Source of the DNA: an uncultured Verrucomicrobiae bacterium | Lineage (GTDB): Bacteria > Verrucomicrobiota > Verrucomicrobiia > Chthoniobacterales > Chthoniobacteraceae | Direction: 5' to 3' | NCBI GenBank assembly: GCA_963769025.1 | Contig: CAVYKI010000010.1 | Location: 384,001 to 448,000 of the forward strand | Length of the DNA: 64,000 nt | Program-made: the position numbers and the translations under genes | Notes under the pieces: generated by a model | Told to the model about the DNA's origin: nothing | Databases searched by the model: none | What the model saw: the letters and a program-made list of their open reading frames with translations, nothing else | In this document: one piece after another, positions 1 to 64,000 of the stretch | Layout of the letters: each line of letters starts with the position of its first letter | Position numbering within the stretch: position 1 is the first letter of the stretch

Positions 1-522
1 TTCTGCTCGCCCTTCGTCATCGTGATGCTCACGTGGTACGGCAAGCGCACGCTCGGGCTCACGTCCGGCCAGGTCGGCTGGCTCATGGCGCTCGCCGGCG
101 TGGGCGCGCTCACCGCATCGGTCTCGCTCATCATGCTGCCCCATTCACGGCGCGATCTCTTCGTGCGCTTCGGCGCGCTGCTCAGCGTGCTCTCGATGCT
201 CCTCCTCGCCGTCGCGCCCGGCTTCGCGCCCGCCGCCGCCGGCATCCTCCTGCTCACCCTCGGCCTCAATTTCCTCTACGGCATCGCCAACCAGATCGTG
301 CAGGAACGCGCGCCCGACGCGTTGAGGGGCCGCGTCTCCGCCGTCGCGGCGTTCAGCTTCGTCGCTGTCATCCCATTCTCCGGCCTCATGACCAGCGGCC
401 TCGACCGCCTCTTCGGGATGCGCGCCACGCTCGTGATATGCGCCTGCGGCTACCTCGTCGCCTCCGCCGCCCTCCTCTTCCGAAAATCACCCGCCGACCC
501 GAATCCCGCCGCCACAGCCTAA
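1..522 (+). CDS. MFS transporter, C-terminal part (5' end outside window)
   Basis: Several hydrophobic helices and an MFS-type loop motif 'QERAPDALRGRV'. Confidence 0.8.
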   Translation, partial: FCSPFVIVMLTWYGKRTLGLTSGQVGWLMALAGVGALTASVSLIMLPHSRRDLFVRFGALLSVLSMLLLAVAPGFAPAAAGILLLTLGLNFLYGIANQIVQERAPDALRGRVSAVAAFSFVAVIPFSGLMTSGLDRLFGMRATLVICACGYLVASAALLFRKSPADPNPAATA

Positions 523-561
523 AGTCGCACGACGCATAGCGTACGCGTTTCTGCAGGAGAA

Positions 562-632
562 TTGGCCGACTAGGATTCGAACCTAGACTAGGGGAGTCAA
601 AGTCCCCTGTGCTACCTTTACACCATCGGCCA
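562..632 (-). tRNA. tRNA-Gln (anticodon TTG), CCA not encoded
   Basis: Reverse complement folds as a cloverleaf: acceptor TGGCCGA/TCGGCCA, anticodon arm GGGGA-CTTTGAC-TCCCC, T-loop GGTTCGAATCC. Confidence 0.95.
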
Positions 633-706
633 GTGTGCGCGTGGGCGCGAAAAATTGAGGGCGGGAAACTACCGGGCGCGACGGATGGCGCAAATGCAAA
701 CTGCGC

Positions 707-1156
707 TTACGGCGTCCGCCGCTTCAGCGTGATGCGCTTGATGCGGGCGTCGTCCTGCGGGCTCCATGTCATCACATCGGGGTCGTCCTTGAAGGCGTTG
801 TGGATGACGCGGCGCTGGTAGCTGTTCATCGGCTCGAGCTGGTAGGGGCGGCCGCTGGTGCGCACGACGTCGGCGATCTGGCGGATGCGCTGGACGAGCG
901 TGTCGTCCTGCATTTCGCGCCAGTGCTCGATGTCCACGACCACGCGCGGTGAGTCCTTGTCCTGCGATTGGAGCATGCGGTTCAGGAGGAACTGGATGTC
1001 CTCGAGCAGTTCGCCGCGGCGGCCGAGGAGCCGTTCGCGCTCGGGCGAATAGACCTGCAAGGTGAGCCCCTTGTCGTTGGGGAATTCCTTGATCTCGAAT
1101 GAGAAATCCAGGTGGCCGAGCATCGTGTCGAGCAACTCCTTGGGGTTCGCATTCAT
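707..1156 (-). CDS. jag: Jag/EloR (KhpB)-like KH + R3H RNA-binding protein
   Basis: KH-like 'LLGRRGELL', R3H 'PMNSYQRRVIH'; directly downstream of yidC. Confidence 0.85.
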   Translation of the reverse strand: MNANPKELLDTMLGHLDFSFEIKEFPNDKGLTLQVYSPERERLLGRRGELLEDIQFLLNRMLQSQDKDSPRVVVDIEHWREMQDDTLVQRIRQIADVVRTSGRPYQLEPMNSYQRRVIHNAFKDDPDVMTWSPQDDARIKRITLKRRTP

Positions 1157-1185
1157 GGCTACGGTCGTTTTGGGGTCGAGAGGGT

Positions 1186-3006
1186 TTACGCGGAGGTCGG
1201 CACGAGCTGCGCGGCGGCCTGGCGCTTATTAATCTGCAACTGCACGATCGAAATCAAGTTTTGGATCGTCCAGTAGAGCGCGAGCGCGGATGCGAAGTTG
1301 TAGCACATGAAGATGAAGATCAGCGGCATGAACATGAACAGGCGCCGCTGGGCCGCATCGCCGCTCTGGGGCGAGAGCTTCATTTGCCAAAGCATCGTGA
1401 GGGCCATGAGGAGCGGGAGCGGATTGAGCGGAAAGCCCGCGATGTGCGCGATGGTGTCGGGCTGCGAGAGATCCTTCACCCACCAGAAGCCGTGATGGCG
1501 GAGTTCGACCGCCTTTCCGAGCATGTTGTAAAAGCCGATGAAGATCGGGATCTGGATGAAGATGGGCCAGCAGCCGCTGAGCGGATTCACGCCGGCCTTC
1601 TTCCACATCTTGCCCATCTCCTGCTGGAATTTCGCCGGCTCTTCCTTGTACTTCTCCTGGAGCCGCTTCATCTCCGGCTGGAGGGCGGACATCTTCTTCA
1701 TGTTCTTGTTCGCCTTGTTTTGCAGCGGCCAGAGCAGGCCCTTCACGCAGATGGTGAGCAGGATGATGGCGATTGCGTAGTTGCCGGTCCACGCGTAGAG
1801 GCCGTTCATCGAGTTCAGCAGCAGCCGGCTGAAAGGTCCGGTCGGCAGGCCGAGGAAGCTGCCGTAGTCGAGCACGTCCTTCTCCTTGTCGTTGAGCAGG
1901 CGCAGGCGGCGGTATTCACGCGGCCCGGCGTAGATGCGCAGGTGCTTCGTGGCGGAGTCGCCGGGGTTCAGCGCAAAGCCCGGCATCGCGAGCGCGCCGT
2001 CCACCTTTTGGATCGGCTGCTTGGAATTATCCAGCGTGTGCCCGGCTTGCCGCCACGTGTCGGGCGAAATGTCCGCGCGCTTCGCCCACACGGCGATGCC
2101 GAGATTCTTCAGCATGTCCTGCGCGTTCCCATCGCCGTATCCGAGGATGGTCACCATCGTGGTGAAGTACTGGTTCGTCACCGCGGCCCAGCGGATGAGA
2201 TCGCTGTTCTGCCGGAAGACCGGCCGCTCCGGGTGGCTCCATGCGAGGATGCCGCCGGCGGAAAACCAGTCCACGCTCTGGAAATTGTTCGTCCCGTCGC
2301 GCCACCAGTCGAAGCCCTGGTACTGCCGCGTCTCGGCGATGTTCACCGGCGCGGCGCTGCCCGCGTGCACGAAGAGCGGCGGCACCATCATCGCCTGCTC
2401 GCCGACATTCGTGTACGTCACGTCGAGTCCCACGACGTATTCCGCGCTCAGGCTCCTGTCGCGCGGGAGCACGAACGTCTTCTTCATCCTGATGCGCCGC
2501 GCCTCGTCGGTCCGCTCGAAGGTGACCATGCGTTCGGTGTCGTTCACGGTCATCTTCCACGGGAGCTTCTGCAGCGCCTCATTGTCCGGATCCTCCGTCA
2601 TCGCGCCGATCGGGATGGCACCGAATTCGTTGATGATCACCTGCGTGCCCGTCGTCTTGTCCTTGTAGTGTTCCTGCAGCGTCCCGCGGATGATTCCCCC
2701 GCCCTGCGTGGTGAATTCATACGACACCGTCCCCGGAACGCTCGAGACCACCTTGCGCTCCTCCGGATCCGAGGCGGGCGCCGGCACGGGCGTCGCGACT
2801 GCTGCCGGTACGGTCTGCGTGGCCGTCGCCGTCGCCGACGCGACGGAAGCCGGCGCGGGCTCGTTCAGCCTTTTCAACGCGTCCGCCCTCTTTGCCTCCT
2901 CGTAGGCCTTCCGGTTTTTCTCCGCGCGTGGGGCGTAGTAGCCGAAATGCCACCCGAGCATGAGCCCGGCGGTGATGAGGAGGGTGATAAGTGTTTTTCG
3001 GTCCAT
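1186..3006 (-). CDS. yidC: Membrane protein insertase YidC
   Basis: 'YAGPRE', 'GVNPLSGCWPIFIQIPIF', 'DLSQPD', 'LALYW' motifs; conserved gene order. Confidence 0.97.
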   Translation of the reverse strand: MDRKTLITLLITAGLMLGWHFGYYAPRAEKNRKAYEEAKRADALKRLNEPAPASVASATATATQTVPAAVATPVPAPASDPEERKVVSSVPGTVSYEFTTQGGGIIRGTLQEHYKDKTTGTQVIINEFGAIPIGAMTEDPDNEALQKLPWKMTVNDTERMVTFERTDEARRIRMKKTFVLPRDRSLSAEYVVGLDVTYTNVGEQAMMVPPLFVHAGSAAPVNIAETRQYQGFDWWRDGTNNFQSVDWFSAGGILAWSHPERPVFRQNSDLIRWAAVTNQYFTTMVTILGYGDGNAQDMLKNLGIAVWAKRADISPDTWRQAGHTLDNSKQPIQKVDGALAMPGFALNPGDSATKHLRIYAGPREYRRLRLLNDKEKDVLDYGSFLGLPTGPFSRLLLNSMNGLYAWTGNYAIAIILLTICVKGLLWPLQNKANKNMKKMSALQPEMKRLQEKYKEEPAKFQQEMGKMWKKAGVNPLSGCWPIFIQIPIFIGFYNMLGKAVELRHHGFWWVKDLSQPDTIAHIAGFPLNPLPLLMALTMLWQMKLSPQSGDAAQRRLFMFMPLIFIFMCYNFASALALYWTIQNLISIVQLQINKRQAAAQLVPTSA

Positions 3007-3009
3007 AGG

Positions 3010-3279
3010 TCAGCTTGAAATTTTCGGCGATTCGTTCGTGGCGGTCTGCACCGGGGGGACAGGGTCAAAGCCCGGTGCGCACCACGGATTGCAGCGGCAG
3101 ATGCGCACCGCGCCGAGGCGCGCACCGCGGAAAAAACCATGCTTCTCCACCGCCTCGGCAAAATACTCCGAGCAGCTCGGCTCAAAGCGGCAGCCCGCGC
3201 CAGGCCCCGCGATCCAGTGCAGCATCGGCGACACCGTCAGCTTGTAGAGCCGCAGGAGCAGGCGGATGAATGTCTTCAT
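3010..3279 (-). CDS. yidD: Membrane protein insertion efficiency factor YidD
   Basis: 'CRFEPSCSEY...RICRCNPW...GFDPVP'; start taken at MKTFIRLL. Confidence 0.95.
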   Translation of the reverse strand: MKTFIRLLLRLYKLTVSPMLHWIAGPGAGCRFEPSCSEYFAEAVEKHGFFRGARLGAVRICRCNPWCAPGFDPVPPVQTATNESPKISS

Positions 3280-3680
3280 GGCGCGATTTCGCGCAGGATC
3301 GCGCCGCGCCGCGCCAATTGCGAACATTCCTCGGTCAGCGCCGCGAAGGTCGCCTTGGCCGCGGGCGATTTCGCCACCACGACCAGCCACAGCCCGGGGA
3401 TCAGCCGTGGCCGCATCGCACGGAAAACCTCGCGCAGCCTGCGCCGCACACGGTTGCGGACCACCGCACCGCCGACGCGTTTGCTCGTCACGATGCCCAC
3501 GCGCCCATCCGCCTCGCCGCAGCCCTTCAGCACGCCGAGCACGAGCATCTTGCCGTGCACCGGCTTGCCCTCCGTCCGCACCCGCGCAAATTCCGCCGAC
3601 TCCTTGAGCCGGGCTGCCTTCGGGAATCTCAGGCGCGGCTTCCGCCCGCCCGGTCCCCCGGTCGTGGCGTCATCGGGCAC
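3276..3680 (-). CDS. rnpA: Ribonuclease P protein component
   Basis: 'RVGIVTSKRVGGAVVRNRVRRRLRE' RNR motif; GTG start inferred. Confidence 0.93.
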   Translation of the reverse strand: MPDDATTGGPGGRKPRLRFPKAARLKESAEFARVRTEGKPVHGKMLVLGVLKGCGEADGRVGIVTSKRVGGAVVRNRVRRRLREVFRAMRPRLIPGLWLVVVAKSPAAKATFAALTEECSQLARRGAILREIAP

Positions 3681-3691
3681 TGGATGGAAAA

Positions 3692-3865
3692 TCAGGCTTC
3701 GGTGTGACGCGCGAAATGCACCTCGACGCCCTTCGGCATGAGACGCTTGCGGCCACGCTGCCGGCGACGGGCGAGAATGGCGCGGCCATTCTTCGTGGTC
3801 ATCCGTTTGCGGAAGCCGAATTGCTGTTTGCGAGTGCGCTTGGATGCCTGATAGGTGCGTTTCAT
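3692..3865 (-). CDS. rpmH: 50S ribosomal protein L34 (57 aa, not in the ORF track)
   Basis: Manual translation [42 protein letters not shown]...; upstream of rnpA. Confidence 0.97.
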
Positions 3866-3955
3866 GGTTGGAAAGTGTTGTCAAAAAGAGCGCGCAGCTT
3901 AGCGGGCAACCCTCCCCTGTCAACCCATCGGAGCGAATTCCCGAAAATACCGCAC

Positions 3956-4711
3956 CTACTCGACGCCGACGGTTTCCTTCGCCCCGGCGACGGCGTATTC
4001 GCGGTTGAGCTTCGCGATGACGGTCGCGGGGATTTCCGCGGGGCAGACGGCTTCGCACTCGTAGTAGTTCGAGCAGTTGCCGAAGCCTTCCTTGTCCATC
4101 TGCGCGACCATCGCGAGCACGCGGCGCTTCCGCTCGGGCTGGCCTTGCGGCAGCTCGGCGAGGTGCGTGACTTTTGCGCCGACGAAAAGCATCGCGCTGC
4201 CGTTCGGGCACGCGCCGACGCATGCGCCGCAGCCGATGCACGCGGCGGCCTCCATGGCGAGGTCGGCGTTCTGTTTCGGCACGAGGATCGTGTTGCCATC
4301 CGGCGCGCTGCCGGCGCGCGCGGTGATGAAGCCGCCGGCCTGCTGGATGCGGTCGAATGATGCGCGGTCCACGCAGAGGTCGCGGATGACCGGAAACGGC
4401 TTCGCGCGGAACGGCTCGATGTAAATCGTGTCCCCGTCCTTGAACTTCCGCATGTAGAGCTGGCAGGTCGTCGTCTCGCTCGGGCCGTGCGGGATGCCGT
4501 CGATGGTCAGCGAGCAGGTGCCGCAGATGCCTTCGCGGCAGTCGTGGTCGAATGCGATCGGCTCGTCGCCCTTGCGCGTGAGTTCGTCGTTCACGATGTC
4601 GAGCATCTCGAGGAATGAGGCCTCGGGCGGAATGCCGTTCGCGGCGATGTCCACGAGCCGGCCTTCGCTCTTGCTGTTCTTCTGGCGCCAGACTTTGAGT
4701 TTCAGGTTCAT
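3956..4711 (-). CDS. sdhB: Succinate dehydrogenase/fumarate reductase Fe-S subunit
   Basis: '[10 protein letters not shown]', '[12 protein letters not shown]', '[12 protein letters not shown]'; start at MNLKLKVW. Confidence 0.95.
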
Positions 4712-4730
4712 TGCGCGGTCTAGGTAAAAA

Positions 4731-6746
<2,016 letters not shown>

Positions 6747-6747
6747 A

Positions 6748-7455
6748 TTATTTGCCCCCCTTTCCGGCGATGTGGGCCTTGTCGTAAAAGCCCGCCATCA
6801 CCGCCACCGGGATGCTCACGTAGCCCGCGCAGATGACCCACGCGAAAACCTGCGCGCAAAGCCCGAGACAACACGCCAGCCGTTTCGTCCGCAGCCCGAG
6901 CGTCTGGAAAAGGCTCGCCGCGCCGTGGCTCAGGTGCATCGCGAGCAGCACCATCGCGACGATGTAGAAAATCGAGATCCCGATGTTGCTGAACCCCGCG
7001 ACAATCATCCGGTACACGTCGTGATCCTCGCCGTCCTTCCAGTTCGCGTACGCCGGGTTGACGGTGTGCGTGGTGAAATGCAGCAGGTGAAACACGATGT
7101 AGCCCAGCAGGAGGATGCCGCTCAGGGCCATGAGCCGCGTCGCGATCTTCGCCTGCACGTTCGCCTTGAACTCATACCCCTTCCCCTTCGCCGCCCGGTT
7201 TTCCTTCACAAGCAGGATGGTCGTCACGATGTGCAGCAGCACCGCCGCCAGCAGCCCGATCCGCACGATCCACAGCCCGCCGAAAGGCAGATGCCGCAGC
7301 TTCGTCCCGTATTCATTGATGACCTGCGGGCCGGCGAAGAACTGGAGGTTCCCGATGAGATGCCCGACGACGAAGAGCACCAGCACCACGCCGGTCAGGG
7401 CGACCATGAACTTTTTCCCAATCGAGGAACGAAACAACGAGCAGCAGCTATTCAC
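6748..7455 (-). CDS. sdhC: Succinate dehydrogenase cytochrome b subunit
   Basis: 'SSIGKKFMVALTG', 'HLIGNL', 'HLSHG..S.FQTLG'; five TM segments. Confidence 0.93.
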   Translation of the reverse strand: MNSCCSLFRSSIGKKFMVALTGVVLVLFVVGHLIGNLQFFAGPQVINEYGTKLRHLPFGGLWIVRIGLLAAVLLHIVTTILLVKENRAAKGKGYEFKANVQAKIATRLMALSGILLLGYIVFHLLHFTTHTVNPAYANWKDGEDHDVYRMIVAGFSNIGISIFYIVAMVLLAMHLSHGAASLFQTLGLRTKRLACCLGLCAQVFAWVICAGYVSIPVAVMAGFYDKAHIAGKGGK

Positions 7456-7687
7456 GTGTGGTTTTCAAAATGGAGATTCTTCCAACAACTGCTGACAGAC
7501 GCGCCGAAAACCGGAGGGGTCCGCGCTGTCATCCGCCTGCGTTGGCGGCAAGCGGCGCGGCATTGATATGCGGAAACGCCCGCCCATGGCAACTGGCACG
7601 AATGCCAAATTTTCAAAACAAGTCTCCCGTCGGATGGTAGGCGGTAGGACGGTTTAACTGTCTGACCGCCTGACGGTCCGGCCGCCA

Positions 7688-8278
7688 CTACCGCCGCAGC
7701 GCCGCGATCAGCTCGTCGAGCTTGTTGGCCACCGCCTGCACCTCCGCCTGCGTCGGCGGGTCGCTCACCGTCATGCCGAGCAAGGCCACGCCATTCGAGC
7801 CGTTCGAAGTCTGCGCCAGCACGCCATTGATGGCATTCCCCAGGTCCGCATTCGTCACCTCGCCCGGCACGCCTTGGATGCCCTGCTCGCCCGGCATCCC
7901 GCGCGGGATGCCAAAGCTGAAGTGCACACTGCTCCCGTCGAAGCTCACCGACACCGTCGCATTCTCGCCCGGATTCAGCGTCCCCACGCTGTCGATCACC
8001 GCATTGGCAAATGGCGGCCCCTGCGCGCCCTGCTCCCCGGTCGCCCCCGGCTGCCCGTCATTGCCCCGCGGGATGGCAAAGCCCAGATGCAGCACCGTCC
8101 CGGCGACGGACACCGACACCGTCGCATTTTCCCCCGGCCCGACCGTGCCCACCTCGTCCACCACCGCCGAGGTGATGGCCGGCAGCGCGTCGATGAGCTC
8201 CTTCAGCCCGTTGAACTGATCGCGGACGACTTGGGATTGCAGCGGGGAACCGGCGGCGGGAAGGGATGGGTCGAACAT
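7688..8278 (-). CDS. Hypothetical protein with collagen-like Gly-X-Y segments and a duplicated small beta module (fibre-like)
   Basis: Start MFDPSLP; two copies of 'GENATVSVS...F.IPRG', each followed by Gly-X-Y runs; GC3-rich frame. Confidence 0.7.
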   Translation of the reverse strand: MFDPSLPAAGSPLQSQVVRDQFNGLKELIDALPAITSAVVDEVGTVGPGENATVSVSVAGTVLHLGFAIPRGNDGQPGATGEQGAQGPPFANAVIDSVGTLNPGENATVSVSFDGSSVHFSFGIPRGMPGEQGIQGVPGEVTNADLGNAINGVLAQTSNGSNGVALLGMTVSDPPTQAEVQAVANKLDELIAALRR

Positions 8279-8353
8279 GGGATGGTGTGGGGTCGGGATT
8301 GCGGAATGTGAAGAGGGAAAAGGAGGAAGTGTGGCGGGAGGGGCGGAGCCCTG

Positions 8354-8477
8354 GGACTGCGGCGGCTTGCCGCCGCTTTGGGTCGGCGAGCCTTGGCGAG
8401 CGCGGCGGGGCAACCGGAGCACCACCCCCTTCTCGGCAAGCCTCGAATCCAAAAGCGGCGGCAAGCCGCCGCAGTCC
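8354..8477. repeat. Inverted pair of 26-bp palindromic REP-like elements (REPIN-like)
   Basis: GGACTGCGGCGGCTTGCCGCCGCTTT (8354-8379) and its exact reverse complement (8452-8477). Confidence 0.85.
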
Positions 8478-8539
8478 AGGGGCACCCATCCGAGGCCGGT
8501 GATCCGCAGCATCGAGGCTCCCGCGCCGCGCGTCCGAGG

Positions 8540-8780
8540 TGGCTCGCCGAACCCTGCGGGCACCCGCTCGCCACCCCCGAAGCTGCGAAGCGGCACCCCA
8601 CGAGCTCCCGCTCGCCACCCCGGACGGTCCCGATGACCGCCCCAAAGGCTCCGACGAACCACCCCGAAGGCTCCGACGAGCCACCCCAAGGGCTCCGATC
8701 GACCACCCCGCAGGTTCCGATCGACCACCCCGCAGGCTCCGATCGACCACCCCGCGGGCTCCGATCGACCACCCCAAGGG
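8540..8780. repeat. Tandem array of about 22-bp units (core GGCTCCGATCGACCACCCC), about 6 conserved plus 4-5 degenerate copies
   Basis: Read directly at 8645-8776; weaker copies ending in CCACCCC/CCGCCCC at 8540-8644. Confidence 0.85.
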
Positions 8781-8915
8781 GTCCCCCTTCGAGCCATTCA
8801 AGATGCTCACTGGCATTGGTTTCTGAAGGACGGAGCCTTTCACGCTCCAAAAACCCCGGTTTCCCCATCCGCCCGGTCGGGATTTCGCGTCGAAAGAAGC
8901 GGTCCGCGCCGGGAT

Positions 8916-9515
8916 TTACGGCGTCGGCGGCGTCGGCGGCTCCTCTTCCGGGTCGCCGGCCACGCCGGGGAAGCGCTGTTTCAATTCGTCATACACGGTG
9001 TCCGCGCCGGCCACGTCGCGGCGCGCGGCCTGCCGCACGGTCTGGTAAAAGGATAGATCCGCCAGCCAGATCTCGCTGCCCACCAGCAGCAGCGAGTCGT
9101 CGAGCTGTTCGCAGAGCTTCTTCACTTCGCGGAAGATGTCGGCCAGCACCACGCGCAGGGCGCGGTCCTTGGTCACCTCGGCCGGGTCCACGAAGGGCGG
9201 CACGAGGTTCGGCGCGCTGGCCATGTAGCTCGCGCACTGTTCATCGAAGAGGAGCGACGCCGCGCCCAGCTTCGGGAGCTGGATGCGCTCGTCCTTGGTC
9301 AGGTTGATGAGGAACGGCAGCAGCGCCTTGATCTCGGTGAGCTTGGTCAGGATGGCGGTCCTGTTCGCCGCCGTCACTTCGGTGGAAATGCGATTGTCAT
9401 TAGGCATGGGTGGGTGGGGTTGTGGGTTGTCGGGCGCCATGCCATCCCACGTGAGCCCCGGCGCGTCCCATGTCAGGGCGGCGTCCGGGGAATCCCATGT
9501 GAGCGGCTGTGGCAC
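8916..9515 (-). CDS. Hypothetical helical protein; alternative start at MPNDNRIS (9407); upstream in-frame extension with three LTWD motifs
   Basis: Strong GC3 bias and protein-like composition; no recognised domain. Confidence 0.7.
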   Translation of the reverse strand: MPQPLTWDSPDAALTWDAPGLTWDGMAPDNPQPHPPMPNDNRISTEVTAANRTAILTKLTEIKALLPFLINLTKDERIQLPKLGAASLLFDEQCASYMASAPNLVPPFVDPAEVTKDRALRVVLADIFREVKKLCEQLDDSLLLVGSEIWLADLSFYQTVRQAARRDVAGADTVYDELKQRFPGVAGDPEEEPPTPPTP

Positions 9516-9773
9516 GGGCGGACATTAGCCGCCCACATTTCCGCGCCTCCAAGGAACAAGTGTTCTTCGCGGGAGGCACCGCGGCTGCTGGCGGGCGGAT
9601 GTTGAGAGTTGAGCGTTGGGAGAAAGCGGCGAGACCATGGCCCTTCGTAGCCGCCGACGGCAGGAGGCGGGCACTTTGAAGACCGGAGAGCGGAACGACG
9701 TTCTTCGGCTGAATCTTCCTTTCCGGGTTCCGATTTCCGCTCTCAGGATCAGCCCGTCTCCTTCCGTCGTCGG

Positions 9774-10049
9774 CTACGGGGACGCTCCACACCGGTCCCT
9801 CCGCTCCGCCCGCGCATAGATCCGCGACGGCACCGTCTCCAGCGCGTGCGCCACGCGCGGGAGGGATTCGTTGTTGATGATCCGCCGCCCCATCTCCCAA
9901 TGCTCCACGGCCTTCGGGTCCACGCCCGCCCGCGCCGCCAGTTCCTCCCGGTCCATGCGCTTCTCCTCCCGCATCTCCGCGATCACCGGCCCCAATTGCC
10001 TGCCCAGCGGCTCCGGCACGCTGGGATTCAATGCCCGTCTCTTCTCCAT
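9774..10049 (-). CDS. XRE-family helix-turn-helix regulator
   Basis: 'IAEMREEKRMDREELAARAGVDPKAVEHWEMGRR' HTH_3 pattern. Confidence 0.8.
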   Translation of the reverse strand: MEKRRALNPSVPEPLGRQLGPVIAEMREEKRMDREELAARAGVDPKAVEHWEMGRRIINNESLPRVAHALETVPSRIYARAERRDRCGASP

Positions 10050-10353
10050 GGCTCCGCCTCCCTCCCGTTCCGCCCGTCACATCACGCCGCCCTCGCGGCG
10101 CAATTTTCCAATCCGCCCCCCGGCATCCCTCATCCCGCGTTTGAATCGGTTCATCGCATCCGGGTCCGGCACGGAACAAGGGAAGGAAGGGCCGGACTCA
10201 TCATTGCGTTCACGGGCGGTCATTTCATTTGCCATGGCAGCATCCCACGCTGGGTGACGCGAGTCTTTTCAAGCAAAATCAGGAGGACGACCGCCGGCGA
10301 AAGACACTATTCAGCCCGTCCCTTGTTCCCTCTCCGCGCATCCCGCCATCCGC

Positions 10354-10384
10354 CCAAAGCGGCAGGGGACTGCCGCACTCCAAA
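10354..10384. repeat. REP-like palindromic element
   Basis: CCAAAGCGGCAGGGGACTGCCGCACTCCAAA; its reverse complement matches 60253-60283 at 30/31 nt. Confidence 0.8.
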
Positions 10385-10665
10385 ATGCCCGCCCCGCCTC
10401 AGCCGCCGCTTCTCGTGGTCATCGGGTGCTCTGAGTCGGGCCTGCCGCATCGGCGGAAGCGCCTTTGAAACACGGTCGCAAGCACGATAATTAGTCTGTC
10501 CCTTTTCCCGCTCCACCACGCGATTTCCTCGCAACCCGTCACCTTCTCCATCACCCCGTCCCGCTGCGCCTGAGAAGCGCCGCGGATCCACGGCCGGAGG
10601 CTGTGGGACGTCGAACTGACAGGGCACGCTTATCGGCTGTGCCAGCACGGACGGCGTGCCGCGAC

Positions 10666-12147
10666 TCAGGTTCTCGAATTTGCCCGACCAGCCCTCACCC
10701 GACGGAGCGCCGCGGTTCCGATGCACGCAATGCCAACGAGCGCCATCGTGGGCTCGGGCACCGGAGTCGACGCTATCGGGGCAGCGGCGAGGTCCCCGCG
10801 TCCAGCTTCCAGTGGACTGTAAAAATTGGACATCAACGTGGTACGGCTGAACTCCGACGACATATCGTAGGAGTAAAGGTCGTCTCCGCCACTGGACTGC
10901 AGGGTAACCAGGGCTGCCGGTGTGAGTGGGGAGACTGCCACACCGACGTTGTTTTGGCTGCCGTCTGCCTTCTCCAGCAGAAGCGTCCCGGTGAACGGAT
11001 TCAGACTGTAGATCGAATTCCCCACTACCATGTGAAACTCCCCGTTTATGTCCTCTGCCAGATCGACGCTGTTGCTCAGATCAAACGGGGAGCCCGCAAG
11101 TGTCAGGCCCAAGTCCGAGCCGATGACACCTCCGGTTGACGGGTTGATGCGTAGCAGCGAATTCGCCGTCGCATCCAACGCCCACAGGTCTCCGGCAGCG
11201 GAGAAGGTGGCCCCGCGGATATCCCTGCCGGCAAGCACCGAACCCACGAGGGCCGACGCGCCGGTCACTTTGTTGATGGTAATGAGCGCGCTATCGCTCC
11301 CTTGGATCCGGAAGCCGTAGAGTTCCCCGGCGGCCGACATCGCAAGTCCATCCGCATCGATTTCGGCACCGGAGAGCAGGAGCGGAGCCACATCGAGTTG
11401 GGTGCCTAGGGCATCCACGCCGAAGAGTATTGTTGGCGAAGTGCTGAGGCTGCCAGAACTCGTGCTTTTGATACCGTAATATGCTGGAGTGAATCCGTTG
11501 ATCTGGCTTGCAGTGACAGTTCCGTTGAGCACGACATTATCGATCCTCACGCCATTGGTGTCGCCTGAGAGATTTCCTGGGTCTGCAAAGAAAAGTCGGA
11601 AATCGATCGGTGCCACCACATTCTGAAATGCGGCGGTTGAGAGGCTTTTGGACGCAGTCGCCCAACTTAGGGAGCTTGATGTCGTCACGCTCCCTACGTT
11701 CACCGCAAATCCATCGAGGCTCGTCCGCAGGGCGATATTCATGTCGTTGTTGGCTGTGGACATGCTGTGATCAAACGTGAGCGACGTGAGGTCGATCTCA
11801 TACCCGGCGCGGGGTGTGAATGAAAATCCCATGTATTCGCCATTGTTCACGGCAGTGGTGATAGTTGTCGCTGCCACATCCCCGAACGAAATGTAAATTC
11901 CCGGAAGCGGATTTCCCGCGCCGCTCACTGTGGTGAAGTTTGAAACCAATCCCGGTCCGTCGAGGAAGGCCCCCGCAGTGGAATTTGTATTCGTGTCTGT
12001 CGAGGCTGAGGAATTTCCTGTGAATGGATATCGCGCCAGAACTTCAGCTTGTGCGGAGTTCGAGGAAATAGTTGCGCAGAGGGCGACCAAGCCAAGGAGG
12101 GTCGCGACGCTGCGTCGCAGGACCGTTGGATAAGCGTTGAAATTCAT
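10666..12147 (-). CDS. PEP-CTERM sorting-domain surface protein (signal peptide, beta-sandwich-like domain, probable beta-propeller)
   Basis: Signal peptide ending AQA; C-terminal 'VPEP' + TM + basic tail; Ser/Thr-rich; visibly lower GC than flanks. Confidence 0.88.
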   Translation of the reverse strand: MNFNAYPTVLRRSVATLLGLVALCATISSNSAQAEVLARYPFTGNSSASTDTNTNSTAGAFLDGPGLVSNFTTVSGAGNPLPGIYISFGDVAATTITTAVNNGEYMGFSFTPRAGYEIDLTSLTFDHSMSTANNDMNIALRTSLDGFAVNVGSVTTSSSLSWATASKSLSTAAFQNVVAPIDFRLFFADPGNLSGDTNGVRIDNVVLNGTVTASQINGFTPAYYGIKSTSSGSLSTSPTILFGVDALGTQLDVAPLLLSGAEIDADGLAMSAAGELYGFRIQGSDSALITINKVTGASALVGSVLAGRDIRGATFSAAGDLWALDATANSLLRINPSTGGVIGSDLGLTLAGSPFDLSNSVDLAEDINGEFHMVVGNSIYSLNPFTGTLLLEKADGSQNNVGVAVSPLTPAALVTLQSSGGDDLYSYDMSSEFSRTTLMSNFYSPLEAGRGDLAAAPIASTPVPEPTMALVGIACIGTAALRRVRAGRANSRT

Positions 12148-12686
12148 ATCATCAGGATGGTTATGTTGACGGGTCGAGCGAAAAACTGCACTGGCAAAGC
12201 AGATCGCTCGGGCCGTTGCGAATGCAGGGCCCGAGGGAGGAATGTTCCCATTCCGTTCCCCGTGAAATCAGGGTCAGAGGCAGAGGTCAACGCGCTCATT
12301 TTCGCAGACGGGCTCGCTGATATCGGAGGCGCTTTTGGACTGTCAACACCGAAATTCATCGCGAGGGATTACGTCTCGCCGCGGTAAAACCCGGCGTTAC
12401 CGCGTCAATCGGGTGCCGGTGTCGATACCCGTTTTGACACGACGAGGCGGACGCCGTTTTTCCGCTGCTGATCTCTGATGAAGCTCGATTCCCGGTGATG
12501 GCGGCGGTCGAAACCGAGGATGGATGGCTTGTCGGTGCGGGACCGGAACTGGGTTGAAAGCCCCTAAAGTGGAATAAGGGACCGGGAACAAGCGGGAACA
12601 AGGGACACAGGAAGGGACAGACTGTCCCTTTTTCCCTCTTTTCCCTCGAGACGGGGCATCGCGCGGGCCTGTCCGCGTCCCTGTCC

Positions 12687-12710
12687 CGCGGGCAGGATTG
12701 CCCGTGGCAC
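12687..12710. repeat. REP-like hairpin related to the elements at 60939-60995
   Basis: CGCGGGCAGGATTGCCCGTGGCAC, just past the pilB stop. Confidence 0.6.
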
Positions 12711-12740
12711 CTCGCACCGCTTTGGTTTTTCGACAGGCTG

Positions 12741-14463
12741 CTAGTGGTCCTCGCTTGTGACGCGGAGCACTTCCTCGAGGGTCGTGATGCCTTCCTTGCG
12801 CCTTGTCGATGCCGACCATGCGCAGCGATTTCATCCCTTCGCTGATGGCCTGGTTCTTGATCACCGCGGCGCTCGCGCGCTTGATGATCGAGCCGGCGGA
12901 TCGTCTCGCTGATGGGCAGCACTTCGAGGATGGGCGCGCGGCCCGACGTAGCCGCGGCCTTTGCACCGGCTGCACCCGGCGCCGCGATAGAGGGTCGAGC
13001 CGTCGTCTTCGATGCCGAGCTTCGTGAAAATCTCGGGCTCCGGCTGGAACTCCTCCTTGCAGTTCGGGCAGATGCGCCGGACGAGACGCTGTGCGCACGT
13101 GAGGATGACCGACGAGGAAATGAGGAACGGCTCGATGCCCATGTCGTCGAGACGCGTGATGGCGCCGGCGGCGTCATTCGTGTGGAGCGTGGAGAGCACC
13201 TGGTGACCCGTGAGCGCGGCCTTCACCGCGATGTCGGCGGTCTCGTTGTCACGAATTTCACCGATCATCACGATGTCCGGATCCTGACGGAGGATGGAGC
13301 GCAGCGCGCTGGAGAAATCGAGGCCGATGTCGCTCTTCACGGCGACCTGGTTGATGCCCACGAGCTGGTATTCCACCGGGTCCTCGACGGTGACGATGTT
13401 GTAGATCGGGTTGTTGAGCTCGCTGAGGATGGTGTAGAGCGTCGTCGTCTTGCCGGAGCCGGTGGGGCCGGTGACGAGGATCATCCCGTGCGGCGCGTCG
13501 ATCGCCTTCTTGAAGATGCCGAGCGTGTAGTCGTCCAGCCCCATGTTCTCGATGCTGCCGCCGAGGGCGCCCTTGTCGAGGAGACGGATGACGATCTTCT
13601 CGCCGTACACCGTCGGGAGCATGCTGATGCGCAAGTCGACTTCCTTGCCCGAGACGCGGATGCGGAAACGGCCGTCCTGCGGGAGGCGGCGCTCGGCGAT
13701 GTCGAGGCCGGCGAGGATCTTGATACGCGAGGCGATGGGCAATTGCAGCGCCTTCGGCGGCGAAGTCGCCTCGATGAGCGCGCCGTCCACGCGGTAGCGG
13801 AGTTTGATCTCCTTTTCAAAGGGCTCGATGTGAATGTCGGACGCCTTTTCCTTGATCGCCTGGACGAGGATGAGATTGACGATCTTGACGACCGGCGCGT
13901 CCTCGCTGTCCACGCGCCATCTGGTCGAGGTCGATCTCCTGCTTGGCGACCTTCACCTCCTCGACCGTGTCCGCGCGCGGCGGCCTCGGCGGCGTGGCGC
14001 AGCACCTGATCCATCGTCGCGCTCGACTGGCTCACGCCGGAGAGCGCCTCGATCACGCACGTCTCCGTGGTGATCATCGGGAAGATTTCGAGCTTCGTGC
14101 GCTGGCGCAGATCGTCGAGTGCGAGCACGTTCAGCGGGTCGGCCATCGCCACGAAGAGCTTGTTGCCCGAGCTTGCAGACCGGCACGAGCTTGTAGGCGC
14201 GCGCCATGTCCTTCGGGACGAGGTTCATCACGTCCTCCGGGATGCGCATCTTCGAGAGATTGATCGGCGGCGTGTCCAGGCAGCGGCCCATCGAGATGAC
14301 CATGTCCTGCTCGGTGACGTACTTGCTTGTCCGTCAGGATCTTCAGCAGGCGTCCGCCCTGCTTTTTCTGGAGCTGCATGGCCTCGTCGAGCTGGCCGGG
14401 CAGCAGGAGGCCGTCCTCGATCAGGACATCCGCGATTCGTTCACCGAAGGATTTGATGCTCAT
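12741..14463 (-). CDS. pilB: Type IV pilus/T2SS assembly ATPase (PilB/GspE), several frameshifts
   Basis: Walker A 'VTGPTGSGKTTTLY', 'TVEDPVEY', 'LRQDPD..MIGEIRD', 'STLHTND', Zn cysteines; N-terminal domain in adjacent frames. Confidence 0.9.
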
Positions 14464-14479
14464 CTTTGGGCTGTAAAGG

Positions 14480-15440
14480 TTAGCGACGGTAGGAATCGAC
14501 GAGCACCTTCGACACCGCCTCGGGCGAGGCCAGGTGCCACTGGATGTTGTAGTCGAGCAATTGCTGCACGGCTTCCTTGCCGACTGCGTCGAAGGGATTC
14601 GCGAGCGCGACCATCATGCGTCCGCGAGATGATGTCGAACGGGACGATGAGGCGCCCGAGCGTGATCGACTCCGGGAGCATTTTCACGATCTGCCGGTCC
14701 ACGTCGTAGTATTCGACGGGAAGATAGGCGAACTTCGACCGGTCGAGGATTCCGCAGAGCAGATTCTCCATGTCCACGCCGCCGCGGGCGACGAGTTCCG
14801 CGATCAATGAAGCCGCGGGCTGTCCGCCCTGGCGCGCGCCGTTGCGCTTGCGCACCGCCATGAGCGCGGGCGTGAGCACGTCATCGGAGACAAGCCGGTG
14901 CTGGACCGAGGAATTTCGCCAGCGCGTCGTTGCCGTCCTCCGCCTTGTCCAGTTGCTGCGGCGATGGCCGACGCATCGACCGAGCCGCGCGAGCGAGACG
15001 CGCTCGGCGGACTGGGTCATCTTCGTCGCCATCAGGTTGCCGCCATCGGTCACGACACTGCGGAAATCCAAATTGATCGCAGCCTGCATCCGCGCCCGCC
15101 TGGGCCTCGGCGTGGCTGGCGCGCAGCCGCTCCTCGACCTCGCCCGAGCGCGGCGATGATCTCCGAGTTATCCGGGTCGTGCTGCAGGATGAATTCGTAT
15201 TCGAGCAGCGCGCCGGAGAATTGGCCGAGTTCCATGTGGGAATCGGCGAGTCGGCGGGCGACCACGAGTCCCTCGGCTCCGCTGGCCGAGTTTGAAGTAG
15301 GCCTCCTTCAGGATCTCCATGCTCTGCGTATCCTGGGGATTCGCCTGCGTGATGACCTCGAACATCTCGACGGTCTGCTGCAGTTGCTCCTGCTCCTCCG
15401 AAGTGAGCGGCTGGGTTGGGCTGGCTTCTATCGCTGGCAT
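14480..15440 (-). CDS. TPR-like plus GspE/PilB N-terminal-like domain protein, frameshifted
   Basis: Pieces 'MFEVITQANPQD..SMEILKEAY', 'ALLEYEFILQ', 'KMLPESITLGRLIVPFD' across frames; upstream of pilB. Confidence 0.6.
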
Positions 15441-15546
15441 TTGCGGACCTGAGATAGCGGAAACCGTGCCCCGCCACGCCGTTCCTCACGCTTCCTTAAA
15501 AAAAATCAATTGCCCGCAGGGAAAACGCGCCCTATCTGGGCCGCGC

Positions 15547-15579
15547 ATGAAATTCCTTCCGCATTGGTGGCTCCCCTAG
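15547..15579 (+). CDS. Attenuator leader peptide MKFLPHWWLP
   Basis: ATG AAA TTC CTT CCG CAT TGG TGG CTC CCC TAG upstream of hisI-trpE-trpG. Confidence 0.85.
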   Translation: MKFLPHWWLP

Positions 15580-15658
15580 ACGGGCCTGCCCCGCCCTGCG
15601 TGCAAAAGCGCGCGCACTTTGGGCGGGGCGGTCGTCGCCACCGTGCGTCGCCTCTTCC

Positions 15659-15701
15659 GGCCCGATGATTCAGAAAGCGAATCACCGGGCCTTTTCATTT
15701 T
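15659..15701 (+). terminator. Attenuator terminator hairpin
   Basis: GGCCCGaTGATTC-loop-GAATCAcCGGGCC followed by TTTTCATTTT, before the hisI start. Confidence 0.85.
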
Positions 15702-15725
15702 CACCATTCACATTTCACACACCCG

Positions 15726-16107
15726 ATGATCAGCCAGTTCAAATACAACGCCGACGGACTCATCCCCGCCATCGTGCAGGACGCAAAAAGCAAGCGCGTG
15801 CTCATGATGGCCTGGATGAACGAGCAGAGCATCCGCATGACGCTCGAGAAGAAGCTCATGGTCTATTTCAGCCGCTCGCGGCAGAAATACTGGGTGAAAG
15901 GCGAGACGAGCGGCAACGTGCAGCGCGTGCGTGAAGTGGGCCGTGGATTGCGACAAGGACACGCTGCTCTTTGAAGTCGAGCAGACCGGCGGCGCATGCC
16001 ACACGGGCTACGAGTCGTGCTTTTTCCAGGAACTCGATGAACACGGAATGCCGAAGCCGATCGACGAGCAGCCGCTCTTCGACGCGGCGAAGACGTACGG
16101 AGACTAA
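15726..16107 (+). CDS. hisI: Phosphoribosyl-AMP cyclohydrolase (one frameshift near 15935)
   Basis: 'GLIPAIVQD', '[18 protein letters not shown]', then 'DCDKDTLL...[10 protein letters not shown]'. Confidence 0.93.
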
Positions 16108-16110
16108 GTG

Positions 16111-17635
16111 ATGACCACCCATTTCACCCCCGACCTCGCGACCTTCCGCACGCTCGCGCAGCAGGGCAATCTCATCCCCGTCCACGCCGAGTTCATCGCC
16201 GACGCGGAGACGCCGGTCGGCGCATTCGCGAAGCTCGACGACGGCGGATACACGTTCCTTTTCGAGAGCGTCGAGAAAAGCGAGCAGACGGGGCGCTACT
16301 CGTTCGTCATCGTCGGCCCGCGTGTCGTGATGGAGAGCAACGGGCGCACCGTGCGTATCACCGAGGACGGCGCGACGCGCGAGTTTCAGTCGGAAAAGGA
16401 TCCGCTCGCCGATCTGGAGACGTTCATGGCGCGCTTCCGCTACGTCCCGCTGCCGGATGAGCCGCCGGAATTCCGCACGCGCTTCTCGGGCGGTGCCGTC
16501 GGCTTCCTCGGCTACGATATCGTGCGCTTCTTCGAGCCTAGCGTGCCCGTCGCCAAAGCCGATCAGCTCGGACTGCCCGAGAGCCTCTTCGTGCTCGCAG
16601 AGACGGTGCTCATCTTCGACCACCTCAAGCGCCGCCTGCGCATCGTCGCGAATGCGCTCGTCGAAGGCGACGCGGACGACGCCTACGCCCGCGCGACGAA
16701 AACCATCTCCGACATCGCGGAGAAACTCGCGAAGCCGAGCCAGCTCCCGCCATTCCCCATCACGCCGCCGCCGCCCCCGGCGGAGGCCGTGAGCAACACG
16801 ACGCGCGAGGAATTCCACGCGATGGTCCGCAAGGCGCACGAATACATCCACGCGGGCGACATCTTCCAGGTCGTGCCGTCGCAACGCTTCACGACCGACT
16901 ACACCGGCGACCCGCTCACGCTCTACCGCGCGCTGCGCTTTGTGAATCCGTCGCCCTACATGTTCTGCATGAAGTTTCCCGCAGTCGCCGGACGCGGCGC
17001 ATTCAGCTTCGTCGGCAGCAGCCCGGAGGTGCACGTCCGCGCGGTGAATGGAAAAATCGAAATCCGCCCCATCGCAGGCACGCGCAAACGCGGCGCGACT
17101 CCCGCTGAGGACGACGCCAACGCCGCCGAACTGCTCGCCGATCCGAAGGAGCGCGCCGAGCACCTCATGCTCGTGGACCTCGCCCGCAACGACGTGGGCC
17201 GCGCGAGCGAATTCGCCTCGGTGAAGGTGAACGACTTCATGATCATCGAGCGCTACTCGCACGTCATGCACATCGTCAGCAACGTCGAGGGCCGCCTGCG
17301 CCCCGACCGCTCCGCCTACGACGTGATGCGCGCCACTTTCCCCGCCGGCACCGTAAGCGGCTCGCCCAAGGTGCGCGCGATGCAGGTCATCGCCGAACTC
17401 GAAAAATCCAAGCGCGGCGTGTATGCGGGCGCGGTCGGCTACTTCGGATTCGACGGCAACAGCGACTCGTGCATCGCGCTCCGCACCGTCGTGCTTGAAA
17501 GACGGCAAAGCCCACGTGCAAGCCGGCGCCGGAGTCGTCGCCGACAGCACGCCCGAGGGCGAGTACCAGGAGACCGTGAACAAGGCCATGGGCATGATGG
17601 CCGCCATCGCCCGCGCAAAGAACGCCGCCCAATAA
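16111..17635 (+). CDS. trpE: Anthranilate synthase component I (frameshift near 17495)
   Basis: 'FLFESVE', '[11 protein letters not shown]', 'NPSPY', 'PIAGTR', '[12 protein letters not shown]', '[11 protein letters not shown]', '[10 protein letters not shown]'. Confidence 0.93.
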
Positions 17636-17646
17636 GGAGAACCACC

Positions 17647-18217
17647 ATGCTGCTCGTCATCGATAACTACGACTCCTTCACCTACAACCTCGTCCAGTAC
17701 TTCGGCGAACTCGGCGCGGACCCGCTCGTGAAGCGCAACGACGAAATCACGCCCGACGAAATCGCCGCGCTGAAGCCCGAGCGCATCGTGCATCTCGCCC
17801 GGCCCGTGCACGCCGAACGAGGCGGGCATCTCGTGCGAGGTCATCCGCCGCTTTGGCCCGACGGTGCCGCTGCTCGGTGTGTGCCTCGGACACCAGAGCA
17901 TCGGCCAGGTGTATGGCGGCGATGTCGTGCGCGCAGGCCGCCTCATGCATGGGAAGACGTCGCCCATTCATCACGACGGCACAGGCGTCTTTGCCGGACT
18001 CCCCTCCCCCTTCGAGGCCACCCGCTACCATTCGTTGCTGGTGAAAAGGGAGACATTCCCAGCGAGCCTCGAGATCACCGCGTGGACCGAGGAGCAGGAA
18101 ATCATGGGCTTGCGCCACCGCGAATTTCCGATCCACGGCGTGCAGTTCCACCCCGAGAGCATTCTCACCATGGAAGGCAAAAAGCTGCTGAAAAACTTCC
18201 TTTCGCTGTCCCGTTAA
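17647..18217 (+). CDS. trpG: Anthranilate synthase component II / glutamine amidotransferase (frameshift near 17790)
   Basis: '[11 protein letters not shown]', 'GVCLGHQ', 'RYHSL', 'GVQFHPES'. Confidence 0.92.
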
Positions 18218-18297
18218 AAGCACCGGCCCGCGTTTCGTGCGCAATTCGGAAAAGACTGGAGGGACTCAAAACCCATTCCGTCTGCGATTAGGAATGC

Positions 18298-19587
18298 ATG
18301 AAACATCCCCGCTTTGCCGGACCGCCGCGATGGACCCATTTGCTCGGTGCCGCGGCCGTGGGCGGTCTTGCCACCATTTTTGTCGCTCGCAACTTCTTCC
18401 CGGCTGAAAAGAAGGTCCGCAGCCGCATTGTCGCGGATTATCATCCGGGCGACGACACCTTCACCCGGACCATGGGGAACGTCCTCGGGCCGCCCTTGCT
18501 GGAGAAGAACAGGATCACGCCGCTTCAAAACGGCGACGAGATCTTCCCCGCGATGCTGGCGGCGATCCGATCTGCCGAGCGGACGATTACTTTCGAGAAT
18601 TTCCTGATGGCCGAAGGCGCGGTCCTGGATGCATTTGCCGAGGCACTGGCGGAGCGCGCCCGGGCCGGCGTAAAAGTGCACTTCCTCCAGGATGCATTCG
18701 GATCCAACTGCGTCCACGGCCGGGCGATCAGGCATCTCGAACGCTCCGGCGTGGAAGTGGAAATCTACCGGTTCGTGCACTTCACCACGGTGAACTTCAG
18801 GACGCATCGCAAGATTTTGGTCATCGACGGAAAACTGGGGTTCGTCGGCGGGGTCGGCATTTCCGACGCCTGGATGGGCGATGGACGGACGAAAGGACTT
18901 TGGCGCGATACGCACTATCAACTGGAAGGCCCCGCGGTCGCGCAATTGCAGCAGGCATTCATCGACAACTGGCTGGAAACCCGGACGGAACTGCTCCACG
19001 GAGATCTGTACTTTCCGAAACTGGAGCCGGCAGGCGAGCAGACCTGCCATGTCTTCAAAAGTTCAGCAACCGAAGGGTCCGACGGCGCCCGGATGATGCT
19101 GCTGGTTTCCATTGCGGCTGCGCGCAAATCCATCCGCATTGCGAATGCGTATTTCGTGCCGGACGACCTTTGCCGGCGCACGCTGGTGGAAGCCCTTGAA
19201 CGCGGCGTGAAGGTCGAAATCATCACCCCGGGCCCCGACTTCGACGCGGAAACGGTGCGTGCGGTGGGGAAGTCGCGCTGGAAGCCGCTGCTGGAGGCCG
19301 GAGCGCGATTTTACGAATACCAACCGGCCCGCTTTCACTGCAAATATCTGCTGGTGGATGACTGCTGGGCGTCCGTCGGATCGGCAAACCTGGACAACCG
19401 ATCATTGTCTCTGAACGAAGAGGCAAACCTGAATGTGCTCGACCGAAAATGGGTCGAAGCCCACGCCCGCATCTTCGACGAAGACAAAAGTCACTCGCGC
19501 GAAATCCGCATGGGTGACTGGGAGCGCCGTCCTTTCCGGGAGAAAATGAAAGGGAACTTGGCGGTGGTCTTCCGGCAGCTGATGTGA
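18298..19587 (+). CDS. Cardiolipin synthase (PLD family, ClsB-like)
   Basis: Two HKD motifs: 'THRKILVIDG' and 'FHCKYLLVDD...GSANLD.RS'. Confidence 0.9.
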   Translation: MKHPRFAGPPRWTHLLGAAAVGGLATIFVARNFFPAEKKVRSRIVADYHPGDDTFTRTMGNVLGPPLLEKNRITPLQNGDEIFPAMLAAIRSAERTITFENFLMAEGAVLDAFAEALAERARAGVKVHFLQDAFGSNCVHGRAIRHLERSGVEVEIYRFVHFTTVNFRTHRKILVIDGKLGFVGGVGISDAWMGDGRTKGLWRDTHYQLEGPAVAQLQQAFIDNWLETRTELLHGDLYFPKLEPAGEQTCHVFKSSATEGSDGARMMLLVSIAAARKSIRIANAYFVPDDLCRRTLVEALERGVKVEIITPGPDFDAETVRAVGKSRWKPLLEAGARFYEYQPARFHCKYLLVDDCWASVGSANLDNRSLSLNEEANLNVLDRKWVEAHARIFDEDKSHSREIRMGDWERRPFREKMKGNLAVVFRQLM

Positions 19588-19608
19588 AATCCGCCTGCTC
19601 GCAGAACA

Positions 19609-20409
19609 ATGAATGAAGCGAATGCCCCAACGCTGCGGGTCGCGACCTACAACGTCCACGGATGCGTGGGCACGGATCGCGAGCGCTCCGAGTCGCGAAT
19701 CGCCGACGTCATCGCCGAGTCCGATGCGGACATCGTCGGGTTGCAGGAGCTGGATCTGAGTCGCCGTCGTTCCGCCGGAGTCGATCAGGCCGCGTTGATT
19801 GCCGGGCAGCTTGGCTGGCACCGCTATTTTCACCCCGCGATGCGCATGGGCGATGAGCACTACGGCGACGCCATCATGAGCCGCTTCCCACTGACCCTGC
19901 GACGGGCGGGCGAGTTGCCGGGTGTGGGCGCCCTCCTTTGTCGGGAAAAGCGCGGGGCGATCGCGATGGATGCCGACACCCCTCTCGGCGTCGTGCGCAT
20001 CATCAATACGCATTTCGGTCTGGGCTGGAACGAGCGTCTGCATCAGGCGCGCGAACTCATCCGCTCCGAGTGGCTGGAAATGGGCTCGCCCGACAGTCCG
20101 TTGATCCTGCTCGGCGATCTCAACAGCCTGCCAGGCTCACGGCCCTTTCGCACACTCACGGCGCATCTTCGGGACGTGAGGGGCTTGGTCCATCCCGCCA
20201 GGCCCCTGCGCACCTTCCCGACATTTTTTCCGCTTCTCGCGCTCGATCACATCCTGATCAATTTCGCGGTGCGTCCCCTGCGCGTGGATGTTCATCGGTC
20301 GCCTCTCGCCCGAAAAGCGTCCGATCACTTCCCACTCATCGCGGAACTCGCCCGGGTACCGCTGGAACAGGCCGCGGTGCCGCTTTCACGGAAACCGCCG
20401 AACGGCTGA
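19609..20409 (+). CDS. Endonuclease/exonuclease/phosphatase family protein
   Basis: 'ATYNVH', 'LQE', 'GDLN', 'LDHI', 'SDHFP'. Confidence 0.9.
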   Translation: MNEANAPTLRVATYNVHGCVGTDRERSESRIADVIAESDADIVGLQELDLSRRRSAGVDQAALIAGQLGWHRYFHPAMRMGDEHYGDAIMSRFPLTLRRAGELPGVGALLCREKRGAIAMDADTPLGVVRIINTHFGLGWNERLHQARELIRSEWLEMGSPDSPLILLGDLNSLPGSRPFRTLTAHLRDVRGLVHPARPLRTFPTFFPLLALDHILINFAVRPLRVDVHRSPLARKASDHFPLIAELARVPLEQAAVPLSRKPPNG

Positions 20410-20438
20410 CGCGGGGGCCGGGATGGAAAGATCGGCCC

Positions 20439-21038
20439 TCATTTCGGCGCCGAGATCGCGATGTCACCGGGCGAGTTCCAATTCGTGAACAGCCGCGTGG
20501 CCGCCGCTTCGACCGGAAAGATGGTGACGAGAGTGCGGGCCGCCAGTGTGCGAACGAAGCCTTCGAGTTTCCGCTCGCCGGCACGCAGGCAATCGTCGGC
20601 CACCGGGAGCGCGGCGCCGGGATAGACGGCGGCAAGCGATTCGAAGCGGGCCGGCCTCCTTCCGTCGGCCGCTACGGATGGGACGATGCCCTTCGCGGAG
20701 CGCCGCGATTCGGCGAGCAGCGAACACAAAAATTCCGCCGTCATCGCGGGCATGTCGACGGCGAGGACGAGGAGGCGATCGCTTTTGCAGCGGCGGAGTG
20801 CGGTGGCGATGCCGCCTAGCGGGCCGCAGTCGGGAAATTCGTCGGCGAGGATTTCGACTCCCGCATTCGCGTACGGACCGTCGCTTTTTCCGGAGATGAA
20901 AAGCTCCGCGGGATCCGTGGCGCGCAAAGTGGCGAGCTGGCGCTGCCAAAGCGGCTCACCGTCCACGGGCAGCGCGGACTTGTCGCGGCCCATGCGCGAG
21001 GATTTTCCACCGGCGAGCAGCACCGCGGCGTGTGACAT
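20439..21038 (-). CDS. mobA: Molybdenum cofactor guanylyltransferase
   Basis: 'LAGGKSSRMGRDK', 'GPLGGI', 'AVDMP', 'NWNSP'. Confidence 0.9.
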   Translation of the reverse strand: MSHAAVLLAGGKSSRMGRDKSALPVDGEPLWQRQLATLRATDPAELFISGKSDGPYANAGVEILADEFPDCGPLGGIATALRRCKSDRLLVLAVDMPAMTAEFLCSLLAESRRSAKGIVPSVAADGRRPARFESLAAVYPGAALPVADDCLRAGERKLEGFVRTLAARTLVTIFPVEAAATRLFTNWNSPGDIAISAPK

Positions 21039-21082
21039 GGATTCCGTTTGAGCGCACGCGCCACGCGGCGCAAGCTCCGGAT

Positions 21083-21547
21083 ATGAGCGTCCGCATCCGC
21101 CAAATCTTCATCAGCCCCGGCCACAACTTCGTGGGCCACCACGGGAAGCCTCCCGGCGATAACCTGACCGTCGAGGTCCGCGAAGCACGATGCCTGGAGG
21201 GTCGCGGCATCGAGGGCGACCGGTATCTGGATTTCAAGGAGGACTACAAGGGGCAGGTCACGTTCTTCGCGTGGGAGATTTACGAGCGGCTCTGCGCGCA
21301 GTTCGGCGTGCACGACAAGTCGGCGGGAGTGTTCCGGCGCAATTTCATCACGGACGGGTCGGACTTGAACGCGCTGATCGGAAAGGAATTCGAGGTGCAG
21401 GGCGTGCGCTTCTTCGGCACGCAGGAAAGCGCGCCGTGCCACTGGATGAACAAGGCATTCGCCGAAGGCGCGGAGGATGCGCTGAAGGGAAACGGCGGGC
21501 TGCGGGCGAGGATTCTCTGCGACGGCGTGCTGCGAGTGGACGCGTAA
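21083..21547 (+). CDS. MOSC domain protein
   Basis: 'GIEGDRY', 'FRRNFI', 'PCHWM', 'GGLRARIL'. Confidence 0.85.
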   Translation: MSVRIRQIFISPGHNFVGHHGKPPGDNLTVEVREARCLEGRGIEGDRYLDFKEDYKGQVTFFAWEIYERLCAQFGVHDKSAGVFRRNFITDGSDLNALIGKEFEVQGVRFFGTQESAPCHWMNKAFAEGAEDALKGNGGLRARILCDGVLRVDA

Positions 21548-21601
21548 AAAAAGCGCCGGGCGGCTGCCGCGTCCGGCGCCGCAGAATCGTCCGCGTGCGG
21601 A

Positions 21602-21985
21602 CTAAACGGGGAGGTGTTTGTCGATGAACTCGACGATGGCGTCGGTGCTCGCCGGCTTGGCCAGGAAAGGGTAGCCGCCCAGCACGCCACCGCGCGCATC
21701 GACTTCCGACTTCCTCACCGTCGCCGTGAGGAAAACGATCGGCACCTTGGCCAGCGCCGGGTTTTCCTTGAGCTTCGCCGCGACATCGCCTCCGTCCATG
21801 TCCGGCATGATCACGTCGAGCACGACCAGATCCGGACGGAATTCCAACGCCGCCTCCACCACCTTCGTCGAGTCGTTTTCCGCGCGCACCTCGTACTTCC
21901 CTGTCTGCTCCAAGGTCATCCGGAGCAGGCGCGTCGTCACTTTCTCATCATCGACAATCAGAATCTTGCTCAGCCTGTTGCTCAT
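21602..21985 (-). CDS. Single-domain response regulator
   Basis: 'ILIVDD', 'LDVIMPDMDG', 'FLT', 'KP'. Confidence 0.92.
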   Translation of the reverse strand: MSNRLSKILIVDDEKVTTRLLRMTLEQTGKYEVRAENDSTKVVEAALEFRPDLVVLDVIMPDMDGGDVAAKLKENPALAKVPIVFLTATVRKSEVDARGGVLGGYPFLAKPASTDAIVEFIDKHLPV

Positions 21986-21994
21986 GGGTCGTTT

Positions 21995-24043
21995 CTAGGG
22001 AGCATGAACGAGCATGTCAACCGGTGTTGAGGGTTGAGCTTCCCGTTCCGTGTATGCCTTGAAAGTAATCCTCGCCGTGACGCCGGATTCCGGCCGGTTC
22101 ATGAGCTGGAGATTCCCGCCGTGGAGTTCGATGATCTTTTTCGACACCGTCAGCCCGAGGCCGGTTCCCTTTCCTGCCGGCTTGGTGGTGAAGAACGGAT
22201 CGAAAATCTTGGCAATCTTCTCCTCCGGAATCCCCTGCCCGGAATCGCTGATCTCGAGGACGACGACGCTGTCTCCAGCGCGGACCCGTTCGTTTTTCTT
22301 CGCGCCCTCATCACGTTCACCTGCGATGGACGTTTCGACATACGTTTTGACGATGACCTTGCCTCCCTCGGGCATCGCGTGCATCGCGTTGCCGAAGAGG
22401 TTGATCATCACCTGCTCGATTTTGACACGATCCAATTCCACCGGTGGAAGCATCGGGGCAAGGTGCTTCTCGACCGTGACGCGGTTCTTGATGAGTTCGA
22501 GCCTCAGCAAAACCAGCGCGGTCTCGAGGGTTTCGTTCAGATCTTCGGCCCTGAGATCCATCTCGTTCGGCACCGCGTACTCGAGCATTCCGCGCAGAAT
22601 CCTGTCCATGCGCAGGATGGCACCCCGCATGTCGCCCAGCACCTCGGCCCAGACCGTCTCCTCCCGGGGGATCGCCTTTTCGAGAAATTCCGTGCCGAGC
22701 AAAAGTTGGTTGAGCGGGTTCTTCACCTCGTGGGCGATGCCCGCCGACAGCCGCCCGAGTGATTCCAGCTTCTCGGCCTGGATGAGCATCATCTGGGTTT
22801 CACGGAGTTCCGCATTGGAACGCTCGAGATCCTCGACCGCCTTTCTCAGGGCCTGCGCGCTCTGCTCGCGGGCGGCCTCGGCCTGCTTTTTCGTGGTGAT
22901 GTCGCGGCTCAGGCAGACGAGCCCGGCGACCCGCGAGTCGGTGCCCACGAGCGGGATCTTGCTCGTGGAAAGCCACACATGCTCGCCGTGGGGACGGTCC
23001 ACGGTCGGCTCTTCGCGCTCGATGGACGGCCGGCTCGACCGGATCACCGCGAGGTCATCCACCTGGTAGCGCGCGGCGAGGTCGGGCGGGAAAAGATTGA
23101 AGGCGGTCTTGCCGATGATCTCCTTTGGATCTTCGGCGCCCATGAATGCGCAATGCGCCGCATTGCTCACGATGTACCGGCCCTGAAGATCCTTCACGTA
23201 CACGTGCTCGGGAAGGTTATCGATGATGGAGCGCAGCAGATTTCTCTCTTCCGCGAGGCGGTTCTCGGCGAGGACCCGCTGCGTGACGTCGCGGATGATC
23301 AGCCCGAAGTAGCGCAAGTCACCGACCAACCACGTGCTCAACGAAATCTCCACGGGAAACTCGCTGCCACCCGCGCTCACTCCGTAGAGTTGGCCAGCCC
23401 CGACAATGAAGCTCCCCGGTCCTCCCGTCGGAAACCGCGCCATCTCCGCCACGAATTGCCCGCGGCTCCGGCTCGCAAGCAATTCAGTGACCTGCTTGCC
23501 CAGGATTTCCTCCGGTCCGTAGCCGAACATCAGGTTCGCCCCGGTGTTCCACGATGCCACGTTTCCATCCGCGTCGGCCGCGATGATCCCCTCGCCGGCG
23601 GCTTCGGTGATCGACCGGAATTTGAGTTCCGATTCCCGAAGCGCCTCCTGCACGCGGACGCGCTCGATGGCATGGCCGATCGACCGATCGAGCAAGGCCG
23701 GAGTCATCTCATTCTTCGGGATGAAATCGGCGGCTCCGGCAGCCACGGTCTGGACGTCGATCGCCGGATCCTCCAGGCCCGAAAGAATGATCAGCGGGAA
23801 CCTGCAGTCCACGGCCTTTGCCTCGCGCAAGACATCCATTGCCGTGCGCTTGCCGAGTTTGAAATCCACCAGCGCCACATCATACGAATCCCGCAACTGC
23901 CCGATCGCGATCTCGTAAGAAGGCGACCAGGTGAGGTCAAAGTGCCGCCTGGAGATCGACTCGAGCGTCTCTTTGAGCAGATGAAAATCCGCCCGGTCGT
24001 CGTCCACGACGAGCACCTTGACTGGCTTGAGGTCGTTATTCAC
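21995..24043 (-). CDS. Hybrid sensor kinase: REC-PAS-PAS-HisKA-HATPase
   Basis: N-terminal REC, two PAS domains, 'AHEVKNPL', 'DPFFTTKPAGKGTGLGL'. Confidence 0.93.
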   Translation of the reverse strand: MNNDLKPVKVLVVDDDRADFHLLKETLESISRRHFDLTWSPSYEIAIGQLRDSYDVALVDFKLGKRTAMDVLREAKAVDCRFPLIILSGLEDPAIDVQTVAAGAADFIPKNEMTPALLDRSIGHAIERVRVQEALRESELKFRSITEAAGEGIIAADADGNVASWNTGANLMFGYGPEEILGKQVTELLASRSRGQFVAEMARFPTGGPGSFIVGAGQLYGVSAGGSEFPVEISLSTWLVGDLRYFGLIIRDVTQRVLAENRLAEERNLLRSIIDNLPEHVYVKDLQGRYIVSNAAHCAFMGAEDPKEIIGKTAFNLFPPDLAARYQVDDLAVIRSSRPSIEREEPTVDRPHGEHVWLSTSKIPLVGTDSRVAGLVCLSRDITTKKQAEAAREQSAQALRKAVEDLERSNAELRETQMMLIQAEKLESLGRLSAGIAHEVKNPLNQLLLGTEFLEKAIPREETVWAEVLGDMRGAILRMDRILRGMLEYAVPNEMDLRAEDLNETLETALVLLRLELIKNRVTVEKHLAPMLPPVELDRVKIEQVMINLFGNAMHAMPEGGKVIVKTYVETSIAGERDEGAKKNERVRAGDSVVVLEISDSGQGIPEEKIAKIFDPFFTTKPAGKGTGLGLTVSKKIIELHGGNLQLMNRPESGVTARITFKAYTEREAQPSTPVDMLVHAP

Positions 24044-24203
24044 ACCGTTTGAGGGTTTGGTTAAGCCGCACGTTGTTCATGAACCAAATCCCGGTGGCAC
24101 GCAAGCCTCGCCGCGAAGATAGAAACGCATCTCGAACGGTGTCCCCCGCCGCAGGACTGCACCGCGCGATTGCGGCCGCATCCGAGAAAACACCCGGCAC
24201 GAC

Positions 24204-25544
24204 TTGACGCTGCAACAGACTGCCGCCACCTTTTCCCTTCTTATGCGAAAGCCTGCGATCATCCAAGCCATCACCGTGACCGCGATCCTCTGCGCGACCC
24301 CTCTGGCCGGTGCGGTGGACATCTTCGGATGGAAGCCGTTCGGCGACAAAAATGCCGGGAAAGCCTCAGCCACTCCCGAGCAGGAATCGGCGGCCGCACA
24401 GGAATTGCGCAGCGGCGAAGCGCTCGAAACCAGCGGTCGGCTGGATTCGGCGCTGAAGGTGTACCGGGGGATCGTGAAATCCGGCCCGGTGACCGCGGCC
24501 TCCGCGAAGGCGCAGTTTCACATCGGCCACATTCTCGAGCGCAAAGGCGACCTGCCGGATGCCTTTAAGGCGTATTCGGAATACACGGCGAAATACCCGA
24601 ACGGGACCGATTTCGACCGGGTGATCCAGTCGCAGTTCGACATCGCGAAGATTTTCCTCGGCGGCAAGAAGACGAAGGTGCTCGGGGTGCCGCTTTCGCC
24701 GTCGTACAAGCGCGCGGAGGAAATGTTCGCCGCCATCGTGAAGAGCGCGCCGTTCCACCGGCTGGCGCCGATGGCGCAGTTCAACGTGGGCCAATCGCTC
24801 GAAAAGCAGGCGAAAGTGCCCGAGGCGATCGCCGCCTACCGCGACGTCATCAACCGCTATCCCGGCGATCCCGTGGCGCACGACGCGCAGTACCAGCTCG
24901 GCTACGTACAATTCAACGAGACCCAGACGGGCAGCTACAACCAGCAGACGCGGCAGCAGGCGAAGGAGTCGTTTGAAGAATACGTGAACCGCCAGCCGAA
25001 GAGCGAAAAAATGGCGCAGGCCCGGGAGAACATCAAGGTGCTGACGAGCGCGGAGCTCAAGAACACGATGGAGATCGCGAAATTCTACGACAAGACGAAG
25101 AACTACAAGGCGGCCGTCGTTTACTATAACGAGGTCATCAAAAGCGCCCCGGGCGGACCGGAGAGCGACCAGGCGCGCAAGCGCATTGAGGAACTCAAGG
25201 CCATTGCCGGCGCGGATGTTCTCCGCTCAGGCCCCGAAAAGGCGGAGAGCGGCGAGATGGCGCTCGCCCGGCGCCGTGCCCAGGCGCGCGTGGATGTCGC
25301 CAGCCGTCCCGACTTTAACGGTCCCTACATCCCGCTGCCGCCGCTGCCGGACGACGGTCGTCCGCGCCTGCGCACGCCGGGGCCGATGGGACCGATCACC
25401 GAGCCTGCGCTGCCGACGACCGATCCGCTGCAGGATCCCTCGCTGCCGAAGCTGCGCCCAGGCGACCCGCTCATCCCGTTGCAACCGCTCCCGCCCCTGC
25501 CGGAGCCCAAGCCCGAGGCTGACCCCGCGAACAAGGCGCAATGA
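24204..25544 (+). CDS. BamD-like TPR outer membrane assembly protein with Pro-rich tail
   Basis: Signal peptide, TPR repeats, 'IAKFYDKTKNYKAAVVYY'; overlaps the lptE start; exact start uncertain (24204 or 24243). Confidence 0.75.
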   Translation: MTLQQTAATFSLLMRKPAIIQAITVTAILCATPLAGAVDIFGWKPFGDKNAGKASATPEQESAAAQELRSGEALETSGRLDSALKVYRGIVKSGPVTAASAKAQFHIGHILERKGDLPDAFKAYSEYTAKYPNGTDFDRVIQSQFDIAKIFLGGKKTKVLGVPLSPSYKRAEEMFAAIVKSAPFHRLAPMAQFNVGQSLEKQAKVPEAIAAYRDVINRYPGDPVAHDAQYQLGYVQFNETQTGSYNQQTRQQAKESFEEYVNRQPKSEKMAQARENIKVLTSAELKNTMEIAKFYDKTKNYKAAVVYYNEVIKSAPGGPESDQARKRIEELKAIAGADVLRSGPEKAESGEMALARRRAQARVDVASRPDFNGPYIPLPPLPDDGRPRLRTPGPMGPITEPALPTTDPLQDPSLPKLRPGDPLIPLQPLPPLPEPKPEADPANKAQ

Positions 25545-26071
25545 GGTTCGTGCTGTCGTTGCTCGCGGCGCTCCTCTGCACGTCGTGCGGCTACCATGTG
25601 GGGCCGGTAAAGCCGACCAAGCTGCAGGACATCCGCCGCATTTGCGTAAAGAACTTCAAAAATGAAACGCTCGAGCCGCGCATGGAGGCGATGCTCGCCA
25701 GCGCGGTCATCAAGCAGCTCCAACTCGACGGCACCTACGAGATCACGGGCGAATCGCGCGCCGACGCCATCCTGCAGGGCACGCTCATGCGCATCGAGCG
25801 CACCCCGGCGCGGGTGGTGCGCGGCAATGTCCTCCAGAGTTCGGAATATCTCCTCACGATCACGTGCAGCTATGTCCTCACGACGGCGCGGACCGGAAAG
25901 GTGCTCGACCAGCGGCAGATCATCGGGACGACGAATTTCTTCGTCTCCGCCGGATCGAGCGGCGCGGACCTGCTCACCGCCGACTCTGCGCGGGACGAAC
26001 GCCAGGCGATCCCGCTCGCCGTCGAGGATCTCGCCACGCGCCTCTCGAGCCTCCTCTGCGAAGGCTGGTGA
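25541..26071 (+). CDS. lptE: LPS assembly lipoprotein LptE
   Basis: Lipobox 'TSCGYH', 'F.NETLEP' pattern. Confidence 0.75.
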   Translation: MRFVLSLLAALLCTSCGYHVGPVKPTKLQDIRRICVKNFKNETLEPRMEAMLASAVIKQLQLDGTYEITGESRADAILQGTLMRIERTPARVVRGNVLQSSEYLLTITCSYVLTTARTGKVLDQRQIIGTTNFFVSAGSSGADLLTADSARDERQAIPLAVEDLATRLSSLLCEGW

Positions 26072-26079
26072 CGAACGAA

Positions 26080-26223
26080 GTTGAGGGTTGAGGGTCGAGG
26101 GTTGAGAGGCGAAGAATCGGGCGCTTGCACCAACATTTTGCCCTGCCAGAAAAACGACACGCTCGGAGGACCGGCACACGGCTTTGTTTTTTCCTCTCAA
26201 CTCTCAACCATCAACCATCAACT
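26080..26223. repeat. Two oppositely oriented runs of heptamer repeats, (GTTGAGG)n and (CTCAACY/ATCAACC)n
   Basis: 26080-26108 and 26194-26223 are approximately reverse complements. Confidence 0.7.
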
Positions 26224-26230
26224 GCCGGAA

Positions 26231-26896
26231 ATGCTCTTCCTCGTCCCCACACCCATCGGCAATCTCGGCGACATCACCGTCCGGGCGCTCGACGTGCTGA
26301 AGGACGCTGACTTCATCGCCTGCGAGGACACGCGGCACAGCATCCACCTGCTCCGGCATTTCGGGATCGAAAAACCGCTCGTGAGCTACCACGAGCACAA
26401 CGAGGCGCGGCGCACGGCCGAATTCATCGAGCAGCTCGCCGCGGGGAAAAAGATCGCCATCATCAGCGACGCCGGGCTTCCCGGCATCAGCGATCCCGGC
26501 CATCGGATCCTCCGCGCGTGCCAGCAGCGCGGGCTGCCCTACACCGTGCTCCCCGGCGCGAGTGCCGTCCTCACGGCGCTGGTCGGCTCGGGCTTTGACG
26601 CGACGAAGTTTTACTACGCGGGATTTCTCCCGGTCAAAAGCGGCGGACGCGAACGCGATCTCCGCGCGGCGGGCGAACGCGAGGAGACCACCGTCTTTTT
26701 CGAATCGCCGCACCGCCTCGTGAAGACGCTCACGGCCGCGACCACACTGCTGCCGGAGCGCCCGCTGTGCGTCGCGCGCGAACTCACGAAAACCTTTGAG
26801 GAATACCGGCGCGGCACCGCCGCCGAGCTGCTCGCCCACTACACCGCGCACCCGCCGAAGGGCGAGATCGTCCTGATCGTCGCCGGCCTCGACTGA
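26231..26896 (+). CDS. rsmI: 16S rRNA C1402 2'-O-methyltransferase
   Basis: 'PTPIGNLGDIT.RA', 'ACEDTR', 'SDAGLPGISDPG', 'FESPHR', 'ARELTK'. Confidence 0.96.
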   Translation: MLFLVPTPIGNLGDITVRALDVLKDADFIACEDTRHSIHLLRHFGIEKPLVSYHEHNEARRTAEFIEQLAAGKKIAIISDAGLPGISDPGHRILRACQQRGLPYTVLPGASAVLTALVGSGFDATKFYYAGFLPVKSGGRERDLRAAGEREETTVFFESPHRLVKTLTAATTLLPERPLCVARELTKTFEEYRRGTAAELLAHYTAHPPKGEIVLIVAGLD

Positions 26897-27303
26897 TGAA
26901 CGCAAACCCCATGTCCCTGCTCCGGCTGCTGCTCCTCCTTTCCGTGCTGTCTTTCACCGCGTGCACCGACCCGCGGAGCACTGCGGCATCGCGCCTCCGG
27001 AACGCCGATGTCGCGGAACTCCGCTCCGATGTCGCAAAGCTTTGCACGCGCCTGTTCCTCTCACCAGGTTCCACCATGGTCGCCGTCCGCCCGGAGATGT
27101 GGCCCGCCAGCGTGCTCAAACTCCGCCCGCTTCGCCTGAACCTCTACCCCGACGGTCTCGCCGTCACGGTCCAGGCCGAGCCCGGTTTCGAATACGGCAT
27201 CCACATTGCCCCCACGGGCCATTCGGAGCCGCCGAAATCCACCGCCCGCACGCAATACGAGAAGCTCCAGGACGGCATCTGCTACTTCGTGCAGAAGCGG
27301 TAG
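26896..27303 (+). CDS. Hypothetical lipoprotein
   Basis: Hydrophobic N-terminus with 'FTAC' lipobox. Confidence 0.6.
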   Translation: MNANPMSLLRLLLLLSVLSFTACTDPRSTAASRLRNADVAELRSDVAKLCTRLFLSPGSTMVAVRPEMWPASVLKLRPLRLNLYPDGLAVTVQAEPGFEYGIHIAPTGHSEPPKSTARTQYEKLQDGICYFVQKR

Positions 27304-27316
27304 CTTCCCGCTCCAA

Positions 27317-27355
27317 ACGAAAAACCCCGACCACTCTCGCAGCCGGGGTTTTCGT
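27317..27355. terminator. Bidirectional intrinsic terminator
   Basis: AAAAACCCCG...CGGGGTTTT between convergent genes. Confidence 0.7.
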
Positions 27356-27372
27356 AAAATGATGTGCAGCGT

Positions 27373-27630
27373 TTAGCTCGCGGACGCGACGGGATCCACG
27401 TTGATACGGCGGCCGCCCTTGTCGAAGCGCACCTTGCCGTCCACGAGCGCCCAGATTGTGTAGTCGCGACCGAGGCCGACATTCTTGCCCGGCTGGAATT
27501 TCGTTCCGCGCTGACGGACGATGATGTTGCCGGCGACGACGACTTCGCTGCCGTATTTTTTCACGCCCAGCCGCTTGCTGACGCTGTCGCGGCCGTTCTT
27601 GACGCTTCCCTGACCTTTCTTATGAGCCAT
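27373..27630 (-). CDS. rpmA: 50S ribosomal protein L27
   Basis: '[23 protein letters not shown]'. Confidence 0.98.
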
Positions 27631-27660
27631 AAAATTGAGTGGTGAGTGTTGGGTTGAAAA

Positions 27661-27969
27661 TTAGCCGATGGCCGTGACCTTCACCTTCGTGAGGCGCTGG
27701 CGATGACCGACCGTGCGGTGGTAGCCCTTGCGGCGCTTGTAACGGTAGGCGAGCAGCTTTTCGCCTTTCTCCTGCGCGAGGATCTCGCCGGTCACGGAGA
27801 CTCCCTTCGTGTCGCCGCCGACCTTGATATCGGCGCCTGTGCCCGTGAGGAGCACCTCGCTGAACGTGACGGAAGAGCCGACTTCGCCCTCGAGTTTTTC
27901 GATGGTGAGCGTATCGCCTTTGGCGACCCGGTATTGTTTACCACCGGTTTTGATGACTGCGTAAGACAT
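27661..27969 (-). CDS. rplU: 50S ribosomal protein L21
   Basis: 'YAVIKTGGKQY', 'GHRQ'. Confidence 0.98.
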   Translation of the reverse strand: MSYAVIKTGGKQYRVAKGDTLTIEKLEGEVGSSVTFSEVLLTGTGADIKVGGDTKGVSVTGEILAQEKGEKLLAYRYKRRKGYHRTVGHRQRLTKVKVTAIG

Positions 27970-28115
27970 GGCGTTGTTTTCTTGGAAAATGGGCGCGGAA
28001 ACTGGCACCGACGCCGCACTCTGGCAAGGGATAAAATCGCACGAACTTCAAATGCACCCCCGCCGGGTTTTGCCCGCTTGCCTAAGGAACCCTCGCGTTC
28101 CAAGGTTTTCCCATC

Positions 28116-29144
28116 ATGAAAACCCCCTCCGTCCCCTCCCAGTGCCCCGATTGCGAATCGCCCCGCATCATCGTCGTCCACGAACCGCTCCCGCAGATCG
28201 AGCGCCGCGTCTTTTTGAAAAAAACCATCGGCGCGCTCGCCGCCACCGCAGTCGCGCCGTGGGCGCAGGCCGCGAAGGGCGGAAAGAGCGAGACGCTCGT
28301 GCAGCAGTTCGCCAAGACGCTCACCGAGCAGCAGCGCGCGAAGGTCTGGTTCCCGTTCGAGGACCGCAAGCGCACGCTCGTGGACAACAACTGGCACATC
28401 GTGGACGAGAAGCTCGGCGCGTTTTTCACCAAGGATCAGCAGGCGATGGTGCGCGAGATTTTCCTCGGCCTGCACTCGCCGGAGTACGCGGAGAAAGTGA
28501 TCCAGCAGGTCACGCACGACAGCGGCAAGGCGGGATTCGAGGACTCGTCCGTCGCGCTCTTCGGCGAGCCCGGCACGGGCAATTTTGAATTCGTGCTCAC
28601 AGGCCGCCACTGCACGCGGCGCTGCGACGGCGACAGCGTCGAAGGTGCGGCGTTTGGCGGGCCCATTTTCTACGGCCACGCCGCCGCGGGATTCAATGAG
28701 CCGCCGGATCATCCTGGCAATGCGTATTGGTACCAGGCGAAGCGGGCGAACGCGGTCTTCCAGATGCTCGATGGCAAACAGCGCGAGAAGGCGCTGCTCG
28801 ACCGCGGGCGCGAAGAGACCGGCAACAACACCGTGAAGCTTCAGGGCAAAGGCGCGAACATCGAGGGCCTCGCCGTCGCCGACATGACGAAGGACCAGCG
28901 CGAAGGCGTGCGCGGCGTGCTGAGCGATCTGCTCGCGCCGTTCCGCAAGGAGGACGCCGACGAGGCGCTGAAATACGTGGACGCCGCGGGCTTCGACAAC
29001 GTCCACATGGCGTTCTACAAGGCCGGCGACATCGGCAAGGACGGCGTGTGGGACGTCTGGCAGATCGAAGGACCGAACATGGTCTGGTACTTCCGCGGCT
29101 CCCCGCACGTGCATGTGTGGGTGAATATCGCGGCCAGCGCGTAA
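28116..29144 (+). CDS. DUF3500-like protein with a Tat-type signal
   Basis: 'ERRVFLK' twin-arginine motif; 'FGEPG', 'GRH', 'IEGP', 'PHVH' resemble DUF3500. Confidence 0.65.
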   Translation: MKTPSVPSQCPDCESPRIIVVHEPLPQIERRVFLKKTIGALAATAVAPWAQAAKGGKSETLVQQFAKTLTEQQRAKVWFPFEDRKRTLVDNNWHIVDEKLGAFFTKDQQAMVREIFLGLHSPEYAEKVIQQVTHDSGKAGFEDSSVALFGEPGTGNFEFVLTGRHCTRRCDGDSVEGAAFGGPIFYGHAAAGFNEPPDHPGNAYWYQAKRANAVFQMLDGKQREKALLDRGREETGNNTVKLQGKGANIEGLAVADMTKDQREGVRGVLSDLLAPFRKEDADEALKYVDAAGFDNVHMAFYKAGDIGKDGVWDVWQIEGPNMVWYFRGSPHVHVWVNIAASA

Positions 29145-29159
29145 CGCCGGATCAGAGCA

Positions 29160-29822
29160 TCACCGCACGATCCCGCTGAGCGCCGGCGGCAACGCCTCCA
29201 CACCGAAGGCCACTTCGCCAAGCATCGGCACCGCGCCGCCCGGCAGCGTGGCGAGCAATTCGCCGAGCACCCCGGCGTTCGTCAGCACCGCCGCATCACC
29301 GTCCGCAGGCGGCTGCGCCTGGTTCAAAATCACGCCCGCGCAACGCAGCCCCCGCGCGTGAATCGCCGCGACGGTGAGCAGCGTGTGATTGATCACGCCG
29401 AGCCGGTTCGCCGCCACGATGACTACCGGCAGCGCGAATTCCGCCGCGAGATCCGCCATCGAGAAATCCCGCGCCACCGGCACCAGCCAGCCGCCCGCGC
29501 CCTCCACGATCACCGTGGCGTGCGCCGCGCGCAGTTGCGCAAATTTTTCGCGCACGAGCGCGAGGTCCACCATGCGTCCCTCGATCATCGCCGCCGTGTA
29601 AGGCGCAACCGGAGGACGCAGCCACACGGGGTTCACATCATTCAGCGCCACCGCACCACCCGACGCCTCCGTGAGCAGTTCGCCATCCTCCCGTCCGCCG
29701 CAGCAGATCGGCTTGAAGCCCACCGCATCGACACCGGTCGTGCGCAACGTCCGCACGAGCATCGCCGCCACGTGCGTCTTGCCCACGTTCGTGTCCGTCC
29801 CGGTGATGAAAAGTCCCGCCAC
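29160..29822 (-). CDS. bioD: Dethiobiotin synthase
   Basis: 'FITGTDTNVGKT', 'VEGAGG', 'LGVINH'. Confidence 0.95.
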   Translation of the reverse strand: MAGLFITGTDTNVGKTHVAAMLVRTLRTTGVDAVGFKPICCGGREDGELLTEASGGAVALNDVNPVWLRPPVAPYTAAMIEGRMVDLALVREKFAQLRAAHATVIVEGAGGWLVPVARDFSMADLAAEFALPVVIVAANRLGVINHTLLTVAAIHARGLRCAGVILNQAQPPADGDAAVLTNAGVLGELLATLPGGAVPMLGEVAFGVEALPPALSGIVR

Positions 29823-29826
29823 GGCG

Positions 29827-31685
29827 CTACTCCACCGTCACGCTCTTCGCGAGGTTGCGCGGCTTGTCCACGTCGCAGCCGAGGGCGACGGCGGTGTGGT
29901 AGGCGAGGAGTTGCAGCGGGATGGAAGTGAGGATGGGCGTGAGGAAGTCCGGGCACGCGGGGATGCAGATGACGTCATCGGCGACGGCTTCCAGCTTGCT
30001 GCATCCCTCGGTGCCGATGGCGATGATCGGGCCCTTGCGCGCCTTCACTTCCTCGATGTTGCGAGATGTTTTTCTCGAGCACGCTGTCGTCGGGCGCGAT
30101 GAAGACGTGGGCAGTTCGGGCGTGATGAGCGCGATGACGCCGTGCTTCAGCTCCGCGCTCGGGTGGCCGCTCGCGTGGATGTAGGAGATCTCCTTCATCT
30201 TCAGCGCACCTTCGAGCGCGACCGGGTAGTTGAACTGCCGGCCGAGGAACATCATCGCGCTGGCCTTGCGCGTATTTCTGCGCGATGGCTTTGATGTGGT
30301 CGTCTGCGAGGATGCGGCGCGACCTTGTCGGGCATGCGCCTCGAGTTCATCGATGATGCGCAGCCCTTCGCGTGGTGCTCGAGGTGCCGGATGCGGCCGA
30401 GGAGCAGCGCGATGAGCGTGAGGATGGTGACCTGCGAGGTGAAGGATTTCGTCGCGGCGACGCCGATCTCCGGGCCGGCGTGCATGTAGACGCCGCCGTC
30501 GCTTTCGCGGGCGATGGTGCGAGCCGACGTTGTTGCAGATGCCGAGGGTGCGCAGGCCCTTGCGCTGGCTCTCGCGCAGGGCGGCGAGCGTGTCGGCGGT
30601 CTCGCCGCTCTGGCTGATGCAGAAGACGAGCGTGTCCTTCGGCAGCGGCAGATTGCGGTAGCGGAACTCGCTCGCGAACTCGACCTCGACCGGCACGTGC
30701 GCGAGCGCCTCGATGATGTATTCGCCGACCAGCGCCGCGTGGCAGGCGGTGCCGCAGCCGGTGAGGATGATGCGCTCGACCTCGCGCAGCTCCTGCGGCG
30801 TCATCTCGAGGCCGCCGAGCTTCGCGGTGGCCTCCTCGCGCGAGAGCCGGCCGCGCATCGCATCGCGGATCGTCTCCGGCTGCTCGTAGATTTCCTTGAG
30901 CATGTAGTGCGGGTAGTCGCCCTTGCTCACGTCCTCGGCGGTGAACTCGACCTTGCTCACCTCGAAGCCGCTCGCGCCGCCGAGCAGGCTGGTGATTTCA
31001 AACTCGTCCCGCGCCGAGCACGGCGATGTCGAAGTCCTTCAAATAAACCGCCTCGCGCGTGTGCGCGACGATGGCGCTCACGTCGCTCGCGAAAAAATTC
31101 TCGCCCTTGCCGACGCCGAGCACGAGCGGGCTGCCGCGCCGCGCGCCGACGATGACATCCGGCACGTCCGCGTGCATGAGCACGATGCCGTAGGTGCCGA
31201 CGACCTCGCGCAGCGCCTCGCGCAGCGCCTCGACGAGCCGCGCCTTTCGCGTGCGGTCGCCTTCAGCGCGTCGTAGTGTTTGCCGATGAGATGCGCGAGC
31301 ACCTCGGTGTCGGTCTGCGCGGTGAAGGTGTGGCCCTCGCTGGACGAGCTGATCGCGCAGCGTCGGCGTAGTTCTCGATGACGCCGTTGTGGCAGACGCG
31401 AGAGCGCCCGCTCTGGTCGAGGTGCGGGTGCGCGTTTTCATCCGTCACGCCGCCGTGCGTCGCCCAGCGGGTGTGCGAGATGCCGGCGTCGCCGCCCAGC
31501 GGCGACTGCTGGAGCAATGCGGCGAGGTTCGCGATGCGGCCGATGCGCTTGCGCGTCTCGATCGCGCCGCCGGAGATCGTCGCCACGCCCGCGGAGTCGT
31601 AGCCGCGATATTCGAGCCGGCGGAGGCCGTCGAGGAGAACGGGGACCGCCTGGTTTCTGCCGATGTAGCCAACGATTCCGCACAT
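29827..31685 (-). CDS. glmS: Glutamine-fructose-6-phosphate transaminase, multiple frameshifts
   Basis: 'MCGIVG', '[10 protein letters not shown]', 'HTRWATHG', 'SQSGETADT', '[11 protein letters not shown]'. Confidence 0.95.
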
Positions 31686-31799
31686 GAGAAAAGGAGAGTT
31701 CGAAAATGAATGCCGGGTGAGGCGGCAGTTATGCACACGGTGACGGAAGCGGCAAACCGCTTTCACGGATCGCCGATAATCGGAACACGGCCATTTTGA

Positions 31800-31914
31800 A
31801 ACGCAGAGAAGCAGAGACGCGGAGGAAGCAGCGCCCCGCGGAAATCCGTGGCCAGCTCACATGGGATCTCTGGCGAGGGTGCCGTTCTTCTCTGCGTCTC
31901 CGCGTCTCTGCGTT
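31800..31914. repeat. Inverted pair of GCAGAGA-type short tandem repeats
   Basis: AACGCAGAGAAGCAGAGACGCGGAG and CTCTGCGTCTCCGCGTCTCTGCGTT. Confidence 0.7.
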
Positions 31915-31976
31915 GCAAAAATCACGCCCGCGAAAACGGATCGCGATCGGGCGCGCGGGCTGACATGGTCACCGCG

Positions 31977-32594
31977 ATGCCGCGCGCTCCGAAGAAAACC
32001 GACCCCATGCTTGCCACGCGCCAGAGCCTCATCGCGAGCCTCGGCGACCTGGATGACCGCTCGCGATGGGAGGAATTTTTCGAGACGTACTGGCGGCTCA
32101 TCCACAGCGTCGCGATGCGCGCGGGACTGCACGACGACGAGGCGCAGGAGGTCGTGCAGGAGACGTGCATCGCCGTGGCGCGGAACGTCGCGCGCTACGA
32201 CAGCAAGGCGGGATCGTTCAAGTCGTGGCTGCTGCAGATGGCGCGGTGGCGCATCACGGATCAGTTTCGCAAGCGCGACAACCGCCGCGCGGTGCGGAGC
32301 GACGACGACACGCGCGCCACCGGGACCATCGAGCGGCTTCCGGGCGCGGGCGAGGGCGGGTTCACGGCGATGTGGGAGGAGGAATGGCAGCGCCACGTGC
32401 TGGGCGCGGCGCTCGCGAAGGTGAAGCGGCGCGTGGAGCCGAAGCACTACCAGATTTTCGACTGCGTCGTCGTGAAGCAGTGGAGCGCGGCGAAGGCGGC
32501 GAAGGAACTCGGCGTGAACATCGCGCAGGTGTACCTCGTGAAGCACCGCCTGAAGGCGATGCTGAAGAGCGAGCTCAAGGCGCTCGAACTCTGA
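31977..32594 (+). CDS. ECF-type RNA polymerase sigma factor
   Basis: 'TRQSLI', 'WEEFFETY', 'AQEVVQE', 'GSFKSWL', region 4 'VYLVKHRL'. Confidence 0.9.
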   Translation: MPRAPKKTDPMLATRQSLIASLGDLDDRSRWEEFFETYWRLIHSVAMRAGLHDDEAQEVVQETCIAVARNVARYDSKAGSFKSWLLQMARWRITDQFRKRDNRRAVRSDDDTRATGTIERLPGAGEGGFTAMWEEEWQRHVLGAALAKVKRRVEPKHYQIFDCVVVKQWSAAKAAKELGVNIAQVYLVKHRLKAMLKSELKALEL

Positions 32595-33857
32595 CTACGA
32601 GACGAGCGGCAGAAAGACGGTGAACGTGCTGCCCTGGCCGGACTTTGTCGTGAGGCGGATGGCGCCTCCGGCTTCGTTGATGAGTTCCTTCACGCTGCCA
32701 AGCCCGAGGCCGGTCCCCTGCCCGGGCCGCTTGGTGGTGAAAGGCTGGTGGAAGAGCCGCGGAACGACGGCGGACGGAATGCCGGGACCATTGTCGCGAA
32801 CGCTGATGGCCACCATGGGCATGTCGGCCGCGAAACGGTCGGACAGGATGAAGCGTTCGTCCGTGCCGTTCGTGAAGCCGGCGATATCAAACTTTTTCGG
32901 AATCGCCTGCGCGATGACTTCGACGCGGATGGGCGCCGTCGCGCTCTGGAGCCCATTGAGCGCAAGATTGATCAGGACGCGGAGCAGATCCGTGCCGGAA
33001 ATGGCGGCGTGAGTGTGCTCATCGAGTTCGCTGATGGTGAGTTCGCAGCCCTCGGCGCTCGGGTGCTTGCTCAGGAGTTCCTGCAAGTCCACGAGCACCT
33101 CGTTCACAGCGACACTCTCGTTGACGGCGCCGTCGGCGGCACGGCGGACGCCGAGGTAGCGCCGTGAGATTTCCAGGCATCGCACGACCTGACCGTGGAC
33201 GCGGGCGATGCTGTTCTTCATCTTCTCGAGCTCCTCGCCCTCAAGGCTGGCGGCGCTGCCGACCTGCTTGTGGATGAGCTCGATGAACCCGTTGATGACG
33301 GTGAGCGGGCTGTTGAGATCGTGGAGGATGTTGCCCGCGGTGTCGCCGGCGCGCGCGATGGATCCGCCGATGGCAGAGTCCGAAATTTCCTCCTGCAATT
33401 TTTGCAGGCGCACGTGCGCCGACTTGAGTTCGTGGCTGGCGCGGCGCTTGGCGAGCGCCTTGCTGGCGGCGGTGCGCAGCGCGGCGATGTCGAACGGCTT
33501 GTTGAGATACTCCCTAGCCCCGAGGCGGAGCGCCTGCCGCGCGGTCTCGAGCGTCTCGTAGGCCGTGAGCATGATGACCTCGATGTCCTCGTCGATGTGC
33601 TTGAGCTCGCGCAGGACGTCCACGCCGGACATTCCGTGCATGAGGATGTCGAGGATGGCTACATCGACCTTGTTGCTGCGCGCAAGTTTCACGGCGTCGA
33701 TGCCGTTGGAGGCGAGCAGCACGTCAAAGTCGTTCTTGAAAACGACCTTGAGCGAGGTGCGCGGCCCTTCCTCGTCGTCAACGACGAGCAGCACAGGTTT
33801 GCCGGAGGCGGGCTTTTCGAGGTGGATGACGGGTTCCGGCACGGCGGTGGAAAACAT
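32595..33857 (-). CDS. Hybrid REC + histidine kinase
   Basis: 'LVVDDE', 'LDILM', 'LHDLNSPL', 'PFTTK..GQGTGLGL'; start at MFSTAVP. Confidence 0.9.
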   Translation of the reverse strand: MFSTAVPEPVIHLEKPASGKPVLLVVDDEEGPRTSLKVVFKNDFDVLLASNGIDAVKLARSNKVDVAILDILMHGMSGVDVLRELKHIDEDIEVIMLTAYETLETARQALRLGAREYLNKPFDIAALRTAASKALAKRRASHELKSAHVRLQKLQEEISDSAIGGSIARAGDTAGNILHDLNSPLTVINGFIELIHKQVGSAASLEGEELEKMKNSIARVHGQVVRCLEISRRYLGVRRAADGAVNESVAVNEVLVDLQELLSKHPSAEGCELTISELDEHTHAAISGTDLLRVLINLALNGLQSATAPIRVEVIAQAIPKKFDIAGFTNGTDERFILSDRFAADMPMVAISVRDNGPGIPSAVVPRLFHQPFTTKRPGQGTGLGLGSVKELINEAGGAIRLTTKSGQGSTFTVFLPLVS

Positions 33858-33867
33858 GGATGTCGGG

Positions 33868-35145
33868 TTAGAATCGATAACCTGCACTGACGGAAATCGC
33901 GTGGCTGTTAAATTTGTAGGTGCCGTCTGCGACGCCGCCCTGGCTGACGGTGCGCGTGGGGCCGAAGGCGTACTGGTAGGCGATGTCAAAGTCCCATTGC
34001 TTGTACGTTTTGCCGAACCCCATGCTGAAGATGTGGCGGTTCGAGTCGGGCACGATCGGGTTGAACGCACTGTTGGAGATGCTGTTCTCGCTGTAGATGT
34101 AGCCGGCGCTGGCGGTGAGGCCACTGTCGAATCTGTACGTCGCGCCGAATTCGTAGAAGAACGAGGACTGCCAGTTGAACGGCAGCGGGACATTGCCGCT
34201 GCCCTTGTTGAGGAGGACGGTGTTGAGGCGGTCCCAGTCGGTCCAGTCCACGTTGACTTCGAGGTTCCACTTCTCCGTCGGACGGTAGCTGTAGCCGAGG
34301 ACGATGTTCTGCGGGAAGACGATGTTCGCCGTGGCGGATTCTCGGTTGCCGATGACGGTCGGGATGTAGGTGTTCGCGTGGCCGTCGAAAGTCACCTGCG
34401 TCTCGCTGCGATACATGAGGCCAAAGCTGTGCTTGGGATCCGGGCGCCACATGATGCCCGCGTTTGCGCCGAGGCCCCAGCCGGCGCCTTCGAATTCAAA
34501 CGCATCGCCCACCGTGACGATGCCGCGCTTGAGCGCAGTCTTGGCGTAGTTGATCGTCGGACCGGCGGCGACGGAAAGCGTCTTGGTGACCTGCCAGGCG
34601 ACGACGGGGTTCAGCGACGTGTAGGCGATGCTTCCGCTGATCGCCGCCTGCCGCAGCGGCGAATTTTCCGGATACCAGACGCCAAAGCCGTACGGGGAGT
34701 ACATGCCGAAGCCGAAGGTGAACGGGGAGTTCTCCTTTTTCCAGGTGGCGTAAAAGCTGCCCGCGACCTGCCAGCGGTGGCTGATGTCGAGCGAGCCGCG
34801 GCCGCCGGAGAGATTCACCTGGTTGCCGAGCGTGATGGCGTAGGTGCCCATGCGCAGGCGCAGGCCGCCCTCACCGCCGGAAGATTCCGGTTCCGCGGGC
34901 ACGGCCCCCTTTCCGCCGAGCGACGGCGTGAAGGCGGGCGAGTTCAGGTCGGTCGAGTAGAGCTGCGAGATGCCGGCGGGATTGTAGTAGATGGCCGAGG
35001 GATTGTCGGCGGTCGCGGTAAATGCGTTGCCCCTCGCGGTGGCGTGCGCGTCCTGATCCGAGATCCGGATGCCGAGCGCGAATGAAACGGTGGGGACGAA
35101 CGAGGCAATGGCGACAGCCAGAGCGATAGGGTGGGCTTTTTTCAT
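33868..35145 (-). CDS. FadL/OmpP1/TodX family outer membrane transporter
   Basis: 'ATADNPSAIYYNPAG', 'SPYG', terminal 'GYRF'. Confidence 0.92.
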   Translation of the reverse strand: MKKAHPIALAVAIASFVPTVSFALGIRISDQDAHATARGNAFTATADNPSAIYYNPAGISQLYSTDLNSPAFTPSLGGKGAVPAEPESSGGEGGLRLRMGTYAITLGNQVNLSGGRGSLDISHRWQVAGSFYATWKKENSPFTFGFGMYSPYGFGVWYPENSPLRQAAISGSIAYTSLNPVVAWQVTKTLSVAAGPTINYAKTALKRGIVTVGDAFEFEGAGWGLGANAGIMWRPDPKHSFGLMYRSETQVTFDGHANTYIPTVIGNRESATANIVFPQNIVLGYSYRPTEKWNLEVNVDWTDWDRLNTVLLNKGSGNVPLPFNWQSSFFYEFGATYRFDSGLTASAGYIYSENSISNSAFNPIVPDSNRHIFSMGFGKTYKQWDFDIAYQYAFGPTRTVSQGGVADGTYKFNSHAISVSAGYRF

Positions 35146-35313
35146 GGTTGGGCGCGAATGAGATAGCAAGTCCCCTGCCGGTCTGACAGACAAAATTCTT
35201 ATCGCAGCGAGAATGCCTTTTGTTTGGCCCGTGCAGCAGTTCCGCCGCAGATGACGCCAAATTTAATTATTTTTCCGAGCAATCCAGTCCGCCCTGACTC
35301 AAACTCTCGGCAC

Positions 35314-35985
35314 ATGAAACTACTGGTCATCGAAGACGAATTGAAAATCGCGAGCCTGCTGAAGAAGGGATTGCAGGAACAGGGCTTCGAAGTGGACATC
35401 AGCGGCGACGGCGAAGACGGCCTCGATCGCGCGACCACGACGCCCTACGACGCGATCGTCATCGACATCATGCTGCCCAAGCGCGACGGCCTCAGCGTGC
35501 TCCGGACCTTGCGCACGCGAAAGGTGACGGCGCCGGTGATGATCATCACCGCACGCGGCGACGTGACCGAGCGCATCGAGGGCCTGAACCTCGGCGCGGA
35601 TGATTACATGGCAAAGCCGTTCTCGATGGACGAAGTGGTCGCGCGGATTCGCGCCCTGATCCGCCGCGTCACCGGCGAGACCATCACGCTCTACAAGGTC
35701 GGCGACCTCACGATGAACCTCGTGAAGCGCGAAGTCATGCGCGGCACCCGGAAGATCCATCTCACCGCCCGCGAATTCCGCCTGCTCGAGCACCTCATGC
35801 GGCTGCCCGGCCAGGTGGTCACCCGCACGCAGCTCATCGAACGCGTGTGGGAATATCACTTCGACCCCGGGACGAACCTCGTGGACGTGTACATCCAGCG
35901 GCTGCGGCGGAAGCTCGATGACGGCGAGGACGTGAAGCTCATCCAGACCGTGCGCGGCGTCGGCTATAGCGTGACGGCAGAATAG
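35314..35985 (+). CDS. OmpR-family response regulator (CusR/CzcR-like)
   Basis: 'DIMLPKRDG', 'GADDY..KPF', 'TNLVDVYI', 'TVRGVGY'. Confidence 0.93.
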   Translation: MKLLVIEDELKIASLLKKGLQEQGFEVDISGDGEDGLDRATTTPYDAIVIDIMLPKRDGLSVLRTLRTRKVTAPVMIITARGDVTERIEGLNLGADDYMAKPFSMDEVVARIRALIRRVTGETITLYKVGDLTMNLVKREVMRGTRKIHLTAREFRLLEHLMRLPGQVVTRTQLIERVWEYHFDPGTNLVDVYIQRLRRKLDDGEDVKLIQTVRGVGYSVTAE

Positions 35986-35988
35986 CCG

Positions 35989-37380
35989 ATGAACGCCCAG
36001 CCGCTCAGGACGCGCCTGGTTTTGTGGACGGTGCTGGTCGGCGGGCTTTCCGTGGCGCTCTTCGGCGGAATCATCGGCCAGTCGCTGAAGCTGGCGATGC
36101 GGCGGCATCTCGACTCGACGCTGAAACGGGAGGGAAACAGCGTCTTCCAGAATGTCCAGCGGCTGGGTCATGCGATGAACTGGAGCGACCAGGCCGAGGT
36201 GGCGAAACTCTTCAGCGCGGTCATCAGCCTTTACAGCTTCGAGATCGAGGAGCCACCCGGCAAACTGGTGTACCGCTCCAGGGATCTCGGCGACACGCCG
36301 CTCCCCACTGGTCCGGAGGATTCGGTCTATACGGGTTCCGTCGGCGGTTCCGATGCCGTCAGGGTCCTGCAAATCAACAGGGGAACGATGCGCATCCGCG
36401 TCGCGGTGGATGCCAGCCCTTTGACCGAATGGGAGAAAAGCATGTGGTGGACGTACGCCATCATCATCCCACTCACGCTCGCCTTCCTCGCCGGCGGGGC
36501 GCGTTGGCTGTATGTGAAGGCGCTGAAGCCCGTGGACGACATCGTGGAGGCGGCGGAACGGATCACCGCCAAGAGCCTCGAACAACGCCTGCCGTTGACC
36601 GGCAACCGCGACGAAATCGGACATCTCACGACGGTTCTGAACCGGATGATCGACCGCCTTCAGCTCAGCTTTGAGCAGGCGCGGCGTTTCAGCGCCGACG
36701 CGTCGCACGAACTCAAGACGCCGCTCACCATCATCCGCGGCGAACTCGAGATCGCGCTGCGCTCGGGGGAAATTCCGCACGGAGTCGAGCGGACGATGCT
36801 CGACCTGCTCGACGAGACGGGGCGGCTCATCCACATCGTCGAGGGGCTGCTGCTCCTCTCGCAGGCGGATGCGGGAAAATTTCCGGTCGGCAGCGACCCG
36901 GTACCGCTCACGGAACTCATCGAGGAACTCGCGGAGGACATCGAGATCCTCGGGGACCGGCTGGAAATCGAAGTGACGCTCCAACTCGAGCCTTCCGTCC
37001 GCGTCAAAGGCAGCCCGCAGTTTCTCCGCCAGCTCGTGCTCAACCTTTTCGACAACGCGATCAAATACAACCGGCGCAGCGGCACCATCCGCTGCGAACT
37101 CACGACCGCCGCCGGCATGGCCGTCTTCCGCATCGCGAACACGGGCGAGACGATCCCGCCCGGCGATCGCGAGCGCATCTTCAACCGCTTTTTCCGCGTG
37201 GAGTCTTCGCGCACGCGGGGCGATGCCGGCGGCGGCCAGGGCCTCGGCCTGAGCATCGCCCGCGAAATCGTCCGCGCACACGGCGGCACGCTCACCATCG
37301 AAAACTCGGAGCCCGGCTGGACCATGTTCCAGTTCACCATTCCGCTTTGCGATTCCCCCGCGGGAAAAACGGATCGCTGA
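35989..37380 (+). CDS. HAMP sensor histidine kinase (CusS-like)
   Basis: Two TM segments, HAMP, 'DASHELKTPL', 'GLGLSI'. Confidence 0.93.
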   Translation: MNAQPLRTRLVLWTVLVGGLSVALFGGIIGQSLKLAMRRHLDSTLKREGNSVFQNVQRLGHAMNWSDQAEVAKLFSAVISLYSFEIEEPPGKLVYRSRDLGDTPLPTGPEDSVYTGSVGGSDAVRVLQINRGTMRIRVAVDASPLTEWEKSMWWTYAIIIPLTLAFLAGGARWLYVKALKPVDDIVEAAERITAKSLEQRLPLTGNRDEIGHLTTVLNRMIDRLQLSFEQARRFSADASHELKTPLTIIRGELEIALRSGEIPHGVERTMLDLLDETGRLIHIVEGLLLLSQADAGKFPVGSDPVPLTELIEELAEDIEILGDRLEIEVTLQLEPSVRVKGSPQFLRQLVLNLFDNAIKYNRRSGTIRCELTTAAGMAVFRIANTGETIPPGDRERIFNRFFRVESSRTRGDAGGGQGLGLSIAREIVRAHGGTLTIENSEPGWTMFQFTIPLCDSPAGKTDR

Positions 37381-37398
37381 TCGCCGGGGGCGCGCAGC

Positions 37399-37533
37399 CT
37401 ACTTGAGCGGATCCTTTTTGCTGCAACCGCAGCCGCCCTTGCCGGCCTTTTTCGAGCGCGCGCGCAGCACGAGATACACCACCGCGCCGAGCACCGCCGC
37501 GACGACGAGGATCTGCTGGACGGTCTCGTTCAC
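37399..37533 (-). CDS. FeoB-associated Cys-rich small membrane protein
   Basis: 44 aa, one TM plus 'GGCGC'; GTG start overlaps the feoB stop. Confidence 0.75.
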   Translation of the reverse strand: MNETVQQILVVAAVLGAVVYLVLRARSKKAGKGGCGCSKKDPLK

Positions 37534-39614
37534 TGGAAGCCGAGCAGCCGCCCGCCCTGGTAAACGACAAACGCGCCGACCCACGCGAGCACGGTCATGT
37601 AAGCGATTTGGAACAGCGGCCAGCGCCACGAGTTCGTCTCGCGCCGCACGATGGCGACGGTGCTGATGCACTGCATCGCGAGGACGTAGAAGACCATGAT
37701 CGAAAGGCACACGAGCGGCGTGAAGACGGGCGTCCCGTCGGCACGGCGCTCGGCGCGCATCTGGCTGCGGAGATCCTCATTCTCCTCATCGGCGTCCTCG
37801 ATGTTGTAAATCTGGCCCATGGTGCTCACGAAAACTTCGCGCGCGGCGAACGAGGCGACAAGGCCGATGCCGATTTTCCAATCGTAGCCCAGCGGCGCGA
37901 TGACCGGCTCGATCGCGTGCCCCATCCGCCCGCCGATGCTGTGCGCGAGGGACTCGGACGGCGTGGGATCCGGCGTCGTGGGCTTCGGATAGCTGAGCAG
38001 CGCCCAGAGGATGACGCTGAGGGCGAGGATGACCGTGCCCGCCCGGCGGAGGAACAGCACCGCACGCTCCCACATCCGCTGCACGATGCCGCGCAACACG
38101 GGCGCGCGGTAAGGCGGCAGTTCGAGCAGCAGCATGGGCGTCTCGCTGCGCAGGATCGTCTTTTTGAAAAGGCCCGCCATGACGAACGCGGCGAGGATGC
38201 CGATCAGATACATGCACAGCATCACCCCCGCCTTGCTCCACACTCCCTGCGCGGGCATGAGCAGCGAAATCATGATCGCATACACCGGGAGCCGCGCGGA
38301 GCAGCTCATCAGCGGCGCGACGAGGATGGTGACGAAGCGGTCGTTGCGGTTCTCGATCGTGCGCGTCGCCATGATGCCTGGAATCGCGCACGCGAACGAA
38401 CTCAGCAGCGGGACAAACGATTTCCCGTGCAGGCCCACGCGCGACATCATGCGGTCCATGATGAACGCGGCGCGCGCCATGTAGCCGCTGTCCTCCAGCA
38501 GCCCGAGGAAGAAAAAGAGGATCAGGATTTGCGGGAGAAATATGACGACATTGCCCACGCCGCCGATCACGCCGTCCACGACAAGGCTCTGCAGATCGCC
38601 GGGCGGAAGGTGCGCGCCTGTCCATTTTGCGAGCGCCTCCATCCCGGCGCTGATCCACTCCATCGGCGCCTGCGCGACGACGAAGATGCACACGAACATC
38701 AGCACCATCATCCCGATGAACGCGATCCAGCCCCACAGCTTGTGCGTGAGGATCTGGTCCATGTGGTCGCTGAACGTCAGCCCGTGCGAATCCTCCCCGC
38801 GACGGTGCACGACGGAAGCGCACACTTCCGACACCCACGCGTAGCGCGCATCCACCGGCGCGGCGATCGGGTCCAGCCCGCTGAGCCGCAGCCGCTCGCG
38901 CGCGGCATGGATCTCCGCGAGCAGCGCGGCATTCCCTTTCACCTCCGCGCCAAGGCGTTCGTCTTCGAGCGAAAGGAGCAGCATCGCCTCCGGGCGCGTG
39001 CTTCCCGCGTGGCAATCGATGATGCGCGACAGCGCGGCGACCTCGCGTTCGAGCACGATGGGGAGCTGCGCCTTGCGGTCGGAAACGTGGAGCGTGGGAC
39101 GGGAGAGCGCCTGCTTGAGCTCGATGAGCCCCTGCCCGCGGCTCGCGACCATCGGGATCACCGGCACGCCCAGGCTGTCGCGCAACGCGAGCAGATCGAT
39201 CGACAGCCCGCGCTTTTCCGCGACGTCCACCATGTTCAGCGCGACGATGACGGGGATGTCCAGTTCGAGAAATTGCGCGACGAGGTAGAGATGCCGGTCG
39301 AGGTTCGACGCATCGAGCACCGCGATGATCGCATCCGGCCGCGGCGTCCCGGGCACGCGGCCCAGCAGCAAATCGCGCGACACCGCCTCGTCCGGCGAAC
39401 GCACCTGCAGGCTGTAGCTGCCCGGCAGATCGAGCAGTTCCATCGCCTCGCCGTGGCTGCCAAAAAATCGCCCCGTCTTTTTTTCCACCGTCACGCCGGG
39501 ATAGTTCCCCACTTTCTGACGCAGGCCCGTGAGGGCGTTGAAAATCGTGCTCTTCCCCGTGTTCGGATTTCCGGCGATGGCGATGCGTCGGAAGAGTTTT
39601 GGAAGGTCACCCAT
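37530..39614 (-). CDS. feoB: Ferrous iron transporter FeoB
   Basis: 'GNPNTGKS', 'VGNYPGVTVE', 'DLPG', 'EDSGYMARAA', 'MSCSARLP'. Confidence 0.97.
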   Translation of the reverse strand: MGDLPKLFRRIAIAGNPNTGKSTIFNALTGLRQKVGNYPGVTVEKKTGRFFGSHGEAMELLDLPGSYSLQVRSPDEAVSRDLLLGRVPGTPRPDAIIAVLDASNLDRHLYLVAQFLELDIPVIVALNMVDVAEKRGLSIDLLALRDSLGVPVIPMVASRGQGLIELKQALSRPTLHVSDRKAQLPIVLEREVAALSRIIDCHAGSTRPEAMLLLSLEDERLGAEVKGNAALLAEIHAARERLRLSGLDPIAAPVDARYAWVSEVCASVVHRRGEDSHGLTFSDHMDQILTHKLWGWIAFIGMMVLMFVCIFVVAQAPMEWISAGMEALAKWTGAHLPPGDLQSLVVDGVIGGVGNVVIFLPQILILFFFLGLLEDSGYMARAAFIMDRMMSRVGLHGKSFVPLLSSFACAIPGIMATRTIENRNDRFVTILVAPLMSCSARLPVYAIMISLLMPAQGVWSKAGVMLCMYLIGILAAFVMAGLFKKTILRSETPMLLLELPPYRAPVLRGIVQRMWERAVLFLRRAGTVILALSVILWALLSYPKPTTPDPTPSESLAHSIGGRMGHAIEPVIAPLGYDWKIGIGLVASFAAREVFVSTMGQIYNIEDADEENEDLRSQMRAERRADGTPVFTPLVCLSIMVFYVLAMQCISTVAIVRRETNSWRWPLFQIAYMTVLAWVGAFVVYQGGRLLGFQ

Positions 39615-39617
39615 GGC

Positions 39618-39884
39618 TCAGATTCGTTGCACGCGGATGCCCGCGGCTTCCGCCTTGCGCAGCGAAATGTGCGCGCCGCGGACCTTGAATTCCATCGGGT
39701 CGCCCAGCGGCGCAAAACGCACGACCTCGACCACCGTCCCGACCGTGAAGCCCATTTCCATCACCCGGCCGCGCATCGATCCGGGCACTTCCACGGCGAG
39801 CACCTTCGCGCGCTGTCCCGGTTGGAGCGCACTGAGAGGTTCCGCCTCGCTCCGGGGCTCCGCTGTCTCCGCGTTGTCACTCAT
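39618..39884 (-). CDS. feoA: FeoA
   Basis: 'RVMEMGF..G', 'APLGDP', 'SLRK.EA'. Confidence 0.92.
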   Translation of the reverse strand: MSDNAETAEPRSEAEPLSALQPGQRAKVLAVEVPGSMRGRVMEMGFTVGTVVEVVRFAPLGDPMEFKVRGAHISLRKAEAAGIRVQRI

Positions 39885-39890
39885 GGCGGC

Positions 39891-40133
39891 TCAGACTGCG
39901 AACCGCTCCACTTCCACGTGGTCGCAAAGTTCACGGCCCAGCGCCAGGCGCGTCCCCATCAGCAGGCAGATCACCGCAGCGCCGTCCGCGATTTTCCGCA
40001 CCACCACGTGGTCGCGGAAGCCCAGTTCACGCAGCCGAACGCAGTGCGGACAGTCCGGGCAGATGTGCCGGACACGCAACTGCTCGCCGCATTTTGCGGT
40101 CGCGAGCGTCAGTTTCGGAGTGGGGAAAAGCAT
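39891..40133 (-). CDS. Second FeoA-family protein with a CPDCPHC segment
   Basis: 'RLRELGF', 'GTRLALGRE'; start at MLFPTPK. Confidence 0.75.
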   Translation of the reverse strand: MLFPTPKLTLATAKCGEQLRVRHICPDCPHCVRLRELGFRDHVVVRKIADGAAVICLLMGTRLALGRELCDHVEVERFAV

Positions 40134-40157
40134 CGGTGTATTTCTTACTACAGTGCC

Positions 40158-40199
40158 TGAGATTGGGTCGCAAGAACAATTGCGATTGAGTCGCAATTG
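40158..40199. promoter_or_regulatory. Putative metal-regulator (Fur-family-like) operator, perfect site plus a weaker tandem copy
   Basis: CAATTGCGA-N5-TCGCAATTG (40177-40199) and TGAGATTGGGTCGCAA (40158-40173), just upstream of feo. Confidence 0.7.
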
Positions 40200-40302
40200 G
40201 CCTCGCGGACAGGTGAAATACCCGCCCGGAGGCACCGGATTAGGCGGTTTGTCCGCAATTTTTCCGATGTCGCACGCGCGGGAGCCGGACCACTGCCCGC
40301 AG

Positions 40303-41507
40303 TCAGCGGGAAGTACGGACTAGGCGCGCTTTGGGTGCCTGTGGGCGTCGGGAGGCAGTGAGCCACGGATGCGCGAGCGCGCCGGATGCGGACGCGCGTG
40401 CGGAAGCTTCCACCGCCAGCAGCGACGCGAGAAAATCCGCAGCGACGTCGGCTTCCGTTTTCGGGAGCTTGGAGAGGCGGCGGACAAACGGCTGCAGCGA
40501 CGTGCGACGGATCGCGGGGCGGAAACGGAGCGCGCCGTCTTGCTCGAAATAGGCGGAGCGGTAGAGGGCCGCGTCGATCATCGCGGGCGGCAGCGGCCCG
40601 CGCAGCCGGGTGATTTCGAGGAGGTGTTCGTAGTTCAGGGTGAGGTCGAGCAGATCGTCCGCGCCGCGGACCTCGCGCCATTTCTCCTCGTGGATGTTCT
40701 TCTCCCCTTCGATCTCGGACGAACCGGGCAGGCTGTTCGCATAACCCCAGAGCGTGGCGTAGGTGCCGTCGAGCGCTGTGTCGTTCAACTGCCGAGCCTG
40801 CCACACGGTGCCGTAGCGTCCGCTGCCGAGGACCTTTTCGAGCGCGTACTTTCCGGCGATGATCGTGCCAGGCTTGAATTGCTCGGCCTTTTCAACGGTC
40901 TCGTCCGCCTTCACGCTTTCGGCGAGCGGGAGTTCGATGGCTTCCTTGCCCGTGCTGAACTCGCGGTACTTTTTCGCCGCGGCTTTGCGCGGGCTGAAGA
41001 GGCGGCGGCCGGTGAGCATTTCAAAGACGGTGCAGCCGAGGCTCCACAGGTCCACGGCTGTGCTCAGCGGTGCGCCGATGATCAGTTCCGGCGCCATGTA
41101 TTCGCGCGTGCCGAAGGTGGAGCCCTGCTTGAAGCGGTTGTCGGCGCTGCCGAGGTCGGCGAGGCGCGCGGTGCCGGTGCGGGCGTCGTAGAGGATATTG
41201 TCGGGCTTGATGTCCGTGTGCGCGTAGCCGCAGCGGTGCAGGCGCTCGGTGGCGCGCAGGAGTTCGCGGGTCACGCGCTTCACGCGGGCGAGCGGCAGCG
41301 GCTCCGCGATCGAGCGCGTCGTCGAGGCTGCGCCCGTGCTTTTCGTAGGCCATGCACACGTGGCCGTCGTGGAGGAATGCCTCGTGCAGTGCCGATGATG
41401 TCCGGGCACTCGCCGAGTTCGCGGCGGAGGAGCTTGTGCAGCGACACCTCGAAGACAGCCCCCTTGCTGTAGCGGCGGCGCTGGATTTTGAGCGCGATTT
41501 TCTCCAC
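40303..41507 (-). CDS. SRPK-like Ser/Thr protein kinase with displaced glycine-rich loop (two +1 indels near 41392 and 41303)
   Basis: 'IALK', 'HTDIKPDN', 'ADLG', 'TREYMAPE', 'DLWSLGC..FEMLTG..LF.P', 'EHLLEI...GPLP', 'ADFL..LL', 'HPWL'. Confidence 0.88.
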
Positions 41508-41513
41508 GGCGAA

Positions 41514-42857
41514 TCAGTTGTCCGTGTTGTTCACGAATGCGCGGCGGATTTCGTAGAGCACGCGGCCGATGAGCCGGATGTCCTCGGTGATGATGCTCGC
41601 CTCGCCGGTCATGTCCTGTTTGAATTGCAGCCGCTTTTTGAAGCTCGTGACGAGCGGATACGGGATGTCCACGAGCACGAGGTTCGCCCCGTCGCGCGCG
41701 ACCATGGAGACGGACTGCACGCGGCCGGTCACGAGGCCGAATTCACGGTACGGGAAGTCGGCAAAGCGGATGCGGACCTTCTGGCCTGGCTTGATTTTTC
41801 CCGCGCCGCCCTGGTTCACCGACATGCGGCCGATGAGGCGCGAGGTCTCGGGCACGATGAGGAACACCTGGCGCCCGGCGGTCACGAACTGCTGGTCGCT
41901 CCAAAAATCGTAGAAGGCGACCACGCCGTCCGCGGGCGCGCGCAGGACGTAGTCCGCCTCCCACACGTCGATTTCGCCGCGGAGCTTGTTGAGGCTCACG
42001 CGCAGCTTTTCGCGCGCGAGCGTGAGCGCCTCGTGGCGGTCGTGCTCGATGTTGCGGAGTTCGCGCTCCATGCGCGACGCCTCGATCTCGGCATCGGTGA
42101 GATTCTTTTGCATGAGCCCGTCGCCGCGCATCTGGGAAAGCACGGCCATTTCCTGCTCCTGCAATTGCGCGGTGCTGATCGAGTCGCGGCGGTGCAGCAC
42201 TTTCAGCCGGTCGTATTTTTCCTGCGCGAGTTCGAGTTCGCGCCGGGTCATCTGCTGTTGCGCGCGCATGGCGGTGATCTGGCTCTGCTTGCCGGTGAGT
42301 TGCTGGCGCAGGAGGTCGCCGGCCTTCTGCGCGTAAGTGTCGGCGAACACGGTGCGGAACTGGTTGTACGCCCCGAGGAATTCCGCGTAGCCGTCCTGGA
42401 GGCGTCCGAGGCCCTCCTCGGGTTTGAATTCGATGTCGAATGTCGCAGCGTCGCCCGCGACGGCCGGTGCGAGACGCGCGAGCTTTTCCTTCAGCGCGAG
42501 AGCGACGGCTGCCTGCGAGGGGCTTTGGATCACCGCGAGGATGTCGCCCTTTTTCACCTTCTGCTTCTCGCTGGCCTGCAGGCTTTCGAGGTGTCCGCTT
42601 TGGCGCGCGACGACTTCCACGACGGGCTGCGTGCCGGTCACGCTGAGGCGCGCGGTGATCGTGTCGGGATACTTGATGATGACCGAAAGGATGAGCAGCA
42701 GCGTGAGGACCGCGGCGAGCATCGTGGTGCCGGATTGCAGCAGCCAGTGCGGCGGGCGGCCCATGAATTCGCGCACATCCGCGTTCATGAGCGCGAGCGG
42801 CTGCGGCGGCGGGATCACCGTGAGCGTGCGCTGGGGTTGAGGTTCGTCAGCCGGCAT
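41514..42857 (-). CDS. HlyD-family membrane fusion protein
   Basis: 'EFMGRPPHWLLQSG' + TM, 'VKKGDILA', coiled coil, 'LRAPADG', 'FPYREFG'. Confidence 0.92.
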   Translation of the reverse strand: MPADEPQPQRTLTVIPPPQPLALMNADVREFMGRPPHWLLQSGTTMLAAVLTLLLILSVIIKYPDTITARLSVTGTQPVVEVVARQSGHLESLQASEKQKVKKGDILAVIQSPSQAAVALALKEKLARLAPAVAGDAATFDIEFKPEEGLGRLQDGYAEFLGAYNQFRTVFADTYAQKAGDLLRQQLTGKQSQITAMRAQQQMTRRELELAQEKYDRLKVLHRRDSISTAQLQEQEMAVLSQMRGDGLMQKNLTDAEIEASRMERELRNIEHDRHEALTLAREKLRVSLNKLRGEIDVWEADYVLRAPADGVVAFYDFWSDQQFVTAGRQVFLIVPETSRLIGRMSVNQGGAGKIKPGQKVRIRFADFPYREFGLVTGRVQSVSMVARDGANLVLVDIPYPLVTSFKKRLQFKQDMTGEASIITEDIRLIGRVLYEIRRAFVNNTDN

Positions 42858-45079
42858 GGGTCGACGAAACCTCCAGTTCGAGTTGGTTGCGCACGAGCCG
42901 GTAGTACGCGCCGGCCTTCGAGACGAGATCGCCGTGCTGCCCGGTCTCCACGATGCGGCCCTGATCGATGACGACGATCTGGTCCGCGTCGCGCACGGTG
43001 CTGAGGCGGTGCGCGATGACGACGACCGTGCGGCCCTGCGCAAATTCACGGAGCGCCGCGATCACCGCGCTCTCGTTCTTCGTGTCGAGAGCGCTCGTGG
43101 CTTCGTCGAGGAAAAGGAAATCGGGATTGCGGTAGATCGCGCGCGCGAGCAGCAGGCGCTGGCGTTCGCCGCCGGAGAGTCCCTGCCCTTCCGCGCCGAC
43201 GACCGTCTCCGCGCCATTCGGCTGGTTGCGCACAAATTCCTCCATGCTCGCGAGCCGGATCGCCGCGCCCATGCGCATCGGATCGATCGTCTGGCTGCCC
43301 GGCACGACGTTCCTCGCAAACGTCCCGGAAAAAATGAATCCGTCCTGCATCACCACGCCGCAGCGCGCGCGCCACGCGTGTCCGTCGAGCGCACCGAGCG
43401 GCACATTGTCCACGTATATTTCGCCGCCGGTGGGGCGGTACAGGCCGAGCAGAAGTTTCAGCAGCGTCGTCTTGCCGCTGCCGCTCGCGCCGACGATCGC
43501 CGTCACTTTTCCCTGCGGGATGACGAGGTTGATGTCCTTCAGCACATCCGCGCGTCCGGCGCCGGGATAGCGGAAGCTGAGGCCGGAGATCGGTGAGCTT
43601 TCGCGACTCGGGAAAGTCGGACGTCGCGTGCGTTTCGTCCTCGTCCTCGTCCTTGTGGTCGTAGATTTCCTGCATCCGCTCGAGGCTCAGCCGCGCGTCC
43701 TGCGCGCTGTAGATGAATTCGATGATGCGGCCGATCGGCGAGTTGAGCTGTCCGACGATGTACTGCGTCGCGATCATCATGCCGAAGGTCATCTCGCCCT
43801 GCAGGACCGCGCGCGCGGCGAGGAATGAGATGAGGATGTTGCGGATGTTGGAAAGGACGGTGACTCCGAGGCGCTGCGTCTGCTTGAGCGCGAGGCTCTT
43901 TGCTTCGAGCTGGTAGTTGCGCATCGCGATGTGCTCCCAGTCCCACCGCTTGTCGCGCTGCAGGCCCTGGATTTTGATCTCGGGCATGCCGGCGACGATT
44001 TCCATCAGCGTGTCGCGCTCCTTCGCCTCGAGGACGAAGCGCTTGAAGTCGAGCATCCGGCGTTGCTTGAGAAAAATGAGGAGCCAGCCGACGGCGAGTG
44101 CCGAGAGGATCACGAAGGTGCGAGGATTTGCCAGCTGTAGAGTGCGAGCACCATCGCGAAGACGACGAACGTGAGCAGCGAGAAGACCACGTCGAGCGAG
44201 GACGACATCAGGAAGTCCTTCACGCGCCGGTGATCGCCGATGCGCTGCATGATGTCGCCGGCGGTGCGGCTGTCGAAGAACGGGCAGCGGGAGCCGCAGC
44301 AGCTTGCTCAGAAAATCCGCGATCATCGCGATGCTCACGCGCGAGCCGATGTGCAGGAGCAGCCAGCTCCGGATCATGTCCGCGGCGGTCTGGCTGAGCG
44401 CGAGCATCAGTTGCGCGGCGAGCAGGAGGTAGATGAAATGCAGATCGAGATTCCCGATGCCGTAGTCCACGACCGCCTGCGAGAGGAAGGGCAGGATCAG
44501 CTCCAACCCGAGACCGACGAACATCCCGACTCCGACTTGCAGGAGGAGTTTTTTGTAAGGCCGGAGGTAGTTGAAAAAGAACGCAAGCCCCTTGCGGCCG
44601 CGCTCCGCATCCTTGCGGCCCGAGGCGCTCTGCTCATGGAACGCGGGGGTGGTTTCCAGCAGCAGGTAGATTCCCGGCGCGTCGGCGGAAATGGGGGTTC
44701 CCGGCGGCGAACTCGCGCGGATGAATTCCTCCGGCGAATAGTCCACAAGGCCGTGCGCCGGGTCCGCGACGCGCACCTTGTTCCGCGTGAACTCATACAC
44801 CACGACGAAGTGATCCGCCTGCCAGTGTGCGATGCACGGCAGCGGCGCCTCGTCGCGCAGACGCATGTAGCTGAGGCGCACGGCGAGCGAGCGCAGGCCG
44901 ACTTTCTCCGCCGCCTCGGAAATGCCGAGCAGCGACACGCCGCCCTTGCCGATGTGGCAGAGTTCGCGCAGCCATCCCTGCGAAAATTCACGGCCGTGAT
45001 GCGTGCAGATCATCCGCAGCGCCGCGGGGCCGCAGTCCATGGCGTCGAGCTGCGGGTGGAACGGGAAACGTTTCTTCAT
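42847..45079 (-). CDS. Peptidase C39-containing ABC transporter (PCAT), frameshifted
   Basis: 'QLDAMDCGPAAL', 'HFVV', 'VADPA'; TM domain; 'GASGSGKTT', 'LSGGERQR', 'LDEATSALD'. Confidence 0.95.
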
Positions 45080-45094
45080 GCCCGTGCGCGCGGC

Positions 45095-46700
45095 CTAAAA
45101 GGAAAGATTGTGGCGCTGGGCGATGGTGCCATCGAGCTGGCCGAGCGTGGACCATGCGCCGAGGATGGCGAGGCGGGCTTCGAGCACGCGCATCTCGGAG
45201 GTGCGGAGATCCTCCTCGGCCTCCCGAAGCAGGCGCACGGGCACCGAGCCCTTCGCGATGCTGGAGGAGCTGCTCCTGCCACTTTTCCATGCTCGCCTTT
45301 TGCGAATGCCGCGCGGCGGCGAGCTGCTGCCGGCCGAACGCGATGGCACGGCAAAGTTCGCTGATGCGCTGACGCAGCCGCTGCTCGGCCTGCTCGCGGA
45401 GGACCTCGCTGCGCGCGAGTTCGGCCCGCGCGGTTTCGAGTTGCGCGCGTTCGGCGCGGAAAGTCCACGGCAGCGAAATCCGGGCGAGGGCGACACCTTC
45501 CCAGCCCCTGCCGCCGCTGCCGTCGGAGCCCGTCTTGTTCGACGCGCCGGAAAACTCCACCTCCAGCTTGGGCAGCATGTTGTTGCGCGCGCGACGGAGT
45601 TCCACTTCGCGGCGCTCGATTTCGTTGATGAGCAGCACGGCGATCGGCGCGTTTTCGAGCGCGCGCTGGATCGAGACGGCCGGGTTCGGATCGGCGGCAG
45701 GCATCGAGGCTTCGCGGATCGGTTCAAAGACCAGCCTCGATGCTGACACTCCCTGCGGTGCGCCGATCGCAAACCACAGTTCGTCCACGCGGTCGGACAC
45801 CAATTTGGTCGCGGACAGCCAGCGCTCCTGCGCGGTGGAGACGAGGACTTCCGCCTCCAGCACGTCGAGCTTCGATGCGGCACCCGCGGCCTGCCGTGCC
45901 TTTGCATCCTCGAGCACCGACTGCGCGCGGCGCAGGCTCGCGAGGAAATTTTTCTCGCTCAGCGCCGCGACCGCCGCGGCGAAATAGCCGGATTCGGCCG
46001 CACGGAGCATTTCGAGGATCTCCGCATTGCGCGTGGCCTCGGCCTGGTCGCGCAGCAGTTCGGCGATGCGGATGCCTGCGCGGTTCACACGCGGGTCGAG
46101 GCCGCGCAGCAGTTGCTGGCGCACCGTCAGCGTGTATTCCGAAGTCGTGCTGTTGACGTAGTCGTTGCGGAAATCGCCGGTGCTCGTCGCCACCTGCCCG
46201 GCTTGAAAGTCCACCTCGGTTCCCGTCACGAACCTTTTCGACACGCCGCCGCTCCCTGCGGCCTGCGACCATGTCCGGCCCTCGGGCGTGTCCGTCCGGA
46301 CCGTGCCGGTGAAGTTCGGATCGAATTGCGCCTTCGCAGTCTCGATGCCCGCTTTCGCGGTGCGTGCGGCGAAAGATGCGTCGCGGATCCGGAAGTTGCG
46401 CTGGATCCCGTAAAGCACGCAGTCGTCGAGCGTGAGCCGTCCGCTGGAGGCGATGTGCACCTCGGCAGGCGCGGCGCTCGGCAGACTGACCCGCGCGGGA
46501 GCGGGCGTCTGTTTCGCAATCGGGCGCGGCGCGGCGGTCCCGATGGCGCGTCCGTCCTCAGCTCCGGGCGCGATGGAAAATGCGCCGAAAAGGATCACCG
46601 CGATCGTCGCGGCGAGCGGCACCCCGGAGCCGCGGCGGCGCGGGCGGGGCTGCACACGTGGCGTGCTGGGCGTGCTCGGGCGGAAGTCAGAAGGTGTCAT
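45095..46700 (-). CDS. TolC-family outer membrane efflux protein (frameshift near 45250)
   Basis: 'LTLDDC....QRN', 'AQFDP', 'QQLLRG', 'SKLDVLEAE', 'LPKLEV'; start uncertain. Confidence 0.88.
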
Positions 46701-46760
46701 CCAGTCGAAAGGCGATCGTGCAGTGCGGAATGCAGCATTGGGAGAGCAGGATACCAGCCT

Positions 46761-46803
46761 AGAAAAAGAAAAAGCAGGAAGGCACAAAGTCCTTCCTGCT
46801 TTT
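46761..46803 (-). terminator. Intrinsic terminator between the precursor gene and tolC
   Basis: Minus strand AAAAGCAGGAAGG-actttgtg-CCTTCCTGCTTTT followed by TCTTTTT. Confidence 0.8.
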
Positions 46804-46876
46804 GAATCTTCCGACCCGGCGACGAAGTGGGACCCGCGGGCGGACCTTCAATCGGCACCGGGTTCCGTGCGGATGA

Positions 46877-47092
46877 CTACCAACCGCAGGGCTTCGGAGC
46901 GCAGCCGCGGCGGGACTTGCTGCCGGACTTCTTGCTCTTGGAGCCGCACTTCACCTTGGATTTCTTGCTCTTGCTCTTCTTGCACTTCACGGTCTTCACT
47001 TTCGTGACCTTGCAGCCGCCGCCGCCGGTGACAACTGCGGGTGCGTTGATTGCGTCGGACGCGAACTGGTCGAGGATGCTGATCTTCTTCAT
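46877..47092 (-). CDS. Double-glycine-leader precursor peptide with Lys/Ser/Cys-rich core (candidate RiPP/PCAT substrate)
   Basis: 71 aa; leader ...AINAPAVVTGG; GC3-biased codons; A/C-rich 5' leader; heads the TolC-PCAT-HlyD cluster. Confidence 0.85.
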   Translation of the reverse strand: MKKISILDQFASDAINAPAVVTGGGGCKVTKVKTVKCKKSKSKKSKVKCGSKSKKSGSKSRRGCAPKPCGW

Positions 47093-47570
47093 GATTGTGT
47101 GTGTTTGTGTTTTGTTTGTTTAACTGACTGGCAGATTTCTCTGCACGCGCCTCGTTTCTTATAATTTACAGACACCGTCAACAAAAATAAGAAATAAAAT
47201 GCACGGACCGCATGCCGTAGATGACGAATTGTTTTTGACCGGGTGCATTTACCAAACGTCAAACCTGCGGACGCGCTACTCGGCCATGGCCGGCGCAAGA
47301 CGTTGCGAAACAGGGGCCGGGGGCGACGGCGCTTAGCACACCACCACTTTCCGGCCCGCGACAATTCCGGCGCAGGTGCCTGCGGGTCTGGATATTGGGT
47401 GACTTACCGGAGCCCCCAAGGATGCGATGCAAGCCTCCAGTGCGTTCGCAGAGAGAGCCCGGCTGCATGCGTGTCGCTTCCGCCATGCCCCGTCGTTCGT
47501 TCACGCGCCCTGAGGAAAATGCTACTGATGAGTAAATCTGGTATGTTTACTGCTACTTTCCATAATCAAG

Positions 47571-48215
47571 ATGCCTATCCACGAAACAAACCGCAACCCT
47601 TCCTCCGGGCCACTCCGCTGGTCAGAGCGAGCGACAGTCCCAGTCTGCCCGGACGCGGAATCCAAACCGCTCCGCCGTTCCCGCCGGGCATTCACCCTCG
47701 TTGAAACCTTGGTTGCGGCGACGGTGGTCATCATCGCGCTCGGCGCGATCTTTATGGTGAGCAGCCGATGCATGGGGATCGTCCGCTCCTCGCAGAGCGT
47801 GGGCGTCGCCTCGGCCATTTTGCAGGAGCGCATGCAGCAGTTGCAGGCCACGGATTGGGAAACGCTGACTGACAGCGATTCCTACACGGATCAGGTGTGG
47901 ACCGATCCGGAGGATGGGACGACGGAAAATGTCGCCGGCCTCCTCAAGAGCGCGACCCTTTCGGCGGGCGCGTTCCAATTGCAAAACGCCGTGGAAACGA
48001 TCCGCGTGTCGGCATACCGGCCAGTCGCGGTCGCCGCCGCGGAACCGGCAGCGATCGTTGCGAGCCGGACGGCCACCACGCCGACTCTCACATCCGCGAC
48101 GACAAATCTCGGGGATGAGAAAATGGTCCGCATCGATGTCCGGCTCACGTGGACCGAAGGCAAGGCAGGCCTCCAGCGCTCACTCGGATTATCGGCCATC
48201 GTGGCCCGCAGATAG
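47571..48215 (+). CDS. Prepilin-type N-methylation domain protein
   Basis: 'RRAFTLVETLVA' plus hydrophobic helix; true start may be later. Confidence 0.82.
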   Translation: MPIHETNRNPSSGPLRWSERATVPVCPDAESKPLRRSRRAFTLVETLVAATVVIIALGAIFMVSSRCMGIVRSSQSVGVASAILQERMQQLQATDWETLTDSDSYTDQVWTDPEDGTTENVAGLLKSATLSAGAFQLQNAVETIRVSAYRPVAVAAAEPAAIVASRTATTPTLTSATTNLGDEKMVRIDVRLTWTEGKAGLQRSLGLSAIVARR

Positions 48216-48224
48216 GACGCTCCT

Positions 48225-48842
48225 ATGAAAACACCACTCCCACGCCTCCGCCGCAAAGCCGGTTTCACGCTCGTCGAGATGCTGATCGGCGCCACAGCGG
48301 CCTCGATCTTCCTCGGAGGACTGATGACCGGGAGCATCGCGCTCCAACGCTCGCTTTCCGCGAACGATCAGCTCGCCCGCGCCCAATCGGATATCCTCCG
48401 CGTGTCCGATTACATGACGCGGGACATCCGCAACGCGACAACCATCAACACGGCGGCGACGGGCTCAGTGCTCCTCACGGTGACGACCGGGGACTATTAC
48501 AACCGGAACGGCACTCCGAACAACCCCGCGGACGACGTTCCCAATTCCCCCGTCCTCGGGCGCACCACGGCGAGCTACGGAGCCAGCCCCGTGAGCATCC
48601 GCTACCTGAAGAGCGGGACGCGCATCGCCCGCGAAGTCACCCGGATCGACGCCGGTGTCTCCACCACGACCACGACTTGGATCGCCGACAATGTGGACAC
48701 TCTCAGCGTGGCTGCGGATGCGAATGGCAACATCACATTCACGTCGGCGACTGCCATGAACTACCGCGTCCGGAAGGCAGGATTCGAAGTCCCCTCGCTC
48801 TCCTTCGTGATGTCTTCAAAACCCCGAAACTCAACACCGTAA
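48225..48842 (+). CDS. Prepilin-type protein (PilW/GspJ-like)
   Basis: 'KAGFTLVEML', 'YMTRDIRNA'. Confidence 0.85.
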   Translation: MKTPLPRLRRKAGFTLVEMLIGATAASIFLGGLMTGSIALQRSLSANDQLARAQSDILRVSDYMTRDIRNATTINTAATGSVLLTVTTGDYYNRNGTPNNPADDVPNSPVLGRTTASYGASPVSIRYLKSGTRIAREVTRIDAGVSTTTTTWIADNVDTLSVAADANGNITFTSATAMNYRVRKAGFEVPSLSFVMSSKPRNSTP

Positions 48843-48847
48843 ATACC

Positions 48848-50584
48848 ATGCTCCTGTTCCCGAAAAAATCCAAGTCCACGGAAGGCGCCGTGCTCGTCGC
48901 CTCCATCCTCACCGTCGCAGTCCTGGCATCGATTTCCGCCGGCGTCCTGCTCACCGTCGGGGCCAAGCACCACGACAGCTACCACGCGGCAGGCTGGCGG
49001 GAAGCACTCACCGCCGCCGAATCCGGAGTCGAGCGGACCATGGCCGAGCTGCGCACCGCCATCGACGATCCAGCCAACGCATGGACCGGCTGGGTGGTCG
49101 TCGATTCGGCAGGGAAAACGGCGGCGTTACAGCAGATCAATCGCACTGGCCGCTGGCCGGCCGGCTACACCCTGCGCATGAACGCCACGCTGCCTCCGCA
49201 GGCCGGTGAGAGCCGGCAGACCCAGTACGCTGTGCTGGTCGATGTCCCCTCCACGCTGGCCACGACATCGAGGCGGTGGAACCAGTCGTATCGCATCCGC
49301 TCCACCGGCGTCACGGCGGTGCCCGGGGCGGCGATCGCCGCGGTGGACAAGCGCGACACACAGTTGCGGCGCCTGAGCCTCTTCATGGACCGGACGGTGG
49401 GCTTTCCCGGCAGCGGCTCGCAGCTCGCGAGGCCGCAGGCGACCAGGACCATCGAGGTCATCGCCAAGCCCGAGAGCGTTTACAAATACGGGGTGACTGC
49501 GGAGATCAACTTCAAGCTGAACAAGAAGACCATCATCGACGGCTATAATTCCAACTACCCGGAGAGTTCGACCAACGGCAAATACGATCCGACGAAACGG
49601 ACGGCAAACGGCGGCACGATCCTGGCCAACCGCTGGAAGAAGAAGCCGAAGCCGGATCAGGCGGCTGAAAAATTCGATGTCGGCAAGGCCACGATCTATG
49701 GCGACCTGATGGTCAAGGGCAGCATGAAGAACGTGAAGAATTTCGAGAACGTGCAGGGCAACAAGCTCACCAACGTGAGCATCGACACGCCGACGAACGT
49801 CGCGCCGGTGTGGACCTCGGTGACGGCAAACATCGCCACGTTGGACGGCAAAATCCCCGATGCACTGAAGGCGACCTACAAGACCGCAGAAAAGAATGCC
49901 AAGGCGGGCGGCCCGGTCGCCCAATTCGAGGCCAAGAGTGCCACGGCGGCGGCCGAACTGGCTGCCAAGGGGATGGAACTGCCCGGCGGCGCCGACCCTT
50001 CCAACCCGACGCGCTACAAAGTCGAGAAGATCGGCGTGGACAAGAAGACGGAATCGCTCGTCCTGAGCAATCCGCCCGGAGTGTCCGAAAGCTGGATTGA
50101 AATCTGGGTGACGGAGGAGATGAAGATCGAAAAGGGCGGCACGATGTTTGTCTCCAATGGCGTCCACGCGACGATTTACCTCGAAGGCAAGAAGGTCGAA
50201 ATCAAGGACACCAAGGCGGACAAGGGGGGCTTCATCATCGAAAGCGGCTTCGCCGGAGACCTGCAACTCATCGGCATCGAGGCAAAGGAAGACACCAAGA
50301 AGGAAACCGACGACGAGTATTCGCCGAAAAAGCGCAGCGGCAAGATCTCGATCTCCGATGCCGACTTCACCGGCGTGATCAATGCCCCGGACTGGGACGT
50401 GGACTTCAAGCCGAAGGACTGGGACAAGGATGACACCATCTACGGTGCCCAACTCTATGGCTCGGTCCTGGGACGCAAGGTCAAGATCGGCAACGGTGCG
50501 GACTACCACTACGACGCGGCGGTCACGGAGATCGGCAGCGTCACGATGTATTCGACCGCCGGCTGGAACGAGCTCGAGCGGTAG
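48848..50584 (+). CDS. PilX/GspK-like protein with large Lys-rich C-terminal beta domain
   Basis: 'EGAVLV' (no Glu5), 'ALTAAESGVE', 'YRIRSTG', 'FTGVINAP', 'HYD', terminal 'WNE'. Confidence 0.75.
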   Translation: MLLFPKKSKSTEGAVLVASILTVAVLASISAGVLLTVGAKHHDSYHAAGWREALTAAESGVERTMAELRTAIDDPANAWTGWVVVDSAGKTAALQQINRTGRWPAGYTLRMNATLPPQAGESRQTQYAVLVDVPSTLATTSRRWNQSYRIRSTGVTAVPGAAIAAVDKRDTQLRRLSLFMDRTVGFPGSGSQLARPQATRTIEVIAKPESVYKYGVTAEINFKLNKKTIIDGYNSNYPESSTNGKYDPTKRTANGGTILANRWKKKPKPDQAAEKFDVGKATIYGDLMVKGSMKNVKNFENVQGNKLTNVSIDTPTNVAPVWTSVTANIATLDGKIPDALKATYKTAEKNAKAGGPVAQFEAKSATAAAELAAKGMELPGGADPSNPTRYKVEKIGVDKKTESLVLSNPPGVSESWIEIWVTEEMKIEKGGTMFVSNGVHATIYLEGKKVEIKDTKADKGGFIIESGFAGDLQLIGIEAKEDTKKETDDEYSPKKRSGKISISDADFTGVINAPDWDVDFKPKDWDKDDTIYGAQLYGSVLGRKVKIGNGADYHYDAAVTEIGSVTMYSTAGWNELER

Positions 50585-50899
50585 GCTGAGTTCCCACTCA
50601 CTGCGTCACACGAGTTCTTGCTGCCGCCCGCGGCGTCCTTTGGGACCCGCGGGCGCAGTGATGCCGGGACCCGGCACCCGCCCGCTCCCCACTGGGAGAG
50701 GGCCGCAACGTTGAAACCGCCGGCGGCGCGATGGGACTCCGCCGGGGGAGAAACCACGAGGCGGCACTCACGGAGATCGGCAGCGTCCCGAGGTAATCGT
50801 CCGGGGCGTTTTCGAGCGCCCAGTGGAACGCGACGTCACGGTGGATCCGCACTCAGGCAGACATACGGCACCAGCCCGCTTCAGACCGCGAGCTGGCGT

Positions 50900-51463
50900 T
50901 TACTGCGGGACGAGGGCCGTGACGTTGAACCCGCCGGCGGGCCAGTGAGGCTCGTCGGAGTCCGAGGAAAAGGATACGTCCAGGATCCTCACAAACGGTT
51001 CCTGCCGCTCGATCTCCGCCACCGCCAGCAGGAGCCCGCTCATGGTTCGCATCCCTTCCTGCCTCGGCAGATTCAGATGCCAGTAGCTCCGCTCGTACCC
51101 GGGGATGCCCGGCTCAGGGATCGCCACGTTCATGCGAATCCCGGCCTCCGCGATGCCCGCACTGCGCAGGTGCTTCTTCAGCCGCACGGGGAGCCACACG
51201 GGAGTCGGGTCCTTCGGAATGTCGCGCTGCAACGAATCCAGCGATGCGCGGGCGGCCCTGGCCGCGTGCTCCTCCACGCCGATCTCGCGAATCTTCCCCT
51301 TCGAATCGCTGATCCGCTGCCGCGCATCCGCGAGCTTTTGCCGGGACTCTGCCTCGCGCAGGCGGAGGGGGACAAGCCAGTGCGTGTTGAAATACCATGC
51401 GACGCCGACCATCGCGGCGCCCGCAGCAAACCGCTGGACATAGGTGAAAGCGGAGGACGGCAT
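50900..51463 (-). CDS. PilO/GspM-like bitopic membrane protein
   Basis: TM, coiled coil, 'IP' turn, 'VAEIERQEPFVRILDVSF'. Confidence 0.55.
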   Translation of the reverse strand: MPSSAFTYVQRFAAGAAMVGVAWYFNTHWLVPLRLREAESRQKLADARQRISDSKGKIREIGVEEHAARAARASLDSLQRDIPKDPTPVWLPVRLKKHLRSAGIAEAGIRMNVAIPEPGIPGYERSYWHLNLPRQEGMRTMSGLLLAVAEIERQEPFVRILDVSFSSDSDEPHWPAGGFNVTALVPQ

Positions 51464-51464
51464 C

Positions 51465-52100
51465 TTATGCTCCTCCCTTCCTGACGGTCGTCGCTTCCGC
51501 CTCGAAACGAATCGTCGCATTCACGGTGAACGCTCCCCGCCGCGTTTCTGGCGTGGCAGGCGCCGCATCGGGCATGTCCTCGAAACGCTCAAACGCGATG
51601 CTCACACGGCCCGGAAACATCCGATCCAAATCCCGCTGCAGGTCGGCGCGGTAACGGTCCGCCAGCCCGCGGGGATTCGGCCCGGTCGCGACACCGCGGA
51701 CCAGCAGCGCCCAAATCTTTTCGGTGCCGGACTTCTCGCTGGCGCGCACCTCGCGCACTTCGATTTCCAGGCCCGCACATGCCACGACGCTCCGCAGCGC
51801 GGGCACCCACCGCGGCCTGGCCCGATCGGCCAAAACCCCGGCCAGTTCATTCTGGATCAATTCGCTTTTTGCCCTCGTGGCGAGGGCCGTGTCCAGATCG
51901 CCTGAAACGGTCGTCCATTCCGCATCGAGGGCCGTCTGCTGCACCGCGACCGCATCGATCCGGTCCCGTGCATCCCAGTACAGTTTCCACAAGCCCGCGG
52001 TCAGGACGAGTGCAAGGGCCAGCCCCGCGAGCAGGAATGCCGGCGAGCCGCCATTTGCGGGAAGCTCTACTTCGCCGTCCGGCCACGCGTCCGCTGCCCC
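51465..52100 (-). CDS. PilN/GspL-like TM plus periplasmic domain; lacks its own start, probably the 3' half of the upstream receiver gene
   Basis: Open frame 'FLLAGLALALVLTAGLW' + coiled coil + 'RPRWVPAL..V', 'LLVRGVA'. Confidence 0.5.
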   Translation of the reverse strand, partial: GAADAWPDGEVELPANGGSPAFLLAGLALALVLTAGLWKLYWDARDRIDAVAVQQTALDAEWTTVSGDLDTALATRAKSELIQNELAGVLADRARPRWVPALRSVVACAGLEIEVREVRASEKSGTEKIWALLVRGVATGPNPRGLADRYRADLQRDLDRMFPGRVSIAFERFEDMPDAAPATPETRRGAFTVNATIRFEAEATTVRKGGA

Positions 52101-52831
52101 CCCTCCGGCAGGGCTTCCTCGGCGCGGGCGAGAATCTTCGCCACTTTCTCAGCGAGAGCGGCGTCGTCCGGTCCCCTGGATCCGCCGGCCGACCCCGCGC
52201 CGGATGAACGGTAAATCCGCGAGGGAATCGGTTCGGTGGACGTGCCTTCGAGCACGCTATGGACCGTGCCGCGCAGCTCCATCAGCGCAATCGAGCCGAG
52301 CAGGTTTTTCGAGTCGAACGGCTTCCGTAGCACGAAGCCATCGATATCCTTGATGAAACGGCTCGTATTCTCATCCTCGCGATCCGCGCTCATGAACACG
52401 AACCGTTCGCAAAGGTCCGGATCGACGCGCCTCACCGACTGGTAGAAAAGCTCGGGCGCCGGCCCCGGCATCACCAAATCGAAGAGGATCAGCGCAAAAT
52501 CGCCGTCCATCACGTGCCTCAGGCCCTCCTGAGCGCTCTCCGCCGCCACGACCTCGTGCCCGTGTTCGACCAGACAGTCCTCGATCGTCCCGCGGAAACA
52601 GGGGTCGGCTTCGAGCAGCAACACGCGTCCCTTTTCACGAATGACGCCGTTTGCCGAGGCCGGGGAGGGCTCTTCCCGGGCATCCGTCGCTACGGCGATG
52701 GTCCCGAGCCCCTCGCCGACGGGGAGCAGATCGCGACCCGACCTCGCTGCCTCAGCGGACTGGGTATTGAGCGTTTGATTCACTTGTTGGAAGATTTGGC
52801 GACGGGGCGGGAATTTTGTCCCGGTCCGCAT
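52067..52831 (-). CDS. Receiver-domain protein (possibly fused to the PilN-like domain)
   Basis: 'VLLLEAD', 'LFDLVMPG', 'VFMS', 'LRKPFD'. Confidence 0.8.
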   Translation of the reverse strand: MRTGTKFPPRRQIFQQVNQTLNTQSAEAARSGRDLLPVGEGLGTIAVATDAREEPSPASANGVIREKGRVLLLEADPCFRGTIEDCLVEHGHEVVAAESAQEGLRHVMDGDFALILFDLVMPGPAPELFYQSVRRVDPDLCERFVFMSADREDENTSRFIKDIDGFVLRKPFDSKNLLGSIALMELRGTVHSVLEGTSTEPIPSRIYRSSGAGSAGGSRGPDDAALAEKVAKILARAEEALPEGGQRTRGRTAK

Positions 52832-53054
52832 CAGAAGGCCTACATGCGCAGAAAACGTGCCGGATCGGCACCGGATTCATGGGGCCGTGCCAAGCGCCGC
52901 ACATTCACCGAACGCAGACCCGGGACGACGGCGATCGCCCGGACCGCGCCTTCGATTCGCGATTGCGCCCCTGCCCCGCAAACACATGCAACGCCCAACT
53001 CGGATTCCGATTTCGTGCTGGCCACGAAACATTTGATACGCACATCATAACCCG

Positions 53055-53447
53055 ATGGGCCCCCACCCCCCGAAAGTCCTGATCGTCGATGACGAAGCGC
53101 ACATCGCTGCCTCCGTGTCACTCGCGCTCGGGACGGCGTACCAGGTGGATGCCGTTTCCGACGCCCACGAGGCTTTCGAACTGCTCAAGGACAACGCCCA
53201 AGGTTACGAGATCATCATTACCGACCACATGATGCCCGGCTGGGCGGGCTGGGAACTGGTGAAGCGGCTTCACGAGACGGAATTCCACGGCAAGTGCATC
53301 GTGCTTTCGGGATATTTGTCCCCGGCGATCGAGGAGATCTACCGGAACCTGGGGGTGGAGCACATCATTCAGAAGCCATTCGACCTTTCAAAACTTCGGA
53401 ACGCGGTGGGAGCGAGCGCGCGGGCGATCCGGGGCCAGGGCTACTGA
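53055..53447 (+). CDS. Single-domain response regulator, copy 1
   Basis: 'LIVDDE', 'TDHMMPG', 'LSG', 'KPFD'. Confidence 0.92.
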   Translation: MGPHPPKVLIVDDEAHIAASVSLALGTAYQVDAVSDAHEAFELLKDNAQGYEIIITDHMMPGWAGWELVKRLHETEFHGKCIVLSGYLSPAIEEIYRNLGVEHIIQKPFDLSKLRNAVGASARAIRGQGY

Positions 53448-53757
53448 AGCGCCACCGCACCGACGTGCGTTGCCGCGAGGGGCCGGATGGGATGCAACCT
53501 GCCGGCCAGAGCAAACCAGTTCCGCCTTTCCCCGAAGCCGAAAACATGACGCCGGCGAGCGAAAATGACGACAGGCGAATCATGACAATAATAAAATTTG
53601 CGTTATCTGCGCCACCTCCATAACGTCTGGAACCTCGGATTCACCAACCCGCCGGCATTCAAATGCCGGACCGGACACAGTGAATCATCCCCCAAGACTC
53701 CCGTTCGTATTCTGCCAGATGCCCACTGCCGAACTCCACACTCCACGCACGACGGAC

Positions 53758-54015
53758 GTGAGCCACAAGCTGCGCAAGCGCAGCGCAGTGCGCAGGCGGG
53801 TGACGGGGAGCATCGGCTACATCGCGCTCGGCGTCCTGCTCTGGTACGGATGGCATCGCTTCGAGGCATTCGATGGCCCCATGGCCTCGATCAGCGCGAT
53901 ACCGCATGACCACCCCATGCACCGTGTGGTCGAAGCGGCAATCTTTCTCGCCGTCGCCATCGTGCCGGTTGTGATTTATTTTATCCTGCGCCCGCGCTCG
54001 CGTGGCAGGAACTGA
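53758..54015 (+). CDS. Small two-TM hypothetical protein
   Basis: GTG start, two hydrophobic segments, basic ends. Confidence 0.45.
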   Translation: MSHKLRKRSAVRRRVTGSIGYIALGVLLWYGWHRFEAFDGPMASISAIPHDHPMHRVVEAAIFLAVAIVPVVIYFILRPRSRGRN

Positions 54016-54082
54016 TCAGCCTCTTTATGACCCTCAGCACCCCACCACAGACCTTTCCCCTCATCCACAGGAGGCACGTTCC

Positions 54083-54436
54083 ATGAATCTCACCGCTGAC
54101 GACCTGCTTTTTGCGGGTGCCGTTGCCGCGTTCGTCGCGGCGCTTTGCTTTGCCAAGCGCTTTTCCGGTCCGCCCATGGCGCTGCGCCGATGGGCAGAAG
54201 AGCAGGGCTACGTGATTGTCCGCACAAAGCACCGCGAATACGCGACGGGGCCTTTTGAGAAGATCGGCTTCCGCGAACAGCAGGCTATTTTCCAAGGGAC
54301 CTTCCGCACCCCCGACGGAGTGACGCGTCGCGCATGGGTGCGGTGCAACTACGCGCCCGGCGGTGAGCGGGTGGACGTGGTCTGGGACGCTCCCGAGGGA
54401 TTGCCCGCCGCGGACGCGCATCAGGCCCGGGTGTAA
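54083..54436 (+). CDS. Hypothetical membrane-anchored protein
   Basis: GGAGG RBS before MNLTADD; N-terminal TM. Confidence 0.55.
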   Translation: MNLTADDLLFAGAVAAFVAALCFAKRFSGPPMALRRWAEEQGYVIVRTKHREYATGPFEKIGFREQQAIFQGTFRTPDGVTRRAWVRCNYAPGGERVDVVWDAPEGLPAADAHQARV

Positions 54437-54553
54437 CCGACACGCATGGAACGCGTGCGCCTCGCGGAAAGTGGCAATGCGGGGCGCTGTCCCGCGCGGC
54501 GCACCATTTTCTGGCTGGGCAATCGGGGCTGAGGTGCGAACATCGCCCGCGGC

Positions 54554-54946
54554 ATGGAACCCCCTCCGACGAAGATTCTGGTCGTTGATGACGATCTTCA
54601 TATCGCCACCGCCATCATGCTGGCGCTCGGCAGCGGGTCCAAAGTCGAGACCCTTCCCGATGCTCACGCCGCCTTCGAAGTCCTCAAGGATAACGCGCAA
54701 GGATTCGACATCGTCATCACCGACCACATGATGCCGGGGTGGGCCGGGTGGGAATTGATCAAGCGGCTTCAGGAGACCGCTTTTGCGGGCAAGTGCATCG
54801 TGCTGTCCGGCAACCTGTCGCCGGCCATCGAGGCCATCTACCGCAGCTTCGGCGTCGAACACGTCATTCATAAGCCGTTCGATCTCGCGCAGCTCCGGGA
54901 TGCGGTGGAAGCGAGCGTGCGAGAGATCGAATCACAGCGGAGGTGA
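54554..54946 (+). CDS. Single-domain response regulator, copy 2
   Basis: Gap-free paralogue of 53055-53447. Confidence 0.92.
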   Translation: MEPPPTKILVVDDDLHIATAIMLALGSGSKVETLPDAHAAFEVLKDNAQGFDIVITDHMMPGWAGWELIKRLQETAFAGKCIVLSGNLSPAIEAIYRSFGVEHVIHKPFDLAQLRDAVEASVREIESQRR

Positions 54947-54988
54947 AGCCAGCGCGAAGGCGCCACCGGCCCTCGGGCCTCGCGCGGG

Positions 54989-55026
54989 AAAAAGCAAACC
55001 GCCGCGCCCCTCTCGGGACGCGGCGG
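54989..55026 (-). terminator. Putative groEL terminator
   Basis: CCGCCGCG...CGCGGCGG stem followed on the minus strand by TTTGCTTTTT. Confidence 0.6.
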
Positions 55027-55088
55027 CTGTGATTTTCTAGGTAGGGCGTGCTCGCCGAGCGCGCCCACTTTGAGCTGCGAGCGGAGTC

Positions 55089-57058
<1,970 letters not shown>

Positions 57059-57256
57059 GATGTTTGTGTGGTTTGTTTGTTGTTGCTTGTGGGTTTTTAA
57101 CGAACCGAAGCCGGCATTGCGGCTTAGGTTCGGTAAAGTGTGATTCGCAAAGGCCGGCACCGCGAAAGCGAGACAGCCGATGGCGAGGGAAAGGTGGCGT
57201 TTCATGGGGACGAGGACGCCGCGGGGAGAGCACGTGGCCCGCACTGCGGCGGTCGG

Positions 57257-59202
<1,946 letters not shown>

Positions 59203-59265
59203 TCAGGATTCCTTGGATTGAGGTTGGAAAAGTGGGTTGGGTGAAAAAGTGTCGGACACACTCTA

Positions 59266-59281
59266 TGCAAGGGACAGGCCA
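59266..59281 (-). promoter_or_regulatory. Putative sigma-54 (-24/-12) promoter for dnaK-groES-groEL
   Basis: Minus strand TGGC-CTGTCCC-TTGCA with canonical GG-N10-GC spacing, about 67 bp before the ATG. Confidence 0.65.
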
Positions 59282-59350
59282 CGAGAACGTATATCGACAA
59301 TCACTTGAACATGCAGTTTATTACGACATATTCATGATTCTGCAAAACAG

Positions 59351-59378
59351 GTGCGCCAAACACCTCATTATGGCGCAC
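59351..59378. promoter_or_regulatory. Palindrome, candidate enhancer-binding-protein site
   Basis: GTGCGCCA-N12-TGGCGCAC beyond an AT-rich spacer. Confidence 0.45.
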
Positions 59379-59438
59379 TTGGCACACTCTGAAACGCGCC
59401 ACCGTGGCTCACACTCTCCGGAAACCGGCCACGCTCGA

Positions 59439-61811
59439 CTACAATGCCTTCACGACAACCCAAGTCGTCACCTTCCGCCCGGATTCCGCATCGCGCGCGA
59501 CGAGTTCATGCCGCCCCTCGACAGCGACCGCAAATGTCCGCCCCGCCCGTTCGCGCAAGCGCCAGCGTCGCGCTCTCCCATTTCACCGGTCCCGAGCCAT
59601 TCGCCACCAGCGGCACCAGACCCGAGGACGGCACATCCGGGTCGATGAGAAATGTCGAGCCCGGCTGCGGGGAGACGAGGTGCAGCTGCCCCGAGCCCTC
59701 GACCACGACGCGATCGCGGAGTTGGTTGTCCACGCTCGACGCCCATTCCGCGTACTCAGGGCCGAGCTTCACGCGGCCCGCCGCGTCGTAGTCGTCCGCG
59801 CTCTCGGCCTGCGGGATGTTGCCGGCGATGAATTTCTCCATCACCGCCCCGGCCCGCGGTCTGGCAAGCAAGTGTCCCGTGAGCGGATGCACCGGATGCT
59901 CCACGATCGTCGCCGGACGCGCGAACCACGTCGTCCCGAAGCGCTGGTGCAGATACGCCATCACATCGTGCATGATCGGCGCCGCGCCCGTGACGCCCGA
60001 CACCTCGCGCATCGGCGAGCCGTTGAAATTCCCCACCCACACGGCCACCGTGAACTCCGGCGTGTAGCCCACCGTCCAGTTGTCGCGAAAATCCGTGCTC
60101 GTCCCCGTCTTGCACGCCACGGGAAAATCGAACCGCAGCGCCGAGTTCGCGCCGAATGCCGGCACGCGCGCCGCATTGTCCGAGAGCATGTCCGCGATGA
60201 GCCAGCAAAGCTGCGACATCGCCACCCCGGGCTGGTTGTCGCGAATGCCGCCTTTGGACTGCGGCAGTCCCCTGCCGCTTTGGCCCTGCGCGGTCGAAAG
60301 CGCCAGAGGGCTGGCGCTCTCCAACAGCCGGTACGGCCGCCACTCGCCCATCCGTGCCAGCGTCGCGTAAAGGTTCGCCAGTTCGATCAGCCGCACCTCC
60401 GCATTTCCGATCGTCAGCCCCAGCCCGTATTCATCCGGCTCCATCGGCAACGTCGTCACACCCCACGCCTGCAGCCGCCGCTGCAACGGCGCCGCGCCGC
60501 CGAGCGACTGGAGCACCTGCACCGCCGGGATGTTCAGCGAACACGCCAGCGCCTCGCGATACCGCGCCGGCCCCTGGCAATGCCGGTGGTAATTTTCCGG
60601 CCGATACGGCCCCGTCGCCGTGGGAAATTCCGTCGGCACATCCGGCACGATCGTCGCCGCCGTGTCGCCGCGTTCGAGCGCGAGCAGATACGTGATCGGC
60701 TTGATCGTCGATCCCGCCGAGCGCGGCTGCGTCGCGCCATTCACCATCCCGCTGCCCGGCGCGAAATAATTCTCCGAGCCGACAAACCCGAGCACCTCGC
60801 CCGTCCGGTTGTCCAGCACCACCGCCGCCGCATCGCGCACATTCTCCGCGCGCAGACTCGCCAGCCGCTCCGTCACGCTGCGCTCGATGAAGCGGTTCAA
60901 ATCCAGATCGAGCGTGGTGCGGATTTCTCCCTGCAGCCGTAACGCGGGCAATCCTGCCCGCGAAACCTGCCCGCGGACAGGATTGTCCGCGCTACTCCCG
61001 TCGCCGCCTTTCTCCGCCTCGCGCTGCAGCACCAGGTCCACAAAATGCGGCGCATTGAAAACACGCCGCGCCCTTTCATACCGCAGCGGCTCCGCGACCG
61101 CGCGTTCGTAATCCTCCTGCGCGAGCCAGCCCGATTCGCGCATCCGCCGCAGCACCGTCTCCTGCCGCCGCTTCGCAGCAGCCGGATTCGCGTGCGGATT
61201 CAGCCGCGTCGGGATTCCACGGCAGCCCCGCGAGCAGCGCCGCCTCCGCGTTGCTCAGATCCGACAGCGGCTTGCCAAAGTAGTAGTTCGCCGCCGCCGC
61301 GATGCCGAAGTTCAGGTTCCCGAAATCCAACCGGTTCAAATACGCCGCGAGGATTTCCTCCTTCGTCCAGAGCTGCTCCAGCCGCAGCGCCGTCGCCATC
61401 TCGATCACCTTCGTCGTCCAGGTCCGCGGCCTCGGCACCGAGAGCTTGATGAGCTGCTGCGAAATCGTGGACGCCCCCGAAGTCTTCCGCCCCGCGCGCA
61501 CGCTCGTCAGCCCGCGCGCGCCCAGCCGCGAGCCAGTCCACGCCCGAGTGGGAAAAGAACCGCTTGTCCTCCGCCGCGAGCATCGCGTGGATCACATTCG
61601 CCGGCACCTCGCGATACGCCACCTCGCGCCGGAACCGCTCCCCCACCCGCGTCTCGCGCAGCGGCTGCCCGTGGCGATCCGTGAACTCCAGGCTCACCGG
61701 CGGCGTCCGCAGCAGCGCCTCGGGGACGGGGACAAACTTGAGCCCCATCCACGCGGCGACCGCGAGCCAGCACAAACACGATGCGCGCCGCGCCTCACCC
61801 ACTTCACCCAT
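59439..61811 (-). CDS. pbpC: Penicillin-binding protein 1C, frameshifted, with two in-frame REP insertions
   Basis: 'AEDKRF..H.GVD', 'SGASTISQQL', 'GSTIKP', 'SLNIPAV', 'KTGTS'; follows alpha-2-macroglobulin. Confidence 0.9.
60253..60324. repeat. REP doublet inside pbpC
   Basis: TTTGGACTGCGGCAGTCCCCTGCCGCTTTGG plus an inverted partner AAAGCGCCAGAGGGCTGGCGCTCTCCAA. Confidence 0.8.
60939..60995. repeat. Second, GTAG-type REP doublet inside pbpC
   Basis: GTAACGCGGGCAATCCTGCCCGCG ... CGCGGACAGGATTGTCCGCGCTAC. Confidence 0.8.
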
Positions 61812-61868
61812 CGCCGCGTCTTGATCGGACGAGTCATAAAAAGGCCGCCGCGCGTGGACGCCACATCT

Positions 61869-64000
61869 TCACAGCGCCTTCCCTTTCACGACGATCGAAT
61901 CGCTCAGCCCGAAACGCTCCGGGTGATACATCTCCTCGATCTTCGCCGGCGGCGCGGTCGCGCTGCCGCTGGCGCGCACGCGGGCGAGGTAGCGGATCTG
62001 GTGTTTTCCCGGCCACATCGTGTTCTTGAAGAACAGCGCCCGGTCATCGCGCAGCTCGTTGAAGTCCGACGCCCACGCGTTCGACAGCCCCTGCCCCGCC
62101 ATCGCCTGCGTCTTGAATTCCGGATTCACCGCCTCGAACACCGCCGGCAGCGGGTCATCAATCGCCACGTAGCTCGCCCGCGCCGGCGCGACAAAATCGA
62201 GCGTCACGAGCACGCGGTCGCCGACCTTCGGGTCGCCGAGATCGGACAGCGAGCCGTCGTCGTTGATGCGCTGATACCGCCGCGTGATCGTGTAGCCGCG
62301 ATCCTTGCGCTCCGTCACGAGCGTCTTCGGCCGCGCCTCGATTTTCACGTTCGTGAAAATGCGGCCCTTGCCCGGATTCCGCAGCTTCAGCGACGCCGCG
62401 GCGTCGAAAGGAAACTCCTTCTCGAAAAACGCACCCTTCGCCGGGAGCCGGAAGTCCGCGCCGTCGCGCGATCGTGCCTTTCACCTCCTTGCGATCCGTC
62501 TCCGTGCGCCGGACGTATTCGGCCACGCCGAGCATCGCCCACGCGTTGCCCTGCGTCGTCATCCAGCGCGCCGCCGGTGCGCGCATCGAAGACCGCCGTC
62601 GCGATCGCATCCGCCGCGCCCGATTTCGGCGCGAGCTTCGACCACGCGAGCAGCCGCACGCCTTGCGCGCGGGCGACGGAGCCGAACCAAAAATCCTCCT
62701 CCACGGCCTTGTCCTGCATCTTCAGCAGCGTGTCTGCCATCTTCGCGGGCCCTTGCCCTCGAGGATCGCGAGCGCGAGCAGCGCGCGGTTTTCCTGCGTG
62801 AGCACGTCGCGCTTCTTGAAAAGCGTCTCATGATACGCCGCCTCCGGCCGCCCCGCGAGCGCGAGCGTGTAGCACGCGAGCGAACGCGGCGAGAGCTCCC
62901 ATTTGTCGTTCGCATCCGCCGCGCCGCGCAGCGCCTTGCTCAGGTAGTCGAGCACGCGCTTGAGATTGTCCTCATCGACTTCGAAGCCCGCCTTCTTCGC
63001 CATCACGAGCCCGAGTCCGCCGTAGGCCGTCGACCAGAATTCCGAGCGATGACCGCCCGGCCAGTAGGCGAGCCCGCCGTCCGACGTCTGCATGGCAATA
63101 GATGCGCGACACGCCCTTTTCGATCGCCGCCTGGAATTCCTCGTCCGTCCGATTCAGCTCCGGCAGCATCGTGCGAAAATCGCGCAGCGCCAGCCACGGC
63201 AGCATCGACGACGTCGTCTGCTCGAGGCAGCCGTACGGGTAGTGCAGCAGCTCGCCGACGCTCTCGCGCAGCTCGAAGATGCGCGAATTCGAAATGCTCA
63301 CGCGCACCATCCCGCGCCCCTGCAGCAGCGCCGGGTCCACGCCCGCGAGCAGATTCGTCTCCGCCGCATCCACGCGCTGCTGGCGAATCTCGCGCAGGCA
63401 GCGGCGTGGGGAAAGTGACCTTCAGCCTCGTCTCCACCGCATCGCGGAACTTCGCACCCCGCCGCGCTGAAGTCCGCGCTCCAAATCCACTTCGCCTCGC
63501 CCACGTCCACGATCTCCACGGGGAAATCCACCGCAATCGAGCTCTTCGCCGGGATGCGTCACCGTGCGTTCAGTCTCCGCCGCGCTCGCGGTCGCATCGA
63601 GCTGGATGCCCACCTTCACCTCGCCGGCCTGCGCCGTCGTGTTGTGCACGACCGCGCGGAGCACGAGCTTGTCGCCGACATTTGCAAAGCGCGGCGTCGC
63701 GGGCTCCAGCATCACCGGCTTGTTGATTTCGAAAGCGCCCTCCGCGTTGCCGAACTGATCGCGCTTCGTCTGCACCACGGCCATCAGCCGGTAGCGCGTG
63801 AGGCCGTCGGGCACCTTGAAGCTCGCGCGCACCTTGCCCTCGACGTCGCTGCGCAGCGACGCGGCCCAATACGCCGTGCCGAGGAAATTCCGCCGCACGC
63901 CGGCCTCGCCGCCCTTGCCGAATCCGCCGATGAGGTAGCCCTTGTTCTCGAACAGCCCCTCGGCAATCGCATCGGGCCCTTCCTTCAGCAGCTTCTCGAT
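61869..64000 (-). CDS. Bacterial alpha-2-macroglobulin, C-terminal part, frameshifted
   Basis: 'RRNF..TAYW', 'PDGLTRYR', thioester 'YPYGCLEQTTS', 'TTQGNAW', 'DDPLPA..E', 'EEMY.PE'. Confidence 0.93.

Follow-up and report, generated by a model that had tools for sequence, protein, structure and literature searches.

The minus strand of the window, the stretch of 64,000 nucleotides of bacterial DNA that was analysed, carries genes for a precursor peptide, a TolC-like protein, a PCAT (C39-peptidase ABC exporter), an HlyD protein and a kinase, in that order. Our preferred reading, to which we give a probability of about 0.6, is that of a four- to five-gene module for the biosynthesis and export of a ribosomal peptide, the sole tailoring enzyme of which would be an SRPK-family kinase phosphorylating the peptide core. 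Both the phosphorylation of the core by this kinase and the number of phosphates are what we infer. The arrangement itself cannot be put down to chance, since related loci show it again. The computational checks suggested in the original prediction all turned out in its favor, and full-text literature searches gave no published description of the system. The features of the cluster are as follows.

47093..47570, minus strand: upstream intergenic region of the precursor gene, presumed promoter region; GC lower, 0.57-0.60
46877..47092, minus strand: precursor gene, 71 aa, intact, with a double-glycine leader
46770..46803, minus strand: hairpin resembling an intrinsic terminator, with a stem of 13 bp and then a T run, immediately 3' of the precursor gene
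about 45095..46700, minus strand: TolC-like outer-membrane factor (Pfam OEP E 3e-26, TIGR01844); 1 frame change
42847..45079, minus strand: PCAT (Peptidase_C39 E 4e-30, ABC_membrane, ABC_tran E 3e-31); 3 frame changes
41514..42857, minus strand: HlyD-type periplasmic adaptor (HlyD_3; TIGR01843 E 1e-31); intact
40303..41507, minus strand: SRPK-family Ser/Thr kinase (Pkinase E 1e-33), GTG start; 2 frame changes
about 40636-40956, minus strand: family-specific kinase insert, between the alphaF and alphaG regions
40789..40854, minus strand: transposed Gly-rich (ATP-binding) beta-hairpin, at sequence level, inside the kinase insert

Organization, integrity and recurrence of the cluster

The start of the HlyD gene overlaps the end of the PCAT gene by 11 nt, and the GTG start of the kinase lies 6 nt past the HlyD stop, an operon signal. 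The overlap and the 6-nt spacing, like the order and common orientation of the five genes, agree with the original prediction, which had also claimed that genes for a dehydratase, a cyclase, a radical-SAM enzyme or a YcaO protein were absent. Indeed, none of these domains was found in a search across the cluster, and none is conserved near related loci. The cluster is flanked on one side by feoA-feoA-feoB and a sensor histidine kinase, and on the other by pseudopilin genes. A link to the adjoining feoAB genes was rejected, as related loci do not have them next to the module as a conserved feature. A scan of positions 46500-47700 with a sigma-70 pattern gave 0 promoter-like sites, and an Rfam search over 40000-47700 gave two matches, both far under their gathering scores.

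The elements by which a PCAT and a type I secretion system are recognised are all present, namely a C39 domain with its Cys, ABC membrane and ATPase domains, HlyD and TolC. The PCAT keeps the C39 Cys (in a DAMDCGP motif), a His (DHFVV) and an Asp (ADPAHG), and it falls under the TIGR03796 and TIGR01193 cut-offs only because frame breaks split the gene. PCAT, HlyD and TolC are all that GG-leader bacteriocins and microcins of class II require. What the present system has in common with class II export is the GG leader, a terminator behind a small precursor gene, and a C39 ABC exporter, catalytic Cys included, that is accompanied by an HlyD adaptor and TolC. It differs in that a conserved kinase belongs to the module, and in that the cores are low-complexity basic-Ser/Thr repeats, whereas those of class II bacteriocins are hydrophobic or amphipathic.

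Six single-base frame changes are present in the assembly, at approximately 45246 (TolC), 44281, 44119 and 43591 (PCAT), and 41390 and 41303 (kinase). According to the original prediction, real indels in the kinase and PCAT genes would mean a dead cluster; the indels do exist in the assembly, but they are patterned like assembly errors. That the cluster should be a decaying pseudogene array in the source genome, with six real indels, is very improbable, even if six breaks within 6.8 kb, all of them outside homopolymer runs, speak in its favor. Equivalent breaks occur genome-wide: over 4.80 Mb of coding sequence, frameshift candidates number 2233 (0.47 per kb), a rate about 27 times that of control loci of other MAGs (4 candidates in 236 kb, 0.017 per kb). 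By the same frameshift criterion the cluster scores 5, and 21.7% of 779 equal-sized windows of the genome reach 5 or more. At each of the six sites, related metagenome contigs keep the reading frame and show a difference of exactly one base, with one base fewer at 45246 and at both kinase sites. When the frames are followed through the cluster, no in-frame stop is encountered, and the proteins of the window are 81-95% identical to the intact proteins of locus L034 on both sides of the breaks. Decay was rejected on the genome-wide frameshift rate and the comparison of windows. In a comparison with public sequencing runs, the largest share of sampled words in any run was 0.11. Judging from these sequence comparisons, the six indels are most likely assembly errors, and the source organism itself probably has a functional cluster.

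The linkage between kinase and exporter is recurrent. At 33 of 36 related loci, all from uncultured Verrucomicrobiota/Planctomycetota MAGs or metagenomes, the kinase adjoins HlyD and/or PCAT. All 18 genome loci have the kinase co-oriented with the adjacent HlyD and/or PCAT. Among the 18 metagenome loci with a full family kinase, 15 show this arrangement too, and the remaining three contigs are too short on the exporter side to show these genes. At least four different gene orders are represented among kinase-exporter loci, and a TolC gene lies inside the cluster at 4/18 genome loci. It had been proposed that kinase homologues be sought beside PCAT, HlyD and TolC and beside short K/S-rich GG-leader ORFs; both associations were found, TolC being present only sometimes and the cores consisting of basic-Ser/Thr repeats. 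Beyond these, no gene family occurs in more than 6 of the 21 long loci, and no conserved gene for a lyase, a cyclase or another tailoring enzyme was found near related loci. The metagenome search had returned 80 loci, 62 of which (L052-L113) matched mainly the kinase core and were set aside as other kinases; L057, L061 and L071 may be distant family members. Since all sources are uncultured, the system is accessible only via heterologous expression.

Precursor peptides

The window precursor consists of a leader (residues 1-24) ending in VTGG and a 47-aa core with 18 K/R, 10 S/T, every one of which adjoins K/R, 5 Cys and no D/E. Its 58 database relatives are all unnamed or "hypothetical." A common leader is found in 28 distinct precursors of related loci; it is conserved throughout an alignment of 21 precursors, with T22, G23 and G24 invariant. 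The cores of the 28 precursors are made of KS, RT or RS repeats, up to a literal RSRSRSRS in that of L033, and contain 32% K/R, 25% S/T and 0.9% D/E. Ser/Thr alternates with K/R in all of them, and 236 of their 296 S/T residues (80%) adjoin K/R. KS-type cores have 2-5 conserved Cys, located at both ends, and RT-type cores have none. The precursors are short, conserved in the leader and variable in the core, as expected of a RiPP.

In related loci, 27 of the 28 precursors have an equivalent strong hairpin and a T run behind them, and the hairpin at 46770..46803 probably acts as an attenuator setting the ratio of precursor to machinery. In a kinase tree from which 9 of 29 kinase ORFs were omitted (truncated or lacking a paired precursor), RT cores are confined to one clade (7/7, support 97/97). 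Co-evolution of kinase and core type was set aside as independent evidence, because a single clade makes the switch from KS to RT a single event.

A kinase related to the SR-protein kinases

Pkinase is the sole domain in the proteins of the kinase family, which are about 385-400 aa long. The original prediction of an SRPK-like enzyme is borne out both by the sequence profile and by the fold. A family profile built from 31 members has the yeast kinase Sky1p as its best solved relative (E 2.4e-56, 194 bits), followed by SRPK1/2 (about 1e-50, 173-177 bits) and then by CLK and DYRK (about 1e-43, 153 bits or less). Foldseek also gives SRPK1/2 as best matches, and the fold match to SRPK2 has a Z score of 30.7 with an rmsd of 1.9 Å over 271 residues. 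Like Sky1p, SRPK1 and SRPK2, which belong to the CMGC group, the family kinases have an HTDIKPxN catalytic loop, DLG in place of DFG, a TREY..PE activation segment, and an SRPK-like region from alphaG to the C-terminus that ends in HPWL. Their presumed substrates, as inferred from the co-located precursors, are likewise basic/hydroxy dipeptide repeats. However, in SRPKs a large spacer insert separates the catalytic loop from DLG, whereas the kinases described here are bacterial and lack it, with only about 13 residues between HTDIKPDN and DLG; their presumed substrate is a small exported GG-leader peptide, and the majority of the cores are of K/S or R/T type, not R/S. RS repeats are the classic substrate of SRPK1/Sky1p, and SRPK1 is strict for Arg-Ser, so that the predominance of Lys-Ser and Arg-Thr cores counts against SRPK-type phosphorylation.

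At 50% identity the family falls into roughly 21 clusters. A search with the window kinase through 400 further genomes from its phylum gave no full-length relative; 7 genomes matched, solely via the catalytic core (query 35-170). The family profile was also run on 400 further genomes from the phylum of G401, with four candidates scored per genome, and none reached E <= 1e-40. The ESM Atlas gave only generic eukaryotic CMGC kinase clusters.

In the window kinase, the HTDIKPDN, DLG and APE motifs are located at 41197-41220, 41149-41157 and 41086-41094, respectively. Across 41 family members, the beta3 Lys, the alphaC Glu, HxDxKxxN, DLG, APE and the GxG of the Gly-loop are invariant or nearly so. 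The Lys, the Glu, HxDxKxxN, the DLG Asp and the GxG hairpin are kept down to 28% identity. Such invariance of catalytic residues argues for an active enzyme.

The topology of the family is not the canonical one, with beta1-Gly-loop-beta2 at the N-terminus. The proteins begin 2-30 residues ahead of beta3 (VALKI motif), a stretch devoid of GxGxxG, and the structural alignment starts at residue 103 of SRPK1 and residue 181 of Sky1p. The Gly-rich beta1-beta2 hairpin, N-terminal in SRPKs, lies here within an insert of ~120 residues in the C-lobe, after alphaF. It corresponds to profile positions 219-242, which align locally (16 bits, domain E 0.04) with residues 20-43 of Sky1p, directly ahead of beta3 in that kinase. 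Its G-x-G and a W are invariant in the 41 members, and AF2 models it as two strands with a pLDDT of 93-98. At the level of sequence, the 16-bit alignment, the conservation and the pLDDT show the Gly-loop to be transposed.

The same insert is a candidate binding site for the leader. When the kinase of locus L034 was modelled with its own precursor, the complex obtained a value of 0.74 (runs 0.74, 0.73, 0.75), as compared with 0.01 for the best of three controls. Of 157 solved complexes, 116 attained that mark, as did 2 of 215 mismatched pairs; these counts apply only roughly to the L034 model, for which custom alignments were used. Contact agreement between runs was at least 65% and partner pLDDT at least 53. 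In the model, leader residues 1-25 contact alphaC and kinase residues 177-198 and 270-290, which bear conserved insert motifs of the family. Leader binding by the insert is a prediction of this model.

Proposed mechanism and alternatives

In the mechanism that we propose, the precursor would be produced in excess over the machinery, because a terminator follows its gene. The conserved double-glycine leader would then dock onto the family-specific insert, and the kinase would phosphorylate many of the core Ser/Thr that alternate with Lys/Arg, thereby largely cancelling the strong positive charge of the core. The C39 domain of the PCAT would cleave after VTGG, and the core would be exported through the ABC/HlyD/TolC channel. 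Outside the cell, the product may stay a phosphopeptide or be dephosphorylated into a polycationic antimicrobial.

A more ambitious reading, which we advance tentatively and at slightly less than even odds, is that of a new RiPP class, in which a bacterial descendant of the eukaryotic SRPK lineage grips the leader by its insert and multiply phosphorylates RS, KS or RT repeats. The kinase would also be the first natural eukaryote-type kinase with its Gly-rich hairpin transposed to the C-lobe. A nucleic-acid-binding polycation would be converted into a roughly neutral polyphosphopeptide that is safely exportable, which would parallel in bacteria the phosphorylation of SR proteins and protamines. 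Outside the cell, its role could be that of a metal- or mineral-binding or signalling phosphopeptide, or of a polycationic antimicrobial after dephosphorylation. If the kinase does phosphorylate the cores, the module would represent an undescribed class of ribosomal natural products whose class-defining enzyme is a relative of the SR-protein kinases, a compact leader-guided system yielding polyphosphorylated peptides, and the kinase fold would be seen to tolerate a relocated ATP-binding hairpin. This bears on the origin of bacterial CMGC/SRPK-type kinases and on what cells do with strongly cationic peptides ahead of export.

Alternatively, the PCAT system may export the peptide as a polycationic bacteriocin or microcin that carries no modification, with the kinase as a regulator or immunity factor that would, for example, phosphorylate the transporter or a cellular target. 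The exporter alone serves GG-leader class II peptides, and cationic peptides can act as antimicrobials without modification. Yet charge alone does not require the alternation of Ser/Thr with K/R seen in all 28 cores or the 80% of S/T adjoining K/R; moreover, in the complex model the leader lies on the insert of the kinase (0.74 vs. 0.01 for the best control), and the linkage to the kinase persists through at least four gene orders. We thus regard this alternative as rather unlikely. It is more improbable still that the kinase-like protein is a catalytically dead chaperone that binds the leader for export recognition only: the N-terminal Gly-loop is missing and the predicted interface takes in the leader and not the core, but the conservation of catalytic residues and of the GxG hairpin down to 28% identity is unexpected in a pseudokinase, and we give this possibility very little weight.

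Transient phosphorylation followed by elimination to dehydro-amino acids and Cys cross-linking, as in lanthipeptides, is quite improbable as well. Class III/IV lanthionine synthetases (LanKC, LanL) do start with a kinase step, and they share with the present system a Ser/Thr kinase domain and a leader-bearing precursor. The conserved Cys at both ends of KS-type cores would provide partners, and the window kinase has weak NCBIfam matches to LanL and LanKC. However, these scores (NF038150, 52.7 bits for a cut-off of 650; NF038151, 27.7 bits for a cut-off of 575) come from the kinase core only, and RT-type cores have no Cys to cross-link. In class III/IV synthetases the kinase is fused to a lyase and/or cyclase, whereas the window kinase is of CMGC/SRPK type, has only about 400 aa and contains neither domain. 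The missing activity would have to be unrecognised or encoded elsewhere, and no lyase or cyclase gene is conserved nearby. This reading was rejected on the sub-cut-off scores and the lack of a conserved lyase/cyclase neighbour.

Phosphorylation by the kinase, our preferred reading, has both parallels and analogies. SRPK1 phosphorylates protamine and SR proteins, and the multiple phosphates offset the charge of these basic Ser-rich sequences. Diatom silaffins are Lys/Ser-rich phosphopeptides whose charge is similarly offset by multiple phosphorylation. These systems are eukaryotic and belong to the nucleus or the secretory pathway, and they are functional analogies only. Among RiPPs, known phosphorylated examples are phospeptin, made by a LanM-like enzyme, paeninodin/pseudomycoidin, modified by an HPrK-family kinase, and phosphorylated cyanobactins, for which the kinase domain lies within the macrocyclase (PMC12639078). 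All are ribosomal peptides with phosphate as the final modification. They differ from the present system in enzyme families, precursor types and export routes, and neither a stand-alone SRPK-type kinase nor a PCAT exporter nor repeat cores are used by any of them.

The gene cluster and its recurrence

Five co-oriented genes form the cluster, in the order precursor, TolC, PCAT (C39-peptidase ABC exporter), HlyD and kinase, in agreement with the original description.

46877-47092, minus strand, precursor gene, 71 aa
About 45095-46700, minus strand, TolC-like factor (Pfam OEP, E 3e-26)
42847-45079, minus strand, PCAT (Peptidase_C39, E 4e-30; ABC_membrane; ABC_tran, E 3e-31)
41514-42857, minus strand, HlyD adaptor (TIGR01843, E 1e-31)
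40303-41507, minus strand, protein kinase (Pkinase, E 1e-33)

The top NCBIfam models for the PCAT are NHLP and bacteriocin cleavage/export transporters, and the Cys, His and Asp of its C39 domain are all retained in the sequence. The tight spacing described earlier also holds: the PCAT end overlaps HlyD by 11 nt, and the kinase begins with GTG after a 6-nt gap from the HlyD stop. No tailoring enzyme beyond the kinase was found in the window cluster, as had been proposed. On one side, the cluster is flanked by feoA-feoA-feoB and a sensor histidine kinase; this ferrous-iron transport operon (37530-40235, minus strand) lies directly downstream of the kinase and on the same strand, an adjacency that is not kept in other loci. 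On the opposite side and divergent from the cluster (47571-50584, plus strand) are two pseudopilin-like genes with an N-terminal methylation motif (PF07963), followed by a larger ORF with a weak, below-cut-off match to DUF7305.

A scan that covered each prokaryotic species with a single genome yielded 18 loci, in 17 Verrucomicrobiota MAGs and one Planctomycetota MAG, as labelled in their records. Kinase homologues had been expected to recur beside PCAT/HlyD genes and short GG-leader ORFs with basic repeats, and they do: adjacent, co-oriented HlyD and/or PCAT genes accompany the kinase in 18/18 genome loci, and HlyD and/or PCAT are present in 15 of the 18 metagenome loci (out of 80) with a full family kinase. 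The three exceptions are contigs too short on the relevant side: L044 has 1589 nt, L050 has 1268 nt, and L047 opens with the kinase. TolC lies within the cluster in 4/18 genome loci. The gene orders seen are precursor-TolC-PCAT-HlyD-kinase, precursor-PCAT-HlyD-kinase, HlyD-kinase-precursor-PCAT and kinase-precursor-PCAT-HlyD. ORF clustering over the 21 loci longer than 6 kb, with an ORF filter that was trained on the window genome and may drop genes, revealed no additional gene family in more than six loci. One locus with the full module including TolC, L032, has 60% GC; its record title names Akkermansia muciniphila, a label that we presume to be doubtful at such a GC content.

Frame breaks in the window cluster

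Following the three reading frames through the cluster reveals six single-base frame changes and leaves no in-frame stop in it.

Near 45246, minus strand, TolC gene
Near 44281, 44119 and 43591, minus strand, PCAT gene
Near 41390 and 41303, minus strand, kinase gene

A Viterbi segmentation trained on the codon usage of the window genome finds the same six, with offsets between a few bases and about 12 nt. The whole assembly (GCA_963769025.1), 83% complete in only 13 contigs, holds 2233 frameshift candidates by this detector in 4.80 Mb of coding sequence (0.47 per kb), about 27 times the rate at 18 loci of other MAGs (4 candidates in 236 kb, 0.017 per kb). By the detector criterion the cluster scores 5, and 21.7% of 779 same-sized genome windows score at least 5. 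In relatives' contigs from four sediment-metagenome runs, mostly 85-95% alike to the window, every one of the six sites is exactly one base off the window sequence (a base absent at five, an extra C at one), and the only other indels listed against them are three compensating pairs. The pieces of the cluster proteins share 81-95% identity with their intact counterparts in L034, a related locus. The six breaks are very probably assembly errors, judging from these sequence comparisons. Real decay in the window strain, the dead cluster that the original prediction had allowed for, is improbable as an account of the same breaks, in view of their genome-wide excess and the in-frame relatives.

The 83% completeness may partly reflect frameshifts, and given this load any "pseudogene" call in the assembly needs caution. 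Outside the cluster, the window carries 19 further candidates, for example near 5043, 14166, 17790, 30519, 58395, 61215 and 63099. The PCAT ATPase region of L019 (13123-13809), from a long-contig MAG, is split over three frames in tblastn and is also flagged by the detector; hence this is another assembly with indel problems.

The kinase family and its predicted transposed hairpin

Of 7999 candidates scored in a word-index search with the window kinase, 398 matched at E <= 1e-5; identity is 40-100% in the best 120, which are mostly 380-400 aa long and annotated at source only as "protein kinase". An exhaustive search at E <= 1e-30 yielded 48 cluster representatives; 21 of them align in a single stretch spanning at least about 290 residues, with identities as low as 31%. 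With a profile of 31 family members, Sky1p ranks first (E 2.4e-56, 194 bits), followed by SRPK1/2 (about 1e-50) and then by CLK, DYRK and PRP4 (about 1e-43 or weaker). The AlphaFold2 model of the family protein P0002 (pLDDT 89.5, pTM 0.87) superimposes on SRPK2 and SRPK1 with Z 30.7-30.2 and an rmsd of about 2 Å over about 272 residues, and Foldseek places SRPK1 and SRPK2 on top (E 6e-17). The proposed SRPK likeness is thus upheld by the best profile and fold matches. Since CLK and DYRK come within about 1-2 Z, the predicted fold by itself resolves the kinase to the CMGC group, and it is the sequence profile that points to SRPK. The catalytic Lys and Glu, HxDxKxxN, DLG and APE are all kept across the family. 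One member, P0121 (716 aa), has an extra N-terminal kinase-like region with weak ABC1 and APH matches ahead of the permuted kinase, which could make it a tandem or fused kinase.

All family members start a few residues before beta3 (VALKIQRRRY motif), and none has an N-terminal GxGxxG. A conserved motif, GKY-L---LG-G-F-TVW, lies inside an insert of roughly 120 residues, between the post-alphaF motif LFxPR and the motif NYEH that precedes alphaG; its G-x-G and Trp are invariant in 41 members, some only 28% identical. Profile positions 219-242, which hold this motif, align with Sky1p residues 20-43, and these immediately precede the Sky1p residue matched to profile position 2. AlphaFold2 predicts two strands at the motif (pLDDT 93-98), and the structural alignments begin past the hairpins of the SRPKs themselves, at residue 103 of SRPK1 and residue 181 of Sky1p. 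We interpret the family as active kinases in which the ATP-binding hairpin would come, and would pack, from a different position in the chain. Whereas the Gly-rich hairpin of Sky1p and SRPK1 stands ahead of beta3, that of this family would lie between alphaF and alphaG, an unexpected structural novelty predicted from sequence and model.

Precursors and the proposed pathway

A leader-pattern search found precursors in 27/37 loci, with two precursors in L024, and tblastn gave a leader match in L037; the remaining nine contigs stop short of the expected position. Conservation is far higher in the leader (consensus MKxSILDQFAxDAINAPAxVTGG) than in the core, with F10, A11, T22, G23 and G24 invariant in 21 aligned sequences. 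Cores are of three kinds: K/S repeats framed by Cys, as in the window; R/T repeats without Cys; and R/S repeats (RSRSRSRS in L033). The 28 distinct cores contain 32% K/R, 25% S/T, 19% G and 0.9% D/E, and 236 of their 296 S/T adjoin K/R. At about 1.5-2 negative charges each, phosphates on all of these 236 would about offset the 379 positive charges. The window genome has only one such precursor. The 58 database relatives of this precursor (E <= 1e-3) are all unnamed or "hypothetical", and none has a Pfam family.

For the L034 kinase and precursor, the predicted complex scores 0.74 (runs 0.74, 0.73, 0.75), and the best of three controls 0.01. The docking mark, reached by 116/157 solved complexes and 2/215 mismatched pairs, is roughly valid here, where our own alignments were supplied. 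Contact agreement between the runs was at least 65% and partner pLDDT at least 53. In the confident predicted contacts, leader residues 1-25 meet the kinase at its alphaC helix (residues 18-29) and at residues 177-198 and 270-290, conserved family-specific motifs flanking the transposed hairpin. This model supports the proposed leader-guided recognition by the kinase.

The reading that we favour, with a probability of about 0.6, is that, guided by the leader, the kinase would phosphorylate the basic-repeat core at many sites in the cytoplasm, after which the C39 domain would cleave behind VTGG and the peptide would be exported. Outside the cell, the product might remain a stable phosphopeptide or become a polycation by dephosphorylation. 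The interpretation as a kinase-tailored exported peptide, its chemistry predicted from sequence and models, passed every available computational test. The same basic cores could belong to an unmodified cationic bacteriocin, the kinase being regulatory or for immunity, which we consider unlikely beside the predicted leader contacts. Transient phosphorylation that ends in dehydro residues cross-linked to Cys would suit the Cys-framed cores, but it is weakened by the RT cores without Cys and the absence of a lyase or cyclase, and is hardly probable. Least probable of all is that the kinase is dead and serves as a chaperone; the family lacks the N-terminal glycine motif and keeps its catalytic residues.

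In the openly accessible full-text literature, we found a published description neither of such a module nor of a permuted protein kinase of such a kind, in line with the original view that no described class has this composition. Phosphorylation is called rare in natural-product biosynthesis, and the RiPP examples discussed in the same paper, microcin C, paeninodin and pseudomycoidin (HPrK-type kinase), phospeptin (LanM-like enzyme), salivaricin 10 and the cyanobactins that are its own subject, include none that resembles the kinase-PCAT module (PMC12639078).

Right behind the window precursor gene lies a terminator-like hairpin (46803-46770, minus strand) with a 13-bp GC-rich stem and a T run. 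The 110 nt 3' of the precursor are much more stable than 30 mononucleotide shuffles each in 27/28 cases (z < -2; mean z -5.1), and in most of them a perfect hairpin with a T run behind it can be seen by eye. A hairpin at this place is the usual bacteriocin/RiPP arrangement, giving an excess of precursor transcript. In L024 (3744-4579), two different KS-type precursor genes stand in tandem between kinase and PCAT, each followed by its own terminator-like hairpin. Finally, four RT-type loci (L038, L041, L044, L049) share a second hairpin of identical sequence, which occupies the ~30 nt directly 3' of the precursor stop and precedes the terminator hairpin; it may serve RNA stability or regulation, and other RT-type loci also have a fold at the precursor stop, of different sequence.

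Follow-up and report, generated by a model that had tools for sequence, protein, structure and literature searches.

The window, by which we mean the whole 64,000-nucleotide stretch of DNA analysed here, contains on its minus strand an accessory operon that reads, in order, precursor peptide, TolC-like protein, C39-peptidase ABC exporter, HlyD and, last, a protein kinase. The peptide gene (46877..47092) encodes 71 residues, made up of a leader ending V-T-G-G and a core of Lys/Ser-rich repeats that has a Cys close to either end; directly 3' of it lies a terminator-like hairpin of 13 pairs followed by a T run (46770..46803). The TolC-like outer-membrane efflux protein (PF02321) occupies an open reading frame at 44988..46787, both ends of which are uncertain as gene boundaries, and its homologues cover residues 87-514 only. 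The exporter (42847..45079) is of the PCAT type, with a C39 domain (PF03412, E 4e-30) that carries the motifs 'DAMDCGPA' and 'HFVVV', which we take to be the catalytic Cys and His sites. The nearest NCBIfam exporter model is the NHLP model TIGR03796, which scores 431 bits against a cut-off of 853. The HlyD-family periplasmic adaptor lies in an open reading frame bounded at 41514..43049, with its true start probably at an ATG near 42860, and the kinase gene follows at 40303..41507. A relative of the HlyD gene immediately precedes the kinase in 19 of the 22 genome loci of the kinase family, the ABC exporter is likewise found in 19/22, and metagenome loci show the same pattern. This conserved operon of kinase, C39-peptidase ABC exporter, HlyD, TolC and double-glycine-leader repeat peptide is new here, and no earlier description of an operon pairing such a kinase with such a peptide was found in the literature searched.

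The stop codon of the HlyD-like frame (TGA, 41514-41516) is followed by TTC GCC and then by the GTG start of the kinase (41507-41505), six bases beyond the stop, from which the protein begins M-E-K-I-A-L-K. A read-through fusion of HlyD and kinase was considered and rejected, as the two genes differ from locus to locus in their frames and in how they overlap. The kinase gene is spread over three frames in the assembly: the first (from 41513) reads 'VEKIALKIQRRRY...ECPDIIG', the second (from 41512) 'LHEAFLHDGHVCMAYEKHGRSLDDALDRG', and the third (from 41511) 'PLPLARVKRV...HTDIKPDN...DLG...HPWL' up to the stop at 40303. The two shifts fall between 'DIIG' and 'LHEAF' (41390..41392) and between 'LDRG' and 'PLPLARV' (41303..41309), and each corresponds to one extra base, both in DNA alignment with the two nearest relatives and against contigs from three public sequencing runs. 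These contigs, which come from related strains and not from the source sample, leave out one base at 41391/41392 (runs X2 and X3) and at 41303 (runs X2, X3 and X6). Apart from the two inserted bases the gene is colinear with its relatives at 85-87% DNA identity, and intact relatives of 378-435 amino acids match it over its whole length. The exporter gene is also split into two frames, near 43593, where the related-strain contigs again leave out one base. The two kinase frameshifts are probably assembly errors, because dnaK (about 58180-58516), which is taken to be essential, is likewise split across two frames within the same window. Among the public sequencing runs, the best holds 16% of the sampled words of the window, and no RNA run is listed.

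Searching the PDB with phmmer placed Sky1p first (E 2.5e-33), followed by SRPK2 (3.2e-24) and SRPK1 (~4e-23), with the DYRK (DYRK3, 7e-23), HIPK, CLK (CLK2, 5e-21) and PRP4 groups ranking lower. Foldseek and VIA-align both ranked SRPK1/2 first; the match to SRPK1 (1wak) has a Z score of 30.5 and an rmsd of 1.9 Å over 272 of the ~384 ordered residues, and begins at chain residue 103, which is β3. When an alignment of distant members served as the query in a second protein search, most matches were eukaryotic SRPKs and just two belonged to the family; those outside it are labelled SRSF protein kinases by their sources. The catalytic loop, HTDIKPEN, is of the non-RD kind and DLG replaces DFG, as in the SRPK family; the residue after the Asp is L in 145, F in 11, M in 3 and P in 1 of the 160 family sequences. 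HMMER aligns the query to Sky1p in three stretches: residues 218-244 fall on Sky1p 19-45, that is, on the N-terminal glycine-rich loop (A; 26-52 in SRPK2), residues 44-174 on 95-239 (B) and residues 289-384 on 244-339 (C). The hairpin-only stretch is weak when taken by itself (7 bits, independent E 24). Between B and C the query runs from residue 174 to 289 while the Sky1p chain advances from 239 to 244, which marks a large insert. The order read from these alignments is B-A-C, in which two segments have been transposed. The preliminary description had proposed both a likeness to SRPK and a permuted kinase topology; the former is upheld by all three search methods, and of the latter the rearranged glycine loop stands whereas circular permutation does not, because B-A-C is neither B-C-A nor C-A-B and thus no cyclic shift of A-B-C.

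The N-terminus of the kinase is the β3 strand with the catalytic lysine, M-E-K-I-A-L-K-I-Q-R-R-R-Y (41466..41507), which leaves no room for β1 and β2. Subdomain I is instead found ~220 residues beyond the start, as a β1-GxGxxGxV-β2 hairpin (40792..40869) assigned from sequence, family alignment and two structure models. It lies within an insert of ~110 residues (40642..40980) between αF and the αG-αI block, an insert that is absent from SRPK structures, and its segment 'GTIIAGKYALEKVLGSGRYGTVWQAR' follows 'EMLTGRRLFSP' and precedes 'NYEHLLEITRLRGPLP' in a single open frame. Among 133 full-length family proteins, a median of 3 residues precedes the V-A-x-K strand and none (0/133) has a glycine-loop motif before it; the protein starts at this strand in 116 of 119 listed relatives, the other 3 being N-terminally cut fragments. 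At the internal site, the strict pattern G-x-G-x-x-[GSA]-x-[VIL] is present in 154 of 160 non-identical family sequences. In the numbering of the family member P0003, the first glycine (G227) is kept in 160/160 and the second (G229) in 159/160, with L226 in 155/160, V234 in 155/160 and the Trp after the motif's Val (W235) in 160/160, so that the GxGxxGxV spacing, the preceding Leu and the following Val are retained in 154-160 of 160 sequences down to ~27% overall identity. The Leu and Val presumably correspond to the adenine-pocket positions L49 and V57 of PKA. Seven further positions, K7, E20, D98, K100, N103, D117 and E140, are invariant (160/160). Such conservation places the internal motif far beyond what would be expected by chance, and by this comparison the displaced loop is a trait of the whole kinase family. 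The preliminary description had noted that the frame opens at the lysine strand after a stop, with subdomain I absent there and complete within an insert at 40785-40878; both points are borne out, the latter segment lying within those bounds. It had also raised the prospect of homologues with an ordinary N-terminal loop, or of an unconserved internal motif, neither of which is seen, and the alignment of homologues that it called for recovers the same segment order in intact single-frame genes. Among 400 other genomes sampled from the phylum, none matched the kinase at E <= 1e-60, with 4 candidates scored per genome.

These relatives also bear on whether the gene in the window has decayed into a pseudogene or been misassembled, with its odd segment order an artefact. 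Two frameshifts within 1.2 kb and one more in the adjoining ABC gene would suit such a reading, but the copy is colinear with its relatives, the split dnaK points to assembly errors, and the same order is present in intact genes that include 22 genome loci and 5 of the 80 genomes of relatives. Taken as an explanation of the whole, decay or misassembly is barely credible, and an origin of the segment order in the assembly of this window is already refuted by the homologous sequences.

AlphaFold2 models were obtained for P0003 (pLDDT 92.9, pTM 0.89) and for the distant member P0146 (pTM 0.86), whose identity to the other rows of alignment A5 is 27-37%. The hairpin strands are confidently modelled in both, with pLDDT 95-97 for P0003 (residues 220-228 and 232-239) and 93-96 for P0146. 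The motif is canonical and the catalytic residues are invariant; from this, together with the two models, we infer that the internal hairpin docks on the N-lobe and completes its sheet. The hairpin might instead be a relic, or part of a self-contained insert domain that binds, say, the leader or the substrate, in a kinase that works with an open N-lobe lacking the glycine loop, as the WNG kinases do, or serves only as a scaffold. The insert occupies what we take to be the site of the substrate-docking region of SRPKs, and mean-field DCA (160 sequences, Neff 91) gave couplings at noise level throughout, with the top couplings mostly noise and no enrichment between hairpin and N-lobe; the fraction of hairpin pairs above 0.6 was 0.012 with the N-lobe and 0.004-0.015 with other regions. 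Conservation of the catalytic residues does not in itself place the hairpin in the ATP site, because kinases can work without the loop, as WNG1 does (PMC6442604). A relic would, however, be expected to decay, whereas the glycines, Leu and Val of the hairpin are almost uniformly kept, and both models are single rigid bodies in which the hairpin is among the confidently predicted parts; we consider a relic or separate domain quite unlikely. A complex prediction for the isolated N-lobe (P0003 1-60) and hairpin (206-247), run with alignments and without controls, reached 0.29 against a mark of 0.32.

Docking could also occur between molecules, an option that the preliminary description had named, with the hairpin of one chain completing the N-lobe of a second and not its own. 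The ~45 residues that separate hairpin and core on either side would allow such a swap, but both monomer models are compact and of high confidence with no partner present, and the distance from lysine strand to hairpin is nearly constant at 219-225 residues among the 119 listed relatives, which fits packed linkers. We consider a domain-swapped dimer very unlikely and favour docking within one chain.

The peptide cores of the family loci are built of KS, RT or RS dipeptide repeats, mostly Lys-Ser, so that basic and hydroxyl residues alternate in all of them; the Arg-Thr cores have no Cys. Motif scans, supplemented for some stretches by reading by eye, located the peptide at 18 of the 22 genome loci and at 14 of the 20 metagenome loci (32/42 family loci, the window being extra); the 10 loci that lack it all have either no ABC gene or one truncated where the record ends. 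It is absent from all 8 loci of unrelated kinases that were scanned, and matches no Pfam or NCBIfam family. Five of the 80 genomes of relatives contain the kinase, and all five also contain the peptide, which in four of them shares a contig with the kinase; a sixth genome has the peptide with no match to the kinase. The association persists in distant members (35% identity) and despite changes in gene order. The type of core also tracks kinase clade, with SH-aLRT values of 98 for the RT clade and 93 for the RS pair, in a tree whose outgroup consists of SRPK-type sequences only. By association, the peptide is probably the substrate of the kinase.

The kinase might nevertheless leave the peptide unmodified and regulate the exporter or some other protein of the cell, or might itself be exported. 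SRPK1 favours Arg over Lys, and Lys-Ser cores are presumably not classical SRPK substrates, which would speak for such a role. Set against it are the tight linkage of peptide and kinase across distant members and varied gene orders, the uniform basic/hydroxyl chemistry of the cores and their correspondence with kinase clade; as for export of the kinase, neither a double-glycine leader nor a signal-like N-terminus was found among the family N-termini examined. We regard a kinase that does not act on the peptide as unlikely.

We therefore favour a model in which a kinase of the SRPK branch with a transposed hairpin phosphorylates the repeat peptide of its operon before export, and assign this explanation as a whole a probability of about 0.68. 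The protein would be a Ser/Thr kinase, active in the cytoplasm, with its ancestry in the SRPK branch of the CMGC group, and its β1-glycine-rich-loop-β2 hairpin would have moved from the N-terminus into a structured αF-αG insert of ~110 residues. Two linkers of ~45 residues each within this insert would bring the hairpin back to the N-lobe, where it would pair with β3, most likely that of its own chain, and close the ATP site. The kinase would then phosphorylate Ser or Thr of the alternating (Lys/Arg)(Ser/Thr) repeats in the peptide core, in the manner of SRPKs, which phosphorylate SR/RS dipeptide repeats (PMC11809128). The exporter would cut behind the Gly-Gly of the leader and secrete the product.

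In the protein-kinase fold the order β1, glycine loop, β2, β3 is regarded as invariant. A natural family, conserved and apparently active, that draws this hairpin from an insert in the C-lobe would show that an N-lobe need not be put together in the order of the sequence, and would offer a natural system in which to study kinase folding, the engineering of split kinases and the origin of non-circular rearrangements. The occurrence of the kinase beside a secreted peptide of RS, KS or RT repeats suggests an undescribed group of phosphorylated ribosomal peptides in soil and freshwater Verrucomicrobiota, and that the recognition logic of SRPKs and RS repeats has been put to bacterial use; the operon context makes the function of the kinase directly testable. 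We see even chances that bacteria here have their own version of the SRPK/RS-domain pair, in which a kinase of eukaryotic SRPK descent, its N-lobe altered by a non-circular transposition, phosphorylates the repeat core at multiple sites before export by the PCAT/HlyD/TolC system; the products would be a new class of ribosomal phosphopeptides, and the enzyme the first protein kinase known to complete its ATP site with an out-of-order hairpin.

Several known systems share parts of this arrangement. The WNG kinases of Toxoplasma resemble the family in having a kinase fold with the glycine loop missing from its usual place, in an enzyme that is active, but they have no glycine loop at all (PMC6442604), whereas the bacterial family keeps a canonical one internally. 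The kinase domains of class III/IV lanthipeptide synthetases (LanKC, LanL) and other RiPP kinases also have a Ser/Thr kinase fold, and their targets are Ser/Thr residues in a ribosomally made precursor (PMC10604976). The bacterial kinase gives NCBIfam matches to both LanKC and LanL that are weak and far below the cut-offs; unlike them it is stand-alone and SRPK-like, neither a lyase nor a cyclase gene is conserved in its operon, and the phosphate would stay on as the final modification and not serve as a leaving group. A lanthipeptide pathway was rejected on the lack of a conserved lyase or cyclase gene and on the Arg-Thr cores without Cys. With the PCAT/NHLP bacteriocin systems the operon shares the C39 Cys/His motifs, ABC exporter, HlyD, TolC and Gly-Gly leader; it differs in a peptide that lies outside the Pfam and NCBIfam families, and no known PCAT system with a protein kinase as its sole tailoring gene was found in the literature searched. 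The closest likeness is to Sky1p, SRPK1 and SRPK2, which provide the best match in both sequence (E 2.5e-33) and fold (Z 30-31, 1.9 Å, 272 residues), share HTDIKPxN, ADLG and the C-terminal '...DFL..L......R......L.HPWL' block, and act on RS domains that the co-encoded basic/hydroxyl dipeptide-repeat peptide resembles. In SRPKs a large spacer interrupts the kinase core between catalytic loop and DLG, whereas the bacterial family has only 'NILYD.RTG.ARLADLG' there, the query being continuous over residues 107-112 while the SRPK2 chain skips from 175 to 226. The bacterial kinase further differs from SRPKs in carrying its β1-β2 hairpin behind αF and not in the canonical N-terminal order, in its bacterial host and its place in an export operon, and in the accompanying cores, which are mostly Lys-Ser or Arg-Thr rather than Arg-Ser.

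The kinase gene lies on the minus strand (window 40303-41507), downstream of an HlyD-like ORF that ends in a TGA codon at 41514-41516. Its start is a GTG at 41507, two codons past that stop, and its N-terminal residues, M-E-K-I-A-L-K-I-Q-R-R-R-Y, make up the beta3 'VAxK' strand; the ORF therefore opens at the catalytic-lysine strand, as the preliminary description had claimed. Three frames are needed to read the gene in this assembly. The first carries the N-lobe as far as '...ECPDIIG', the second contains 'LHEAFLHDGHVCMAYEKHGRSLDDALDRG', and the third runs from 'PLPLARVKRV' through the stop at 40303. This last frame holds HTDIKPDN, ADLG and GTREYMAPE, followed by 'EMLTGRRLFSP', then a long insert with 'GTIIAGKYALEKVLGSGRYGTVWQAR' (40792-40869, minus strand), and finally 'NYEHLLEITRLRGPLP...DFLASLL...HPWL', so that the full subdomain I reported inside the insert is indeed part of one open frame. 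The Pfam Pkinase match (E 9.6e-34) is limited to profile positions 95-216 of 263 and, taken with the contents of the frames, bears out the description as accurate; the results below support its interpretation.

Compared with its two nearest DNA relatives (loci L039 and L042, 85-87% identity), the window copy has exactly two surplus single bases and is otherwise colinear. Contigs of related strains from three public runs have one letter fewer at 41303 and at 41391/41392, and also at 43593, near which the neighbouring C39-ABC exporter gene (42847-45079, minus strand) is split over two frames. Elsewhere in the 64 kb, dnaK is divided between two overlapping minus-strand ORFs in different frames (57260-59202), one matching HSP70 profile positions 1-272 (ORF 58180-59202) and the other positions 265-598 (ORF 57260-58516), and an alpha-2-macroglobulin gene is fragmented (61872-64000), which points to frequent assembly indel errors; the genome comprises 13 contigs and is only 83% complete. 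We therefore attribute the frameshifts to assembly errors and not to a decaying operon. The kinase might still be a genuine pseudogene in this strain: the contigs that lack these letters come from related strains, and no public sequencing run contained over 16% of this stretch's words. In another long-contig genome of the family, the match to the ABC ATPase part is broken into three frame pieces (L012, around 9123-9812).

When the in-frame portion of the kinase was searched against proteins, 401 of 8000 scored candidates matched at E <= 0.001, and the best 120 of these are nearly all 378-435 residues long. Excluding the window's own protein leaves 119 relatives in this set. In 116 of them the VAxK strand comes first, at residue 2-26, and three are fragments cut at the N-terminus; the spacing from the lysine strand to the hairpin hardly varies (219-225 residues). 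About 22 further, more divergent members of identical layout came from a profile search of 1.84 billion cluster representatives; their N-terminal extensions (up to 38 residues) contain no G-loop. Across 133 full-length members the stretch preceding V-A-x-K has a median of 3 residues and reaches at least 20 in nine, and in none does G-x-G-x-x-[GSA]-x-[VILA] occur ahead of VAxK. Among 160 non-identical members, K7, E20 (alphaC), H96, D98, K100, N103, D117, P139, E140, D152 and W154 are invariant (numbering of P0003, a family protein 87% identical to that of the window). The internal motif has exactly canonical spacing, L-G-x-G-x-[FY]-[GSA]-x-V, and is similarly conserved: G227 and W235 are kept in all 160, G229 in 159, and L226, V234 and A237 in 155 each, with the third glycine position occupied by Gly (88), Ser (44) or Ala (28). 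Judged from these sequences, the relocated order is a trait of the whole family and not of the window copy alone. The Leu and Val of the motif and the Ala of VAxK are presumably the adenine-pocket residues of the N-lobe (L49, V57 and A70 of PKA); by this assignment, two of the three sit on the transposed piece. In one relative (P0122, 716 residues) an additional N-terminal domain of some 330 residues, itself kinase-like in appearance, precedes the permuted kinase, which opens at residue 336 with ...F-A-L-K.

An AlphaFold2 model of P0003, calculated with a 115-row alignment, has a mean pLDDT of 92.9 and a pTM of 0.89. It comprises beta3 (residues 3-9), alphaC (11-31), beta4 and beta5 (40-55) and, within the insert between alphaF and alphaG, a beta hairpin with strands at 220-228 and 232-239 (block pLDDT 95-97). 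For a distant member, P0146 (27-37% identity to the other rows of the family alignment), the corresponding values are 86.8 and 0.86, with 93-96 for the hairpin. Such pTM values indicate a single rigid body, with the insert docked on the core rather than loosely tethered. Our own covariation analysis of the family stayed at noise level. From the conserved motif, the intact catalytic residues and the confident models we infer that the hairpin probably sits beside beta3, a placement to which we assign a probability of roughly 80%; it would then complete the N-lobe from within the C-lobe, either in its own chain or in the partner of a swapped dimer.

By sequence, the closest match to the kinase among all PDB entries is Sky1p (phmmer, E 2.5e-33), with SRPK2 and SRPK1 next (3e-24 to 5e-23) and DYRK, HIPK, CLK and PRP4 after them. 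HMMER aligns the protein to Sky1p in three segments: A, query 218-244 with the N-terminal G-loop at chain 19-45 (12 identical residues among 27, but only 7 bits by itself); B, query 44-174 with chain 95-239; and C, query 289-384 with chain 244-339. The canonical order A-B-C has thus become B-A-C by transposition of two neighbouring segments. The 'permuted kinase topology' of the preliminary description holds for the relocation of the G-loop to a C-lobe insert, but the order is not that of a circular permutation, which we reject. Foldseek (E about 1e-17) and VIA-align (Z 30-31, rmsd 1.9-2.1 Å over 271-275 residues) also place SRPK1/2 and Sky1p at the top, in keeping with the proposed SRPK likeness, with DYRK1A, PRPF4B and one CLK at most about one Z unit away. 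The VIA alignments begin at residue 103 of SRPK1 and residue 181 of Sky1p, which we take to be beta3, and leave about 110 model residues, the kinase insert, unaligned. The nearest non-permuted sequences are of the ordinary SRPK type, with '...RY....LGWGHFSTVW...' and then VAxK, and those named by their sources are SRSF protein kinases of eukaryotes. A quick tree was built from 20 family kinases (peptide-linked members, less the loci with a protein identical to a P entry) and 11 SRPK-type rows (eight source-named eukaryotic, three without a name), leaving out CLK, DYRK and Hanks kinases; in it a branch with SH-aLRT 100 sets the family apart from the other rows. No NCBIfam model reached its cut-off with the kinase. 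A distant clade (L026-L029) keeps DFG, not DLG.

Four genes precede the kinase upstream on its strand, encoding HlyD, a C39-peptidase/ABC exporter (motifs 'DAMDCGPA' and 'HFVVV'), a TolC-like protein and a 71-codon product (46877-47092, minus strand) whose leader ends in ...A-V-V-T-G-G and whose core is rich in Lys-Ser repeats with Cys close to either end; just past this small gene is a 13-pair hairpin resembling a terminator. Across 22 family loci taken from species-representative genomes, an HlyD relative ends right ahead of the kinase in 19 and an ABC exporter is present in 19; at the nine loci where crude gene calls captured both, the HlyD stop and kinase start overlap or lie at most 16 bases apart. 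Gene order varies (peptide-TolC-ABC-HlyD-kinase or HlyD-kinase-peptide-ABC) while the set remains clustered, and the cluster contains no conserved lyase, cyclase or phosphatase gene. The kinase is followed immediately downstream by two FeoA-like genes and feoB (37530-40235, minus strand); searches with their proteins found no match in other family loci. Diverging from the peptide gene (47571-50584, plus strand) are genes for a protein with a prepilin-type N-methylation motif and for a large protein with a weak DUF7305 match, under that family's cut-off; both look pseudopilin-type.

The peptide leader is conserved ('..S-I-L-D-Q-F-A-x-D-A-I-N-A-P-x-x-V-T-G-G') and occurs at 18 of 22 genome loci and at 14 of the 20 from metagenomes (11 recognised in a motif scan, three by eye); at all ten loci without it the ABC gene is missing or cut at the record end, and none of eight unrelated-kinase loci has it. 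Five of 80 relatives' genomes carry the kinase (4/29 in the same genus, 5/48 in the family, 0/32 in the order's other families), and all five carry the peptide, four on the same contig; one further genome (82% complete) has peptide and TolC without a kinase match. Three weak matches with internal stops were regarded as chance. Since related genomes are not independent samples, this pairing shows co-occurrence but does not amount to a test. Three types of core occur: Lys-Ser (such as S-K-S-G repeats whose ends are rich in Cys and Pro), Arg-Thr (R-T-R-T-R-T runs) and Arg-Ser, the last exemplified by L021, where R-S-R-S-R-S-R-S is followed by an Arg run and further R-S. No Pfam or NCBIfam model matched the peptide, the sole Pfam echo being that of the L021 peptide to the RS-rich fly Transformer family (E 0.03). 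One locus has two different precursors with the same leader between kinase and ABC gene (L013:3744-3965 and L013:4361-4582). Elsewhere the same leader precedes less regular cores (L051:2990-3200, L041:1-160 and L055:390-520), either K-P/K-T/K-S mixes or short K/S-rich sequences ending in Cys, so repeat strictness is uneven among precursors.

Core type tracks the kinase tree (SH-aLRT 98 for the Arg-Thr clade, 93 for the Arg-Ser pair). The residue past DLG/DFG influences Ser/Thr preference in kinases; at loci L009-L058 all 12 Ser-core kinases have S, C or N there and all 8 Thr-core kinases have D, T or E. This correlation is only suggestive, as the Thr kinases form one clade and hence represent one evolutionary event. 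We propose that a cytoplasmic, constitutively active, non-RD SRPK-like kinase would bind the precursor and phosphorylate the Ser or Thr of its repeats, that the C39 domain would cleave after Gly-Gly, and that ABC/HlyD/TolC would export the product. Phosphorylation could be the final decoration of the polycationic peptide or a transient mask. Segment order, conservation, fold class and linkage of the genes are observed directly; how the hairpin docks, whether the kinase is active, what it phosphorylates and what the product does are proposals.

Literature listings and the opening lines of abstracts describe no kinase with a relocated Gly-loop, no bacterial SRPK-like kinases and no such repeat peptides. 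The terms 'permut', 'SRPK', 'CMGC' and 'Verrucomicrob' gave no hits in a term search of a bacterial pseudokinase review (PMC12599244) and are absent from the main text of a bacterial kinase atlas preprint (10.1101/2025.01.12.632604), whose supplements may list such families. The kinase represents a known fold in a new form, with an unexpected genomic partner in the export operon and its repeat peptide. All three kinds of core are alternating basic/hydroxyl dipeptides and so share the chemistry of RS domains, which are SRPK phosphorylation targets according to the abstract of PMC11809128. The nearest published oddity found is WNG1, described in PMC6442604 as a kinase without any Gly-loop, whereas the present family keeps one and has relocated it.
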